This document shows positions 1 to 64,000 of a stretch of DNA of 64,000 nt, in pieces. How positions within the stretch are numbered: position 1 is the first letter of the stretch; each line of letters begins with the position of its first letter. The notes below the pieces were generated by a model. The model searched no databases and was not told the origin of the DNA. It saw only the letters and a list, made by a program, of their open reading frames with translations. Source of the DNA: Squalus acanthias (lineage: Eukaryota); contig CM059431.1 in assembly GCA_030390025.1 (NCBI GenBank), positions 106,580,001-106,644,000 of the forward strand, in the 5' to 3' direction. Both the position numbers and the translations under genes were made by a program.

Positions 1-1337
1 GCTCTGACCTAGGGCTCGGCAGTGGCATGGGAGTGTGAGTACTTGGAGAGGAGCCCCCACTTCCTTGTTCTCGACCACCACCATCTCTCTCATGGGTAAC
101 CCACACTTCACTGCTAGCAAGTAGCTGGAGAGCATCTTGCTGCACATCAGTGGGGCCATGTGGACCCGTCTCTGTACTGACAGTCCTCATAACGGGGACA
201 TCTATGTACCCCTGGTTCCTCTCCTTTATGGATGCCCATCTATCCTCCATAGCTGATCATCCATCTAGAAGAGTCACCATGTTGGTTTGTGTCTGGCGAT
301 TTATGTCCTCCATGGAGGTTGCCATCCTTTCCATGGTGGCACCTACATTCGCCATTGCCTCCACCACAGCATTGCTCATGTTTGAGATAGACTCCCCCAT
401 TCTCTGCACACTCACAGTTACCATGGATGCAAACCCAGACAGAGCCTCCTGCACTTGTTCCTGAAGCTCCAGCACCACTCTCTTTCTGGATGGCCCCCAA
501 GGCACAGGGTCCACATGCAGCTGAGCAGAGCTAGGAGCGTCCTGCGGCCTCCAACGAGGACTTTCCACTGCTGCCCCTGTCTCCACCATCTGCTGATGCT
601 CACTTGTGAGCTGTGATGCACCAGGTGACAACACTACTCTATCTCGCAAACGACCCACTGAGGTGTGCATCTCTGCGCTGGTGCAGGGTGCACTCATTTC
701 TGCTGACACTGCTCCCTCAGAGGCTGGAGGCTTCTCTGAGAAGGCCTCCTACTCTTCCTCCAGCACAGTGGGGAGGTAGGCTTTTGATGGTCCTGTGGGG
801 GAGTAAAGGCATGAGTTAGACATGTGATATGTAGGTTGCAGACACATCCCATTGTGCAGATGATCAGCATTCAATTTCTATGAACATCAGATCCCATATG
901 AGTCATGAATGCAAAATCAGTGGGTTGGAAATCAATTCTGTCACCAGCTTGCTGTACTGCGTCCGTCCCTCTGTCCCCCACTTCCAGCTCCTCTGCACCT
1001 CCCACGATCTCCAGAGGTACCTCCTCAGCGTGCGTTAGATGCGCCACGGATGGTGGGCCTCCTCCTGTCCTCCCCCTCTCCCTCTTATTGTGGGCTCTCT
1101 TTTCCTGCAATGAGGGAGACAAGTGGAGTTTCAGAGAGATTGATGGAGTGAGTGTAAAGAATGGATAACACTGACCTCCTCAGCAATTTTCAGCCAGGCT
1201 GCCTTGGTGTGCTGAGAAGACTTCCTCCTTCCATCGGAAGGGAAGAGGACCTCCTTGCTTCCTCTTACTCCCTCCACAAGAGCATGGAGGGAGTCATCAG
1301 CAAACCGGGGAGCAGCCTTGGTCCCTTGCACTGCCAT
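1..1337 (-). pseudogene. Spliced Myb/SANT-like (MSANTD-type) Harbinger accessory gene, disrupted
   Basis: Exon 1 reads MAVQGTKAAPRFADDSLHALVEGV...KAAWLKIAEEV and lacks its 3' part relative to the other copy. Exon 2 is 1104-945 (ttgcag|GAAAAG...CAAGCTG|gtgaca, EKRAHNKRERGRTGGGPP). Exon 3 starts at 792 (ccacag|GACC). Confidence 0.75.
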
Positions 1338-1567
1338 GCCTGCAGAAAAAAGAAAGTCCTAATCAAAGGGGACATGGCCCCCTTAAATATAGAGGCTCCC
1401 AGCGCGTCATCAAGCTTGATCAGCTGACCCGCACCCACCGATTGGGTCTTTAATGAGGCCAATCTGGGGGAAATCATTATTGTAGGGTGGCTGGAACTGG
1501 GAGCGGGACCGGAACCCGCCAAACGCGGACTCGCCATCATCCCGCCTCCGGGTGGAAAATCCAGCCC
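1..1567 (-). mobile_element. PIF/Harbinger-like DNA transposon carrying a Myb/SANT-like gene; runs off the left edge of the window
   Basis: Terminus reads GGGCTGGATTTTCCA on the minus strand (1567-1553) and resembles the TIR of 25288-28324. The encoded peptides are homologous to the Myb/SANT gene of that element. Confidence 0.8.
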
Positions 1568-1737
1568 TTCGTCTCTTCTGCGATACCCCTGTTAAATACC
1601 CCATTAAAAGTTAGACCCTTTGGATTAGGTGTAACTGGGGTTTTAACAGTGTATTGACTGTTAAACAAAGGTTATGGCCCTGAAAAATTCATTTTAATTT
1701 TGTGGAGTTTCAACTTTATTCATTTTAATAAAACTTA

Positions 1738-2630
1738 GGGGTAGAAATTAGGCCGCGCCCCATTTGGGGCGCAAATATCGTCTGGATGCAAATATTAGCG
1801 CCTGGCGCTAATTATCGGCACTGACGGGAAACTTCACTTTTACCGCCCCGGGAGGTGAGTGGAGCGCTAAATCAGGCGCTGCACACCTGTCTTAAGGCGC
1901 AAAGGCCAAGGAGTGAGGCGCTACCTCAGAGCGCTGGCGAAGCTCATGTAATGTCAGTCAGCAATGGAACACACACACAATGGCACGGGCCAGTTCTTAA
2001 AGGGGATGGTTAATCTTGCTTTCCATCCACATCCTGTTCATTGCAGCCTTGAATCTCGGCCTGGAGAGACTTGCACATCAAATGTGCTGGAAAGAACAAT
2101 GGAGAGTACCAGGCAAAGAGCTCAGAGTGCAGCTCCCACAGTCTCTGCTAAATCGATACAAGGAATGGCAAATCAAAATGAACCTGCAAAGTGCTGCTCA
2201 GTACCCAAAACTCCTTCACACAACGTTGAATCTCTCCAGAAGTCTCTCCCTCTCTCTCTCAGAATGCGTAGTTCAAAAATGCCACCAACAATAAAAGACA
2301 GGAAGAGGCCCCCTTTAAATAGTGCCCCCCCCAGCCCCACAGCGATTGATAGCGTTCCAGTCTTCCGGTCGTTGGAAGCGCCAGGCGGTAAGGCAGGGGG
2401 CGCCACTCAATTTCCGCTCCGGGGCGCCACAAGGGCGTTGCACCATGGAATGACGTCACAATCTGCGCGCGCAGGTGGTCGCAGCGGTAAGTTTGAGCGC
2501 CGCTGCACAATCTCAAGTTAAGTTCTCGAGCGGCGCAAACATCGCTGCGCCCGGGCGTTAGCAGCTTTGCGCCCCATTAGCGCCCTCTTAAGGCGCTAAC
2601 GGGAGGCGCAACCAACTGAATTTTTACCCC
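1738..2630. mobile_element. GC-rich MITE (Harbinger-type TIRs), apparently nested in an older MITE (~1570-3011)
   Basis: Termini GGGGTAGAAATT...AATTTTTACCCC with CpG-rich arms. The TSD is imperfect (TTA/AAA). Confidence 0.6.
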
Positions 2631-3629
2631 AAAATTTTTAATACACTTTCAAAAAAACATTTTTTTTCTTTAAAGTTTGTTCATCTTTATTTCAGGATTG
2701 CCTTTTCCCCATGTGAGAGCCCCAGTCTTTGTTTTGCTTTCCTGACATTTTTAAAAATTAGAATCAAAGGAGCTTCACCCACTTCCTGGTTTGCTGTCTG
2801 TGAGAATTCTGAATTTTAATTGGCTGCTTAAACAGCTTGTTGACGTCACATCAGCTCGCGTTAGGGATTCCCCATTAATGTGCATTGATTTCAATTATGC
2901 GTCAGAAAAGCCGAACTTCTCGCCACAGAGATCGCGAGATCTTTGCGGAAAGCTTACTTCAGGGTCAGCGGTGAATACCTTTTCTTCGCTGCTGACTGCA
3001 AATTACAGTCCTATGTAATTTCTGTTTGTAAATGTTTGGATTTTGCTTTATTTGACTACAATGTACCCTTGGGAAGAAAATGGCCACAGACTCTATGCAG
3101 CACTGCGCAAGGCCGTTTCCTCCTTGATGCCACTTTGGAATGCCAGTACATTAATGCTGTAAGTCCATGTAAATGAGGTAATTAATATTTATTCACTTTG
3201 TGATGCTCAGTAGAATAGCTAAAGCAGTGCCCACGAGGATCTGCCTGCCACGGTGCACCAACACATCCTCAGAGGGTACAATTCGACCCTGTGTTTGCTA
3301 ACTCAGCTCCTTCTCATTGATGGGTTCAGTAACTCCTTCAAACCACTTAACCTGAGGATGTTGTGAACTCTTAGAATCAGCCAAAGTCATTAAATGGTGA
3401 GACTCCCACTTGAACCATTCTCGGGTCCACCTTGAAATCAGAATGCAGTTGCTATTTACTAAACTCTGCAGATACACAAACTGTCGCTTCATTGAGAGTC
3501 AAATTACAGGCTTCTGTTATTGTGTCACGTTTACAGTTTTCGGGTTTGACTCAGATATTATCTGAGACGCACCGAAGCCAGTCACTGCCATAAGTGGTCC
3601 ACATGTCTTACGTTCAGGAGTGTGCCCAC

Positions 3630-5324
3630 TGTAAGGGGTTCGGGTGGCTCTGTGCTTAGCCTGGGTGCTAGTGCGGGGTTAGGCCTTGTTGTCTGTTCTG
3701 GTCTCCAGCCAGCCTGGTAACACTAGACACCGGTGAGTGGTTCGACCCACTCGCCCTTATGGTTCTGACACTGGACTTAGGTGCGAGAGCAATAATGCAG
3801 AGAAAAACTCAGGTAGACCCGGTTGAATAGTGCGAAATGGAAAATCTTTATTGCATATTATTCAAAATTACGAAGTACATGTCATAAGCACAGATCAATG
3901 ACAGTACAAACTTACACATGGTTATGTAACTAAAGCTTGGGAAATGAGGAGTGCACGACACATCGAAAAAGGGGACACACATTATAATTATCCTTAAAAC
4001 ATAAACCCTCCCCTATCAATACCTGTCCTAATCTAGATTTGTAGGATCGAGACTCATGCTCACCACTCGTGATAACTCGGAGAATTCCGAAACTCTGCTC
4101 GGATGTTTTCACCACAGCACCTGACTATCCATGTGTTGATCAGGGGTCTCTGTAACCCACTTGTTTACTCGCTTCTGCTCCGGCTAGCAGGCTGGACCGT
4201 CTGCTGTCATGAAGATCTGTGTTGACCTCGGAACTCTGATAAAACTCAAAGAAGAGTCTTCCTATGCCCGGCATCCGTTAGCCGGTAAAATTCAAAGAAG
4301 TGTCTTTTCGGACCGACACCAGTTGTGGAGTAGCCGATAGAATTCGAAGAAATGGTCCTTATATTTAGAGGCGCGGTCAGGGTTTACTGACTGTGGCGAT
4401 ACGTATTGTCGTCTTCTTCTCTTCTCATCTCATCTCATCTCATCTCATCTCCTCTCGGGCCTTCGGTTCCAACACCGTTTACCGACTTCTCGGGATGGTG
4501 CGCCCACTTATCGGCCTTCACAGTCCAGTTCTCCACAGATCTTCGCGGCAAGCCACGAGGTTGACTCCCGGAAAATCAATGGATCAGAGAATGAGAGTCC
4601 AGAGGCCCAGTCGGTGGTAAAGAATGACAGCACGATGAACAGCCAGAGGATAAGAGCGATAAGAGTCGGTGGTCGGCAGAGAATAAGAGAAAGATGGACG
4701 TTTGGACACTACAGTTTATAGTACTGTAATTCCTTATCTCCCGCCCAATCGTAATGTCCATCTTTTGTCATGTTTTGGCGCTCAAACTTCTTGTATGGGG
4801 TGGTACTTGTCGTTAATGGGTCCCGGTGATACTTGTAACTGTTTGAGTACCCGTTAATATTTCTCCCATTGTGGAACCGGCTAGTAGTCTCCCTGGAGGG
4901 GTTTTTGGGGGCTTCCAAATGCTTGCTGTGAGTACCCGTGAACGGCTCTCTCATCGTAGAGCCGTGGGGATTTTGCATATCAATGTCTTTGGATGGGTCC
5001 CTAATTGCTCAGTACAATAGCCCTCGTTTTTGCATGGAAAACCCGATTCCAGTATTTATGTTTAAAATGCAAACCCATCGCGTCTTGTCATTATCTCAAA
5101 TGTGCTGAGTCCTGTCCGATCTTGCTGAAGTGTTTATTGAAACGGCATCTTGTCTGCCTACTGAAAGTCTAGAACATTCTGCCACGAGGCGTGGCGGCCA
5201 TTTTACAGGCTGCTTGTGTCCTTTTTGAAACATGACAGTATTTTGCTGAAATAAAGCTGTTTATACGAAACTTTATGTCTCCTTCTTATTATTATAAAAT
5301 CGCGATAATTTTGCGAATTCTACA
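3630..5324 (-). mobile_element. Solo LTR (1695 bp)
   Basis: TGTA...TACA termini and a 4-bp TSD CCAC (3626-3629, 5325-5328). AATAAA on the minus strand near 3850, a TATA-like motif near 4360, and a GGTTCGA hairpin as in the other LTRs. Confidence 0.85.
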
Positions 5325-6349
5325 CCACAGTGCCCAATATCAATACAATAACATAATCAGGGGGTTAACAATAGGACCTGCTGGTGATCTGAACTGGATA
5401 TTGTGTCTTTTGCACATGCCCTCCCACGCACTTCTCCAATCTTTTTGAAGACAGACAGAAAAAGCTCTTAGTGAGATGAGGCCAGATATAAATTGTTAAG
5501 CTGCAAGTAACTCACAACTGAACATACTGAATAACAGTTAGAGCATATTTCATTTGCTCAATCTCACTTTTCTCTCTTGAAAAACCTGAGAATAAATGAT
5601 AAATTATGTGGCCTCTCACTTTCATTCTGACTTACTTTTTTTTGGGCATTACCTTTTAAGACAACTTCTAACTGCAAACTAACCCCTTGCATCTTAGCTT
5701 CCAGCTCTGGGTCACGGGTGTGGAGGATGCATTCTGTTCAGTTGACTGACTCTCCTTTCTGCTCTCTCTTCCCAGCCAATGGAAAGTCTGTGATTCTGAC
5801 TTACTTCCTTGTTCAGTGATTCGCTTGTAGGTTTGTTAACAAAACCAGCTAACTCTCCTATCTCGTTAGGGTGCAGGGACAAAGAAAACAACTCCTGCGA
5901 TTCTCGATATGAATCGAGGCCATCTTCATTAATAGGCCTGAGACCCTCATTGTATTGATTTACAATAGATTGTGAGTTATGAAATTCTATAAACTGGCTT
6001 GTCTGATTTTACTACACATTTTCAATGCCTGTAACCTGTTGCCTTTTTTTTAAACGAAGTGTATATTGACACCGTCATGTCCGCCAATGAGTTGGAGGTG
6101 GGGCGAGACTTACGGTCGGACTCACAGCAGACAAAATCTATTTACTCAGCAAACAGAGTCTATTTAAACAGCACACTACAGCAAACAGAACTCATGACCG
6201 AAACTACAGCAAAGTCTCCCAATAAAACCAAGATTATTTCTCCAGCAAAATATAGTGAACGGAGGATAGCTACACAACTCAAATGATGTGCGTAAAATCA
6301 ATCCCAGTCACTTACAGCAGTGCGGTCTCCAGGCACATTATCTCCCGGT

Positions 6350-6770
6350 TAAGCAGCGCCTCGATTTCAAAATTCTCATCCTTGTTTTCAAATCCCTCCA
6401 TGGCCTCGCCCCTTCCCTATCTCTGTAATCTCCTTCAGCCACACAACCCCCCCGAGATATCTGCGCTTCTCTAATTCTGCCCTCTTGAGCATCCCTGATT
6501 ATAATCGCTCAACCTTTGGTGGCCGTGCCTTCTGTTGCCTGGGCCCTAAGCTCTGGAATTCCCTGCCTAAACCTGTCCGCCTCGCTACCTCTCTTTCCTC
6601 CTTTAAGACGCTCCTTAAAACCTACCTCTTTGACCAAGCTTTTGGTCACCTGCCCTAATTTATCCTTTTGTGGCTCGGTGTCAAATTTTTTGTCTTAAAA
6701 TTCTCCTGTGCAGCGCCTTGGGACGTTTTACTACGTTAAAGGCGCTATGTAAATACAAGTTGTTGTTGTG
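6350..6770 (+). mobile_element. L2 LINE 3' fragment
   Basis: DFKILILVFKSLHGLAP-type 3' region with a (TTG)n tail. Near-identical copies at 42085-42650 and 62955-63300. Confidence 0.8.
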
Positions 6771-7274
6771 ATTGACGGGGGAATTACCCAATCATCTCCA
6801 TTCTAGCCGGGACTTCTGGTGTCACTCTATGCAACCTTTTGTACAACCTGCGCAAATTCACTTTGCATTAAAACACAACCCTTAAGCACAACTCAATCCC
6901 AAGGTTTGTACTTGTTCCTGCTATCAGGTTAAATTGCAGAGTGGAAGGTGACCAGAGAGCTCCACAGGGAAAGACGGCCTTCGGAACACAAGGAACCTAC
7001 CTGCATGAATTACACATCCGTGTCATAAGGAAACAGGTAATCCCAAAGCCTCCGGCAAAGTAGCAACTAATTTGACTGGCTCACATAATGGATGGCTGCA
7101 ATGGCTCTGATACATGCCGGTCAAAAATTATTTGTTAATTTGTTTAAAACATGCATATTAATTACCAATAGCTGAAAGATCCATTTGGAATCTTTAATTT
7201 TTAAAGAAAAAAAACCATACGTCATTAAAGCTTGGAGTCGATTGTAACTGTTCCCGCTGGGCGGGAGTGGGGCA

Positions 7275-7637
7275 TAAGAACTAGGAGCAGGAGTAGGCCA
7301 TACGGCCCTTCGAGCCTGCTCCACCATTCAATAAGATCAAGGCTGATCTTCGACCTCAACTCCACTTTCCCTCCCGACCCCCATATCCCTTGATTCCTCT
7401 GGAGTCCAAATATCTATCGATCTCAGCCTTGAATATACTCAACGACTGAGCATCCACAGCACTTTGGGGTAGAGAATTCCAAAGATTCACAACCCTCTGA
7501 GTGAAGAAATTCCTCCTCATCTCAGTCTTAAAAGGCCGGCCCCTTATCCTGAGACTGTGCCCCCTAGTTCGAGACTCTCCAGGCAGGGGAAACAACCTCT
7601 CAGCAATTATTCTGTCAATTCCTCTCAGAATCTTATA
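7275..7637 (-). mobile_element. CR1 LINE 3' fragment
   Basis: ESRTRGHSLRIRGRPFKTEMRRNFFTQRVVNLWNSLP plus the CR1 3' UTR. Confidence 0.9.
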
Positions 7638-9334
7638 TGGGTCGCCACCCGTTTTAGACCCCGCTTGCTTTTCCAATGGAAAAGAAGATCAGGCAGGGTG
7701 TAAAACAATGGCTAACCCGCTGCCTCCTGTTTCCTGCCCGGAAGTAAAGACAATTGGCTCCCCACTTGCACCATAACAGATTCCTGAGGGAGTACCGCGC
7801 CAACAGCTCCATTGCCCGCAGCTAATTGAAGACGCCCTGTGAATCTAATTTCAGATTCAGAGGTGGGGGGGTGGGGGGGGGGGAGAGGGGGTGAAGGATC
7901 TGAATATGTTTGAGCCACCGGAATAAGAGAGGGTAGCATGTGCTACTTGATGTTTACATTAGGGATGAGAGGTGGCGAACCATTTCTTGGCTGATTTGTG
8001 GTTCACTTGAAGCAGCTGCTGGTTCTCCAGAAGCATATTCTCAATCTACATGAACAGTTGTTGCTTCTGCTGAAGCAGCTGTTGGAGTTGCTGAAGGAGC
8101 ACTTGGGACATTCTGTGCCAGATCTTAACTTGCCTGCACCAGCTGATTCACAAGTGAATACATCCCAGGGGGTGTCTGAATAGATAATTTCACCGCGATT
8201 ACGAAGCGAGCAGTTTTCCATCAGGCTTTGCGATCAGTCACAACCTCAGCTGAGGACTTAGTTCTGTCTGAGGTGTGGGGAGGAAAATGGAGCGGGGATG
8301 GTCGCTTTTGCTGTCAGAGGAGGGGGGGGTGGAAGCTATTGGTGTCTGTAGCTTGTAGCAATATATAACATAGCTGGCTTCAAAGGCTTAATGGGCAACT
8401 ACACTGCATGGTGTATTATTGACCTACGGAGACCAAAAAGGTATCAGGTCCTATTCATGGTCGGAGCTGAGTTGGTCTAAGGTTGCAGTGAGGAGGGAAA
8501 TGTGCTGTGCAATGATCCACTGCTTTTAGGAAATGAGAGGGGAGGGGAGCAAATTAGAGGGAAACTAGAGGGGGCAGGTAGTATATCAAATGTAACATCC
8601 TTGGTTCTCGAGTGCTGCATGTACTGTTTGTAGTTCTGGAGTTGAAAGGGGTCTGGGCTCCACTGAGAATTGGAACAAAGCATTTCTGTTTGGGCTCAAA
8701 GAAATGAGAGTGGCCGGGAAGAATGATTTTTGAGACAGGTTTAAAAAAAAATATGAAAATCATTGTGGCATTGGAACACCACCGCATGGTGCCAATGAGT
8801 GGAGGGCACTGGTTTGAGTCACCACCCTGTTGCGTTCTCCATCTGAGCCTTGCTTTGTAGGGAAACAGAGAGGAGCCCATATATCTTACTAATAATGCAT
8901 GCCTCCAATGGTTGCTCCTCATATGCTTCAGAGCAGAATGCCTGCCCTGTCTTCTCAATTTTGGATGCTTAGCTAAAATTTTGAAGCAGTCATTAGTGTG
9001 GTTAGTAAAAGAAGATTAGGAGCAATGTGAGTAAAACTGAGAATTTAATTCTGTGTTCAAAGCTAGATTGAGGCAGCCAGGAAGGCATTGAGACAGCAGC
9101 TTGAATTGGTGAGTAAGTAGTTTAGAGATCCAGTGGAAAGTAGCAGATCAGTCAGATTGTGCCATGGCTCAGTGGTAGCACTCAGCCTTTGGCTTCCTAA
9201 TGAGTAGTGAATTAGTCCATGTCAATCTCTTTGTCTCTCTCCCTCCTCCTCCTTCCTCCCCTCTACCATCCATCTTCTGTAGAAGCATGAAAAGTGTAAT
9301 GAGTTTTCTGCTGTCCATTTTTATCTTCTTGTTA

Positions 9335-9790
9335 GGCTCAGCTGTGGCTCAGTGGGTAGCACTCTCGCCTCTGAGTCAGAAGGTTGTGGGTATCAAGTCC
9401 CACTCCAGAGACTTGAGCACAAAAATCTAGGTTGACACTGCAGTGCAGTACTGAGGGAGTGCTGCACTGTCGGAGGTGCTGTCTTTTGGATCAAATGTTA
9501 AGCCTGCTCTCTCAGGTGGATGTAAAAGATCCCATGGCACTATTCGAAGAAGAGCAGTGGAGTTCTGCCCCGGTGTCCTGGCCAATATTTATCCCTCAAC
9601 CAACAACAGTAAAACAGATGATCTGGTCATTATCACATTGCTGTTTGTGGGAGCTTGTTGTGAGCAAATTGGCTGCCACGTTTTCTCCATTACAACAATG
9701 ACTACATTTCAAAAAAGCACTTAATTAACTGTAAAGCGCTTTGCGACATCCTTTGGTCGTGAAAGGTGCTATATAAAAAGAGAACTTTTG
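9335..9790 (+). mobile_element. tRNA-derived DeuSINE (SacSINE1/AmnSINE1-like)
   Basis: A-box TGGCTCAGTGG, B-box-like region, Deu-type central domain (GATCCCATGGCACTATT...CAAATTGGCTGCC) and an L2-like tail. Confidence 0.85.
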
Positions 9791-10291
9791 TTTATTGTGG
9801 AAGTTAATTAACAGTGTTCAAAAAAAAAATGAAAAAGGTGAACGAGAATTAAAACACAATAGTGACAAAGTTGAAAGGATGTTAATGAGTTGCATGAGCA
9901 GGAACAAGATGACCAATAGCAGTTCTTCATAAAGTAGGATGTTCATGAATATTGATTATTAGATGTGATGTTGTTATGTGTATACTCACAATTGAAACCA
10001 AAGGAGTCACGTGCTTTAAAAAAAAAATGGATGAGGGGGAAAATTGTTCATTTGTCCCTTTGAGAACTATAGTAAAAATTGTTAAAATGTTTTAAATGTA
10101 TTTTTGTCAAACTTCTGCTAGTGGATTTCTGACCTATTTGGTCACTGACCCATATGAAACAGGTAAGTGTAGAGATGTACAGGAAAATCCAGCTGCCGTC
10201 TATTCAACCATCCACATTAAAATTGTAAAAAAGATGGTACCCCTGGCCAGTGACTGAACTCTGCTGGGTATTTATTTTTTAAAATAACATT

Positions 10292-11054
10292 GGCCCAGAA
10301 ATTCGCCTCTCCGGCTTGCCGCGGGGGTAAGGATCGAGGGCGCACTTACCTACCGCGCCTGCCGTTGTGTTTTGGGCCCACGGGAACTTCAGCTCCTGGG
10401 CCTCTCCCAACTGCCGGCGCGCAGTGCTTGCGTGTTCCAGGGGCGCAGTTAGTGCGATGCGTCCCCTGGGATCACGTGGGCCATGGAGAGCCAATGGCAG
10501 CAGACCATCTTTCATTCATAGATTTGACAGGAAGACCTGTCAAATCTGTGAATTGAAATCGGCCCCAAAAGAACAGCTAAACTTAAAATACATTTTTAAA
10601 AAACCATCACATTTATAAAATAACTATAGTTAAATAAATTAACCACTTTAAACAAAAATTTAAATTTTTGAAAAAATTAAAATACTTTTTAAAAGTGATA
10701 AAAATAAACTTACCTTTCTTTAAAGTATCTAAAAAAGATAAAGCTGTTGAAATTTTTTTAAATTATACTTAATTAACTACTTACCTTGTTGAAAACGGGT
10801 CTTGCGCCTCCTTTTTAATAGCATAGTTTCTTCAATACTTACCCTCGCGTAGAAACTTGAAAAAAAATCTAAGTGTGCTGCGTGCGCGCAGCCTCTACCG
10901 CGCACGCGGTTCACCTAGGAACCGCCCCCTTCACCAGACCGGAAGTTCCGGTTTCCCGCGCATGCGCAGTGCATGCAGGAAACCGGCACTTCGGGACGTC
11001 TTACGGGTGAGTACGCACTGTGTACTCACGAGGGAAGGGCCGAATTTTTGGCCC
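10292..11054. mobile_element. MITE, family A (Harbinger-type), in inverted orientation relative to the other two copies
   Basis: TIRs GGCCCAGAAATTCG / CGAATTTTTGGCCC with a 3-bp TSD ATT. Homologous to 18796-19539 and 57536-58299. Confidence 0.85.
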
Positions 11055-11174
11055 ATTATTGATGGTAGAATCACAATATCTGTTTCAGGCATCCACAGTA
11101 TTGTGCTTTTGTATCACAATTACTGTGACTGTACTGAGGATGTGATAAGGTGCTACATAAACGAGAGCCCTCCG

Positions 11175-11995
11175 AGATTTTAATCGCCCCACCATTGGCG
11201 GCCGTGCCTTCAGCTGCCTGGGGCCCAAGCTCTGTAATTCCCTCCCTAAACCTCTCTGCCTCTCTACCTCCCTCTCCTCCCTCCGAAAAACCTACCTCTT
11301 TGACCAAGCTTTTGGTCATCTGTCCTAATATCTCCCTCTTTGGCTCAGTGTCAAATTATGTCTGATAATGCTGTGAGCAAATTGGCTGCCACGTTTCCTA
11401 CATTACCACAGTGACTACACTTCAAAAAAAGTACCGAATTGAAAGTAAAGTAAAGCGCTTTGCGACATCCTGTGGTCGTGAAAGGTGCTATATAAGCGCA
11501 AGTCTTTCTTTTATTGTGAAGCGCCTTGGGACGTTTTGCTACATTAAAGGCGCTATATAAAGTTTAGAAGAATGAGAGGTGATCTCATTGAAACATACAA
11601 AATTCTTACAGGGCTTGACAGGGTAGATGGAGGGAGGATGTTTCCCCTGGCAGGGGAGTCTAGAACCAGGGGTCACAGTCTCAGAATAAGGGGTCGGCCA
11701 TTTAGGACTGAGATGAGGAGAAATTTCTTCAATCAGAGGGTGGTGAACCTGTGGAATTCTCGACCCCAGAGGGCTGTGGAGGCTCAGTCGTTGAGTATAT
11801 TCAAGATAGAGATCGATAGATTTTTGAATATTAAGGGAATCAAGGGATATGGGGATCGGGCAGGAAAGTGGAGATGAGGTAGAAGATCAGCCATGATCTT
11901 ATTGAATGGTGGAGCAGGCTCGAAGGGCCAAATGACTGACTCCTGCTCCTATTCCTTATGTTCTTATGATCTTAGAAATGCAAGTTGTTGTTGTA
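11175..11995 (+). mobile_element. Nested L2 3' end containing a DeuSINE 3' fragment (~11370-11512) and a CR1 3' fragment (~11561-11975)
   Basis: The L2 tail is interrupted twice and resumes as AAATGCAAGTTGTTG at ~11976. ORF 11572-11877 is the CR1 ORF2 C-terminus. Confidence 0.8.
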
Positions 11996-12129
11996 GAGCC
12001 CATACTTTCTTTATCAGTGACCAATACCCCATGATAAAAACAGAAAAGGTTGGAAACTCTCAGCAGTTCAGTCAGACATCGATGGAAAAGCAACAGTCAA
12101 TATATCAAGCCTTCCTCGTGACTAGAAGA

Positions 12130-13215
12130 CATGATGTGGAGATGCCGGCGTTGGACTGGGGTGGACAAAAATGAGAAGTCGCACAACACCAGGTTATAGT
12201 CCAACAGATTTATTTAATTTTACAAGCTTTCGGAGCTGTCGCTCCTTCCTCAGGTAAGTTAGCAGTGAGAGAATCTCCCAGAATTCACAATTTAAACACA
12301 GACAAAATCTATTCAAATATTTCCCTACATCAAAGACACACTAAGAGCACAGCCAAGACAATGAGATGTGTCCCAGGGGGTCCAACGTGTCAAACCACCT
12401 GCTGGCTGCATATCCTGTCAATTTGTGTTGGTTCTTGTGCTAGTCTTTTTTAAAAAAAACACCTGGGAAGACTGGCCATGATGTCAAGTCACGTTCTGTA
12501 TCGTGACATGAACCCGATATCGCGATTGAGGCCATCCTCATGAGTGCGGAACTTGGCTATCAGTTTCTGCTCTATGATTTTGCGCTGTCGTGTATCCCGA
12601 AGGCCGCCCTGGAGAACGCTTACCCGCAGATCCGAGGCTGAATGCCCCTGGCTGCTGAAGAGTTCCCCGACTGGGAGGGAACCCTCCTGCCTGGCGATTG
12701 TTGCGCGGTGTCCGTTCATACGTTGTCTCAGTGTCTGCATGGTCTCGCCAATGTACCATGCTCTGGAGCATCCTTTACTGCAACGTATCAGGTAGACAAC
12801 GTTGGCCGAGTCACATGAGTATGTACCGTGTACCTGGTGGGTAGTGTCCTCACGTGTGATGATGGTATCTGTGTCCATGATTTGGCATGTCTTGCAGAGG
12901 TTGCCGTGGCAGGGTTGTGTGGTGTCTTGGTTGCTGTTCTCCTGAAAGATGGGTAATCTGCTGCGAACGATGGTACTTTTGAGGTTAGGCGGCTGCTTGA
13001 AGGCGAGTAGTGGAGGCGTTGGGATGGCCTTAGCAAGGTGTTCGTCGTCATCGATGACATGTTGAAGGCTGCGAAGAACATGGCGTAGTTTTTCCGCTCC
13101 GGGGAAGTACTGGACGACGTAGGGTACTCTGTTGGTTGTGTCCCGTGTTCGTCTTCTGAGGAGGTCTATGCGGTTTTTTGCTGTGGCCCGTCGGAACTGT
13201 CGATCGACGAGTCTA
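12130..13215 (-). mobile_element. Penelope-like element, 5'-truncated, with GIY-YIG endonuclease
   Basis: ORF 12489-13301 has C-x4-C-x2-C, NVVYLIRC...WYIGET...LRQRMNGH and GLNRD motifs. The terminal region carries a hammerhead motif. Confidence 0.9.
12220..12257 (-). ncRNA. Minimal type I hammerhead ribozyme motif (Penelope)
   Basis: Minus strand reads TTAC-CTGAGGA-A-GGAGC gaca GCTCC-GAAA-GCTT-GTAA. Confidence 0.7.
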
Positions 13216-13254
13216 GAAGAGATTACAGATTTAAAAAAAGAATAGGGAAAGGGG

Positions 13255-13640
13255 ACGGGGTACGGTAGCATAGTGGTTACGTTACTGGACTTGTAATCCA
13301 AGGCATGAGTTCAAATTCCACCACTGCAGCTGGGGAATTTAAATTCAGTTAATTAAATATATCTGGGATTAAAAAGCTAGTATCAATAATGGTGACCGTG
13401 AATCTATCGGATTGTCGTAAAACCCATCTGGTTCACTAATGCCCTTTAGGGAAGGAAATCTGCCGTCCTTACCCGGTCTGGACTCCAGACCCACAGCAAT
13501 ATGGTTTACTCTTAACTGGCCTCGGAAATGGCCTCACAAGCCACTCAGTTATATACAAGAAGGTGGCTCACCACCACCTCCTCGAGGGAATTAGGCCTTG
13601 CCGGAGATGTCCACATCCCGTGAATGAATAGAAAAAAAAA
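13255..13640 (+). mobile_element. tRNA-derived SINE (probably Meta-SINE/MER131-like) sharing its tail with the LINE at 37810-39223
   Basis: A-box TAGCATAGTGG, B-box GAGTTCAAATT, central CTGGTTCACTAATGCCCTTTAGGGAAGGAAA, tail AAGAAGGTGGCTCACCACCACC...CACATCCCGTGAATGAATA. Confidence 0.75.
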
Positions 13641-13964
13641 GAAACAAGAGAAGCACAGAAAAAAATAAAATAAGCTGTGAAGTGGAGGGCAGGAGGTGAT
13701 TGAATGTCAGAAGTGATGTTAGCAAAGTGACTAACGTTATATGAGTTGTCCTGTTTTGTGAAACTGGTCCATTCTCACTGCAGAGGCAACGCCATTGTTT
13801 TTTGGCTGGGATAGTCCCAGCCTTAGTCGCATTCCCTGCCTCTCTCTTGCGAAAGAAATGATAAAGAATCTGTAATCCTTTCAGCTTGGTAGGTCACAGG
13901 GATGGTGAGTCAGTGGGCGGGATAAACAGGACCGCAGCCTGGGAGGAGACAAACCACAGTTTGG

Positions 13965-14270
13965 TAGTGGACAGACCTTGGTTAGACCACACTTGGAGTA
14001 CTCTGAGCAGTTGAGGTCTCCGTTTTATAACAAGGAGGCACTGGATAAGATACAGAAAAGTTTACTAGAATGATACCCGTACTGAGAGGTTATACCCATC
14101 AGGAAATATTGAACAGGCTGGGGCCCTTTTCTCTATAAAAGCGAAGACTGAGGGTTGACCTGAAAGAGGTCTTTAAGATTATGAAAGGTTTGATAGGGTA
14201 GATGGAGAGAAGTGTTTCCACTTGCAACTCAGACCAGAACTAAGTGCCATAAATGTAAGATAGTCACTAA
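13965..14270 (+). mobile_element. Decayed CR1 RT C-terminal fragment
   Basis: LVRPHLEY-like and LRVDLKEVFKIMKG-like sequence. Confidence 0.7.
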
Positions 14271-14344
14271 TAGATATTTTAAGCTTCATTGGAACAGTGT
14301 AGGAGGCCGTAAGCTCAAGGAACAGCACCTCATCTTTCTATTAG

Positions 14345-14805
14345 TGTCAGCTGTGGCTCAGTGGGTAGCACACTCTCCTCTGAGTTGTGGGTTCAAGTCC
14401 CACTCCAGGGACTTGAGCACATAAATCTAGGCTGACACTCCAGTACCGTGCTGAGGGAGTGCTGCACTGTCGGAGGTGCCGTCTTTCGGATGAGACGTTA
14501 AACCGAGGCCCCGTCTGCTCTCTCAGGTGGACGTAAAAGATCCCATGGCACTATTTTGAAAACGAGCAGGGGAGTTATCCCCAGTGTCCTGGCCGATATT
14601 TATCCCACAATCAACATAACAAAAACAGTTTATCTGGTCATTATCACATTGCAGTTTGTGGGAGCTTGCTGAGTGCAAATTGGCTGCCGCGTTTCCCACA
14701 TTACAACAGTGACTACACTCCAAAAGTACATCATTGGCTGTAATGCGCTTTGAGATGTCCGGTGGTTGTGAAAGGCGCTATATAAATGCAAGTCTTTCTT
14801 TCTTT
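14345..14805 (+). mobile_element. DeuSINE
   Basis: Full head, Deu domain and (TCTT)n tail, flanked by duplicated TCTTTCTAT(T/C)AG. Confidence 0.9.
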
Positions 14806-15117
14806 CTATCAGGCACTTTACAGCCTTCTGGACTCAACATCGAGTTCAACAGTTTCAGTCCATAACCTCTGCCCCCATTTTTTCAGATGACAGCTGTTGC
14901 TGATTCTGCTATTCCCATTTACACCTCTTCTCGACCCATCTTTTGTTTCTTGTCCTATTACCATCTCCTTTTGCCCTGTACAATCATACCTTTTGTCATT
15001 TAATCTCTCCTGCCTTCCATCCTATCACAGACCTTCCCTTTTGTTCTTTCCTCCCCCTCCCCCACTTTCCCTGCTTCTGCACTTGCTTAAATCCTGTTAC
15101 ATCTCTTAACTTTTTCT

Positions 15118-15154
15118 AGTTCTGATGAAAGGTCATCGGCCTGAAACGTTAACT
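15118..15154 (+). ncRNA. Minimal type I hammerhead ribozyme motif (Penelope)
   Basis: AGTT-CTGATGA-A-AGGTC atc GGCCT-GAAA-CGTT-AACT. Confidence 0.75.
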
Positions 15155-15612
15155 CTGATTCTCTCTCCACAGATGCTGCCTGACCTGCTGAAGATTTTCA
15201 GCATTTTCTGTTTTTATTTCAGATTTCCAGCATCTGCAGTATTTTGGTTTAGATCAGTCTATTTGATTGTTAGAATATTTGGATGTAAAGGATGGTCTGG
15301 AGGGAGCGCAGAGAGGAAAATTGGGCAGAAGATTAGGTGGGTTCTGTTGCAGGCGGGAGATCCTCACTGTCCAATTTTCCTCTACCGACTCTGCCCCGGT
15401 AATCCTTTACATCCATGTCCAAAATGGGAAAATCCACCCTCTGCTATTTAATTGAATCAGATTGAGAGTGAATTAGTAGTAGTTGCAAAACTCTGGATCA
15501 GAAATAACATTTGTTTTGTATTTCTCTGCATGGTTAGTGATGTTATTGTGGATAGAAGCAAGATGTAGTGGACTTCATTCCACACCATCCATGGTCACTC
15601 TTTCAACCATGG

Positions 15613-16060
15613 TGTCAGCTGTGGCTCAGTGGGTAGCACACTCGCCTCTGAGTCAGAAGGTTGTGGGTTCAACTCCCACTCCAGGGACTTGAGCACATAA
15701 AGCTAGGCTGACACTCCAGTGCAGTGCTGAGGGAGCGCTGCACTGTCAGAGGTGCCGTCTTTCAGACGAGACGTTAAACCGAAGCCCCGTCTGCTCTCTC
15801 AAGTGGATGTAAAAGATCCCATGGCACTATTTCGAAGAAGAGCAGGGGAGTTATCCCCGGTGTCCTGGCCAGTATTTCTCCCTCAACCAACATAACAAAA
15901 ACAGATTATCTGGTCATTATCACATTGCTGTTTGTGGGAGCTTGCTGTGTGCAAATTGGCTGCCGCGTTTCCCACATTACAACAATGACTACACTCCAAA
16001 AGTACTTCATTGGCTGTAAAGCTCTTTGAGACGTCCAGTGGTCGTGAAAGGCGCTGTAGA
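15613..16060 (+). mobile_element. DeuSINE
   Basis: Near-identical to 14345-14805. Confidence 0.9.
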
Positions 16061-17512
16061 ATACTAGGCTTTCATTATGGTTGATCTGACTGTTGGCTTG
16101 TTCCACCAATGATTTTCATCTCTTTCTGTCTGTTGCTATTACTTGTTGACTTTAAACACCCACGTAATTTGAAGATTAAAGCCCAAATAATAGTAACCCC
16201 TCTCCAGTGAGAATACTCCTGAAAATCCCAATTCTAACCGACCGGTAGTAGCTTGACAACTTTGAGTTCCTGTTGCTGTCTGCATGCCAATATTCTAATC
16301 ATCTCTGCGATGAGATTGCACAATAGAGCCTCACTTTGTTAACCTCTGTTTTTTTCCAGTTACTGCCCTTCCGTTTTGCTTATCTCTGTCACAGACAGGC
16401 AGCATATCCCTCTACATCAAATCAAAAAGGCTGTTCAACTTGATTTAAATCACCATTATTACCTAGTTATCTGATTGTTAGGAGATTTGCAACATCAATA
16501 AAGAAAAATGTTACGGAAAATTGGCTCAAAACCACCTGGAGTTAGTGAATTCTGCGACATCACAAGTCTTGTTTTATTTCTGAGGAAGGCAGGTTAAGAA
16601 ATTCAGAATAGCAAAGAAACATATCACTTGAGTAGATCTGACCAGGTTTCAGCAGTTCAACTGATTTAAAACTGCCTCAACATTAAACGTAAATTCAAAA
16701 AGAAATCCATTCTGATAGTCCTGACATCACATCGCATTTAAGGTCTGAACAAAGCTTTCCTTTGACGCTTTATCTGATGATGCTGACTCTGAACTGATCG
16801 ACCTTGAAATATTTGCAGCGCTTGCACCAACAGACACTGTCTACTTATCATATTAAACTTCAGAGGTTTTAAAAAAAAAAATACTTTGGTAGCCAATGCA
16901 TATGAAAAAGGAAAAAAAAATGACTGAAATAAATAAGCAACCGTGAGCTTCAAAGGATTGAAGAGTTGACTACAGAAGGCTCGAAGGTTGGAAAAAGTCA
17001 CGCACCAGACCTGACGCCACATACTCTGTAGCGCATGATAGTTTAAATTAACATTGAGGCCTTATATGGACGCTGTGCCATTTGGAGCCCACAAAACAGT
17101 CAGAGATACAAAGCTCGAGTTAAATATTCATAAGGATTACGTTATGTAAAGCTGAAATGGGTTCTCAGTAATGCTTCTAAGAAAACACCAAGATACAGAC
17201 ATCAGCAAATTATAGGGTAGAGTATGGGGGAGGTCAACTGTGTTCAGACATCATTGCCGCAACATAAATATTTGGCTGAGTGGCAAGCTGTTGCTGCTTT
17301 CTGAATTACGGTACCGCTTAGTTCCTCGAGCTGTTAGAGCTGATTAGACCGCCGTAGAAACGAAAAAATAAAAAATCTGTCAGAGCTTGCGCAGTGCGAG
17401 CACCAATGGTTTTTTTTGCCCAATATGGCAGCAGGGTCCTGAAATAGGACCTTTCTTTGCACATTTAAATTGGACAGCCATGTCACTACTGTGTGTCAGA
17501 GGCAGGACCTCG

Positions 17513-18364
17513 CGCCCGGAAATTGGTATGAATTACTCCCCCGTTTCACGCCCGAAAAATGGGCAAAGCACATACCAATTTCAACCCCAAGTTCTCCGAT
17601 TACAAATCTTTACACGTACGCTCGTCATTTGATGCACAGGAACAATATATAAAGGGTAAATTTCACACACACAGAGCTGCACAAGTGCTGGGGCACAGTC
17701 CCAGGAGAGTGACCTTGGTTCCCTCGCCACCCCCCACCCTGCTCCTCCTCCTCCCATCCCCTGCCACCCTCTGCCCTTGTAGTGCCACAAAGCCAACTGG
17801 ACCAGACCGTCTGCAGCCAGGCACTCAAGGCCCAGAGCTGCTCAAGGTTGCCCACCACAGTTGTTTCCCCCCCTCATCCTCCAGCCCCAAAGGCAGACCC
17901 ACCAGGCCACCCATGACTGCAGTACTGTTTTGAGAAACAGTACTGCACCAGCAAAAACGTTCTTCGTAGAAGTCAGAAAAATAGGTTTGAAACATCCAAA
18001 AGTTAACCAGCAGCCTAAGAGGCCAATCCAGCAACCAAATTGTATGCAATGGATAAGCCCTGTAAGTAGCACTGCTGAAGGGTCCTTGCTGCCTGTTAGC
18101 GCCACAGGTTGCTGAGTGCGTTTATCACGTGGTGAGTCAGGCACTGGAGTGGCCTAAATTCACAAAAGGGTCCTACAACCAACGTAGGACCCTTACTTAA
18201 ATATTTTAATGACCATTTCGACGCCTACGGAGGAGCCCGATCCATTTTGGCGGGCGGCGCACTTCCAGTGCGGGACGGGCGTGCGCATGCCGCCCACCAT
18301 ATTGGATGCTTAGGCGCCCGTTTCACGCCTGTAAAACGGATGCGGCCTCATTTAATTCCTAGGC
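17513..18364. mobile_element. Probable MITE with an internal hairpin
   Basis: Degenerate TIRs GCCCGGAAATT / AATTCCTAGGC, CpG-rich arms and a 13-bp inverted repeat at 17918-17947. Confidence 0.5.
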
Positions 18365-18795
18365 TAGATTGTTTGCTCTCTGAAGCCGTCTTTATCCAAC
18401 CTGACGGTTGCATCTTTCACCTCCTCATACAAATGAACATGCTGGCGAAAAGTTGGGCTAATTGCCCACCTACTGCGAGGTAATTACGCTGAAAATTTTT
18501 TAAGTCTGGTGCAAACAGGCACAGGAAGCCTCTTGCACAGCATAAGGGGACCAGATGAGAAAATAGATCTGTAACAAGGCAAGGCAATGCTATAATGGGA
18601 AGTTTGTTTTAAGAGGTTATCATAATGAAGTGTTTGTAAGCACACTGAATAAAGCATTAAATGAGTGGTTTGTAACCTTTTTTTTTAATGAGAAGTTAAT
18701 AATCAGAGCATAGAGTAATGAGAGACTTGTATTGCCAGTATGCGTTATAAGAGGTTTGTAACAACTGGTGTTCGTGAATTTTGAATAAACATACT

Positions 18796-19539
18796 GGGCC
18801 GAAAATTGATCCCGGGACGCGAGAGTACGCACTGCATACTCTCGCGTATTCCCACTCCAATTGCCGGTTTTCTGCATGCCCTGCGCATGCGCTGAAAACC
18901 GGCAATTGCTCTTCCGAAAAGGGGGCGGGGCCGGAGTGCATCGCGTGCGCGCTACAGGCTGCGCGCACGCTGTGCACTTCATGCTTTGGACGCGCAGGTA
19001 AGTACTGAAGATTTTGGAAATGTAAAAAGGAGGAGTAAGACCCGCTTTTAAGAAGGTAAGTAGTGAATTAAGTATTTTTTTGAATTTTTTTTTACAGGTA
19101 TATCTTTTTTATAGACTTTAAAGACAGGTAAGTTTATTTTTATAACTTTTTAAAAGATTTTAAATTTTTTCAAAAATTTAATTTTTTATTTAAAATGGTT
19201 AATTTAATTAACTATACTTATTTTATTAATGTGATGGGTTTTTTTTTAAATTTAATTGAGGTTTAGCTGTTATTTTGGGGGGGTGTAAGATTCATAAGTC
19301 TCTCAGCCATGCTGTGAGACTTATGAATGGAAGATGGTGTGCTGCCATTGGCTCTAACTGAGTCACGTGATCCCACAGCTCGCACGAATTAACTACGCCG
19401 CTGGGATACGCAAGCCCAGCACAGCAGCTGTCCAGAACATCAATTTCGTGCGAGCTGGATCAGAAAAAGCATAAGCGAGGTGAGACATCGCGGGAAAGGC
19501 TTACCCCCGCGGGAACAGAGCGAGATCAATTTCTGGGCC
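18796..19539. mobile_element. MITE, family A (divergent subfamily)
   Basis: TIRs GGGCCGAAAATTGATC / GATCAATTTCTGGGCC with TSD ACT. Confidence 0.85.
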
Positions 19540-20579
19540 ACTTTGTTCTAATGAGAGATCTACAATGACAGATTGTTACCATGAGAAGATTGCAGTTACA
19601 TAATTTATTATAATAGCAGCCTTTTAGTGTTAGATTCCACTTCGGAGTCACGTATTTCTGTATAAAGGAGAGACAAAGAAAAGTCCCTGGTATTTCCGTG
19701 GAGTTTACCCAGAATTTCACTTAAGGATTATTAAGTAAATCAACTGTCCATCAGGTTCCCAGCATGAAGCTTGTACCTCCATAAAGCTTAGGTCTGTGCT
19801 TTTTAATTAATGCTTGATTTTGCCTTGTCTTCTATAAATCAAACAAATCAAAAATCTCCTCTGTTTCCCGATTGGCTAAGAGTCAGGAAGTGAAAGGAGC
19901 ACCGCCCCACGTGAGCCCAAGTTTGCATACGCACAGCGGTGCGCTCCTGGGCTGTGTGGGGCACGATGATACGCACAACTCTACAAGTTCTCGAAGGGGG
20001 GGTTTGCACGAAGAAAGTGTGGATTTCCTTCGGATGCCGGTGGCGTACGCCTTAGCTACGCCGCCGACCGCGAATTCAGGGCCAACATATTTGCACTTGA
20101 ACACAAAATAAACTTTCTCCATTAATTCAAGAACTATAGCTGTCTGCTGCAAAGTGAAAAGCAGAATTACTGTGTTTTTACTTTGGAGATCGTGACACTC
20201 CATGAAAATGTCATGTTAATTTACGATTCTACAGATTCAGAACTTAAGGTTGCCTGACTACTTATCAAGAAATGTTATTGTTCACTGAGTTGAACAGAGA
20301 GGACGGTCTTGTCAGATTTGTCACGCTTGTGGTGTTACAATATTTGCACTACCTTACATTCTATACAATACGGGTCTTACAGGAGATTCAAAGGAGATTC
20401 TGTGCCCGATACAGGAAGTTATCAAATACAATGCTTGACCGATAAATGAGGAAGACAGCGTGACATTTGAGCAACGCAATTGTATGACTGGGATAAACAT
20501 TATTTTCATCATCTTCCTCTCAGACTATCATGTAGTGAGCGCGTTGTAGAGAATGGAAAAGTGTATGAATGTGCTAATC

Positions 20580-20925
20580 GCAGAATCATACAGCACAGAA
20601 GGAGGCCATTCGGCCCATCGTGCCTGTGCCGGCTCTTTGAAAGAGCTCTCCAATTAGTCCCACTTCCCCCTGCTCTTTCCCCGTAGCCCCGCAAATTTTG
20701 CCTTTTCAAGTATTTCTCCAAATCCCTTTTGAAAGTTACTATTGAATCTGCTTCCACCGCCCTTTCAAGCAGGTCATTCCAGATTATAAAAATAAATTCT
20801 CCTCATATCTCCTCTGGTTCTTTTGCCAATGACCTTAAATCTGTGTGCTCTGGTTACCAACCCTCCTGCCAGTGGAAACAGTTTCTCCTTATTTACTCTA
20901 TCGAAACCCTGCATAATTGTGAACA
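20580..20925 (-). mobile_element. CR1 3' fragment
   Basis: EADSIVTFKRDLEKYLK...GYGERAG plus the 3' UTR. Confidence 0.8.
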
Positions 20926-21804
20926 CTAATGATGGTGTAATATCACTGTATTTAAATAGTGCATGAGTTACTGTTTTATATTATTTTGTTAAAAATGTAA
21001 AATTAATTTATCTTACAGTACTGGGTCCCAGAATTTGACAGAGGTTCTGCCAATCCCTCGCCTAGGAGCCGAGGAGACCAGGTTACATTGGGACTCCGCA
21101 CTTTCAGCCAAATTCCGCATTACTTGTAAGGAGCAGAACTTTTGTTCACTCTTTGAAAGGCAAATGATGGGCTAGGGATGGGGCCTGGGGAGGGGACTGC
21201 CTTAGTGAGCCCCGATTCATGAGTCAGGAATTGGGGAACCAGCCTATCAGCTGCGGTCAGAATAGCGAGAAAGATGAGGCGTACCAGTCTCTACAGGGTG
21301 TATCTGGGCTTCCACAGGGTGTACCGACCTCCACAAGGTGTATCTTTGCCTCCACAGGGTGTATCTTTGCCTCCACTGGGTATTCGTCTCACAGGGTGTA
21401 TCTAGGCCTCACCAATGCAGTCCAGGCCTGAGAAGCGGCCTGGACTCCTGAAGAGGACAAAATTTGAAGAAACAAATTCCTGGATTGGTCCCCTTGCTCA
21501 CTGGGCCCAATCGGAGTGGTGGCAGGGTCGGGTGGGGGGAGGCAACCCGTCTCCGTAGAAGGGCAGCCGTACCAAATTCCAAGTGCACGGTGCAGTCGGG
21601 TGCTAAAGAAGCGCCCGCTTGCCACTTGCGCTCACGAGCCCTGTGTAAACGAGGTGCCCCACCCCACTGACCCTGCAAAGACCGGTGGGAGTCAGTGCCA
21701 AAGAGAACTAGTGGGCAACTGTCCCAAAACAACCACTGGGGTTGCAACCTGTACAATATCAGGGCTTTGATGGGTTTTGTTTGCCCTGGTGGTCTAACCT
21801 GGGA

Positions 21805-22025
21805 GTGGTTAGAATGAGGAACTCGCTACCACATGGAATAGTTGAGGCAAATAGCATAGATGCATTTAAGGGGAAACGAGATAAACACATGAGGGAGAAG
21901 GAAATAGAAGGTTATGCAGATAGGATGAGACGAAGTAGAGTGGGAGGAGGCTGGTGTGGAGCATCAACAACGGCATAGACCAGTTGGGCTGAATGGCCTG
22001 TTTCTGTGCTATAAATTCTAGTATA
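21805..22025 (+). mobile_element. CR1 3' fragment
   Basis: VVRMRNSLPHGIVEANSIDAFKGK; similar to 39870-40120. Confidence 0.8.
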
Positions 22026-23084
22026 TAAACGCATAGCATGAACGTACTCCTTTAAAATGGTGCCACAGACAGTTCAAATCCCGTCTTTAGGGCGTTGGTT
22101 ACAGCTGGCCACCTGTATTTCCTTTCTCACTACAACTTGAAGCTTACAGCAAAGCGGTTCCAATAGGTTGTTATCTTAGCTGCAGTGGAATAAGTTCCAA
22201 ATCCAACATGCTTGAGAAAACAACCATTTACCTAATGTCATTCTTGCCACATATGTTGCATAAATAGTTTATTCCAAGAGCAGTATAATACTGACAACTC
22301 CCAAGTGACAAAGTCAACCAGAGACTTATAAAGCCCTTCCTCATAAATTGAATGATTTCTGTTTCCAAGGTTTCCTGATTAAGCTTTGAGTTTACACAAG
22401 ATTGTCTTTTGTGTAATAAAACATTAAAAATGAAATAATGAATAAATTATGCAGATTATAGGATGCCTGGTGATATCTTTTACATTGTGTGTATAAATGA
22501 CAGTCTGTGCACCTGCCAGTGTTCTCGCAAAGATCTGATCGGATCAAGAGTATTTTCCCCATTTGAAATATTACATATGCTTATTATTTTTGCAACATTA
22601 TATTTTAAATTAGTAAATTATGCTAGAACGTATCTAAAAACGATTGATTTATAAGAATTAAAGACACGTTTCCTGCAGGACTACATGCTGGAAAAAATGT
22701 AACTTTGTCATAATTTGACCAATGCTACAATGCAATGGGTTTAATGAGATGCTGACCTTGCTTGCATTGGTATTCACTGGAAAATTAGGTGTACATACAA
22801 CTTAATAGTATCCCTTGTTGACCAAATTATGGTTTCTGATTCATTTCATTACATAAGAACATAAGTAACAGGAGCAGGAGTAGGCCATTTGGCCCTCCGA
22901 GCCTGCTCCGCCATTCAATAAGATCATGGCTGATCTTCTACCTCAACTCCACTGTTCTTATTTTGTTCTTATTTGTAGGGAACATTTGGATTTTAACCAG
23001 AGCTAGAACTTCAAAGTACAGGGTAATAAAAACTCTCTTAACAATACACTGGCCTGGAACTTGCGGTCCTGATGACAGCGAACA

Positions 23085-23460
23085 AGTTATGGGACAAGTT
23101 AAGATACAAATGACTCTAGATGAAGTGTAAATGGGAATAGCAGAATCATCAGCAGGTGTCATGTGAGAGAGAAAAAAAAATAGGGGCAGAGGTTATGGTC
23201 TGAAATTGTTGAACTCGATGTTGAGTCCAGAAGGCTGTAAAGTGCCTAATAGAAAGTTGAGGTGCTGTTCCTCGAGCTTACATTGAGCTTCATTGGAAGA
23301 GTGTAAGAGGCCGAGGATGGAGAGGTCAGAGTGGGAGTGGAGTGGAGAATTAAAGTGACAGGCGACCGGAAGCTCGGGGTCACGCTTAAGGACTGAACGA
23401 AGGTGTTCCGCAAAGTGGTCACCCAATCTGCGTTTGGTCTCCCCAATGTAGAGGAGAGTA
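23085..23460 (-). mobile_element. Penelope-like GIY-YIG fragment
   Basis: LYIGETKRRLGDHFAEHLRSV...GLNIEF. Confidence 0.85.
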
Positions 23461-23884
23461 GAAGAGAGATGAGAGTTGACATTCAAGCCATATCCACAGA
23501 ATACTCAGAGAAAAGGAAATCTTTTCCTGATATTGGAGATTGGTTTTGCTAATTCTCCTCGGGTTACTCACAGTATTCCTGCATTATTTGAATGGAAAGT
23601 TTGAGGATCCAAATTGTTTTACAGTTGCTTCCCAAGTTTAAAAAAATCTATCTTCAATATCACTTGGCACTGCAACCTCTAACCATAACAAGTATGATAA
23701 TTACACATTAAGGACGCTCAGATGTAATTTAACTGCTGGCAGCTGTCCTGCACTGAGCATAGGAGATATTATTTTATACCATTTTGCATTAATAAATGTA
23801 CCCTTTGTTATTCGTTAACCATCATCCCCCCAAAAGGATAAGACTTCATCTGTTGGGCAACTTACATTTTATAACAGTTCGAGT

Positions 23885-24450
23885 TTATAAAGCGCTGGTT
23901 AGGCCACAACTGGAGTATTGCATCCAGTTCTGGTCACCACACTTTAGGAAGGATGTGAAGCCCTTGAGAGGGTGCAAAGGAGATTTACCAGAATGGTTTC
24001 GGGGATGGGGGATCTTAGCTACAAGGACAGGTTGGAGAAGCTGGATTTGTTTTCATTAGTGTAAAGGAGGTTGAGGGGTGATTTGATAGAGGTGTACAAG
24101 ATTATGATAGGTTTGGATAGGCTAGACAGGGAAAGGCTGTTCCCACTAGTTGATAGTACAAGGACTAGGGGACACAGATTTAAGGTTTTGGGCAAGAGAT
24201 ACAGGGGGGACGTGAGGAAAAACTTTTTTACGCAGCGAGTGGTGATGACCTGGAACTCGCTGCCGACGGAAGTGGTGGAAGCGGAGACACTCAATGTTTT
24301 CAAGGGGAGACTGGATAGGCACTGGAGAGAAATAAACTTGCAGGGCTACGGGGTTAGAGCGGGGGAATGGGACTGACTGGATTGCTCTACAGAGAGCCGT
24401 CACAGACTCGATAGGCCGATTGGCCTCCTTCTGTGCCGTTATGACTCACT
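23885..24450 (+). mobile_element. CR1 3' fragment with a TATGACTC-type tail
   Basis: YKALVRPQLEYCIQFWSP and RGDLIEVYKIM...RKNFFTQRVV. Confidence 0.9.
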
Positions 24451-25276
24451 GGGGGTGATCTTGCCAGCCCTGGGGAGGCAGGTATGGAGGTGGGACTGCC
24501 AGGAAAATGGCAGAATTTGGGGGCGGGTGCCCAACCCGCCTCCGTGCCATCTTGCCAGGAGGCGGGTAGCCGTCCTGCGCCGGGTCCCGTCTCCTTGGAG
24601 GCGGGAAGGGATTAAAGCCACTTAACTGCCTGTTAACAGGTAGTTAACAGGCAGAAAATAGGATTATCACCATTTTGCCCTCACAAGTGCGGGCTTCCCG
24701 AAGGCTCCGAAACCCGCCAGGGTCACCGAGGCGAGGAGGGGGTCGGAGGGGTCCAAAAGTGTGCTGTGGAGGTGAGTGATGGGTGCAAGTGTGGAGAGGT
24801 GAGTATCTGAGGTAAGTGCAAAGTGTTAGAAAAAGTTTACTTACCTTTGTTTCTTCCTGCAGGCTTCAGTCGGTGGGGATGCGGAGAGTCTCGCACCTCC
24901 GCGGTAGAGATGACAGATGGCCGTTGCATTCTCCAATGCAACAATCATCTCATTTCTGCAAAAGAAAGAGGTTTGATGAGGTCTTGAATTCAAGACCTCA
25001 TCAAACTACAGTGACTGTCGCTGTTTGACAGCTTCACAGAGCTGTCAAACGATGACAATTCATCTGTCAAAAATTTTTGACAGATGAAACATCATACGTT
25101 GACGTTCTCTGCAATCGGCTTTCCCTTAATTGGCCTGCTAAGCCCGCTGGGCAGGCTTAACAAGCTCAATCAAGGGAAAATAGCGTGCGTTGGCCAGAAG
25201 TTGATGGAGGAGAGACTGAAACCCTGACAAGTGGGAGTCCCGCCTCCAAAAGCTCCCCATTGGCAAAATCACCCCC
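24451..25276. mobile_element. MITE, family B (Harbinger-type)
   Basis: TIRs GGGGGTGATCTTGCCA / TGGCAAAATCACCCCC (15/16 match). Homologous to 35690-36496. Confidence 0.85.
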
Positions 25277-25287
25277 TATGACTCTAT

Positions 25288-28200
25288 GGGCTCGATTTTG
25301 CCATTGGGGGAGGGCTGGGGCGTGTCAGGTGGTTTTAAGGCCTGCAAGCAGCCTTGCTTCTTTGGAGACTTTAAACTTTATGCCCATTGTTGTGATCGCT
25401 TCATTCAGCAATTATATCAGCAGTAGGCCAAAGTGTGTTCCAAGGTTCGATGAGGCCTCCCTCCAAGCTCTGCTGGAGGGAGCAAGATCAAATAAGGAGG
25501 TGCCCTTCCTTTCCTCAGGGCAGAAAAAGCCTCCCCAGCAGACTAAAGCTGTGTGGATGCATGTGGCCCAGGAGGTCAACTCAATCCCTATGTGCCGCAG
25601 AACCTGGCTGCAGTGCAGGAAGTGGTTTCATGACCTTCTCCGCACAGGAAAAGTGAGTATGACTTTCCCATCACTCTCAATCTGATCCCCATCACCTCTC
25701 CTCACCAGCACTCTGCTTTGCCAACCTCTTCCTCCACATCCCACTTGACACTTACATCCCTGCACCCTTACCCATTCCCTCTCTCTCTATGGTCACATTC
25801 ACTTAAATATTCTACCATGCATCCCTCACACTCTCTATCACTGTGATGCAATGACAACAACTTACAACACACAGGGAGGGCCCTTTGTCTCCTTCTAAGC
25901 ATCTATGCTATGGATTCTCTACATTCACTCCTTCATTCTCACTCAAACTCCACTTGTGTCCCTCATTGCAGGAAAAGAGAGCCCACAATAAGAGGGAAAG
26001 AGCGAGGACAGGAGGAGGGCCACCCTCAGTAACCCAGCTCACCGCCTGGGAGGAGGCAGCCCTGGAAATCGCTGGTGTCGAGGAAGATTCGCAAGTGGGG
26101 GACGGACAGATGGGCGCATCACAGCAAGCTGGTGACAGATTAGTTTGGCATCTCTCTCATTGACATTGCATGAGTGACTGATAATGATTCTGATGCTCTA
26201 ACAGATTGACTTATGATCATCTGCACAATTCAATGTGCATGCAACCTTTACCCACATCTCTAACTCTTTCCTTTACTCCCCCACAGGACCATCAACAGCC
26301 CCCATCCCCACTGTCCAGGAGGAACAGCCTGAGCTTCAAGACTCCTCAGAGGAAGCTGCAACCTCTGAGGGCGCAGCGTCTGCAGAATTCAGCGCACCCA
26401 GCACCAGCGCAGACACTCACACCTCGGTGGGAGCTTCGCTAGATAGAATAGTGTTGTCACCTGGTGTATCACAGCTCACAAGTGAGCATCAGCAGTTGGT
26501 GGAGACAGGGACAGCAGTGGAGAGTCCTCATCGGAGGGCTCAGCTCGGCTCAGCTGCATGTCGACCCTGTGCCTCTGGGTCCATCCAGAAGGAGAGTGGT
26601 GCTGGAACTCCAGGAACAGGTGCAGGAGTTGCTGGCAGGTTTTGCCTCCAGGGTCGCTGCGAGTGTGGAGCGAATGGAGGAGTCCATCGAGAACATTGTG
26701 GAGGCATTGGCTCATGAACACATCACCACGGAAAGGATGGCAACCTCCGTGGAAAGGATGGCTACGGTAGAGGAGAGGATGGCTACGGTAGAGGAGAGGT
26801 TGGCTATGGCCATGGAGGAGCCAAGTCGGCAGAGTGTTGAAAACATGGTCATTGTTCAGAATAGCCTGGCATCTCTTGAGGAGCGATGGTCAGCTATTGA
26901 GCATAGAAACCAGACCTTCATGGAAGTCCTCTGGAGTAGGACTTCCAGTGCAGAAACGGGTCCTCATGGCCCCGCTGAAGTGCAGCAAGGTGCTGTCAAG
27001 CCACTTGCTAGCTCTGAAGTGGAGCTGACCCATGAGAGGGATGTTGGTGGTAGACAACAAGGAAGTGGGGGCTCCTCTCCAAGCACTCACACAACCATGC
27101 CACTGCAAAGCCCTAGGTCAGAGCCCCACCAGAGTCCTCACCCAACTGAGATGGGTGTCTCATCCCCTGCACAGCCGCAGGAGCAGCAGACTGTTGCCGA
27201 GCTCTCACAGGTTCGCAACCCCAGAGGACGGCCGCCAAAGCTGTCGAGACAGGAGCAGCAAGAAAGTGAGCAAGGGGCCTCCATTACTGCTGAAGCCACA
27301 GGGGAAGCACCACGTAGGAGCACGCGTAAGAGGAAGATAATGCACAAGTATTCACAAGGGTTGTCACTTGGGTGTTATGTTGTGTTTATTCTTGAAATGC
27401 CATCAGTTGCTTGTTGTGATAAAAAATTCTGATGGCAAACTGTTGAAGTTGTGGCCTGTGTCATTTCGCAAATGGCACTTCCACATTGAGGGCTTAGAGT
27501 GACTTGTAATTGTCAGTATGGTGGTCAGAGTGATAGGAATCCGCAGGTTCTTGTCGATGCTCTGGTAAGAAGGTGCGAGGCAAAAGTGTTTGATTGTGCA
27601 GGCTAAGCAAATCTGGCCAACATGAGTGCGTCCCTTGCATCCCAGGCAGCAATTCTGGCCTGTGCAGCTTCAGGTGGGTGAGCAGCAGCTTGACGCTGCT
27701 GTTGTTGCTGCTGTTGTTTATGGTTCTGCTGCTGCCGCGGCTGGTCTTCGTCTGAATCTAATGTTCAGGAGGAAAGGAAATAAATGGTTTCCATGCTTTT
27801 GGTATATGCCTCAGTTGAGGAAGCGCTCAGTCAAGGTGGGGAGAGGGGTTTCCCAGGAGGTCACACTGGAGATGGGTGTCAGGCTCCAAACTTCCACAAC
27901 AATGAGTATGCCTGCTAAAAGTTTCCCCAGACCTGAGACAACAACGTTCTGCCACCTGCAAATGATCATTGGTGAAAACTCCTTTTTAATGGTGGAGCTG
28001 CAGCTGTTAGTAAGCAATCCACTTGTGAGGCCGCCAGGATTAACTGGCGAATTCCAGAGGAGACATGCAGGCCGGGGGAAAAGTGTTAAAATCAGAATGG
28101 CCTCTCAAAATGGGATTATAGAGGCAATTAACTGGTTGTTAAGGGCCTTAAGGGCCTATTCCGCCTCTTGGAAGCGGGATGGAAACGGGGTCTGAAACCC

Positions 28201-28324
28201 CGATTCTGGGAAAATTGCTCGGAGGCGGGCTGGAGGCGGGATCGGAGCCGCCCGCCATTTCTTCTGATTTTAACACCTCACACGCCTCCAATCCCGCCTC
28301 CTTGGGCCTGGCAAAATCGAGCCC
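25288..28324 (+). mobile_element. PIF/Harbinger-like transposon, non-autonomous (Myb/SANT gene only)
   Basis: Perfect 16-bp TIR GGGCTCGATTTTGCCA and a 3-bp TSD TAT. No DDE nuclease ORF is recognisable. Confidence 0.9.
25420..27432 (+). pseudogene. Spliced Myb/SANT-like DNA-binding protein gene, with a frameshift near 26545
   Basis: Exon 1 runs to 25652 (PRFDEASLQALL...W.HVAQEVN...RTWLQCRKWFHDL|gtgagt). Exon 2 is 25972-26131. Exon 3 starts at 26287 and encodes an acidic linker, a coiled coil (MATVEER repeats) and a basic tail RRSTRKRK. Confidence 0.8.
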
Positions 28325-28366
28325 TATGAGTATCTGTTATCGAAGCCTGAAGTGTCTGCTTTGGAC

Positions 28367-29853
28367 TGTAGGGGGTGGTGGTGTGTGTCACCTTCACCTC
28401 TGACTTCTGAGCGGTTCGAATCGCTCCCACTCCCTTGGTTCTAGACCCTGGACTTATTTGGGGGTTGTGACAAAAAGTGCAGCAGACAACTGGTTTTGAT
28501 GCAAGAACTTTGATCTTTATTTAAGAAAGTAAAAACACAACACAAACACTCTTAACACTCTAAAAGTGGGGAACACTTCGGTACAAGCGAGGGAAATAAC
28601 ATTAGGAGAATACTTCACCCCTCCCAATCCCACTTCACTAGCTAGGTTGGACTCCAGAGGACCAGGGATGATACTCACCAGAATCCTTGACAGTTGGGCT
28701 GGTTCGTGGTTTTGGGGTTCACTTTATATGTCGGTTGGTGTCTGCCGTACCCCGTACGTGGTAGAGGACTTCAACTGCGTATCTGGTCAGTCTTCGCGAG
28801 TCCGCTGATGCGGTAGGGTGCGTATTGGATTTATCAGGTGAGTACCCACTTTTCTTTGGTTTAGAAGTAGGGTTTAGAGTTTTTTAAGGGAAAATCTTAC
28901 CCAGGGGTAAGTCAGGAGTAGATTGTAGAGTGGAAACTTTGCGGATCTTCGGTTTTTCTTCGAGTCGGTTTTCTTTGGTCGCGGTGGCCCAAATATTGGT
29001 ACTTGGTGTTTGGTTTGTTGTTTCATGAGGGCCTTGTTGCCGCGAGGTGTCCGATGGTCACTGAGGCGGTCGTTCTGGTTTCTTCACGTGTCGGCCTACT
29101 TTGTTGGATGGTCTGGCCTTCGAGCTGTCGAATTCCTGGCTAGACACGGAACGCTGAACGGTGGTGTTGTAGAACTGTGTTGCGGAGAGTGCCTCCATGG
29201 ATGTCTTCTTGTTCTTCCTTCCTCTTCTTTTTCAGGTTGAGAATGGGCCTTCAATTATACCCATTGAAGCTCCCTTATCTGCGCGTCAAATCAGGTCCCG
29301 GTCTTTGTTAGATTTTGGCGGGCTCGTTAACGGTAACTGGTTTGTTAAGGTGTGAAGTGGTTCCAGGATGGTCCCATCTTGTCAATTTGCCACTTAATCG
29401 TAGTTTGATTGTCCTTATGTTTTGGGTTTCTTGACTGGGCCTAGGATTTCTATAGAGTAATCTGAAGTAATCTGTTTTATGCATGTCTTAATGGGCTCTG
29501 TAACTTGGGGTAGAGACTGTTTTTCCTCGGGTTTATTGTTAGGATGCAAATGTCAGATAGGGGCCGATTTAAACTCCCAGCGTGGTCATGCGGTTCCCCA
29601 GACAGTTTCCATTAGCTCCAATACCCAAACTGTTTTTGCAGAGGTTTAACCCACCTTCCTTCACAGCCTTTTCTCCCTTACAAGTCCAGACATGTCTTTT
29701 AAAATACCAAATCTTGGTTTTTGCTCTAAAATGTCCTTCGGTTTAGGCCCAATGCACTTCACCACCCTGTAATAGCTAGAAAAGAGTCCAAAGTCTTTTT
29801 CCTTAGGGGTTTTCTTAGAGTTAGGGGGATCTGTGAATTTTGAGAATCTTACA
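28367..29853 (-). mobile_element. Solo LTR (1487 bp) related to the LTRs of 49599-56513
   Basis: TGTAGGGGGTGG...TTACA termini with a 4-bp TSD GGAC. Both ends are visibly similar to the LTR at 55408-56513. Confidence 0.9.
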
Positions 29854-31862
29854 GGACACAATTGGCGATCCAGGCGCGGATTGCGGCCAAAATTGCGCTC
29901 GTTTTTAGAAGTTTTTTTCCCCTCAAGTTTCCGCTCAAACTCATTTGCATATTGCCACACACAAATCAGCCATGAACCCACGCAATTAAGCAGCGTTTTA
30001 GAATGTAATCATCTTTAGAAAATATTCCTTGATATATTTCAGAGTGGTAACTTGGCACAGTCTTATCAATACAGCTGAAAATGGGTTGATCACAAAAAAT
30101 AAGCATTTTTAATCAGAGTGTCTAGTCCACCATTAGATTTTAAATAACTGAAAATGACTTTAAACAAATTATACAGAACCATTTGCTAGTCACATTGGTG
30201 TACAGTAGTTAGTTTCTCAGTAAATTATATTCCAAATCTTTTAAAAAGTGCCTATTAGTGCCATCACACCTAAAAAAACAAGATTTATTTTAAAAGCCTC
30301 CTCGAAGGCCCGCAAACGGGCTGAATTAGCGGAAACTTCCCATGGTGGTAAGTTTCAAGAAGGAGACAGATATATTTCTTAAGGCTAAAGGGATCAAGGG
30401 ATATGGGGAGAAAGCAGGGACAGGGTACTGAATTTGGATGATCAGCCATGATCTCATTAAATGGCGGAGCAGGCTCAAGGGGCAGAATGGCCTACTTCTA
30501 TGCTTATATGGTGATTAAGTCGATCTGGAGGCATGGCCAGCTTTGTGGGCGGGGTCAGCTTCGAAGCGCAAAAGATCACGGAAACTCAGTTTGCACTGGA
30601 CGTAACTTGGTTTGGCCGATTTCAGGCGAACTGTGCTGGAAAGAAAAAAAACAGCGCGACCGAGTGGAAACTCCTGGCCCTCGTGTCTGGCAAATGAACC
30701 AGAGGGGCGATGAGGAGAATTGTTTTTTATGCCGCAAGTTGGTATGATCTGGAATGAACTGCCTGAAAGGGTTCAAATAATAACTTTCAAAGGGAATTGG
30801 ATAAATACCGGAAGGGGGGAAATTTTCAAGGCTATGGGGAAAAGCAGGGGAGTGGGATTAATTGGATAATAATGGGACATTCACTGGTTCCTCTAACATG
30901 TTACTTATTTAAGTAAAATGAAGATAGAGTATTATCAAAGCTTAGGTAGCTTCCCCTATTGCAGTGTTGTATGTTAATGGTTAAATGCACAGTGTCATTC
31001 ATTTATAGTTGTAGGTGAACTGTGTTGAAAGGCGGTTAAAAAATATGGTGATTACGAAGCTGGAGTGGTTTGCACCGTCTACGCTGCCAGATTTATGTAA
31101 CTGTCTTTTTAAATCTCATATGTGTAGGAACATAAAACTGTGCAATAAATGTTTTTATTAAGTATTCAATAGCGTTGTGATACATGCTATCAAGATTATG
31201 CCGTCTGCATTCACAACATCATAGAAAAAAGTTGGACTAACTTCTGAAGGACAAAGGTAAACAAATACGAAGGGTTTCACAAGTTGAGCTATTTTTTTAA
31301 TAAACTCCACAATTATTCCAGTAAGTACTCCTATTTGAATATCGTGGTTGCCTGCCCCAATCAGAAAATACATTAGTAACTTGGAACACAGTCTTCCCAA
31401 AGCATTTAAGGAAAGATTTTCTGCTTTGTGAAATTAAAATGAATGGATAGAAATCATGGGCTTAGGGTATGCAATTTCCGGCTATGTGCTCCCGAAACAG
31501 GAAATCTCCACTCCAATGCTATTAATTCACACCTTTAAAAGTAATTATGAAATGGTTCGGAAAAGGCGTGAGGGTTACTAGGCTACAGCAGATAGAGATG
31601 ATTGAATACGGTGTGGAGCAGGATGGTTCCTCTACTCCTGGGACCTTGGAAATAGAAAGAAAAACTCGCATTTCTACGGTGTATTTCACGACCACCTGAC
31701 GTCCCAAAGCGCTTTACAACCAACAAAGTACTTTTGAAGTGGAGTCGCTGTTGTAATGTAGGAAACGCGGCAGCCAACTTGCTCACAGCAAGCTCCCACA
31801 AACAACAATGTGATAATGACCAGATAATCTGTTTTAGCTATGTTGATTGAGGGATGAATATT

Positions 31863-34628
31863 CATAGAATCATAGAATCATAGAAGATAGGAGCAGGAGT
31901 AGGCCATTCGGCCCCTCTAGCCTGCTCCGCCATTCAATGCGATCATGGCTGATCATCCAAATTCAGTACCCTGTCCCTGCTTTCTCCCCATATCCCTTGA
32001 TCCCTTTAGCCTTAAGAAATATATCCAACTCCTTCTTGAATCTATTTAATGAATTGGCCTCTACTGCCTTCTGTGGCAGAGAATTCCACAGGTTCACCAC
32101 TCTCTGGGTGAAAAAATTCCTCCTAATTTCTATCCTAAATGGCTTACCCCTTATCCTTAGACTGTGACCCCTGGTTCTGGACTCCCCGACCATCGGGAAC
32201 ATCCTTCCTGCATCTAGTTTGTCCTGTCCTGTCCTGTCAGAATTTTATAAGTTTCAATGAGATCCCCTCTCATTCTTCTAAACTCCAGCGAGTATAAGCC
32301 CAATCGACCCAATCTCTCTTCATACGTCATTCCTGCCATCCCAGGTATCAGCCTTGTGAATCTTCGCTGAACTCCTTCCATGGCAAGAACATCCTTCCTC
32401 AGATAAGGCAACCAAAACTGCACACAATACTCAAGGTGTGGTCTCACCAAGGCCCTGTACAACTGCAGCAAGACATCCTTGTTCCTGTACTCAAACCCTC
32501 TCGCTATGAAGGCCAACATACCATTTGCCTTCTTAACCGCCTGCTGCACCTGCATGCTTACCTTCAGCGACTGGTGCACAAGGACACCCAGGTCTCGTTG
32601 CACTTCCCCTTAACCCAATCTATTGCCATTCAGATAATAATCTGCCTTTCTGTTTTTGACACCAAAGTGGATAACCTCGAATTTATCCACGTGATATTGC
32701 ATCTGCCACGCTTCTGCCCAATCACCCAACCTGTCCAAATCATCCTGGAGTTTCTCGGCATCCTCCTCGCAGCACACACGCCCACCCAGTTTTGTGTCAT
32801 CTGCAAACTTGGAGATATTACATCTAGTTCCCTTGTCTAGATCATTAATATATATTGTGAATAGCTGGGGTCCAAGGACCGATCCCTGCGGTACCCCACT
32901 AGTCACTGCCTGCCACTCGGAAAAAGACCCATTTATTCCAACTCTTTGCTTTCTGTCTGCCAACCAGTTCTCTATCCAAGTCAATACCTTGCCCCCAATC
33001 CCATGTGCCTTAACTTTACACGCTAATCTCTTATGCGGGAACTTATCAAAAGCCTTTTGGAAGTCCAAATACACGACATCCACTGGTTCTCCCTTATCTA
33101 TTTTACCAGTTACATCCTCAAAAAATTCCAGTAGAGTAGTCAAGCATGATTTACCTTTTGTAAATCCATGTTGACTTTGTCCGATCCTGTCACTGTTTTT
33201 CAAGTGCTCAGCTATTACATCTTTTATAATGGACTCTAGCATTTTCCCCACTGCCGATGTCAGGCTTACCGGACTGTAATTCCCCGTTTTCTCTCTACCA
33301 CCCCTTTTGAATAGTGGGGTAACATTAGCTACCCTCCAATCTATTGGTACTGTTCCAGATTCCATCGAATGTTGGAAGATGATCAGCAATGCATCTACTA
33401 TTTCTAGGGCCACTTCCTTAAGTACCCTAGGATGTAGATTATCAGGCCCTGGGGATTTATCAGCCTTCAATCCCTTCAATTTCCCTAACACCATTTCCCT
33501 ACAAATACTGATTTCTTTCAGTTCCTCCCTTTCATCAGACCCTATGTTCCCCAACATCTCTGGGAGGTTATTTGTGTCCTCCTTTGTGAAGACAGAACCA
33601 AAATATGTATTTAATTGGTCTGACATTTCTTTGTTCCCCATTATAAGTTCCCCTGATTCTGACTGCAAGGGATCTATGCTTGATTTCACTAATCTTTTTC
33701 TCTTCACATATCTATAAAAGCTTTTACAGTCAGTTGTTATGTTCCCTGTAAGCTAACTCTCGTATTCTATTTTCTCCTTCTTAATTAATCCCTTTGTCCT
33801 CCTTTGTTGAATCTTAAACTGCTCCCAATCCATAGGGTTACTGCTTTTTCTGGCCAATTTATATGCCCACTCCTTGGATCTTATGCTATCCCTAATTTCC
33901 CTTGTTAGCCATGGTTGAGTCACCCTTTTTGTTTTATTCTTATGCCAAACTGGGATGAACAAATTCTGTAGTTCGTCCATGCGGTCTTTGAATGTTTGCC
34001 ATTGCCTATCCACCATCAACACTTTGAGTGATATTCCCCAATCAATCCTACCCAACTCGCACCTCATACCATCGTAGTTTCCTTTATTTAAATTCAGGAC
34101 CCTAGTCTCTGATTCAACTACTTCACTCTCCATCCTAATGAAGAATTCTATCATATTATGATCGCTCCGACCCAAGGGGCCTCGCACAACAAGATTGCTA
34201 ATTAATCCTTTCTCATTGCATAATACCCAGTCTAAGATGGCCTGATCTCTGGTTGGTTCCTCGACATATTGGTCCAGGAAACCATCCCGTAAACACTCCA
34301 GGAATTCTTCCTCCATTGTATTATTACTAATTTGGTTAGCCCAATCTATATGTAGATTAAAGTCACCCATGATGACTGCTGTGCCCTTATTGCACGCTTC
34401 TCTAATTTCCCTTTTAATGCCATCCCCAACCTCCGCATTACTGTTTGGAGGTCTATATATCACTCCCACTAATGTTTTCTGCCCTTTGTTATTTCTCAGT
34501 TCAACCCATACAGATTCCACATCATCAGAGCTAATATCCTTCCTTTCAATTGTGCTAATCCCCTCTTTAACCAGCAATGCTACCCCACCTCCCTTTCCTT
34601 TTTGCTTATCTTTCCTGAATATTGAGTA
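31863..34628 (-). mobile_element. CR1 LINE, 5'-truncated ORF2 (APE endonuclease + RT), frameshifted
   Basis: GDFN, SDH, YLDFQKAFD, GVPQGSVLGP and FADD motifs, with an (ATTCTATG)n tail. Confidence 0.95.
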
Positions 34629-34800
34629 TTGGCCAAGACTCCAGGGATAACTCCCCTGCTCTTCTTCAAAATAGTCTAATGGGATCTTTTACGCCCACCT
34701 GAGAGAGCAGATGGGGCCTCGGTTTAATATCTCATCTGAAAGATGACACCTCCAACAGTGCAGCACTCCCTCAGTACTGCACTGAAGTGTCAGCCTAGAT

Positions 34801-35084
34801 ATGTGTGGGTTAGGTTGATTTGGCTATGATAAATTGACCCTTAGTGTTAGGGGGGATTAAATATGTGGGGTTATGGGGATAGGATGGGATATGTTAGGGG
34901 GAATTAAATACGTGGGGTTACGGGGGTAGGGTGGGATATGTGTACTGTGGGGATTAAAGCAGGGACAGGGTACTGGATTTGGATGATCAGCCATGATCGT
35001 ATTGAATGGCGGAGCAGGCTCGACGGGCCGAATGGCCTACTCCTGCTTCTAGATTCTATGTTTCTATGTATGTTTCTATATTTG
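34801..35084 (+). mobile_element. 5'-truncated HE1/V-SINE-like element with a CR1-derived tail
   Basis: GTTAGGTTGATTTGGCTATGATAAATTGACCCTTAGTGT V-domain-like segment followed by a CR1 3' UTR and (TTTCTATG)n. Confidence 0.6.
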
Positions 35085-35147
35085 TTCTCAAGTCTCTGGA
35101 GTGGGACTTGAGTCCTCAACCTTCTGACTCAGAGGCGAGGGTGCTAC

Positions 35148-37429
35148 AAATTTTTTTAAAATATATTATTTATTGAACATTAAAAACATTTACAACATCG
35201 TGATCATTCCATTGTATCTTTTAAATCCATTCCGCTGCTCTACACAGCCATTCCTCCACCACATATTAACATAAAAACCTGAAGTTTAATTTGTCTCCCA
35301 TAACATATACTAATCTATTGTACTTTAAAAATTGATCAGTAATCATGGCTCCGAATAAGGGGAGTGTGCCTGATAATCCCCCCATCATTTAATCTCAGGC
35401 CCTTCCCTCCTCTCATGCTCCTTCCCAACTTTTTGGCCAGCTGTTGCTTTCCCCTGCAGCCTCTGGCTCATTTTCACCTCCTGTTTGAACCTTCCCTGCA
35501 GTTTCAGCTTCTTCCTTACATTAGGTTTGGGCTGGGGAGCTGCCCCTTCTCCCTCCTTCTGCCCCTCACTAATCTTTCCCTTTCCATACAATGCCACCCC
35601 ACCCCCACTTCCATGTCTCTGTCCCCCTCTGACTCCTCACTCTCTAGCTCTTCTGTAACCTCTCGTCCCTGCTCCCCGTCAGATACATAGGGCTCGAATT
35701 TCCAAGCCCCGTGGAGGCGGGTTTGGAGGTGGGAGTGGTGGGAAAATTGCAGATTCGGGGGCCACGTACCCATCCCGCCCCCAACCCGCCTCCATGCCAA
35801 TGTCCCAGGAGGCGGGTACCCGACCTGTGCTGGGAGCCACCTCCCCGAGGCGGGAAGGGGATCAGTGCCAATGAAGTGCATGTTAACAGGTAGTTAACAG
35901 GCAGGTTTTAGGCTAATCCCTATTTTTCGCCCTGAAGTGTGGGCTGCCCGACGGCTCCAAACCACGCCAAGTTAGCGAGGTGGACTGTCGGTCTGCAGGC
36001 CTTGGAGGGGTCGAGATGTCCGGTGTACAGGTGAGTGATGGGAGCATGAGTGCAGAGGTAAGTGTGTTTGGTGTGTGTAAAGTGTTTTAATAAGTTTTAC
36101 TTACTTTACTTTCTCCTCCAGGCTTCCTCCCTTCAGTTCTCAGGAGTCCATCAGCTCACCGGCACAGAAAGCAAAATGGCCACTGAGCTGTCAAAAGCTG
36201 CAGCCTCTGCTTTCTGGTCTGGAGAGCTCTCTAACTGAGTCTGAGTAGAAGGACTCAAGTTAGAAGACAGATTGTCAGTGTTTGACAGCTTCACAGAGCT
36301 GTCAAACGCTGATATTTCATCTGTCTAAAGCTCTTGACAGATGAAATGTCAATCACTGACATCACCAGTATCCAGGTGTCCCTTAATTGGCCTGCTGAGC
36401 CCGCTGGGTGGGCTTAACAAGGTCAATCAAGGGAAAGTAGCGTAGGTTGGCCACAAATCGATGGAGGCGGGACTACAACCCAAAAAGTGGGAGTCCTTAC
36501 ACTTACTCCGCACCCTGCTCCCACCTCCTCTCCCCCCACGGACACCAGATTCTTTAGGGAGAGCCATTTTATGGCTTGGCTCAGCCCTTGACCAGTGCTG
36601 CTCATTGCTGTCTTTGTCCTTTTCCACCGTACTTGGTGTGTTTTCCACCATCTCCATCCTGTTCTCTGCTCCACAATTTTCTGCCTCTTCCTGCGCTCTT
36701 TTCTCCTTCCATTCAACAGCTGTGTCCTCCGCCTGCTCCGCTCCTCCAGCCACTCCACTCACACCTCTGGGAACCAGACCTTTACATAACAGGTTCCATC
36801 TGCTACCCGCGTTCCTGGATAGTATCTTCTCTTTATTGCCAAGCAAATTTTAATGTCCCACATCTTCAACTTTTTTACTCGCACATCATCCTTTAATATA
36901 AACCAGCAAGTTTAAGAATGAGACTACCACATCTTCAGAATATAGCAGAGATACCTCCAAGAATTATCTCCAAACTTCAAACTCAGTAAAAGTCTTTCCA
37001 CCTCCTCTCGGTCACTGACCGTCACCTCAAACCCAACATTCGGCTTTGGTTGGCAGGCAAAGCAGCTTCCCTCGCCGCAGTCCTCATGTACCGCCTGGAT
37101 AATATCCCAAGCTCGTATCTCCTTATCCTCGCACTGAACCACCACCGTGTTTTCTTTTCCAAACCTCCTGGGGTCCCGGCCCAAATCTTTGCGCCTTTTT
37201 TTCTCCCTTTCCCCAATATTTTCTCACCTGATTAAATTCATCCTGGGAACATTGTCCTCTGAGGGGCCTGGCACTCCAGCCCCCCATTTGGCTGCTGGTT
37301 AAGGACCAAAAAGGCCCTAAAACCTGGAAAAAAACAAAACCCACCACCAACTTTTTACAAACTCACTCCAACTCGCTGCAGTAATCAAGCACCCAGCAGC
37401 ACCTGCTCACTCATAGCCCCTCCCACCTA
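35148..37429 (-). mobile_element. Tx1/L1-like non-autonomous retrotransposon (ORF1 remnant only)
   Basis: ORF1-like peptide KENTVVVQC...DIIQAVHEDCG...FACQPK...GFEVTV, followed by AATAAA and an A-rich tail. The 11-bp TSD is GAG(G/A)GTGCTAC (35137-35147, 37430-37440). Confidence 0.65.
35690..36496. mobile_element. MITE family B, right end truncated
   Basis: Starts GGGCTCGAATTTCCA and is colinear with 24451-25240. Confidence 0.8.
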
Positions 37430-37809
37430 GAGAGTGCTACCCACTGAGCCACAGCTGACAGTTGCTGGCCTTAAGTTCCCACTATAGCCCTAGTTTAAAC
37501 ATGATGGTTATTTGTGGATTTTAGACAGACTCAAATGGAAGTATGCTGTTTAAATCCAATTTTAAGAGGTTACTTCTTGCATCTGTAAAGATCTGGAGAA
37601 ATACAGGGCACGGACTAGTGGTGGGAGTGTACCTAGGTGAATTTTACAGGGAAAGTGACAGTTAAAGGGGAGTGCCGGAATTGAGGGAGATAAATTCTGA
37701 AAACCTTTGGAAAGGCACAGAATGCATCTCAGCCCATTAGCAGCCTTTGCCAAGGGTGAAAGGACAGGAGACTAAGATCTGTGCAAAAATGGAGGGAAAG
37801 GAAACCAAA

Positions 37810-39223
37810 CATACAGGCCTGTCTTGTCCACAAAAAGCAGGACAAATCTAATCCGCCTAACTACCGCCCCATCAGTCTACTCTCAATCATCAGCAAAATG
37901 ATGAAGGTGTCATTGACAGTGCTATCAAGCGGCACTTACTCACCAATAACCTGCTCACTGATGCCCAGTATGGGTTCCGCCAAGACCACTCGGCTCCCGA
38001 CTTCATTATAGCCTTGGTCCAAACATGGAAAAAGGAGCTGAATTCCAGAGGTGAGGTGAGAGTGACTGCTCTTGACATCAAGGCAGCATTTGACCGAGTG
38101 TGGCATCACGGAGCCCTAGTAAAACTGAAGTCAATGGGAATCGGGGGAAAAACTCTCCACTGGCTGGAGTCATACCTAGCAGAAAGGAAGATGGTTGTGG
38201 TGGTTGGAGGTCAATCATTACATCCACAGGACATCGCTGCAGGAGTTCCTCAGGGCAGTGTCCTAGGCCAAACCATCTTCAGCTGCTTCATCAATGACCT
38301 TCCCTCCAACATAAGGTCAGAAATGGGGATGTTCACTGATAACTGCACAGTGTTCAGTGCCATTCACAACTCCTCAGATAATGAAGCAGTCCATGCCCGT
38401 ATGCAACAAGACCTGGATGACGTTCAGGCTTGGGCTGATAAGTGGCAGGTAACATTCGCACCACAGAAGTGCCAGGCAATGACTATCTCCAAAAAGCGAG
38501 AGTCTAACCATCACCCCTTGACATTCAACGGCATTACCATTGTCGAATCCGCCACTATCAATATCCTGGGGGTCACCATTGACCAGAAACTCAACTGGAC
38601 CAGCCACATAAATACTGTGGTAACAAGAGCAGGTCAGAGGCTATGTATTCTGCAGCAAGTGTCTCACCTCCTGACTCCCCAAAGCCTTTCCACCATCTAA
38701 AAGGCACAAGTAAGGAGTGTGATGGAATACTCTCCACTTGCCTGGATAAGTGCAGCTCCAACAACACTCAAGAAGCTCGACACCATCCAGGACAAAGCAG
38801 CCCATCCACCACCTTAAACATTCACTCCCTCCACCACCGGCGTACCGTGGCTGCAGCCTGTACCATTTACAAGATGCACTGCAGCAACTCGCCAAGGCTT
38901 CTTCGGCAGCACCTCCCAAACCCACGACCTCTTCCACCTGGAAGGACAAGGGCAGCAGGCGCATGGGAACACCACCACCTCCAAGTTCCCCTCCAAGTCA
39001 CACACCATCCTAACTTGGAAGTATATCGCCATTCCTTCATTGTCGCTGGGTCAAAATCCTGGAACTCCCTCCCTAACAGCACTGTGGGAGTACCTTCACC
39101 ACACGGACTGCAGCGATTCAAGAAGGCGGCTCACCGCCACCTTCTCAAGGGGCAATTAGGGATGGGCAATAAATGCCGGCCTTGCCAGCGACGCCCACAT
39201 CCCATGAACGAATAAAAAAAAAA
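37810..39223 (+). mobile_element. CR1-group LINE, 5'-truncated RT
   Basis: NYRPISLLS, ALDIKAAFDRVWH, GVPQGSVLG and FTDN (degenerate FADD), ending in poly(A). Confidence 0.9.
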
Positions 39224-39529
39224 GGTTTGCAGGTAAGTGAAATAGGAATCCAGCAGATGACCCCCTATTTGATGGCTGTTCAAGTGGAGGTGATGCTGCA
39301 TGAGGTAGTAGTGAGGATATTGGCCCTCTGTGCCATCCCATACATTACCATTGCAGCACATCTGCAAGGAGGTGCAGCCAGGTTTCAGGCTACAGCTGCC
39401 CATTAATGTCAATGGATATGATAACCCTAACCTGCAAGGACAACAAGCTGCCCTGTTCTGCATCTGGCTCTCTGCTGACTTTTACCGACAGCTATTGTCA
39501 GGTAGATACAACAGTGCATGCAGACATGG

Positions 39530-40120
39530 CCTAGAAGTAAAGGGAATTAAGGGTTACAGGAAGCGGGCAGAAATTTGGACATGAGTCTAGGTTCGGATCG
39601 GTCATGGCCCTGTGGGTAGCGTAGCGGGCCCAGGGGCCATGTAGCCTGATCCTGCTCCTATTTCGTGTGTCCAATTCTGTTAGGTTCAGGAGATGGTTCT
39701 GTGATCGTAGATTGGCGGTTAGGATCAGATCAGCCATGATCTTATTGAATGGCGGAGCAGGCTCGAGGGGCCAATTGGCCTACTCCTGCTTCTATTTCTT
39801 ATGTTCTTATGTTTCTTATGGCCAGTGGGATCTTGTGGGTGTGACCATTCAGAGTATTGATCACGTGGTATTTAGAAGAAACCTCTTTACTCAAAGAGTA
39901 GTAAGAATGTGGAACTCGTTACTACAAGGAGCAGTTGAGGTGAATAGCATAGATGCATTTAAAGGGAAGCTAGATAAGCACATGAGGGAGAAAGGAACAG
40001 AAGGATATGCTGATAGGGTGAGATGTAAAGGGATGGGAGGAGGCTCATGTGGAGCATAAATGCCGGTATAGACCAGCTGGGCCAAATGGCCTGTTTCTGT
40101 GTGGTAAATTCTATGTAATA
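39530..40120 (+). mobile_element. Cluster of CR1 3' ends
   Basis: Three CR1-type 3' UTRs and RNLFTQRVVRMWNSL. Confidence 0.75.
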
Positions 40121-42084
40121 AATTTGAAGTCCACAGATAAACTAGAAAAGTTTATGGAAGGCTAGATAAAGGTCAGGAAGGGAAGAAAACAACTGAAGAA
40201 CCAGGAAAGATGACCACAGATGAAGGCTCACCACAGATCTGCCTCAGAGGTGAAACTGGGACATTGCAGAGGGAAAAGAAATTGTCCAATACAACAGTTA
40301 ACGTGCTACATGAGGAGTGAGGTTATATGCTTTAATGCCAATGTCATACCAGCTTAACATAGGACACTATGGGGGTAATTCTCCAAGCTTGCCTTGCCAT
40401 TGGAGAACCTTGCTCTCTTGCTGCACATATCGGAAGTTCTCCGCTGGCAGTAGCAACTCAGAAAATTACAACATATAGGGCAGAACTTTCTGCTAGTGCC
40501 ATTTTCTGCTCGTGAAAGCATTTTCCCCAACAATATATTACATACAGACTTTTCCCTCACTTTTCCTGACAGCATTCTGTAATCTTGGAGATCAAATGTT
40601 ATTGTGCTATTAAGTAAAACATTGCTGAAATGGTACAATACTTATAACTAAATTTGTCTGGTGCTTATGATGATTGAGGTTCTGCTGATGTATGGTAAGT
40701 ATCAGTTTCCATTTTTGTAATTGCCTGTACTGAACCTCATGATGATATTAATCATAACCTGAAAGATGGAGTTCTTCACTAAAATACTGTTAGTGATATT
40801 TCTCTGTGTTCTCTCATTGATGTCCTTGGCAGCTAAGGGTTTTGTAGCTTTTATATTTCAGGACTGCAGCCAATGGAAGATGCAGATTAAGCAACTGACT
40901 CAGTGCATGACACAGCAAAACCCAGAGCAACAGAATGAAAATTATACAGGGGGAACAGTGGGCATGAGGGTCACTCTTCCTCTCGGTGGGACTAAGCAAT
41001 GTAAAAGCCCTCTTAAGTTGCACCTAATTTAGTGTTGCACCGTGGTGATATCCTTGTCAGATCTGGCTGATCGATATTCAGATTGATTCTGTCCAAAGCA
41101 AGCTAATTTGGGCATCATACATGAAACTCTAGATGTAAATATTTGATTCAGGTTTTTGGCAAAAAAAAAGAGAAGGCCCTTTAGCTAACGTAGGTTACAT
41201 ATTGGGATTGTGAAGGAGATGCTGATCGGGTTAGATGAAGCAAAGGTGGGAGGAGGCTCGTGTGGAGCATAAACACCAGCGTGGACCTGTTGGGCCGAAT
41301 GGCCCGTTTCTGCGCTGTAATTTCTATGTAATTCATTTTGGGTGTTGCTTCAGATTTTAATCTCCTTTTATGAGAAAGTGGCTTTTAGCTGTTTATTGGC
41401 AGACTGTTGGTGTAGCATACAGGTTCCTACCCCCATATTATGGATTCCTAAGACTGGTTCAGCTGTCGGAGGAGCCATTGAGATAGAAGATTGAAGGTGC
41501 TTCAGTGTAGACACGATTGTCGCCCTGATAACAGATAGACATTAGCAGAAGCCTGGTGGCGGATTACCTGGTTACCTTGTTTCTCTTGGAAACAATGGAT
41601 GGAGAGAATATACAAGAGGAAAAAAAAGTTTTTTAAAAAGATGAGAAGATTGCTAGAGTTTAATTGAGGAAGAGTGCAAAAAAAAAAGCAGGTTATTTTT
41701 AAAAGCAAGTTAAGTGGAGGAATGGCATTTTAAATAATTAAGTCAAAACTGTCAGAGCATCGGTGGAATGCTGAAATTAAACATTCAATTAATTGAAATT
41801 AATTTTAATGTGTTTTATAATAGTAACTAATAGATCTCCCATGGCATTGCTCAAATGTTGCTTGGGACGTGGGGTTTAGTGTTCTATACATTCCGAGCAT
41901 GCAACCTGTACTGAGAAGATATTGCTGTTTTATTTCTCATCCATGTCTTGCAATTGTATCTCAAGATGTTCGTTTCTCCGTCAAGGCCAGCAATGGGACA
42001 GTAAGCACATGGAACAGTCTTTTGGCCTGTGAAGCTGAGATTGGACTAGTTATGCTGGCAGGGCTTGTGACTTACTTAATACTG

Positions 42085-42650
42085 TCTAGACCTGACTATT
42101 CCAAAGCACTCCTGGCTGGCCTCCCACGTTCTACCCTACATAAACTTGAGATCATCCAAAACTGGGCTGCCCGTGCCCTAACTCGCACCATGTCCTGTTC
42201 ACCCATCACCCCTGTGCTCGCTGGCCTACACTGGGGCCTGGTTAAGCAACGCCTTGATTTTAAAATCCTCATCCTTGTTTTCAAATCCCTCCACGGCCTC
42301 GCCCCCTCACTATCTCTGTAATCTCCTCCAGCCCCACAACTCCCCGAGATAGCTGCGCTCCTCTAATTCTGGCCTCTTGCGCATCCCTGATTTTAATCGC
42401 TCAACCATTGCTGGCTGTGCCTTCAGCTGCCTAGGCCCTAAGCTCTGGAATTCCCTCCCTAAACCTCTCCGCCTCTCTACCTCTCTTTCCTCCTTTAAGA
42501 TGCCCCTTAAAACCTACCTCTTTGACGCACCTGCCCTAATTTCTCCTTATGTGGCTTGGTGTCAAATTTTGTTTTATAACACTCCTGTGAAGCGCCTTGG
42601 GACATTTTACTACATTAAAGGCGCTATATAAATACAACTTGTTGTTGTAG
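42085..42650 (+). mobile_element. L2 LINE 3' fragment
   Basis: SRPDYSKALLAGLP...IQNWAARAL...PITPVLAGLHW...RLDFKIL. Confidence 0.9.
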
Positions 42651-43904
42651 AAGTGAACAATTGGGAAAACATCATCTCTGCCGCGGCTTATGTATCGGTT
42701 TAGGATGTGGCCAGTAAGTATGGTTATGTCAATAGTTTGGCCCACGAAGGAGTTGCTCTGTTGTACTCGCATATCTGTGTTATCTCCCCTTTCTTCTGTC
42801 ATTCTCTTTTCCTTTCTGATTGTGTATATGTTACTCTCACTTTTTGGGTGTTGCTTTGTTACTCTCTCTCCTATTTTACTCTTTCTCTGTTTGTTACTTC
42901 CTTTTTGTCCCTGTTACTCTTCCTCTCTGATTCTTCTCTCGGTTACTTTTGGCTTGTAATTTTGTCCCTAAGCGACCAAATATAGCATGTGGCTTGTGCG
43001 CACACGTTCTGCACTGGGAGTGTGCCGTTCGTCATATTGGTGAAGGCAGACAAAGAGGTGTCCGGGGTCCGTGCCTGAAACAGGGGTTGGGCTCTTTGCA
43101 TATACAAATATGGGGCCTCAATGCCTGTTTCAGGACCCCTGCCCAGAGCTAGTCCTGAGATCTGGTAGGTTCCCAATTTTGAGATCAGTTTAGTTGATGG
43201 AACAAATTGAAAGAACAGCATCGTGCGGGTTGCGATAAGTTAAAATTCTAGGACATGATTGGTTCATCCCTGGGAGTGCTCCCTTCCACAACCCAATTGA
43301 GTAGAAGGTCTACACAACATTCCCCGCAACAATTTCCAGAACAGAAGTGCTCTGAAATTCCTGGACCAGAGAGGGCAGAAAGCCTCCACTGGAGGGGGAG
43401 AATTTTGGAATTTGGGATGAATTCCAATTACACTGGGATTCTACCCCATTAGACCAGTCCTTTAAATTTCAGTAGGGCGGATCTTTTGCTTGCTCCCCCA
43501 TGTCAAGGGGGGTGATGAACGAAGTCTGCAGGCTTGCCTGCAAAATTCTAACCATTGCACGCTTAAAAGACCTCAGCTAAGACCTTGTGTGAGTTCCTTT
43601 GAACCCCTCTAAAAGCTCCCAAACATTTACTGGATAAAGTTAACCGACCCCGGAGGGGATCAATTGCTTTATCTGGAGGCTAAATGGCTCCTTTTAGAGC
43701 TGAAGACTCAAAACATTTTCCTTTTCACTTTGGGCATGTTAAGCCTCAGTGAAGCTCGGTAGAAATGCTGTAGAATACCCTGCATTTCAAGGATGGATCA
43801 GGGCAGGCTTTGTTGCGCACTTGTTGGAGCTGGCAACCTGCCCTTGCCATGTGAATGACCCTGTCCCTCAGATTTGGGATGGGATCTTTGGTCTGTAGCT
43901 AGGA

Positions 43905-46900
43905 CTGAGGAAGAGAGTGTTGGAAGACCAGGGCCTCAAACCCAGCACCAAGGTCATGGTTTACAGAGCAGTATTGATACCCGCCCTCCTGTATGCTTCA
44001 GAGACATGGACCACGTACAGCAGGCACCTCAAAGCACTGGAGAGGTACCACCAACGCTGCCTCCGCAAGATCCTGCAAATCCATTGGCCGGATAGGCGCA
44101 CCAATGTCAGTGTTCTCGCTCAGGCCAACATCCCCAGAATCGAAGCTTTGACCACGTTCGATCAGCTCCGATGGATGGGCAACATTGTCCGCATGCCCGA
44201 TACGAGACTCCCAAAGCAAGCGCACTACTCGGAGCTCCGACACGGCAAGAGAGCCCCAGGTGGGCAGAGGAAACGCTTCAAGGACATCCTCAAAGCCTCC
44301 TTGAAAAGTGCAACATCCCCACCGACACCTGGGAATCCCTGGCCCAAGACCGCACAAAGTGGAGGAGAAGCATCCGGGAAGGCGCCGAACACCTCGAGTC
44401 TCTTCGCCGGGAGCAAACAGAAGTGAAGCGCAAGGAGCGCACGTCAACCCAAGCACCCCACCCACCCGCCCCTTCAACCACCGTCTGGCCCACCTGTGAC
44501 AGAATCATAGAATCATAGAAGATAGGAGCAGGAGTAGGCCATTCGGCCCGTCTAGCCTGCTCTGCCATTCAATGCGATCATGGCTGATCATCCAAATTCA
44601 GTACCCTGTCCCTGCTTTCTCCCCATATCCCTTGATCCCTTTAGCCTTAAGAAATATATCCAACTCCTTCTTGAATCTATTTAATGAATTGGCCTCTACT
44701 GCCTTCTGTGGCAGGGAATTCCACAGGTTCACCACTCTCTGGGTGAAGAAATTCCTCCTCATTTCTGTCCTAAATGGCTTACCCCTTATCCTTAGACTGT
44801 GACCCCTGGTTCTGGACTCCCCGACCATCGGGAACATCCTTCCTGCATCTAGTTTGTCCTGTCCTGTCAGAATTTTATAAGTTTCAATGAGATCCCCTCT
44901 CATTCTTCTAAACTCCAGCGAGTATAAGCCCAATCGACCCAATCTCTCTTCATACGTCATTCCTGCCATCCCAGGTATCAGCCTTGTGAATCTTCGCTGA
45001 ACTCCTTCCATGGCAAGAACATCCTTCCTCAGATAAGGCGACCAAAACTGCACACAGTACTCAAGGTGTGGTCTCACCAAGGCTCTGTACAACTGCAGCA
45101 AGACATCCTTGTTCCTGTACTCAAACCCTCTCGCTATGAAGGCTAACATACCATTTGACTTCTTAACCGCCTGCTGCACCTGCATGCTGACCTTCAGCGA
45201 CTGGTGCACAAGGACACCCAGGTCTCGTTGCACTTCCCCTTCTCCCAATCTATTGACATTCAGATAATAATCTGCCTTTCTGCTTTTGACACCAAAGTGG
45301 ATAACCTCGCATTTATCCATGTTATATTGCATCTGCCACGCTTCTGCCCAATCATCCAACCTGTCCAAATCATCCTGCAGTTTCTCAGCATCCTCCTCGC
45401 AGCACACACGCCCACCCAGTTTTGTGTCATCTGCAAACTTGGAGATATTACATCTAGTTCCCTTGTCTAGATCATTAATATATATTGTGAATAGCTGGTG
45501 TCCAAGGACCGATCCCTGCGGTACCCCACTAGTCACTGCCTGCCACTCGGAAAAAGACCCGTTTATTCCAACTCTTTGCTTCCTGTCTGCCAACCAGTTC
45601 ACTATCCAAGTCAATACCTTGCCCCCAATCCCATGTGCCTTAACTTTACACGTTAATATCTTATGCGGGACCTTATCAAAAGCCTTTTGGAAGTCCAAAT
45701 ACACCACATCCACTGGTTCTCCCTTATCTATTTTACCAGTTACATCCTCAAAAAATTCCAGTAGATTAGTCAAGCATGATTTACCTTTTGTAAATCCATG
45801 TTGACTTTGTCCGATCCTGTCACTGTTTTCCAAGTGCTCAGCTATTGCATCTTTTATAATGGACTCTAGCATTTTCCCCACTACCGATGTCAGGCTTACC
45901 GGTCTGTAATTCCCCGTTTTCTCTCTACCACCCTTTTTGAATAGTGGGGTAACATTAGCTACCCTCCAATCCATGGGTACTGTTCCAGATTCCATCGAAT
46001 GTTGGAAGATGATCAGCAATGCATCTACTATTTCTAGGGCCACTTCCTTAAGTACCCTAGGATGTAGATTATCAGGCCCTGGGGATTTATCGGCCTTTAA
46101 TCCCTTCAATTTCCCTAACACCATTTCCCTACAAATACTGATTTCTTTCAGTTCCTCCCTTTCATCAGACCCTATGTTCCCCAATATCTCTGGGAGGTTA
46201 TTTGTGTCCTCCTTTGTGAAGACAGAACCAAAATATGTATTTAATTGGTCTGACATTTCTTTGTTACCAATTGTTAGTTCCCCTGATTCTGACTGCAAGG
46301 GACCTATGCTTGATTTCACTAATCTTTTTCTCTTCACATATCTATAAAAGCTTTTACAGTCAGTTTTTATGTTCCCTGGAAGCTTACTCTCGTATTCTAT
46401 TTTCTCCTTCTTAATTAATCCCTTTGTCCTCCTTTGTTGAATCTTAAACTGCTCCCAATCCTCAGGGCTACTGCTTTTTCTGGCCAATTTATATGTCCTC
46501 TCCTTGGATCTTCTGCTATCCCTAAATTCCCTTGTTAGCCATGGTTGAGTCACCCTTTTTGTTTTATTCTTATGCCAAACTGGGATGAACAAATTCTGTA
46601 GTTTGTCCATGCGGTCTTTGAATGTTTGCCATTGCCCATCCACCATCAACCCTTTGAGTGACATTCCCCAATCAATCCTACCCAACTCGCACCTCATACC
46701 ATCGTAGTTTCCTTTATTTAAATTCAGGACCCTAGTCTCTGAGTCAACTACTTCACTCTCCATCCTAATGAAGAATTCTATCATATTATGATCGCTCTGA
46801 CCCAAGGGGCCTCACACAACAAGATTGCTAATTAATCCTTTCTCATTGCATAATACCCAGTCTAAGATGGCCTGATCTCTGGTTGGTTCCTCGACATATT

Positions 46901-47918
46901 GGTCCAGGAAACCATCCCATAAACACTCCAGGAATTCCTCCTCCATAGTATTGTTACTAATTTGGTTAGCCCAATCTATATGTCGATTAAAGTCACCCAT
47001 GATGACTGCTGTGCCCTTATTGCACGCTTCTCTAATTTCCCTTTTAATGCCATCCCCAACCTCCGCATTACTGTTTGGAGGTCTATATATCACTCCCACT
47101 AATGTTTTCTGCCCCTTGTTATTTCTCAGTTCAACCCATACAGATTCCACATCATCAGAGCTAATATCCTTCCTTTCAATTGTGTTAATCCCCTCTTTAA
47201 CCAGCAATGCTACCCCACCACCCTTTCCTTTTTGCCTATCTTTCCTGAATATTGAGTACCCCTGGATGTTGAGTTCCAGACTTGGCCACCCTGGAGCCAT
47301 GTTTCAGTAATCCCAATCAAATCATATTCATTTACCTCTATTTGCGCATCTAATTCATCCACGTTGTTCCGAATGCTCCTTGCATTAAGACACAAAGCCT
47401 TCAGGCTTGTGTTTTTAATGCTCTTAGACCTATTAGAATTAGTATTTACTGTGGCCATGTTTGATTTAAACCGTTGTTTTCTCTGACTGCCACTTTTGTT
47501 TTTCTCCTTCCTATCTTTTGCTTTTATCCTTGTTTCCCTTTCCTCTGTCTCCCTGCTCAGGTTCCCAACGCCCTGCCATTTTAGTTTAAACCCTCCCCCA
47601 GAGCACATGCAAACACTCCCCCTAGGACATCGGTCCCAGCCCAGCCCAGGTGTAGATCGTCCGGTTTGTACTGGTCCCACCTCCCCCAGAACCAGTTCCA
47701 ATGCCCCAGGAATTTGAATCCCTCCCCCTTGCACCATTCCTCTAGCCACGTATTCATTTGAAATATCCTTCTATCCTTCTATTTCTACTCTGACTAGCAT
47801 GTGGCACTGACTAGAACAGAGACTGTAGGTCCCGCATTGGTCTCATTAGTCACCTGAGAACTCATTTTTAATGGGGAAGCATGTCATCCTCGGTTCCGAG
47901 GGACTGCCTAAGAAGAAG
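43905..47918 (+). mobile_element. RTE (BovB-like) LINE 3' part, interrupted by a CR1 (pieces 43905-44500 and ~47816-47918)
   Basis: KVMVYRAVLIPALLYASETW...QLRWMGNIVRM...RLPKQ, with a (AAG)n tail. Confidence 0.9.
44501..47810 (-). mobile_element. CR1 LINE: end of ORF1 (SGNH/esterase-like) plus almost complete ORF2
   Basis: LNARSI, GITETW and GDFN motifs, plus a 735-aa open frame containing the RT domain (44598-46805). There is one stop at 46812 and a frameshift near 47280. Confidence 0.95.
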
Positions 47919-48627
47919 GGCAGGCGGGGGTCACGAAGAATTTTGAGGCTGAGATTTTTCACATCACTGTGGTGTTGCTCACAGAAAGTCATAGAATCAT
48001 GGAATCTTAAAGCACAGAAGGAGGCCATTCAGCCTGTCGTGTCTGTGCCAGGCTCTTTGAAAGAGCAGTCCAATTTAGTAAGTTGACATGCTGTTTTGCA
48101 ATGATAAGAACATCATGCTATTTAATGCACAATTATTAATATGCTAAGGTGGAGCTGTGTTTGTTCTTGTTGTCCCCTTTAAAATCACAAAGATTCATTG
48201 GCGGAAAGATCCTGGATCATTTTCGGATTAATTGAAGAAATTTACAGATTGACAGATGCTTGTAAATTTCTGATTCCAGATCTGAAGAAACCAGCATTGA
48301 AATGACTACCTTCCTTTTTTCTTTTTTATATACGTGTACTTTTGACACGCTTAACATGTGATGGCTGCTCTCAAAACTTTTGTTGAATCAGAGCAAATAA
48401 AACTCAGAAGGAGGACATTAGACCCATCATGCCAATTCTTCAACTGGAGATATCAACTCTAGTCCCATTTCTCTGCCCTTTCCTGGTATCCTTTCATATT
48501 CTTCCTTTAGAAATACGTATCCAGTTCCCTGTTAAATGAAGTCATTGCGTCAATAAGTGGTAAAGCGTTTCACATTCTAATAATTCTCTGTGTCAAACAA
48601 AATTCTTCAAACTGTCCCTTGTCTAGT

Positions 48628-48712
48628 GATTATCCTGACGCTCGGCCTATTTGTTACCACTTGACCTAGCAGTGGAAAAAAATCTTTCATTGTTTACCTT
48701 CTCAAAATCTTT
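48628..48712 (+). repeat. Left copy of the 85-bp direct repeat (right copy 56527-56611)
   Basis: GATTATCC(T/C)GACGCTCGG...CTCAAAATCTTT, with 2 mismatches. Confidence 0.95.
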
Positions 48713-49598
48713 AAAGTAAGACAAAGGTCCTCTACCAACCTACCCCCGCCACACAGTACTGCCCCCCGATTATCAAAATCCACGACAAGGCCTTGGACAA
48801 CGTGGACCACTTTCCATACCTCGGAAGCCTACTGTCAACAAGGGCAGACGTCGACGAGAAAGTCCAACACCGCCTTCAGTGTGCCAGTGCAGCCTTTGGT
48901 CACCTGAGGAAGAGAGTGTTTGAAGACCAGGACCTCAAATCCGGCACTAAGCTCATGGTCTACAGAGCAGCAGTGATACTTGCCCTGCTGTATGCCTCAG
49001 AGACATGGACCATTTGCAGCAGGCACCTCAAAGCACTGGAGAGGTACCACCAACGCTGTCTCCGCAAGATCCTGCAAATCCATTGGCAGGATAGGCGCAC
49101 CAACGTCAGTGTTCTCGCTCAGGCCAACAACACAGCATCGAAGCTTTAACCACGCTCGATCAGCTCCGATGGACAGATCACATTGTCCGCATGCCCGATA
49201 CGAGACTCTCAAAACAAGTGCTCTACTCGGAGCTCCGGCACGGCAAGAGAGCCCCAGGTGGGCAGAGGAAATGTTCAAGGACACGCTCAAAGCCTCCTTG
49301 AAAAAGTGTAACATCCCCACCGACACCTGGGAATCCCTGGCCCAAGACCGCACAAAGTGGAGGAGAAGCATCCGGGAAGGCGCCGAACACCTCAAATCTC
49401 TTCGCCGGGAGCAAGCGGAAGCCAAGCGCAGGCAGCGCAAGGAGCGCACATCAACCCAAGCACCCCACCCACCCGCCCCTTCAACCATCATCTGCCCCAT
49501 CTGTGACAGAGACTGTAGGTCCCACATTGGACTCATCAGTCACCTGAAAACTCATTTTTAATGTGGAAGGAAGTCATCCTCAGTTCCGAGGGACTGCC

Positions 49599-50699
49599 TA
49601 TAGGGGGTGGTGGTGGAAGGGTCAGCCTTACCCCTGACACAGTGAGCGGTTCGAATTGCTCCCACGCCCTAGGTTCAGACCTTGGACTTATTTAGGGGTT
49701 GTGAATAAAGATGCAGTAGACACCAGGTTCCGATGAAAGAATTTTGACTTTTATTAAAAGAAAAAGGTAACAAACTTAAAACACACTTAACACTTAAACA
49801 GGTTGGAGAACACACGGTACAGGCGAGGGAGAAAGACAATATACAAAAAACCCTTATCCCTCCCAAAAATCCCACTATCTAGCTAGGTTTCCGTTTCAGG
49901 AGATCAGGGATACTGCTCACCAAACAAGGGTTTTAACAGTGCGAAATCCAACCAGGTAAGTTGATGGTGATCTGGTCGTCGAGTGTCTTCCTGGAACGTG
50001 CTGCTTCTGGAACAGAGCTGAGAGGGAGCTGTACCAGTGTTGTCAGAGAGTCCGGAGAGAGTGCTCTTGGGGAATTATGCCCCCCAATTATACTTGTTCA
50101 GCTCCTTTGTTCTTTTTTTCGCTCCCAGAACCCCTTACTAAAGATGGTTTCGTGCTGAAGTGATTTGGTTTCAGTTGAGGCCTGTTCATTCCATTGTCTT
50201 GGTTTTGCGGGCTTGTTAAGTTTTGATGGGTTTAACTTGGTGTTAAAAATGTTCTGAACTCGCTTCTTACTGAACTGTTGTAACTGCTTGATGGGCCTTC
50301 AATTATGCTAAACCAAATCAAATCCTGGTCATTGAAAGACCTCGTCAACAATAACGGCTTTTTACTGAGTGTCAAATGGCTTGCGTCCTGTCGATCTGTT
50401 GTTTAATCGGAGTTTGCATTGTCCTCGTGTTTTGGGTTTCTTGCTGGGCCTAGCACTCCTATCTTTATGCGTCTCTTTAATGGGTTCTGTGTTTTGGGTG
50501 GGGCTGCCTTCTCCCAGGGCCTATTGTCCAAATGTTAATGTTTGCTGGGGCTTGAATTCCAGCCTTTTAAAATGCCAAAGCTTGGTTTTGGTCTTAAATT
50601 CCTTCTGTTAGGCCCAAATGCATTTTTATCACTCTGGGGTAGTTCCAAAGTCCTTTTTCCTTAGATTTTTGGGAATCTGCAAATTTTGGAAACTTTACA
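49599..50699 (-). repeat. 3' LTR
   Basis: Direct repeat of 55408-56513; begins TGTAAAG on the minus strand directly after the PPT. Confidence 0.95.
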
Positions 50700-50711
50700 G
50701 TCCCCCCTCCG
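50700..50711 (-). other. Polypurine tract
   Basis: GGAGGGGGGAC abuts the 3' LTR. Confidence 0.9.
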
Positions 50712-50988
50712 ATACATTGAGTTCACTACAGTATCGTCCTGGGTGGACAAAATTCCTGATCCCCGAAAACCAACGTTCCCCTGTAATACCTAAATTAAAA
50801 CCCAAACATACATTCCCCTTTAAATGTGGTGTTTTAGGTACATACAGGTAAGAAAATCTTTATTTCACAACCAAGCATGGAGAGGGTCCGACACCCCTGC
50901 ACTGCTTGGGAAAACACACATATCTTTATTAAAAAGAACAAAACACAAAAAAAAACAATCTTTATTCAGGAACACAGAATAAAAAAAT

Positions 50989-52480
50989 TCAAACAGGTGT
51001 ATCTCTCTCCACCTCAGCATAATGCTTCTTCCAAGTCCTTTCATTTCGGAACTGTAGTATTCTGCCCTTTCCCTTGCAGTGAGTGCACAACAGGTACAAC
51101 ACTATTCCCAGTTGGCAAACTACGAGGATGTGGGAAGCCATTCTGACCCATGAAGGGACCTCTATGTTTTCAAAGATGTCCCACCAGGGTGGGACTGTGA
51201 TACCTTGAATCTCTCTCTCTATCTCGTGTGTTTTCTGTTCTAAAGTGTAGAAATGTTTTTGTGATAGCGCTACAGCTTTTAGTAACTTGGTAAGGCGTTC
51301 TGGTAGAGGGGGAATTTCATAGCCAAAATGTGCTACATATTTTTGCAGGTTGGTGAAATTTTGTGTTACAGTGAGGTGAACAGTGGAGGGTTCAGGAATG
51401 GGGACAATCCGTTCCTGGGCCACTTGAACTTCTGCCTCGGGTTTAAAGCAGAAACTGCTGTCACTTACCGGACACCAGGTTTACTGTCCATGCTGGTAGT
51501 GAGGCGCGCTGGTGGTGACACAATATGTCCCACCTCCTATATATGCTATCTGTGGAGGAACATGGTCTTGTGCCATTACCTCCATGGTACAGTTTATAGG
51601 TCGTGCGCCAGCAGCTTTAAACCCGCACTGTGGTTTAGAATAGGCGTTCAAGTGCTGGGGACACAGTATCATGTGTGCTCCCCGGCTACGGCACCCGGAG
51701 AGGTCTGTACCTGTCATAGCGTGCTCCCACTTTATGACATAAGGTGGGACCGCTGTGAAATGGATGTGTGCACCCCCTTGAATGACTCCAATGTTCTCCA
51801 CCCTGTATACCGGTGCGGGTCGGGCTGTCCCACCCATGACCGGCATCCTCACCACTATCCCCATGATAGTGTGATTGGAACACCCACAATCTACTGGTAC
51901 AGGGTAGGCTTCAGAGGCTAGACGGAGCTGACACGGGCTTAGTGAATTCTCAAATGGGTGGAGGGCTGTGAGGTGCTTGTTGCTGATCCAGGAGGGGACT
52001 AAACCTTGCTTTAAATCCTCCAGTTTACTCCGGCCCTCGCCTAGCAACCATGCCCCGTACAGTACGCACACCTCATTCTGTGCAGCCTGGTCTGATGCAT
52101 TCCTGTCCTCCCGTATGAGTGCATTTACTGTCTTTGCGTGCCTTTCCAGCTCAGCAATGATTTTTTCAAAAGGACCATCATAGCTTGGTCCTCGTGTAAC
52201 TCTGAGCCCACTACTGTATTTTCATCCATTAAGATTTTGCATAATTGTGTTTTTAAACCGTTTATTTGTGTCTGCAATTCTATGTCATCCAGACTGTTGA
52301 TGACAGAGGATCCTGTATTTTATGCTGTGAAAACATCATTCCAGGCTCCCCTCAATTGTCTCCCCGTATTGCTAAAATACTCAGTGTGTGCAGTGTACAG
52401 TTCTGTTTTGTCTATGTTTGCGAAATCGAACTCGTAGAACTTCCTGAACATTTCTCTCAACAGGGCCTGGTCGAAATCCC
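50989..52480 (-). pseudogene. env: env-like class I fusion glycoprotein, with stops and frameshifts
   Basis: RQLR|GAWNDVFTA cleavage and fusion-peptide-like segment, heptads, a Cys-rich domain (51481-52071), a second heptad, PWWD and the TM segment ILVVCQLGIVLYLLC. Confidence 0.75.
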
Positions 52481-52712
52481 TTCTGTAAGGAGACACAAGA
52501 GCATATAGCCAGGTCCCGAGTAGATTCTCTGGCTTGGGTGAAGCATAGTCGGGTCTTGCGACCTCAACTCAATACAAACACTCTTGAAACTATAACATTT
52601 AAAACTACCAACCACCTTACTTAAAATTTAACTAAAAACACCCAAACTTAACAATCTCAAAATTTAGCAACAAAAGCTATGTACATTCGCCGCCCGTCTC
52701 CGAGCGGCCAGA

Positions 52713-53579
52713 CTAAACCCTGTACGGGCTGCAGCACACTACTCTCTTTGGTGTGGCCGCCCTGTCCTGTACCTTTGGTCCCTTGCAGCCTATGGCCTCT
52801 GTCCTCAGATCGATCCCTGACTTGAGGGGCGGCCCTTTTAAATTGGGGAGCTGGTGACCACGGTTTCTTTGGCTGTGGCGTACATGGGGAGCTTCTAAGG
52901 GCTCTGGCTGGTGGGGGTTTTCTGGCTGGTGGGTCTTTAACATGAGCCACTGCCCCTGTTGTGTGGTCTGTGAATCTTCCACTACCACTGGCGGGGGATT
53001 TCTATCCTCAGGCTGTACCTCTTCTAAACCTGTGTCAGGGTCAGGTGACTCTTCGCAGCCTGGTGCTGCAGGCTGAGGGTCCTCGCCCTCAGGTCCCACC
53101 TCCTCTAAATCCCAGAGGATTGGGGGAATGTCCCAAACGGTGGGTGGGGTGGCCCCTCCCCTAAGACAGGCCGCCGCCCCTGCTTGTGCAGTCTGTGAAT
53201 TTGGTCCTGCTGCAGGCTGAGGATTTCTATCCTGTTTTAGTTTGGGCAACTCTGCTACCATGGCTTGCAACTGCGGGGTGGTGAATTCCCCCGGGGTTGT
53301 TGAGCAAACCATCCCTCTGGCTTTGAATAGGGCTTGAGTCAGACCTTTTATCCTTTCCTCACAGGGCCCATGGTTTAAATCCTCATACCCCCTGCTCCTG
53401 GCTACCCTGTAGGCTGCCTTTATGTCTCTAAGCTGCCCCTCTAGCCCATCTACTTTCCCCGTTAAGCGGGCGTTCTCCTCCCGTAAGGTCTGCTCATTTA
53501 ACCTGGCCTCCTTACGGGAGGTCTCTTCCTGTGCGTGTCTTTCAAGGGGACACAGGTAGACAGGCTGCGCTGGTTCTAG
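52713..53579 (-). CDS. Open frame continuing gag after TGA-CTAG: Gag-like coiled-coil duplicate plus a Pro/Glu-rich region
   Basis: Manual translation LEPAQPVYLCPLERHAQ...LREENARL...AAYRV...HGPCEERI...KARG continues into ORF 52713-53312 with no stop. Confidence 0.6.
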   Translation of the reverse strand, partial: LEPAQPVYLCPLERHAQEETSRKEARLNEQTLREENARLTGKVDGLEGQLRDIKAAYRVARSRGYEDLNHGPCEERIKGLTQALFKARGMVCSTTPGEFTTPQLQAMVAELPKLKQDRNPQPAAGPNSQTAQAGAAACLRGGATPPTVWDIPPILWDLEEVGPEGEDPQPAAPGCEESPDPDTGLEEVQPEDRNPPPVVVEDSQTTQQGQWLMLKTHQPENPHQPEPLEAPHVRHSQRNRGHQLPNLKGPPLKSGIDLRTEAIGCKGPKVQDRAATPKRVVCCSPYRV

Positions 53580-55405
53580 TCATAGGTCTGGGTTGTATGG
53601 GGCTGATGGGGTCAGAGCACCGGTGGTTGCTGCTACCTTCCCTGGGCCAGTCAATAGGGACCTCATGGCGTCCAACAATGACTCGACCGTGGCGGGAGGG
53701 TTCCCTGTCTCTGCCTTTTGGGCTGGGGCTGAGGAATTATTTCCCTTGTTATCCTTCCAAGGATTCTTATACTCCTTCCTCCAGTGTCCATCCTTCCCAC
53801 ACCCATAACAGTTAAGCTTTGTGCTGGAAGGGTTATTCCCTTCCTGATGCCATTCCTTCCTACTCTGGCTGAGTTTTATTTCATGCACTTTTCCCTTTTG
53901 TGGGGGCTCTTCAGCTCCTCTACAGTTCCGGTAGGCCAGGTTCAGCTGTCTGACCACTGCCTCCTCGGTGACCCGGGGGTCTTTCGGGTCAAACCAAACC
54001 TCAGCCTGGGTTTTGATCCATGGCAAGCTGTTTGCCACTAGGCTACGGAGCCAGTGGGCCAGCTCGTCCCAGTTTAGGTGAGCCCTGTTAAGATCCCCAC
54101 TACAAGCACCCCTGTACATGGGCCACAGCCTGTCAGCGAAAGCCTGTGGGGTCTCTCCTGCGAGCTGCACTGTTTTCTCCACCTGGGAGAAAGGACTTCC
54201 CTCATTCATCACCATGGCCTCTAAAACTTCCTCTCTGATGGCAGCATATCCATTCTGTCCTCTCTTGCTCTCAGCAGAGAGGGACTGGTATCGTCTGCTA
54301 TCCAGTGAGAACAGGAGCATTTTTGCCATCTTGGCATCATCACAGTTGTTGATGCCTGCTGCCTGTTCTACTTCTATGAAGTGAACTGAGGGGTCCCCTT
54401 GTTGGGTGAGTTTACTCAGGTGGCTTACCATAACCCTAAGCTGTTGTGTACCGTGGGGAGCCACGAACTGGTTTTGGAGGGGTCCCCCATCCACGTCATC
54501 AGCGGGTGGGCCAAACCTTTGCTGCCGGGCCGGGCACATCGGCCCCGGTCCCAGCCTCTCTTGCGGGGGTTTTTCCACCTCAGCTTCTGCCCCTAAATCC
54601 ACCCCTTCTTGCCAGACTTCGTTAAAGCTTGGCGCTACGGGTGGTGGTCGTGGGCCCTCCTGCTCCTCAACCGGGTCGTCCCTTGGCACTATCTTTGGTG
54701 TTTGAACTGTTCTCCCCAGGTTCCCTGTAAAGTCGACCTGGGCTGCACTTGGGCTTATGAGGCACGCCACGCCACGCCTCTTGCCTTCCTTAGAGCAAGG
54801 TTGTGAGTCTCTATCTGCTTCTGGCAGGGGCCATGGTCTGCATCCTCAAACCCCTGTGCGCTCATTACCTTATAGGCTGCCTGTAAGCCTTTTACTGTCT
54901 CCTCCTGCTCTCTTACTTGTTTTGCCAGGCGGGCATTCTTTTCCCGCAACCTCAGCTCATTGTTCTTGGCCTCTGTGACCTGACACTGTAAATAATCCTG
55001 CCGGGTCTTATACTCTCCCGCTAACTGCACCCTTTCCTGGTTTAGCGCCTGCAATGCTAACAGTAACTTCTCCCCTGCTAGGGCCTTTGTTTGGACTTCC
55101 AGGGCTGTCTCCCGAATCTCAGCTGCCTGTGCTTCAACGAGTCAGTCCAAAGGTTGGATCTGTTTCTTGAAGCACATCAGCCAGACTGCCTTTTCTAAGG
55201 ATGTTTTATGATCCTTCCCTTCTGTCCATTTAGCTGCTGCATCTACCGGGCGCCCAGTCTTTAACAGATTAGTGACCCACTTCTTTTCCATATTCACTTT
55301 GCTGAATACATAATCTGAAATCCTTTCTTCCATTACAGTTCTCTCTTCCGAATCAGTGTCTACTGCTTCACAACCCTTTTGCCAAGTCCGTGCCACGGTC
55401 GCCAT
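53580..55405 (-). pseudogene. gag: gag-like gene: coiled coil, capsid and zinc knuckle
   Basis: MHR-like QLAGETPQAFADRL and degenerate CCHC CYGCGKDGHWRKEY. One stop at 55142 and a frameshift near 54770. Confidence 0.85.
55385..55404 (-). other. Primer binding site, tRNA-Arg(UCG)-like
   Basis: TGGCGACCGTGGCACGGACT lies 3 nt after the 5' LTR. It resembles the complement of the vertebrate tRNA-Arg(UCG) 3' end (recalled sequence). Confidence 0.7.
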
Positions 55406-55407
55406 TA

Positions 55408-56513
55408 TGTAGGGGGTGGTGGTGGTAGGGGTCAGCCTTACCCCTGACTCAGTGAGCAGTTCGAATCGCTCCCACGCCCTAGGTTCAGACCTTGGACTTA
55501 TTTAGGGGTTGTGAATAAAGATGCAGTAGACAACAGGTTCCGATGAAAGAATTTTGACTTTTATTAACAGAAAAAGGTAACAAACTTAAAACACGCTTAA
55601 CACTTAAACAGGTTGGGGAACACACGGTACAGGCAAGGGAGAAAGACAATATTAAAACAAAACCCTTATCCCTCCCAAAAATCCCACTATCTAGCTAGGT
55701 TTCCGTTTCAGGAGATCAGGGATAATGCTCACCAAACAGGGGTTTTAACAGTGCAAAATCCAACCAGGTAAGTTGATGGTGGTCTGGTCATCGAGTGTCT
55801 TCCTGGAACGTGCTGCTTCTGGAACAGAGCCGAGAGGGAGCTGTGCCAGCGTTGTCAGAGAGTCCGGAGAGAGGGCCTCTTGGGGAATTAGACCCCCCAA
55901 TTATACTTGTTCAGCTCCTTTGTTCTTTTTTTCGCTCCCAGAACCCCTTACTAAAAATGGTTTCATGCTGAAGTGATTTGGTTTCAGTTGAGGCCTGTTC
56001 ATTCCATTGTCTTGGTTTTGCGGGCTTGTTAAGTTTTGATGGGTTTAACTTGGTGTTAAAAATGTTCTGAACTCGCTTCTTACTGAACTGTTGTAACTGC
56101 TTGATGGTCCTTCAATTATGCTAAACCAAATCAAATCCTGGTCATTGTAAGACCTCGTCAACAGTAACGGCTTTTTACTGAGTGTCAAATGACTTGCGTC
56201 CTGTCGATCTGTTGTTTAATCGGAGTTTGCATTGTCCTCATGTTTTGGGTTTCTTGCTGGGATTAGCACTCATATCTTTATGCGTCTCTTTAATGAGTTC
56301 TGTGTGTTGGGTGGGGCGGCCTTCTCCCAGGGCCTATTGTCCAAATGTTAATGTTTGCTGGGGCTTGAATTCCAGCCTTTTAAAATGCCAAAGCTTGGTT
56401 TTGGTCTTAAATTGCCTTATGTTAGGCCCAAATGCATTTTTATCACTCTGGGGGAGTTCCAAAGTCCTTTTTCCTTAGATTTTTAGGGATCTGCAAATTT
56501 TGGAAACTTTACA
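55408..56513 (-). repeat. 5' LTR
   Basis: TG...CA termini, followed by the PBS. Confidence 0.95.
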
Positions 56514-57535
56514 TGCCTAAGAAGAAGATTATCCCGACGCTCGGCCTATTTGTTACCACTTGACCAAGCAGTGGAAAAAAATCTTTCATTGTTTACCTTC
56601 TCAAAATCTTTCATCATTTTGAAAATCTCTGTTAGATCCAATTCTTTGAGCCTTTCTTCTAAACTATAACTTATTCTTTGTATCATTTCTAGTGAATCTC
56701 CATTGTACACCATCATAAATCCTTCCTATAATAGAGTGCCCAGAACTGTGCATAATAATCCAACTGTAGTCCAACCAAAACCTTGTTCAAATTCTGCATG
56801 ACTTCCTTGCTTTTAGATTTAAGGCTCATATACAAAACCTAGAATCGCATTTACCTTTCTATGGGCTTGTCTACCTGTTCTCTCATTTTCAAAGGTCTAA
56901 TAATTTGCACCCCTAGATCACTCTGTCTCTTCATGCTGTTATGAATCTTATTTTTTCTGCATACTTCCTTTCACAAAATCTACTATTTCACATTGCTACC
57001 TTCCTGCCCACACTGCTAATTTTTAATAGCATATACTTTAGCTATTGTAAAAAAAAAAGTCTCATGTGACATCTTATCGAGCAGGTAGAAAAGACTATAA
57101 AAAAGTAAATGGGATTCTCGGTTTTATATATAAGAACCTTAAATCCAAAAGCAAGGATTCTGAAGATCTATATATACACACACACAAAATAAACCACGTT
57201 CTCTTTATCAACTCAAAATGGCTGCTTGTGCTTGTGGGGTCTGGAGTACTTAAACTGACCAGAGATCTACATCATGAGAGTTACCAGCAAATACAAATAC
57301 AACTATACTATACCAAAGGCTTTTAGCCGGACTTAACCCAACTGATGGCCAAACTGTTACACTGGCACCCGCCCCCAGATTCTGCCATTTTCCTGGCAGT
57401 CCTGCCTCCATATCCGACTCCCCAGGGCTGGCAAGATCGCGCCCCTCATCTCTCTCCTGTGACTAAGTCACAAAATATCATAATTGTCCCAGAGAGACCT
57501 GCCAGCCACTTGCCTGTCTTCCTACTTGTAATAAT

Positions 57536-58299
57536 GGGCCAGAAATTCGGCTCTCGTCGGGTGAGTACGCGCTGTGTACTCACCCGTAAGGCGACCTGAA
57601 GTGTCGGTTTTCTGCATGCACTGCGCATGCACGGGAAACCGGAACTTCCGTTCCCCTGAAGGGAGGGGTTCAGAAGTCGAACGCGTGCGTGGGAGAGGCT
57701 GCGTGCACGCAGCGAACTTCGTTTTTTTTTCAGGTTTCGCCGGGAGGGTAAGTATGGAGAAGCTGCGCTTTTAAAAAGGAGGCGCAAAGCCTGTTTTTAA
57801 CAAGGTAAGTGGTGAATTAAGTACAATTTAAACATTTTTTCAACTGGTTTATCTGTTTTAGATACTTTAAAGAAAGGTAAGTTTATTTTTAGCACCGTTA
57901 AAAAGTATAATTAATTTTTTCAAAAATTAAAATTTTTGTTTAAAGTAGTTAATTTATGTAATATATAGTTATTTTAAAAATGTGATGTTTTAAAAAAAAA
58001 ATATTTGAAGTTTAAGTGTGGTTTTGGGGCCGATCTGTATTTATAGATTTGACAGGTCTTCCTGTCAAATCTATGAATGAAAATGCCCTGCTAGGATTGG
58101 CTCTCCATGGCCCACGTGATCCCAGAGGACGCTTCGAACTAACTGCGCCCCTGGGATACGCAAGCACTGCGGGCCGGCAGCTGGAGGAGGCCCAGGAGCC
58201 GAAGTCCTCGTGGGCCCAAAGCACAACTGCAGGCGCGGTGGGCAAGTACGCGCGCGATGCTTGCACCCGCAGGAAGCCGGAAAGCCGAATTTCTGGCCC
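57536..58299. mobile_element. MITE, family A
   Basis: Perfect 17-bp TIR GGGCCAGAAATTCGGCT with TSD AAT. Confidence 0.92.
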
Positions 58300-59429
58300 A
58301 ATTATTAATAGTTGTGACAAAGAAAAACAAATTAGGGGCTTTCTCGACAAATAAATAGATTTCAGAGCACATAGCAAACAACCTCAGATTGGTATTTTAA
58401 AGTTCCATTTCCTAACAACTTTAGGATCAAAGGTAGCAATGACAGAAATGTTTGCCTACTGTGACACTGCTGTATCACTTTGAACAGAAATAGCATGTTA
58501 GAACTAAATAACAACTTATTGAAAGAAATGTGGATGAAAGGCGTTCTGGAGCCTGTTTTCAATGGTAAAATCTTAAAACAGCGTCTTTATTGTGTATGAC
58601 TGTACCATGGCTTACCAGCTTTCACAATGGACATCAAGTAACCATTAAATATTAGTTTAAGTGTCTGTTGAGATACTAATTGTAGCTCTCTTTAATGCTC
58701 TGTTACAGTAAGACTGTTCTTAAGTCACAATTATTTTATTCAGTTGATCGGGAAGCATTAAATTGTTGTGAATTCTGGAAAGGGGAAAGACGTAATCCCA
58801 GTATAAAATAAATTACCGTAAACTGACTTTCTTTAATACCTTCAAGTATAAGTGAAAATCAGACTTGACCAGACTCCGCTCCTAAAAGTCAATTTCCGAG
58901 ATTTTTATTCAACGTCAGGTGAAAGGGTAAGAGCACGGAGGAGTCCAAAGTGAAGCGGAATCCGGAGGATTTGGGCTGTGGGAGTTCCTCTACACTTTGT
59001 GAACTTGGTGTTGAACATGATGCCAAACTCTGCACTCCAGTTCCTACATGACGACTTCTGTGGGCGCCATAATGCCGGAGTGTGTAGGCTCACGCGCACA
59101 ATTCCCGAAACACACGCGGCAGCGTTCAATTCTTGGATTATGGCACTGAATGGGGGAGCCAGGAGTGACGCTCAGGGGTAGAGTTGAGTGTCACTGATTG
59201 TTGCACTGTGAGCGCTGCTCTGAAAATGCTGCGCATGAATTTCAGATGGGTGAACTGTCCGTCACCTGCATCTGCAAGGGATCTTGGATTTATTGGTCGT
59301 ATGCTTCTTTCAGTCTCTATTTCTATCTTTGACCAACTGAAAAGCATTTTAAAAGTACCTATATAATTTGTATTGCACTATGTAATCTGGAATTTCTTAG
59401 TTGCATGTCACAAATAACTGAGCCCCTCA

Positions 59430-59772
59430 ATTTACAGTAGAGGAAGAGGATAGTATGCTGGAAATCCCAAGGAAACTAATATTGATTCAGGGACAGGGAC
59501 TCAATAAAATTAACGTAAGCAAAATAACAGTCATGAAGACAATAATGGCCCTAAAGAGTGACAAATCCTCAGGACCAGATGGTTTCCATTCCAGGGTTTT
59601 AAATGAAGTAGGTGAGCACATTGCAGATGCCCTAACTATAATCTTCTAAAGTTCTCTCGATTCAGGAACCATTCCTATAGATTGGAAAATTGCGCATGTC
59701 ACTCCGTTATTTAAGAATGGTGAGAGAGGGAAACCAGGGAATTTTCGACCAGTTAGCCTAACATCTGTTGTT
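59430..59772 (+). mobile_element. CR1 ORF2 internal fragment
   Basis: LKSDKSSGPDGFHSRVL...DWKIAHVTPLFK...NFRPVSLTS. Confidence 0.85.
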
Positions 59773-60384
59773 CCTATGTTCCTATTTTCCTCAACATCAG
59801 GAATGGTAAATTTTATACTTATGTACAAGGCTAAGAATTACTGTTGCCAATGTATGTCTCTGTCCATTATTTTCATGCAGACAATAACCCACATTAAATG
59901 TTAATCTGCTATTATAGCCAACAGTAGTTTATTGTTGATAGTCCCTTTAAGACTATATCACTAGAGATTTCTCATGTTTTCCAAGCCATGGAGTATTTAA
60001 TAGATCTATATTAATCATATTTTTATTTTTCTGTTATCCAGACAAGATGTTATCTTGGATTATGGCTGAAACTTAGACTTTCCTAACAACAGGGTCAGGG
60101 TCTAAAAGGATTCAGTGAAAGCTTTTGGCTTGAAAGCGAGAGATTGTTGGGCCCGGTTATTTGGACACTGGTGCCTCTGCTTTATAAACAAATCTTTCCA
60201 TTCTCGTCAAAGGTCATCAATTTTGGCATGTTTTACACCAAGCAACATTTTTGAGATTTTTTTTGAAGACACTAATTTTCCAAACTGTCAAACAATATAG
60301 AATGTGAAACAAATCACAACTCACATTTTCAGAGATTGCATTTGAAAATGTTTATAGAGTCAGCTAGCTGATTAAAGAGAGAAA

Positions 60385-60610
60385 AACTTACATTTCTATA
60401 GCGCCTTTCTCAACCTCAAGACATCCCAAAGCGCTTTACAGCCAATGAAGTGCTTTTGAAGTGCGGTCACTGTCGTAATGTAGGAAACGCAGCAGCCAGT
60501 TTACACACAGCAAGCTCCCACAAACAGCAATGTGACAATGACCAGGTAATCTGTTTTAGTGATGGTGGTTGAGGGATAAATATTGGTCAGGACACCAGGG
60601 AGAACCCCCT
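60385..60610 (-). mobile_element. DeuSINE 3' half
   Basis: Reverse complement of the Deu domain and tail. Confidence 0.85.
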
Positions 60611-60914
60611 TGTTTAATAGGGAATTTGTAATTAGCAAGTCAGAAATTCCAACAAGGGCTTAAGTTGTACTATCAGTACCCAATAAATGGAATGTGGGAC
60701 GGCTGTGAATTAGTACGATTATAATATAAGGTAAATTTGGCGAGGACTTGCATGCATATTGAAAACTCATCGACACACTGCCCAAGGTTATCCAATATTT
60801 GTTGGCTATGTGCGTGGCCCCATTGATGGGCAGGGTCTTTCAAAATTGACCTTTATATATCAAGCTCTTCTCTGCTTTAGAATTTATTTTAGAACTGCAA
60901 AATAATTTTACAAA

Positions 60915-62232
60915 AGCAAAATACTGCAGATGCTGAAAATCTGAAATAAAAACAGAAAATTCTAGAAATAATCAGCAGGTCAGGCAGCATCTGTAGAGAG
61001 AGAAACAGAGTTAACGTTTCAGGTCAATGACCCTTTGTCAGAACTGGAAAAAATTGGAGATGTAAAAGGTTTTTAACCAAGTGTAGGGACAGGGAGAGGG
61101 GGAGGAGAGGAAAGAACAAAAGGGAAGGGCTGTGATAGGATAGAAGACAGGAGAGATTAAGAGACAAAAGGGATGATGGTGCAAGGCAAAAGGAGAGGGT
61201 AATGGGACAAGTTAAGAAACAAAAGATGAGTCTAGATGAAGTGTAAATGGGAATGGCAGGATGATCGACAGCTGCCATGTGAAAAAAAATAGGGGCAGAG
61301 GTTATGGACTGAAATTGTTGAAATCGATGTTGAGTCCAGAAGGCTGTAAAGTGCCTAATAGGCAGATGAGGTGCTGTTCCTCGAGCTTATGTTGAGCTTC
61401 ATTGGAACAGTGCAAGAGGCCGAGGATGGAGAGGTCAGAGTGGGAGTGGAGCAGAGAATTAAAGTCACAGGCGACCGGAAGCTCGGGGTCACCCTTACGA
61501 ACTGAACGGAGGTGTTCCGCAAAGCGGTCACCCAATCTGCGTTTGTTCTCCCCAATGTAGAGAAGACCACATCGTGAGCAGCGAATACAGTATACTAAAT
61601 TGCAAGAAGTACAAGTAAATCACTGTTTCACCTGGAAGGAGTGTTTGGGGCCCTGGACAGTGGGAAAGGAGGAGGTAAAAGGGCAGGTGTTGCATCTCCT
61701 GCGTTTGCACGGGAAGGTGCCGGGCGAAGGGGAAGGGGTGCTGGGGGTGACAGAGGAGTGGACCAGGGTGTCATGGAGGGAGTGGTCCCTTTGGAATGCT
61801 GACAGGGGAGGTGAGGGGAAGATGTGTTTGGTGGTGGGATCACGCTGGAGGTGGCGAAAATGGCGGAGGATGATCCGTTGAATGTGGAGGCTGGTGGGCT
61901 GAAAGGTGAGGATAAGGGGAACCCTATCGTGGTTCCAGGAGGGAGGGGAAGGGGTGAGAGCAGAAGTGCAGGAAATAGAACAGACACAGTCAAGAGCTGT
62001 GTCAACCATGGTAGAGAGGAATCCTTGGTTGAGTAAAAAGGAAGACATGTCGGAAACACTAGTATGGAAGGTTGCATCGTCAGAGCAGATGCATCGGAGA
62101 CGGAGAAACTGGGAGATTGGAATAGAGTCCTTACAGGAAGCGGGGTGGGAGGAAGTGTAGTCCAGGTAGCTGTGGGAGTCAGTGGGCTTATTGTGAATGT
62201 TTGTCAATAGCCTATCCCCAGAGATGGAGACA
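60915..62232 (-). mobile_element. Penelope-like element (RT C-terminus + GIY-YIG), frameshifted
   Basis: KPTDSHSYLDYTSSHP...SQFLRLRCICS, CKRRRCNTC and YIGE..RFAEH. A degenerate hammerhead motif lies at 61009-61045. Confidence 0.9.
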
Positions 62233-62529
62233 AATACTTTGCTCATTATAAATTGAGAAACATGCCACAATATGATTCTGCACTTGTCATATTAAGGTAC
62301 AATCTACATTCCTTTTACCACCATAACGCAGCGGTCAAGTTTTGTAATTTAAATGAACAGGTGCGGCCTTAACAGATTTTCATCAAACTTATCCTCATTA
62401 CGCTGAAATATTAAAAATAGTTTAGAGTAAGTGAATTGCAATTTAATCTCAGGCTCCAGGAGATGTTCATGAGAGCATGACTTGGCCATACATTAACTGA
62501 AGGGGTTCAGGTGATTTCATAAGCCAGTC

Positions 62530-63740
62530 ATGTGAAGAGATTGGAGAAATGGAGTTGTTCTCCTTAGAAGAGAAGGTTAAGAGGAGATTTAATAGAGGTG
62601 TTCAAAATTATATGGAGTTTTGTTAGAGTAAATAAGGAGAAACTGTTTCCAGTGGCAAAAGGGTTGGGTACCAGAGGACACAGATTTAAGGTGATTGGCT
62701 ATAGAACCAGAGTCGACCAATTTCCGCACAGCAAGCTCCCACAAACAGCAATGTGATAATCGCCAGATAATCTGTTTTAGTGATGGTGGTTGATGGATAA
62801 ATATTGGCCAAAACACTGGGGAGAACTCCCTTGTTTAGTAGGGAATTTGTAATTAGCAAGTCAGTGATTCGAACAAGGATTTAAGTTGTACTATTGTTAA
62901 CCAGGCAAATGGAATTTGAAATGGAATTAAACATTCAATCAACATTTCCTTTTTTTTTTCCAAATCCCTCCATGGCCTCGCCCCTCCCTATCTCTGTAAT
63001 CTCCTCCAGCCCCACAACCCCCCCGAGATATCTGCGCTCCTCCAGAGCATCCCTGATTATAATCGCTCAACCTTTGGTGGCCGTGCCTTCTGTTGCCTCG
63101 GCCCTAAGCTCTGGAATTCCCTGCCTGAACCTCTCCGCCTCGCTACCTCTCTTTCCTCCTTTAAGACGCTCCTTAAAACCTACCTCTTTGACCAAGCTTT
63201 TGGTCGTCTGCCCTAATTTCTCCTTATGTGGCTCGGTATTACATTTTTTTGTCTTATAATACTCCTGTTAAGCGCCTTGGGATGTTTTACTACGTTAAAT
63301 ATACTAAGGGAATCAAGGGATATGAGGATCGGGCAGGAAGTGGAGTTCAGCCATGATCTTATTGAATGGCAGAGCAAGAATTTTTTTTTTAATTTGTCGT
63401 TGTAGAAGGTGAGCCACCTTCTTGAACCACAGAGAGCAGTTAAGAGTCAACCACATTGTGGGTCTGGAGTCACATATAGGACAACAGATTTCCTTCCCTA
63501 AAGGACATTAATGAACCAGATGGGTTTTATACAACAATTTTCATGGTCACCAGATTTTTATTTTAATTAATTGAATTTAAAATCCCCAGCTGCCTGTGCT
63601 GGGATTTGAATTCACATTTCCAAATCATTACTTCAGTAACATAACCACTATGCTACCATACCCATAGCATACTCCTGGTCCTATTTCTTATGTTCTTACA
63701 CAGCGAGCTGTTGTGATCTGGAATGCACTGCCTGAAAGGG
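62530..63740. mobile_element. Mosaic of CR1, DeuSINE (62720-62830, minus), L2 (62955-63300, plus) and Meta-type SINE (~63405-63665, minus) fragments
   Basis: Each piece matches a copy elsewhere in the window. Confidence 0.75.
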
Positions 63741-64000
63741 TGGTGTTATAATGAAGGCAAACACAACAGCCAACCAGTAGTTTTCCTTTTGTCTTGACAT
63801 CATTGGATGAACATCTACCACCTGTGACTGCAGCCACAAACAAACATAGCTACTTTTGTTTTGTTTTCTCCTTATTTAAAATAGTTGTGTATGGAGTTGG
63901 GTTCTGAATAAAACTGAAGATAAACTTCATCCATAAAATCATTAGATCTGTCCTTATTGTATCAGCAACTCATTTTCTAATGTGTCGACCACCAATATTT

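Follow-up and report, generated by a model that had tools for sequence, protein, structure and literature searches.

The window, a 64,000-nucleotide stretch of Squalus acanthias DNA, contains at positions 49599-56513 an LTR element in minus-strand orientation. The 5' LTR (55408-56513, minus strand) has TG...CA ends, a TATA-like box at 55905 and the hexamer AATAAA at 55565, and the 3' LTR (49599-50699, minus strand) is 96% identical to it. Alignment of the pair gave 1061 matches and 39 substitutions in 1100 columns, with 7 gap columns and a K2P distance of 0.036. An initial annotation of this DNA had described two LTRs of approximately 1.1 kb with about a dozen differences in the first ~260 nt, and the 15 differing columns counted in the first 300 agree with that description. 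A purine run, the polypurine tract (50700-50710, minus strand), abuts the 3' LTR, and the primer-binding site (55387-55404, minus strand), putatively of the tRNA-Arg type, starts 3 nt inside the 5' LTR boundary and extends from 55404 downward. Inspection of the sequence revealed the target-site duplication TGCC on the left (49595-49598) and on the right (56514-56517), a 4-bp integration footprint. The two LTRs, target-site duplication, primer-binding site and polypurine tract expected of a non-autonomous LTR element or endogenous retrovirus (ERV) are present, and all of these short signals are in place as had been proposed, but the 3' LTR carries a one-base change in its outer terminal dinucleotide. 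ARAGORN found no tRNAs, and an Rfam search returned only three sub-threshold chance matches.

The insertion point is the 3' tail of a LINE fragment, and in silico removal of the element makes the LINE tail continuous again. An 85-bp direct repeat, 97.6% identical, flanks the host LINE fragment. Elsewhere in the window, a related solo LTR of 1487 bp lies at 28367-29853 with its own 4-bp target-site duplication, GGAC; it matches at 74.5% over 330 nt. Because sharks evolve more slowly, the insertion may be older than the approximately 8 My that its LTR divergence indicates. That age corresponds to a K2P of 0.036 if the rate is derived from Table S1 of PMC7947760, in which 0.018 equals 4.09 My.

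Coding remnants and the absence of pol

The gag remnant (53580-55372, minus strand) comprises an N-terminal domain, a coiled coil, a Pro-rich linker, a capsid and a degenerate zinc knuckle lacking its fourth ligand. It is broken by one in-frame stop (55142-55144) and one frameshift near 54773-54815; the element does contain gag sequence, as the initial annotation held, but only as a remnant. The single gag relative found, the unbroken 619-residue protein P0018, matched in tblastn at 46% and 58%. Language-model neighbours in the Atlas belong to Retrotrans_gag, Ty3_capsid and zf-CCHC clusters at 0.92-0.95, and weak PDB matches were to capsid and nucleocapsid proteins of MLV (E 0.015-0.6). The predicted gag model, with a pLDDT of 35, was unusable for a fold search, and the coiled coil was judged from the sequence.

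The gag stop triplet is located at 53580-53582. Because the intact relative P0018 ends at the same position, it is the natural gag stop. It stands in a UGA-CUAG context (53576-53582, minus strand), a candidate readthrough signal that is unique to the gag stop among the 71 TGA triplets of the sense strand. UGA-CUAG is an experimentally shown readthrough motif of vertebrate genes and alphaviruses (PMC4132726). A predicted hairpin follows (z -2.8), one of about six structured interior regions of which the five others fold equally well or better; a finer fold scan of the interior gave 12 of 229 windows at z <= -3. We infer that the stop may represent an old gag-pol readthrough site.

Directly behind this stop and in frame with gag lies an open reading frame of 288 codons, ORF X (52713-53579, minus strand). 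It begins with a leader of ~22 codons, continues with a fragment of a second gag type at about 53513-53230, which comprises a coiled coil and the first capsid helix and fills roughly the first half of ORF X, and ends in a Pro/Glu-rich tail. No match to this tail was obtained in the relative search or the Atlas, and the best Atlas score for ORF X was 0.85, with no family. The initial annotation had listed gag and env in the interior and both are there, but the chimeric ORF X and the UGA-CUAG context of the stop had escaped it.

The env remnant (50989-52469, minus strand) encodes part of an F-type fusogen: the end of F2, a basic cleavage site, a fusion peptide, heptad repeats, a Cys-rich core and a transmembrane segment near 51140-51080. 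Its 5' part is missing, two stops interrupt it (52320-52322 and 51481-51483), and its reading frame shifts near 52161-52167. Upstream of it is a T-rich spacer (52470-52712, minus strand, 35% T), probably the env splice-acceptor and start region, with a deletion junction near 52473. A 204-residue antisense ORF at 51307-51918 was discarded as a shadow of env; it matched no Pfam family.

Between the gag homology (55372-53598) and the env homology (52469-50992) there remains approximately 1.1 kb, compared with at least 3 kb for a pol gene. No Pfam family was detected in any of the six interior frames with stops read through as X, nothing in 10 ORF pieces of the element rose above the cut-off, and a seven-motif enzyme scan over the six frames gave a single chance match, on the antisense strand. 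The same Pfam library detected RVT_1 in three of six other long ORFs of the window, a positive control made up of better-preserved LINE ORFs, not of decayed LTR pol. As far as the sequence can be read, pol is absent, not decayed. The element therefore lacks protease, reverse transcriptase (RT), RNase H and integrase, as does a non-autonomous LTR element or ERV. The earlier failure to recognise any of these enzymes is thus borne out, and decayed interior pol, the detection of which had been named at the time as a refutation, was found neither by Pfam nor by motif scan. A search for longer (Gag-Pol) relatives of the capsid region or ORF X, weak for this purpose, found none. Searches with env in metagenome contigs and with gag in viral contigs, also weak for finding a pol-bearing partner, gave no match.

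Other copies and the origin of ORF X

The interior of the element is partly present in 20 sequencing runs from 8 studies and 7 organisms (one run unlabelled). The best word share was 0.38, the value expected for about 3% divergence from collapsed family contigs, and it reached at least 0.28 in four of the seven organisms. Contigs were aligned to the element in four of the 20 runs, with 4398, 6537, 1085 and 18545 contigs covering 30, 30, 30 and 28 of 30 bins. With thousands of contigs over the interior in four public runs, the multi-copy family that had been suspected is evident. In run X2, a contig over the unique right flank shows no substitution and has a depth of 10, and an env contig that is 97% alike has a depth of 509; the contrast hints at tens of copies, depth not being the same as copy number. 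In run X18 the interior is deeply covered and the middle of the LTR is uncovered, and X18 therefore holds a related subfamily. None of the runs listed was an RNA dataset with interior sequence.

The coiled coil of ORF X (53513-53313) shares 46% amino acid identity with that of the element's own gag. At the nucleotide level 76 of 201 positions differ (62% identity), distributed as 22, 25 and 29 over the three codon positions. At this identity, a recently duplicated copy of the element's gag was rejected as the source, and because the coiled coil has diverged to this extent, a simple deletion at the locus cannot produce ORF X. In all four runs, contigs were found in which an ORF X-type coiled coil and first capsid helix lead into a capsid like the element's own. 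The joint in these contigs, 54398/53230 (54397/53233 in X18), corresponds to a coiled coil running on into capsid. A second gag type therefore exists, and the piece of it in ORF X breaks off at 53230. Furthermore, in 13 contigs (nine from X2 and four from X6) other gag ends run into this stop and the sequence beyond it at 53583. ORF X is accordingly read as a chimera of part of a second gag type and a Pro/Glu-rich tail of unproven origin.

Might ORF X instead be an ordinary accessory gene, or a Gag-related ORF, of an autonomous parent whose surrounding enzyme domains were deleted? It is open and in frame, and lokiretroviruses do have extra coiled-coil ('smc') regions (PMC7947760). The published lokiretrovirus smc region, however, is fused in front of gag and not behind it (PMC7947760), and the piece in ORF X ends abruptly within the first capsid helix, at the very point from which other contigs run on into capsid. 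An accessory gene of this kind is distinctly unlikely.

This leads to the question of when pol was lost. A contig from run X6, which derives from another organism, joins two stretches of ORF X at a depth of 330, one on the tail side that ends at 53235 and one on the coiled-coil side that begins at 53374; it is a single record with 43 letters on the shorter side and the middle 138 nt unaligned. The junction between leader and coiled coil (53513-53579) was bridged by none of the 32 pieces listed of 30,622. Since this contig from a different organism joins the two sides of the ORF X junction, the loss of pol probably preceded the present insertion. The opposite view, that post-insertion deletion or ectopic recombination removed pol at this locus alone and that no pol-less lineage exists, would fit a copy that, with its LTR K2P of 0.036, is old enough to have rearranged and that has suffered at least one other deletion, of the env 5' part. 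It would also fit the finding that no single contig spans the whole element among the 32 pieces listed of 30,622 and the 24 loose ends listed of 1,847. Against it stand the high-depth link in another organism, the derivation of the insert from a diverged gag type, and the open, in-frame state of ORF X alongside a gag and an env that are each broken. A loss confined to this locus is very improbable.

The env remnant and its relatives

A 246-residue env piece matched 16 proteins, 15 of which are real relatives; P0016 was rejected as an unrelated chance match. Eight of the ten relatives looked up were named, and all eight come from sharks of five genera (Pristiophorus, Mustelus, Scyliorhinus, Chiloscyllium and Heterodontus), in accordance with the shark host assumed at the outset. 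In tblastn the remnant matched P0017 at 67%, P0001 at 84% and P0007 at 30%, and its identity to the unbroken P0017 ranges from 67 to 76%. In a Foldseek search with a model of P0017 (pLDDT 58, pTM 0.29), the ten best matches were F proteins of hMPV, RSV and measles virus, with E values of 1e-4 to 7e-4 and a TM-score of ~0.2, followed in eleventh place by the foamy-virus Env (PDB ID: 8rm1; E 9e-4). The Pfam fusion-protein family PF00523 matched neither the ORF pieces of the element nor the 16 proteins of the env search. A PDB sequence search with env gave no matches, the same search with an env profile gave coiled-coil noise only, and in the VIA wide search coiled coils dominated and F proteins were absent from the top 50. 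Based on the model of its relative, the env is predicted to be of the F type, related to the F proteins of Mononegavirales and most like those of pneumo- and paramyxoviruses.

Homology to env sets in at 52469, approximately 225 residues into the full-length relative P0007, so that the signal peptide and the N-terminal part are missing. Two X6 contigs approach this point from opposite sides; their match ends at 52471 and 52475, and they continue with 154 and 374 letters that differ from the element. As this extra contig sequence occurs exactly at the env break point, the present copy has lost its env signal peptide region and N-terminal part. Together with the two stops and the frameshift, this contradicts the initial annotation for this copy, in which env had been considered retained; nor is it an envelope-bearing satellite in the sense of an env intact from signal peptide to transmembrane segment.

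The lineage as a whole could still have been a true infectious satellite that kept a working env under selection, spread in particles between cells or species and borrowed only the helper's Pol, the present copy being a decayed exception. The 67-76% identity to an unbroken relative is in keeping with this, env is among the deepest-covered parts in all four runs, and other copies read differently at some of the env break sites. Yet the env here has no start and is at least ~225 residues short relative to P0007, env-internal deletions also occur in other contigs (joints 52161/52680 and 51170/52330), and non-coding D-type elements keep an env flank as well, so that retention alone is no proof of selection. 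We regard an infectious satellite as possible but rather doubtful.

Relation to known elements and proposed history

An exchange of the central segment that spares the gag and env flanks has been described for the bovine D-type ERVK and for recKoRV (PMC10924933). According to this source, bovine ERVK[2-1-LTR] D-type, koala recKoRV and mouse ETn/MusD resemble the shark element in that the centre is exchanged for a piece of an older retroelement, the LTRs and gag/env flanks are kept, and the elements are mobilised in trans, at ~6.8 kb compared with 6.9 kb here. They belong to the class I/II ERVs of mammals and their helpers are known, whereas the shark element has an in-frame ORF made from a gag fragment and an F-type env. 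In the mouse IAP I-delta-1, also a non-autonomous element, a deletion gave rise to a new ORF fused to gag, and the fusion protein aids retrotransposition in cis (PMC6466679). IAP I-delta-1 has no env and part of its gag is removed (PMC6466679), whereas in the shark element the natural gag stop is preserved and ORF X lies behind a readthrough-type context.

Zebrafish Bhikhari is likewise pol-less, lokiretrovirus-related and complemented in trans, and its coiled-coil Gag of 617 residues compares with the 619 of P0018 (bioRxiv 10.1101/2024.03.25.586437). As described in that preprint, Bik-2 has gag only, without pol and env, Bik-1 consists of one ORF in which a Gly-rich tail takes the place of the zinc knuckle, and neither has an ORF X. 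Lokiretroviruses themselves share with the shark element an aquatic vertebrate host, an N-terminal coiled coil in Gag, which in the shark element is predicted from the sequence, and an Env that resembles the F proteins of Mononegavirales and comprises a basic cleavage site, a fusion peptide, a coiled coil and a transmembrane segment (PMC7947760). They differ from it in that a CCHC knuckle is present in the shark Gag and that P0004 and P0007, full-length relatives of the shark Env, carry a long extra N-terminal part. Lokiretroviruses are recognised by their RT phylogeny and by a dual RNase H, with a tether and a second RNase H (PMC7947760), and because pol, and with it these defining features, is absent, the element is not filed there. 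F-like fusogens in LTR elements are also found in the F-type env Ty3/gypsy errantiviruses (bioRxiv 10.1101/2023.10.26.564294), and the Gag features described here resemble Ty3/gypsy capsids; the foamy-virus Env, a fold match of the shark env relative, is an F-like fusogen too. The absence of pol, and thus of any RT or integrase for a phylogeny, makes the element equally unplaceable among the Ty3/gypsy errantiviruses, the foamy viruses and the class III (spuma-like) ERVs.

The element is thus of a known kind, represented by bovine D-type ERVK, recKoRV, IAP I-delta-1 and Bhikhari. The helper/satellite pair that had been suggested would not be new in kind, as ERVs without pol but with preserved gag and env flanks had already been described (PMC10924933). 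Neither F-type-env elements in sharks nor a chimeric ORF X was found in print in a search that excluded most subscription journals and Repbase, where a prior entry is possible. In the accessible parts of the sources, lokiretroviruses are unreported in cartilaginous fish, the rows for Scyliorhinus, Callorhinchus and Rhincodon having no asterisk, which we read as no detection (PMC7947760); the errantivirus survey of F-type env covers invertebrates, with no occurrence of the word 'shark' (bioRxiv 10.1101/2023.10.26.564294); chondrichthyan ERV RTs are mostly of clade III and no such shark element is described (PMC11089739); and PMC9040795 and PMC12440569 make no mention of sharks.

We consider it likely that the locus is an aged insertion of a multi-copy, non-autonomous, pol-less LTR lineage derived from a shark retrovirus-like element. 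The ancestor would have possessed a coiled-coil Gag and an F-type Env. Before this insertion, recombination between subfamilies would have swapped nearly all of pol for a scrap of the other subfamily's gag, leaving ORF X. The cis signals (LTRs, primer-binding site and polypurine tract) were kept, and the RNA would have been packaged, reverse-transcribed and integrated by a helper's protease, RT/RNase H and integrase; spread by enzymes borrowed from pol-bearing relatives is the most likely route. Low-level readthrough at UGA-CUAG would have yielded a minor Gag-ORF X fusion instead of Gag-Pol, and this fusion may have acted in cis, as in IAP I-delta-1. The env 5' part would have been lost after or shortly before insertion, and the stops and frameshifts would then have gathered. 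As a result, this copy no longer encodes Gag or Env in intact form. Of the original proposal, a non-autonomous satellite mobilised in trans, the lack of pol, with its probable loss before insertion, stands, but the retention of env does not in this copy.

A more elaborate version, in which a helper-dependent lineage of several shark species supplied its own Gag and F-type Env and borrowed Pol alone, appears unlikely to us. Here the Gag-ORF X readthrough fusion would have been selected as an adaptor, its second coiled coil, from the other subfamily's Gag, serving co-assembly with the helper Gag-Pol. If true, this would constitute a retroviral satellite that is enveloped and possesses a dedicated recruitment protein, in a host class from which no F-type-env retroelements were found in print.

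As a decayed fossil, the present copy contributes little that better-preserved copies would not. F-type-env retroelements in cartilaginous fish, to which the lineage points, fall into a gap in the published range of lokiretroviruses and bear on the origin of the envelope. The known cases of non-autonomous ERVs outcompeting their helpers come mainly from mammals and zebrafish, and a shark lineage with the central-swap plan in several organisms would show the generality and longevity of this parasite-of-parasite strategy.

Insertion site and other LINE copies

The minus-strand provirus (49599-56513) is inserted in a 5'-truncated LINE fragment, which we take to be of the RTE type and which is bracketed by the two arms of an 85-bp direct repeat (48628-48712 and 56527-56611, 97.6% identity). 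If these arms represent a target duplication, it would be unusually long. Two other LINE copies on the minus strand of the window, at 31866-34688 and 44501-47303, both contain RVT_1 and share 97% identity over 2135 nt compared; the latter has an open stretch of 737 codons.

Env and ORF X of the provirus

In the full-length shark Env relatives P0007, annotated in its source as 'Ig-like domain-containing', and P0004, 230-270 residues precede the cleavage site. The env copy in the window lacks this segment. The Pro/Glu-rich tail of ORF X, the reading frame in the pol slot, harbors a 64-nt internal repeat (52946-53008 and 53170-53233, 75% identity).

Inverted repeats and a solo LTR

Two copies of one repeat, in inverted orientation (1-1170 and 25906-27124, approximately 78% identity), contain long ORF-like stretches, and a Pfam search of 26452-27429, overlapping the second copy, gave no match. 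A solo LTR of 1487 bp at 28367-29853 has TG...CA ends and the TSD GGAC. Nucleotide comparison with the provirus LTR yielded 74.5% identity over 330 nt at one end and approximately 67% in two further blocks. Judged by sequence, the solo LTR and the provirus LTR are related.

Follow-up and report, generated by a model that had tools for sequence, protein, structure and literature searches.

The window, as we call the whole 64-kb stretch of DNA analyzed here, carries on its minus strand an endogenous retrovirus with a long terminal repeat (LTR) at either end. The 5' LTR (55408..56513, minus strand; 1106 nt, with TG...CA ends) forms a direct repeat with the 3' LTR (49599..50699, minus strand), to which it is 96.1% identical over 1104 nt. 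Both LTRs are flanked by a 4-bp target-site duplication, GGCA (56517-56514 and 49598-49595). A likely primer-binding site, TGGCGACCGTGGCACGGAC (55386..55404, minus strand), was read directly from the sequence; it starts two bases past the LTR end and overlaps the first ATG of gag (55405-55403), and a site of the same type is present at the equivalent place in a second copy of the family, L040, and in the autonomous relative described below. A polypurine tract, GGAGGGGGGA (50710-50701, minus strand), lies just ahead of the 3' LTR. The element thus has the LTRs, likely primer-binding site, polypurine tract and target duplication of an endogenous retrovirus and lacks the pol enzymes, which places it among the non-autonomous elements; the Pol protein of the autonomous relative had no match in the whole window by tblastn at E 1e-4.

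The gag gene (53583..55405, minus strand) specifies an N-terminal coiled coil, a capsid region and a CCHC knuckle, for which the zf-CCHC match is weak (E 0.082 in the Gag of the window, E 0.0026 in that of L040). The gene is broken in this copy: codon 88 (about 55144-55142) is an in-frame stop, and 5 nt are inserted near 54778. In tblastn the L040 Gag matched the window in two frames, residues 1-212 at 95% identity and residues 188-599 at 85%. In the ESM Atlas, L040 Gag falls among clusters of retrotransposon Gag proteins (score 0.94), and a comparison of Gag with longer proteins gave no match. Of env there is a remnant at 50992..52469 (minus strand), identified by tblastn, in which about 870 nt of the 5' part are missing at 52471 and an in-frame stop occurs at about 51480. 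In 14/20 other loci, 869-873 nt are present at the point of this gap.

At its end gag is read in a minus-strand frame (53580..54845, 421 aa, ending ...PYNPDL) that closes at TGA-CTA-G, with TGA at 53580..53582 (minus strand), CTA at 53579-53577 and G at 53576. As a preliminary description of the locus had stated, the same frame then stays open for 288 codons: a second frame (52713..53579; 288 aa, beginning LEPAQPVYLCPLERH) is contiguous and in phase with the gag frame. We refer to this open reading frame (52716..53579, minus strand; stop at 52715-52713) as ext; it has 298 codons in L040. Its openness in the window copy is not due to chance. When its stop-free 864 nt were shuffled with dinucleotide composition preserved, 0/2000 shuffles were without an in-frame stop (mean 10.8 stops), and the remaining five frames of the stretch have 6 to 21 stops each.

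The earlier identification of a diverged Gag paralogue within ext was borne out. Residues 24-90 have 31/67 identities (46%, E 7e-17) with the Gag coiled-coil ORF at 54755..55141, and tblastn puts the Gag copy of the coiled coil at 54973-54773 (54773..54973 on the minus strand, also found with BLASTP). In ext, the paralogue extends over residues 24-97 (53289..53510, minus strand) as judged by tblastn, BLASTP and an AlphaFold2 model of the L040 ext, and it falls within the modelled helices at 11-63 and 70-93. The Pro/Glu-rich part of ext (52716..53147, minus strand) is predicted to be disordered, with pLDDT <50 in the same model; a 50-nt direct repeat was found in this part (52959-53008 and 53184-53233, 74% alike). 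No significant Pfam match was obtained for ext, and no homologue among proteins of 163-522 aa. Against 1.84 billion representatives ext gave 4 matches, all of Gag type and all to the coiled-coil part. A modelled complex of the Gag coiled coil (60-216) with ext (1-118) scored 0.02 (mark 0.34); it lent no support to binding and is neutral as evidence.

The preliminary description had regarded ext as free of lesions, which does not hold. Relative to the reference copy L040, ext in the window lacks 1 nt near 52956 and 14 nt near 52796, two deletions that jointly restore the frame, so that about 53 codons are read in another, also open, frame; further deletions, -6 near 53096 and -9 near 53068, are in frame. 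The element in the window belongs to a pol-less family of endogenous retroviruses with many copies, of which it is an old and decayed member, and this copy itself is dead.

Copies of the family in the genome

A genome search returned 2130 first-look candidates, 40 of which were scored. All 40 scored matches are dispersed over many contigs, and 25 of them, including the window copy, span almost all of the 988-nt query at 87-100% identity. Twenty-eight copies, of possibly hundreds, were examined. Six copies within 2 Mb on one contig resemble a segmental duplication, those read full-length sharing lesions, and this putative duplication was entered once in the tests described below.

The layout LTR - gag - UGA - ext - env - LTR is family-wide, and the junction and the open frame are common to many copies rather than unique to that of the window. 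TGA, and no sense codon, stands at the end of gag in 28/28 copies covering the site; likewise, in 28/28 ext continues the phase of gag from the codon directly behind that stop. In 6 copies TGA is followed by CTA, in the other 22 by CTG. The UGA-CUAG context that had been singled out as a canonical readthrough signal is therefore present in the window copy and 5 other copies, but 22/28 copies have CUGG in its place.

At locus L040, which has the layout LTR-gag-TGA-ext-env-LTR, gag (599 aa), ext (298 aa) and env (765 aa from the first ATG) are each open, and nothing else lies between its LTRs, which are 95.7% alike. Host co-option of L040, whose three frames are open despite diverged LTRs, was considered and rejected because its private substitutions (28 non-synonymous, 10 synonymous) are neutral-like. 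Loci L029 and L030 represent a second pol-less family, in which almost all of env has been lost and ext has been retained. Loci L027 and L028 are a DNA deletion variant matching a joint of 53423 to 54482. Contigs from four runs of uncertain kind cover the whole element piecewise and are uninformative on transcription or splicing.

The gag-pol junction of an autonomous relative and the origin of ext

The same genome contains a very young autonomous relative of the family, with LTRs that are 99.86% alike. Its gag ORF (1345-3237), TGA (3238-3240) and pol (3241-7722, 1494 aa) are all in frame 0, and the stop context is TGA-CTAG. The predicted Pol protein begins LEPAQPVYLCPL, after which come a DTGA motif of a protease and the RVT_1, RNase_H and rve domains of Pfam. 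The stop is located about 75 residues past CYGCGKTGHWRKHC and about 34 residues ahead of DTGA, behind the zinc knuckle of NC and before the active site of the protease; in the family of the window there is no protease beyond the gag stop. The single frame shared by gag and pol is that expected of readthrough in gamma- and epsilon-type retroviruses, and the two frames of the window abut in phase in the same way. Compared with the pol-less family, the relative is 46% identical in gag (tblastn; 46-49% for Gag overall) and 68% in env. The best named relatives of its Pol are 'NYNRIN-like' genes of frogs and coelacanth (41-42% identity); among solved structures, similar scores were obtained for Ty3, gamma RT and foamy PR-RT.

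The first 12 codons of ext, LEPAQPVYLCPL (53544..53579, minus strand), equal the first 12 pol codons of the relative in all 12/12 residues, with 4 synonymous differences; the L040 ext agrees at 11/12. The junction forms a 42-nt island of 90.5% identity (blastn), against 65-75% for the remaining matches. In a scan of 582 segments between L040 and the relative, the stop plus 12 codons had the top amino-acid identity and tied for the top nucleotide identity, 3 segments reaching 0.85. At the other end, the last 155 or so residues of ext aligned with the disordered C-terminal tail of Pol at a score of 125 (shuffle mean 54.8, maximum 81; z 7.6), the last 77 aa had 34% identity to it in tblastn (E 5e-5 to 6e-5), and ext and the pol of the relative both end ...RV-stop. 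Residues from about 100 to 118 resemble the start of the Gag capsid part (z 4.8).

By these sequence comparisons, ext is shown to be a mosaic: it opens with the 12 starting codons of pol, holds a coiled-coil piece of gag and closes with a homologue of pol's C-terminal tail, and a capsid-start piece of Gag is probably included as well. Between the two ends the protease, reverse transcriptase, RNase H and integrase are gone, and a diverged Gag coiled coil is found instead. Since ext has the 12-codon start of pol and a homologue of its tail, it is the surviving pol frame with a gag insert, and it remains joined to the gag-pol junction of a retrovirus. The earlier proposal that pol had been replaced by a captured gag segment was correct in that an in-frame ORF with a Gag coiled coil follows the stop, but the frame is a mosaic that includes the ends of pol.

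In vertebrate cells, the sequence UGA-CUAG gives rise to readthrough of 3.5-31% even when the 3' context is limited to 12 nt, and in the OPRL1 context the three bases following C are critical (PMC4132726). Fish and frog retroviruses are listed with UGA gag-pol junctions in PMC13517186, and the accessible text of a 2026 review of animal-virus readthrough gives the UGA-CUAG context for no retrovirus. RNA folding of the window junction (110 nt) gave z -3.2, with 1/200 shuffles equally stable, and the L040 junction gave z -2.4 (2/200 shuffles). The value in the window is due to a predicted hairpin (53477..53521, minus strand) with a 12-bp perfect stem, CCUCCCGUAAGG / CCUUACGGGAGG, which lies 62-106 nt from the T of the stop, within non-pol sequence; it is retained in copies, in which no compensatory changes were seen. 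Folding of the junction of the relative revealed no significant structure (z 0.0 for 113 nt, -1.0 for 83 nt). Rfam searches found no readthrough element: they yielded sub-threshold, snoRNA-like chance matches alone in the stretch from the window and none at the junction of the relative.

Constraint on the ext frame

Substitutions and indels were divided into those shared among copies and singletons, using subsets of the copies (14/21 for gag, 20/28 for ext and 11-12/20 for env). The ext frame is shown by the shared changes to have been held open in lineages that went on copying. Of the six shared indels in ext, 5 are multiples of three and the sixth is in the last codon, versus 2/22 multiples of three in the non-coding LTR and spacer (Fisher p 0.0012). 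Among 71 shared ext substitutions, none gains or loses a stop in frame, whereas 7 and 3 do so when read in the two alternative frames, and we calculate from the singleton rate of 5/130 that about 2.7 would be expected.

The constraint on amino acids is weak. The ratio of non-synonymous to synonymous changes (N/S) in ext is 47/24 (1.96) for shared changes versus 92/33 (2.79) for singletons (p 0.33), and the shared ratios in the ext off-frames are 2.50 and 2.14. In gag the corresponding values are 0.79 shared versus 2.32 in singletons (p 2e-4), and in env 0.65 versus 2.27 (p 5e-10). The pairwise pN/pS of ext is 0.61, versus 0.75-0.81 in its own off-frames, and the shared N/S is near-neutral. Long-term constraint is seen in the coiled-coil piece, which in comparison with the element's own Gag has dN 0.41 and dS 1.05 (dN/dS about 0.39).

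After insertion, ext decays as gag and env do. Full frames were found in 3/21 copies for gag, 12/21 for ext (10 of them in the regular frame) and 3/20 for env, and by our own calculation the frequency of intact ext is about what a frame of its length would have if it gained lesions per codon at the rate seen in gag and env. The earlier argument from a broken gag and env beside an intact ext consequently loses its force; the contrast in the window copy arises because ext is shorter.

These data bear on whether ext is translated at all. It could be an untranslated relic of a pol frame gutted by recombination, carried as RNA, for instance for cis-acting signals, with its openness inherited from an ancestral open frame. 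The near-neutral shared N/S and its similarity to the off-frame ratios agree with such an origin, as do the modest distance of pN/pS from its off-frame values, the loss of CUAG in 22/28 copies, the failure of folding and Rfam searches to find a stimulatory RNA structure, and the fact that the Pro/Glu-rich part is locally open in more than one frame. A relic would not be expected to keep its shared indels in multiples of three or its shared substitutions clear of in-frame stops; nor would it account for the coiled-coil dN/dS at a dS of about 1, the near-complete retention of the 12 post-stop codons against a Gag that is 46-49% identical overall, or the absence of open shuffles. On balance we consider the relic unlikely.

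Proposed role of ext and comparison with known systems

We think it probable that this pol-less family keeps an open post-UGA frame, made from the ends of pol and a piece of gag, which is translated by readthrough to give a Gag-ext protein. A minor fraction of the ribosomes on the RNA of active members would read through the UGA to produce the fusion, a step modelled on that accepted for gamma- and epsilon-type retroviruses. The fusion would enter particles by way of its Gag part, as Gag-Pol does, and an autonomous relative would provide the enzymes in trans. Since the ext sequence is weakly constrained, a role that depends on its length, frame or ends is more likely than a folded, enzymatic one; for example, the cleavage junction and the Pol tail may be kept, or readthrough may merely be tolerated.

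A stronger version of this proposal, which we think has a rather small chance of being right, is that selection has long maintained Gag-ext as the 'Pol mimic' of a virus parasite, with a spare Gag coiled coil enclosed between both ends of Pol. The ends would be the 12-residue junction, cut by the protease of the helper, and the disordered C-terminal tail. The protein might then serve as a minor component of particles with the shape of Gag-Pol, or compete with the Gag-Pol of the helper. Selection would have operated since the coiled coil was copied (dS about 1), outlasting the loss of env in one sublineage.

It is a good deal less probable that ext is made separately from Gag, from a spliced RNA or by internal initiation at Met 90, or at Met 40 of the larger clade. 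Most of the 28 copies have Met 90 (RGMVC), and the larger clade has Met 40 (LMGKV). Foamy viruses, which make Pol from a spliced RNA, provide a precedent. However, the coiled-coil part lies upstream of Met 90, and in the subfamily of the window this part is without any in-frame ATG after the TGA. The in-phase start of ext immediately after the gag stop in all 28 copies, at the same junction as the pol of the relative, also argues against separate synthesis. No splice joint was observed in the contigs of uncertain kind, whose sole long joint (53423 to 54482) corresponds to the DNA deletion variant of L027 and L028.

The preliminary description taken as a whole, that is, a lokiretrovirus with pol swapped for a gag segment that was selected for co-assembly with a helper and whose intactness is a sign of this, is improbable: both the gag-like piece and the open frame common to the copies do exist, and Gag has an N-terminal coiled coil as in the lokiretrovirus-derived BHIKHARI Gag (10.1101/2024.03.25.586437), but half of ext is derived from pol rather than gag, ext carries frameshifts, and the lokiretrovirus assignment lacks support on the points given next.

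Lokiretroviruses (PMC7947760) are retrovirus-like elements of lower vertebrates with an SMC-like coiled coil ahead of Gag and a long fusion subunit in Env, and our family is similar in these respects: the N-terminal region of Gag has a coiled coil ahead of the capsid, for which no Pfam SMC match was obtained. Unlike theirs, the Env of the family has no similarity to the paramyxovirus/pneumovirus F0 protein (PF00523). In hmmscan, Env had no Pfam match, PF00523 included, at E 0.01 or better; the intact L040 Env gave weak Tricorn_C1 and Ig_3 matches alone at E up to 1, and the Env of the autonomous relative matched no family at E up to 0.01. The reverse transcriptase motifs also differ, being IYVDDIL and PLSRWP in the lokiretrovirus sequences available in part, versus QYVDDLL and PACAPTV in the autonomous relative. 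Lokiretroviruses often have a single (smc-)gag-pol gene, and 10 headings in the supplement of PMC7947760 read (smc-/spc7-)gag-pol gene, with gag and pol as one gene. None was found in the cartilaginous-fish order screened in that study (0 in 3 Orectolobiformes genomes). Readthrough, which had been said to be reported for this group, is not mentioned in the main texts of PMC7947760 and PMC9040795, in which the terms readthrough, read-through, frameshift and stop codon are absent.

The junction itself is most like the gag-pol readthrough of gamma- and epsilon-type retroviruses: in the autonomous relative, gag and pol form one frame interrupted by a single stop at the same position between knuckle and DTGA, and the gag-pol stop of SSSV, ZFERV and RMEV is also listed as UGA. 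The sequence after the stop is different, being UGA-CUAG rather than the UAG-G plus pseudoknot or the listed UGAAGA, UGACGA and UGAAGU contexts. Moloney murine leukemia virus (MoMLV) has a spacer and pseudoknot, whereas neither a pseudoknot nor a significant stem-loop was found by folding and Rfam at the junction of the relative. In the family of the window, the downstream frame is also without enzymes. The same seven bases occur in the genes OPRL1, OPRK1, AQP4, MAPK10 and MDH1 and in some alphaviruses (PMC4132726); here they lie at a retroviral gag-pol junction known from sequence, and are CUGG in 22/28 of the pol-less copies. The relative points to a retroviral lineage that uses at its gag-pol junction a context known from vertebrate genes and alphaviruses.

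The zebrafish BHIKHARI elements (Bik-1 and Bik-2; 10.1101/2024.03.25.586437) resemble the family in being pol-less LTR elements that need the enzymes of a partner, with a Gag composed of an N-terminal coiled coil and a capsid domain. They differ in that Gag is the only long ORF of the Bik-1 consensus and Bik-2 carries gag without pol or env, whereas the family of the window has env, a CCHC knuckle and a post-stop frame of pol ends and coiled coil. A search for literature on gag and coiled coils of shark endogenous retroviruses found nothing relevant by title or beginning of abstract.

In replication-defective retroviruses such as those encoding Gag-Onc proteins, an in-frame substitution replaces pol and gives rise to a Gag fusion protein. 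The present arrangement is a variant of such known defective retroviruses and no new system or mechanism: here too pol has been lost without a break in the frame, and a helper would be needed. The insert, however, is the virus's own gag-type sequence rather than a host gene, the fusion requires readthrough of a retained stop, and the form has been kept through long germ-line amplification. It provides a clean natural case of an enzyme-less retrovirus that keeps the gag-pol readthrough junction and the pol frame with its own Gag coiled coil inside, and the pol-less family, together with a relative in the same genome that is autonomous and very young, offers material on how defective elements exploit active ones.

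The element in the window and the frame after its gag stop

The window element, on the minus strand, is a member of a pol-less retrovirus family in which the frame after the gag stop, here called ext, consists of a gutted pol that carries a gag insert; the family is a variation on known defective retroviruses. The 5' LTR (56513-55408) begins TG and ends CA, and the 3' LTR (50699-49599) begins TG and ends TA. They are 96.1% identical, the pair is bordered by the 4-bp target-site duplication GGCA, and a polypurine tract lies ahead of the 3' LTR. A primer-binding-site-like sequence (55386-55405 region, minus strand) begins 2 bases past the end of the 5' LTR and shares bases with the first gag ATG, as does its counterpart (about 1998-2015) in L040, a genomic copy with all three frames open. 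Five copies (L036, L037, L048, L049 and L050) have a 1-nt deletion in common at gag codon 5, and the true Gag start may therefore be a later Met. In the window copy gag (55405-53583) is disrupted twice, at codon 88 by a stop and near 54778 by an insertion of 5 nt; its TGA (53582-53580) is followed in phase by the 288 codons of ext (53579-52716) and then by an env remnant that has an internal stop and lacks about 870 nt at 52471. A search of the 64-kb window with the 1494-aa Pol of an autonomous relative found no match at E 1e-4. Just outside the 5' LTR (56527-56611) is one copy of an 85-nt direct repeat; the other (98% alike) is at 48628-48712, some 900 nt past the 3' LTR, and a LINE reverse-transcriptase fragment (48715-49561) lies between it and that LTR.

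Chance does not account for the openness of ext: of 2000 dinucleotide shuffles none was open, and the remaining five frames carry 6-21 stops. All strings quoted in the preliminary description are present in the window; its observation was confirmed, and its interpretation was partly right. Residues 24-90 are indeed a paralogue of the Gag coiled-coil ORF (31/67 identities, E 7e-17). The frame was also said to be free of lesions, but the window copy carries mutually cancelling deletions of 1 nt and 14 nt, and the clean appearance of ext is a consequence of its short length. An AlphaFold2 model made without an alignment (mean pLDDT 56) predicts helices at residues 11-63, 70-93 and 101-116, the remainder being of low confidence.

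Derivation of the frame from pol

The autonomous relative (L051 and L052; G000:C7:122737001-122750500, minus strand, 13.5 kb) lies 16 Mb from the window on the same contig. Its gag, pol and env frames are open; pol follows TGA and CTAG in the same frame as gag, and env is 3' of pol. Its gag is 46% identical to L040 Gag and its env 68% identical. The Pol has a protease DTGA motif, Pfam matches to RVT_1, RNase_H, Integrase_H2C2 and rve, a match to the integrase SH3 model below the cut-off and, after the SH3-like stretch, a disordered tail of about 270 aa rich in Pro and Glu (L051 5779-6600, minus strand) for which the Pfam search reported no match. The relative's family has been active very recently: its two LTRs match at 99.86% along 1424 nt, and its 560-nt gag-pol junction has at least 40 genomic copies at 98-100% identity (3094 first-look candidates).

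The relative's Pol starts with LEPAQPVYLCPL, the same 12 residues that open ext in the window, with 4 synonymous differences; a 42-nt junction island is 90.5% identical between the two (blastn), against 65-75% for the other matches. When the relative and L040 were aligned by codon, the stretch of the stop plus 12 codons had the best amino-acid identity among 582 such windows and tied for top nucleotide identity (three of the 582 reach 0.85; mean 0.59). The last ~155 ext residues can be aligned to the terminal part of the Pol tail at a score of 125 (shuffles: mean 55, maximum 81), the last 77 match the tail by tblastn (E 5e-5 to 6e-5), and both frames terminate RV-stop. Ext residues ~100-118 resemble the start of the capsid part of Gag (z 4.8). 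The shared pol start, the Pol-tail homology and the Gag-like middle thus show ext to be, by its sequence, a gutted pol frame, with the enzymes swapped for a gag-type insert; the Pro/Glu-rich tail is the part of Pol retained by the pol-less family. Of the earlier proposal that captured gag had replaced pol, the in-frame gag insert stands, but gag alone does not suffice, since the ends match the relative's Pol. Between the coiled-coil piece and the element's own Gag, dN is 0.41 and dS 1.05, about the same depth as between this Gag and the relative's (dN 0.46, dS 1.28). The duplication is accordingly an old one, whose drift was not free.

The element had also been labelled a lokiretrovirus, for which we found no support. 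Env matched neither F0 nor any other Pfam family at E 0.01 or better, the relative's RT motifs are unlike the lokiretrovirus motifs in passages of the supplement to PMC7947760, and lokiretroviruses were found in none of the three Orectolobiformes genomes screened (PMC7947760). Lokiretroviral readthrough, described as reported, is not mentioned in the main texts of PMC7947760 and PMC9040795. Among named genes, the nearest matches to the relative's Pol are 'NYNRIN-like' genes of frogs and coelacanth (41-42% identity); compared with solved structures, this Pol scores about equally against those of Ty3, gammaretroviral RT and foamy PR-RT.

Constraint on the frame and probable readthrough of the gag stop

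The 3.7-Gb genome was searched with a 988-nt query spanning the junction. All 40 scored candidates, of 2130 first-look candidates, matched it, and 25 (the window copy counted) do so along almost its entire length, with 87-100% identity. The TGA junction is common to the family, being present in all 28 copies that cover the stop among 30 loci returned; after the stop, 6 copies read CTA and 22 read CTG. Twenty further copies were taken at full length, with L040 (gag 599 aa, TGA, ext 298 aa and env 765 aa, counted from the first ATG) as coordinate reference. On direct translation, full gag was found in 3 of 21 long copies, full env in 3 of 20, and an ext of at least 288 aa in 12 of 21, ten of these in the regular frame. 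By our arithmetic the loss per codon is about equal (roughly 0.003), so that all three frames decay alike after insertion.

Copies were compared directly, without any consensus. Five of six copies lying within 2 Mb (G000:C6) were excluded, as were those that aligned poorly or had lost large segments, so that gag was compared in 14 of 21 copies, ext in 20 of 28 and env in 11-12 of 20. Pairwise pN/pS in frame was 0.38 for gag (off-frames 1.0), 0.24 for env (1.2-1.5) and 0.61 for ext (0.75-0.81). Substitutions shared by at least two copies were taken to have arisen in still-copying lineages, and singletons mostly after insertion. N/S for shared versus singleton changes was 0.79 versus 2.32 in gag (p 2e-4) and 0.65 versus 2.27 in env (p 5e-10), but 1.96 versus 2.79 in ext (p 0.33). 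The ext values indicate little constraint on its residues; thus, of the suggestion that an open frame is shared with dN/dS<1, the sharing held and the residue constraint is weak. Of six shared ext indels, five have lengths divisible by three and the remaining one is in the last codon, as against 2 of 22 divisible by three among the shared indels of non-coding LTR sequence and of the spacer between ext and env (p 0.0012); of the private ext indels, 4 are divisible by three and 10 are not. No in-frame stop was created or removed by any of the 71 shared ext substitutions. These patterns indicate that the frame was held open while the family was active.

A strong readthrough signal is disfavoured. 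A large clade has CUGG rather than CUAG, and the three bases after the C were critical in the context studied in PMC4132726. In the relative, no significant RNA structure follows the stop (z 0.0 and -1.0). The predicted window hairpin (z -3.2) is distant, 62-106 nt from the first base of the stop, and within the non-pol part, and no compensatory changes were seen in it among the copies. We infer that ext is very probably reached by reading through the gag stop, from the in-phase junction, without which the relative could not produce its Pol, from the kept frame, from the UGA-CUAG data in PMC4132726 (in human cells, 12 nt of sequence 3' of the motif gave readthrough of 3.5-31%), and from the UGA gag-pol junctions listed for fish and frog retroviruses in PMC13517186.

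Variant copies and related families

The six same-strand copies on G000:C6 (55.17-57.13 Mb; L005, L006, L007, L009, L010 and L014) appear to stem from segmental duplication of host DNA rather than from six separate insertions; three of them at full length (L034, L035 and L043) have identical gag lesions. The env sequences of L046, L047, L049 and L050 versus L040 form two clades ~14% apart in nucleotides, whereas gag and ext of these clades are only 3-5% apart, which suggests env exchange between lineages. In the 5' flank of L040 (2-1228) lie the C-terminus of an integrase and the beginning of an env, both from a different retrovirus of broadly the same type, a case of nested insertion.

A second pol-less family (L029, L030 and about nine more matches covering only query 1-735) has kept gag-TGA(CTA)-ext and lost nearly all of env, so that the signal peptide runs almost straight into the cytoplasmic tail; its ext, of 359 aa, is open in one of the two copies (L030). 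In a deletion variant (L027 and L028, an inverted pair on G000:C39) the Gag linker is joined to the middle of the ext coiled coil, with the loss of capsid and nucleocapsid, of the stop and of some 52 codons at the start of ext; the joint of 53423 to 54482 (window coordinates) in run X3 is the same variant. The predicted protein P0121 (203 aa, listed in a representative library and originating from another source), in which a Gag-type coiled coil is joined to an Env start of the kind seen here, looks like another deletion derivative, elsewhere.
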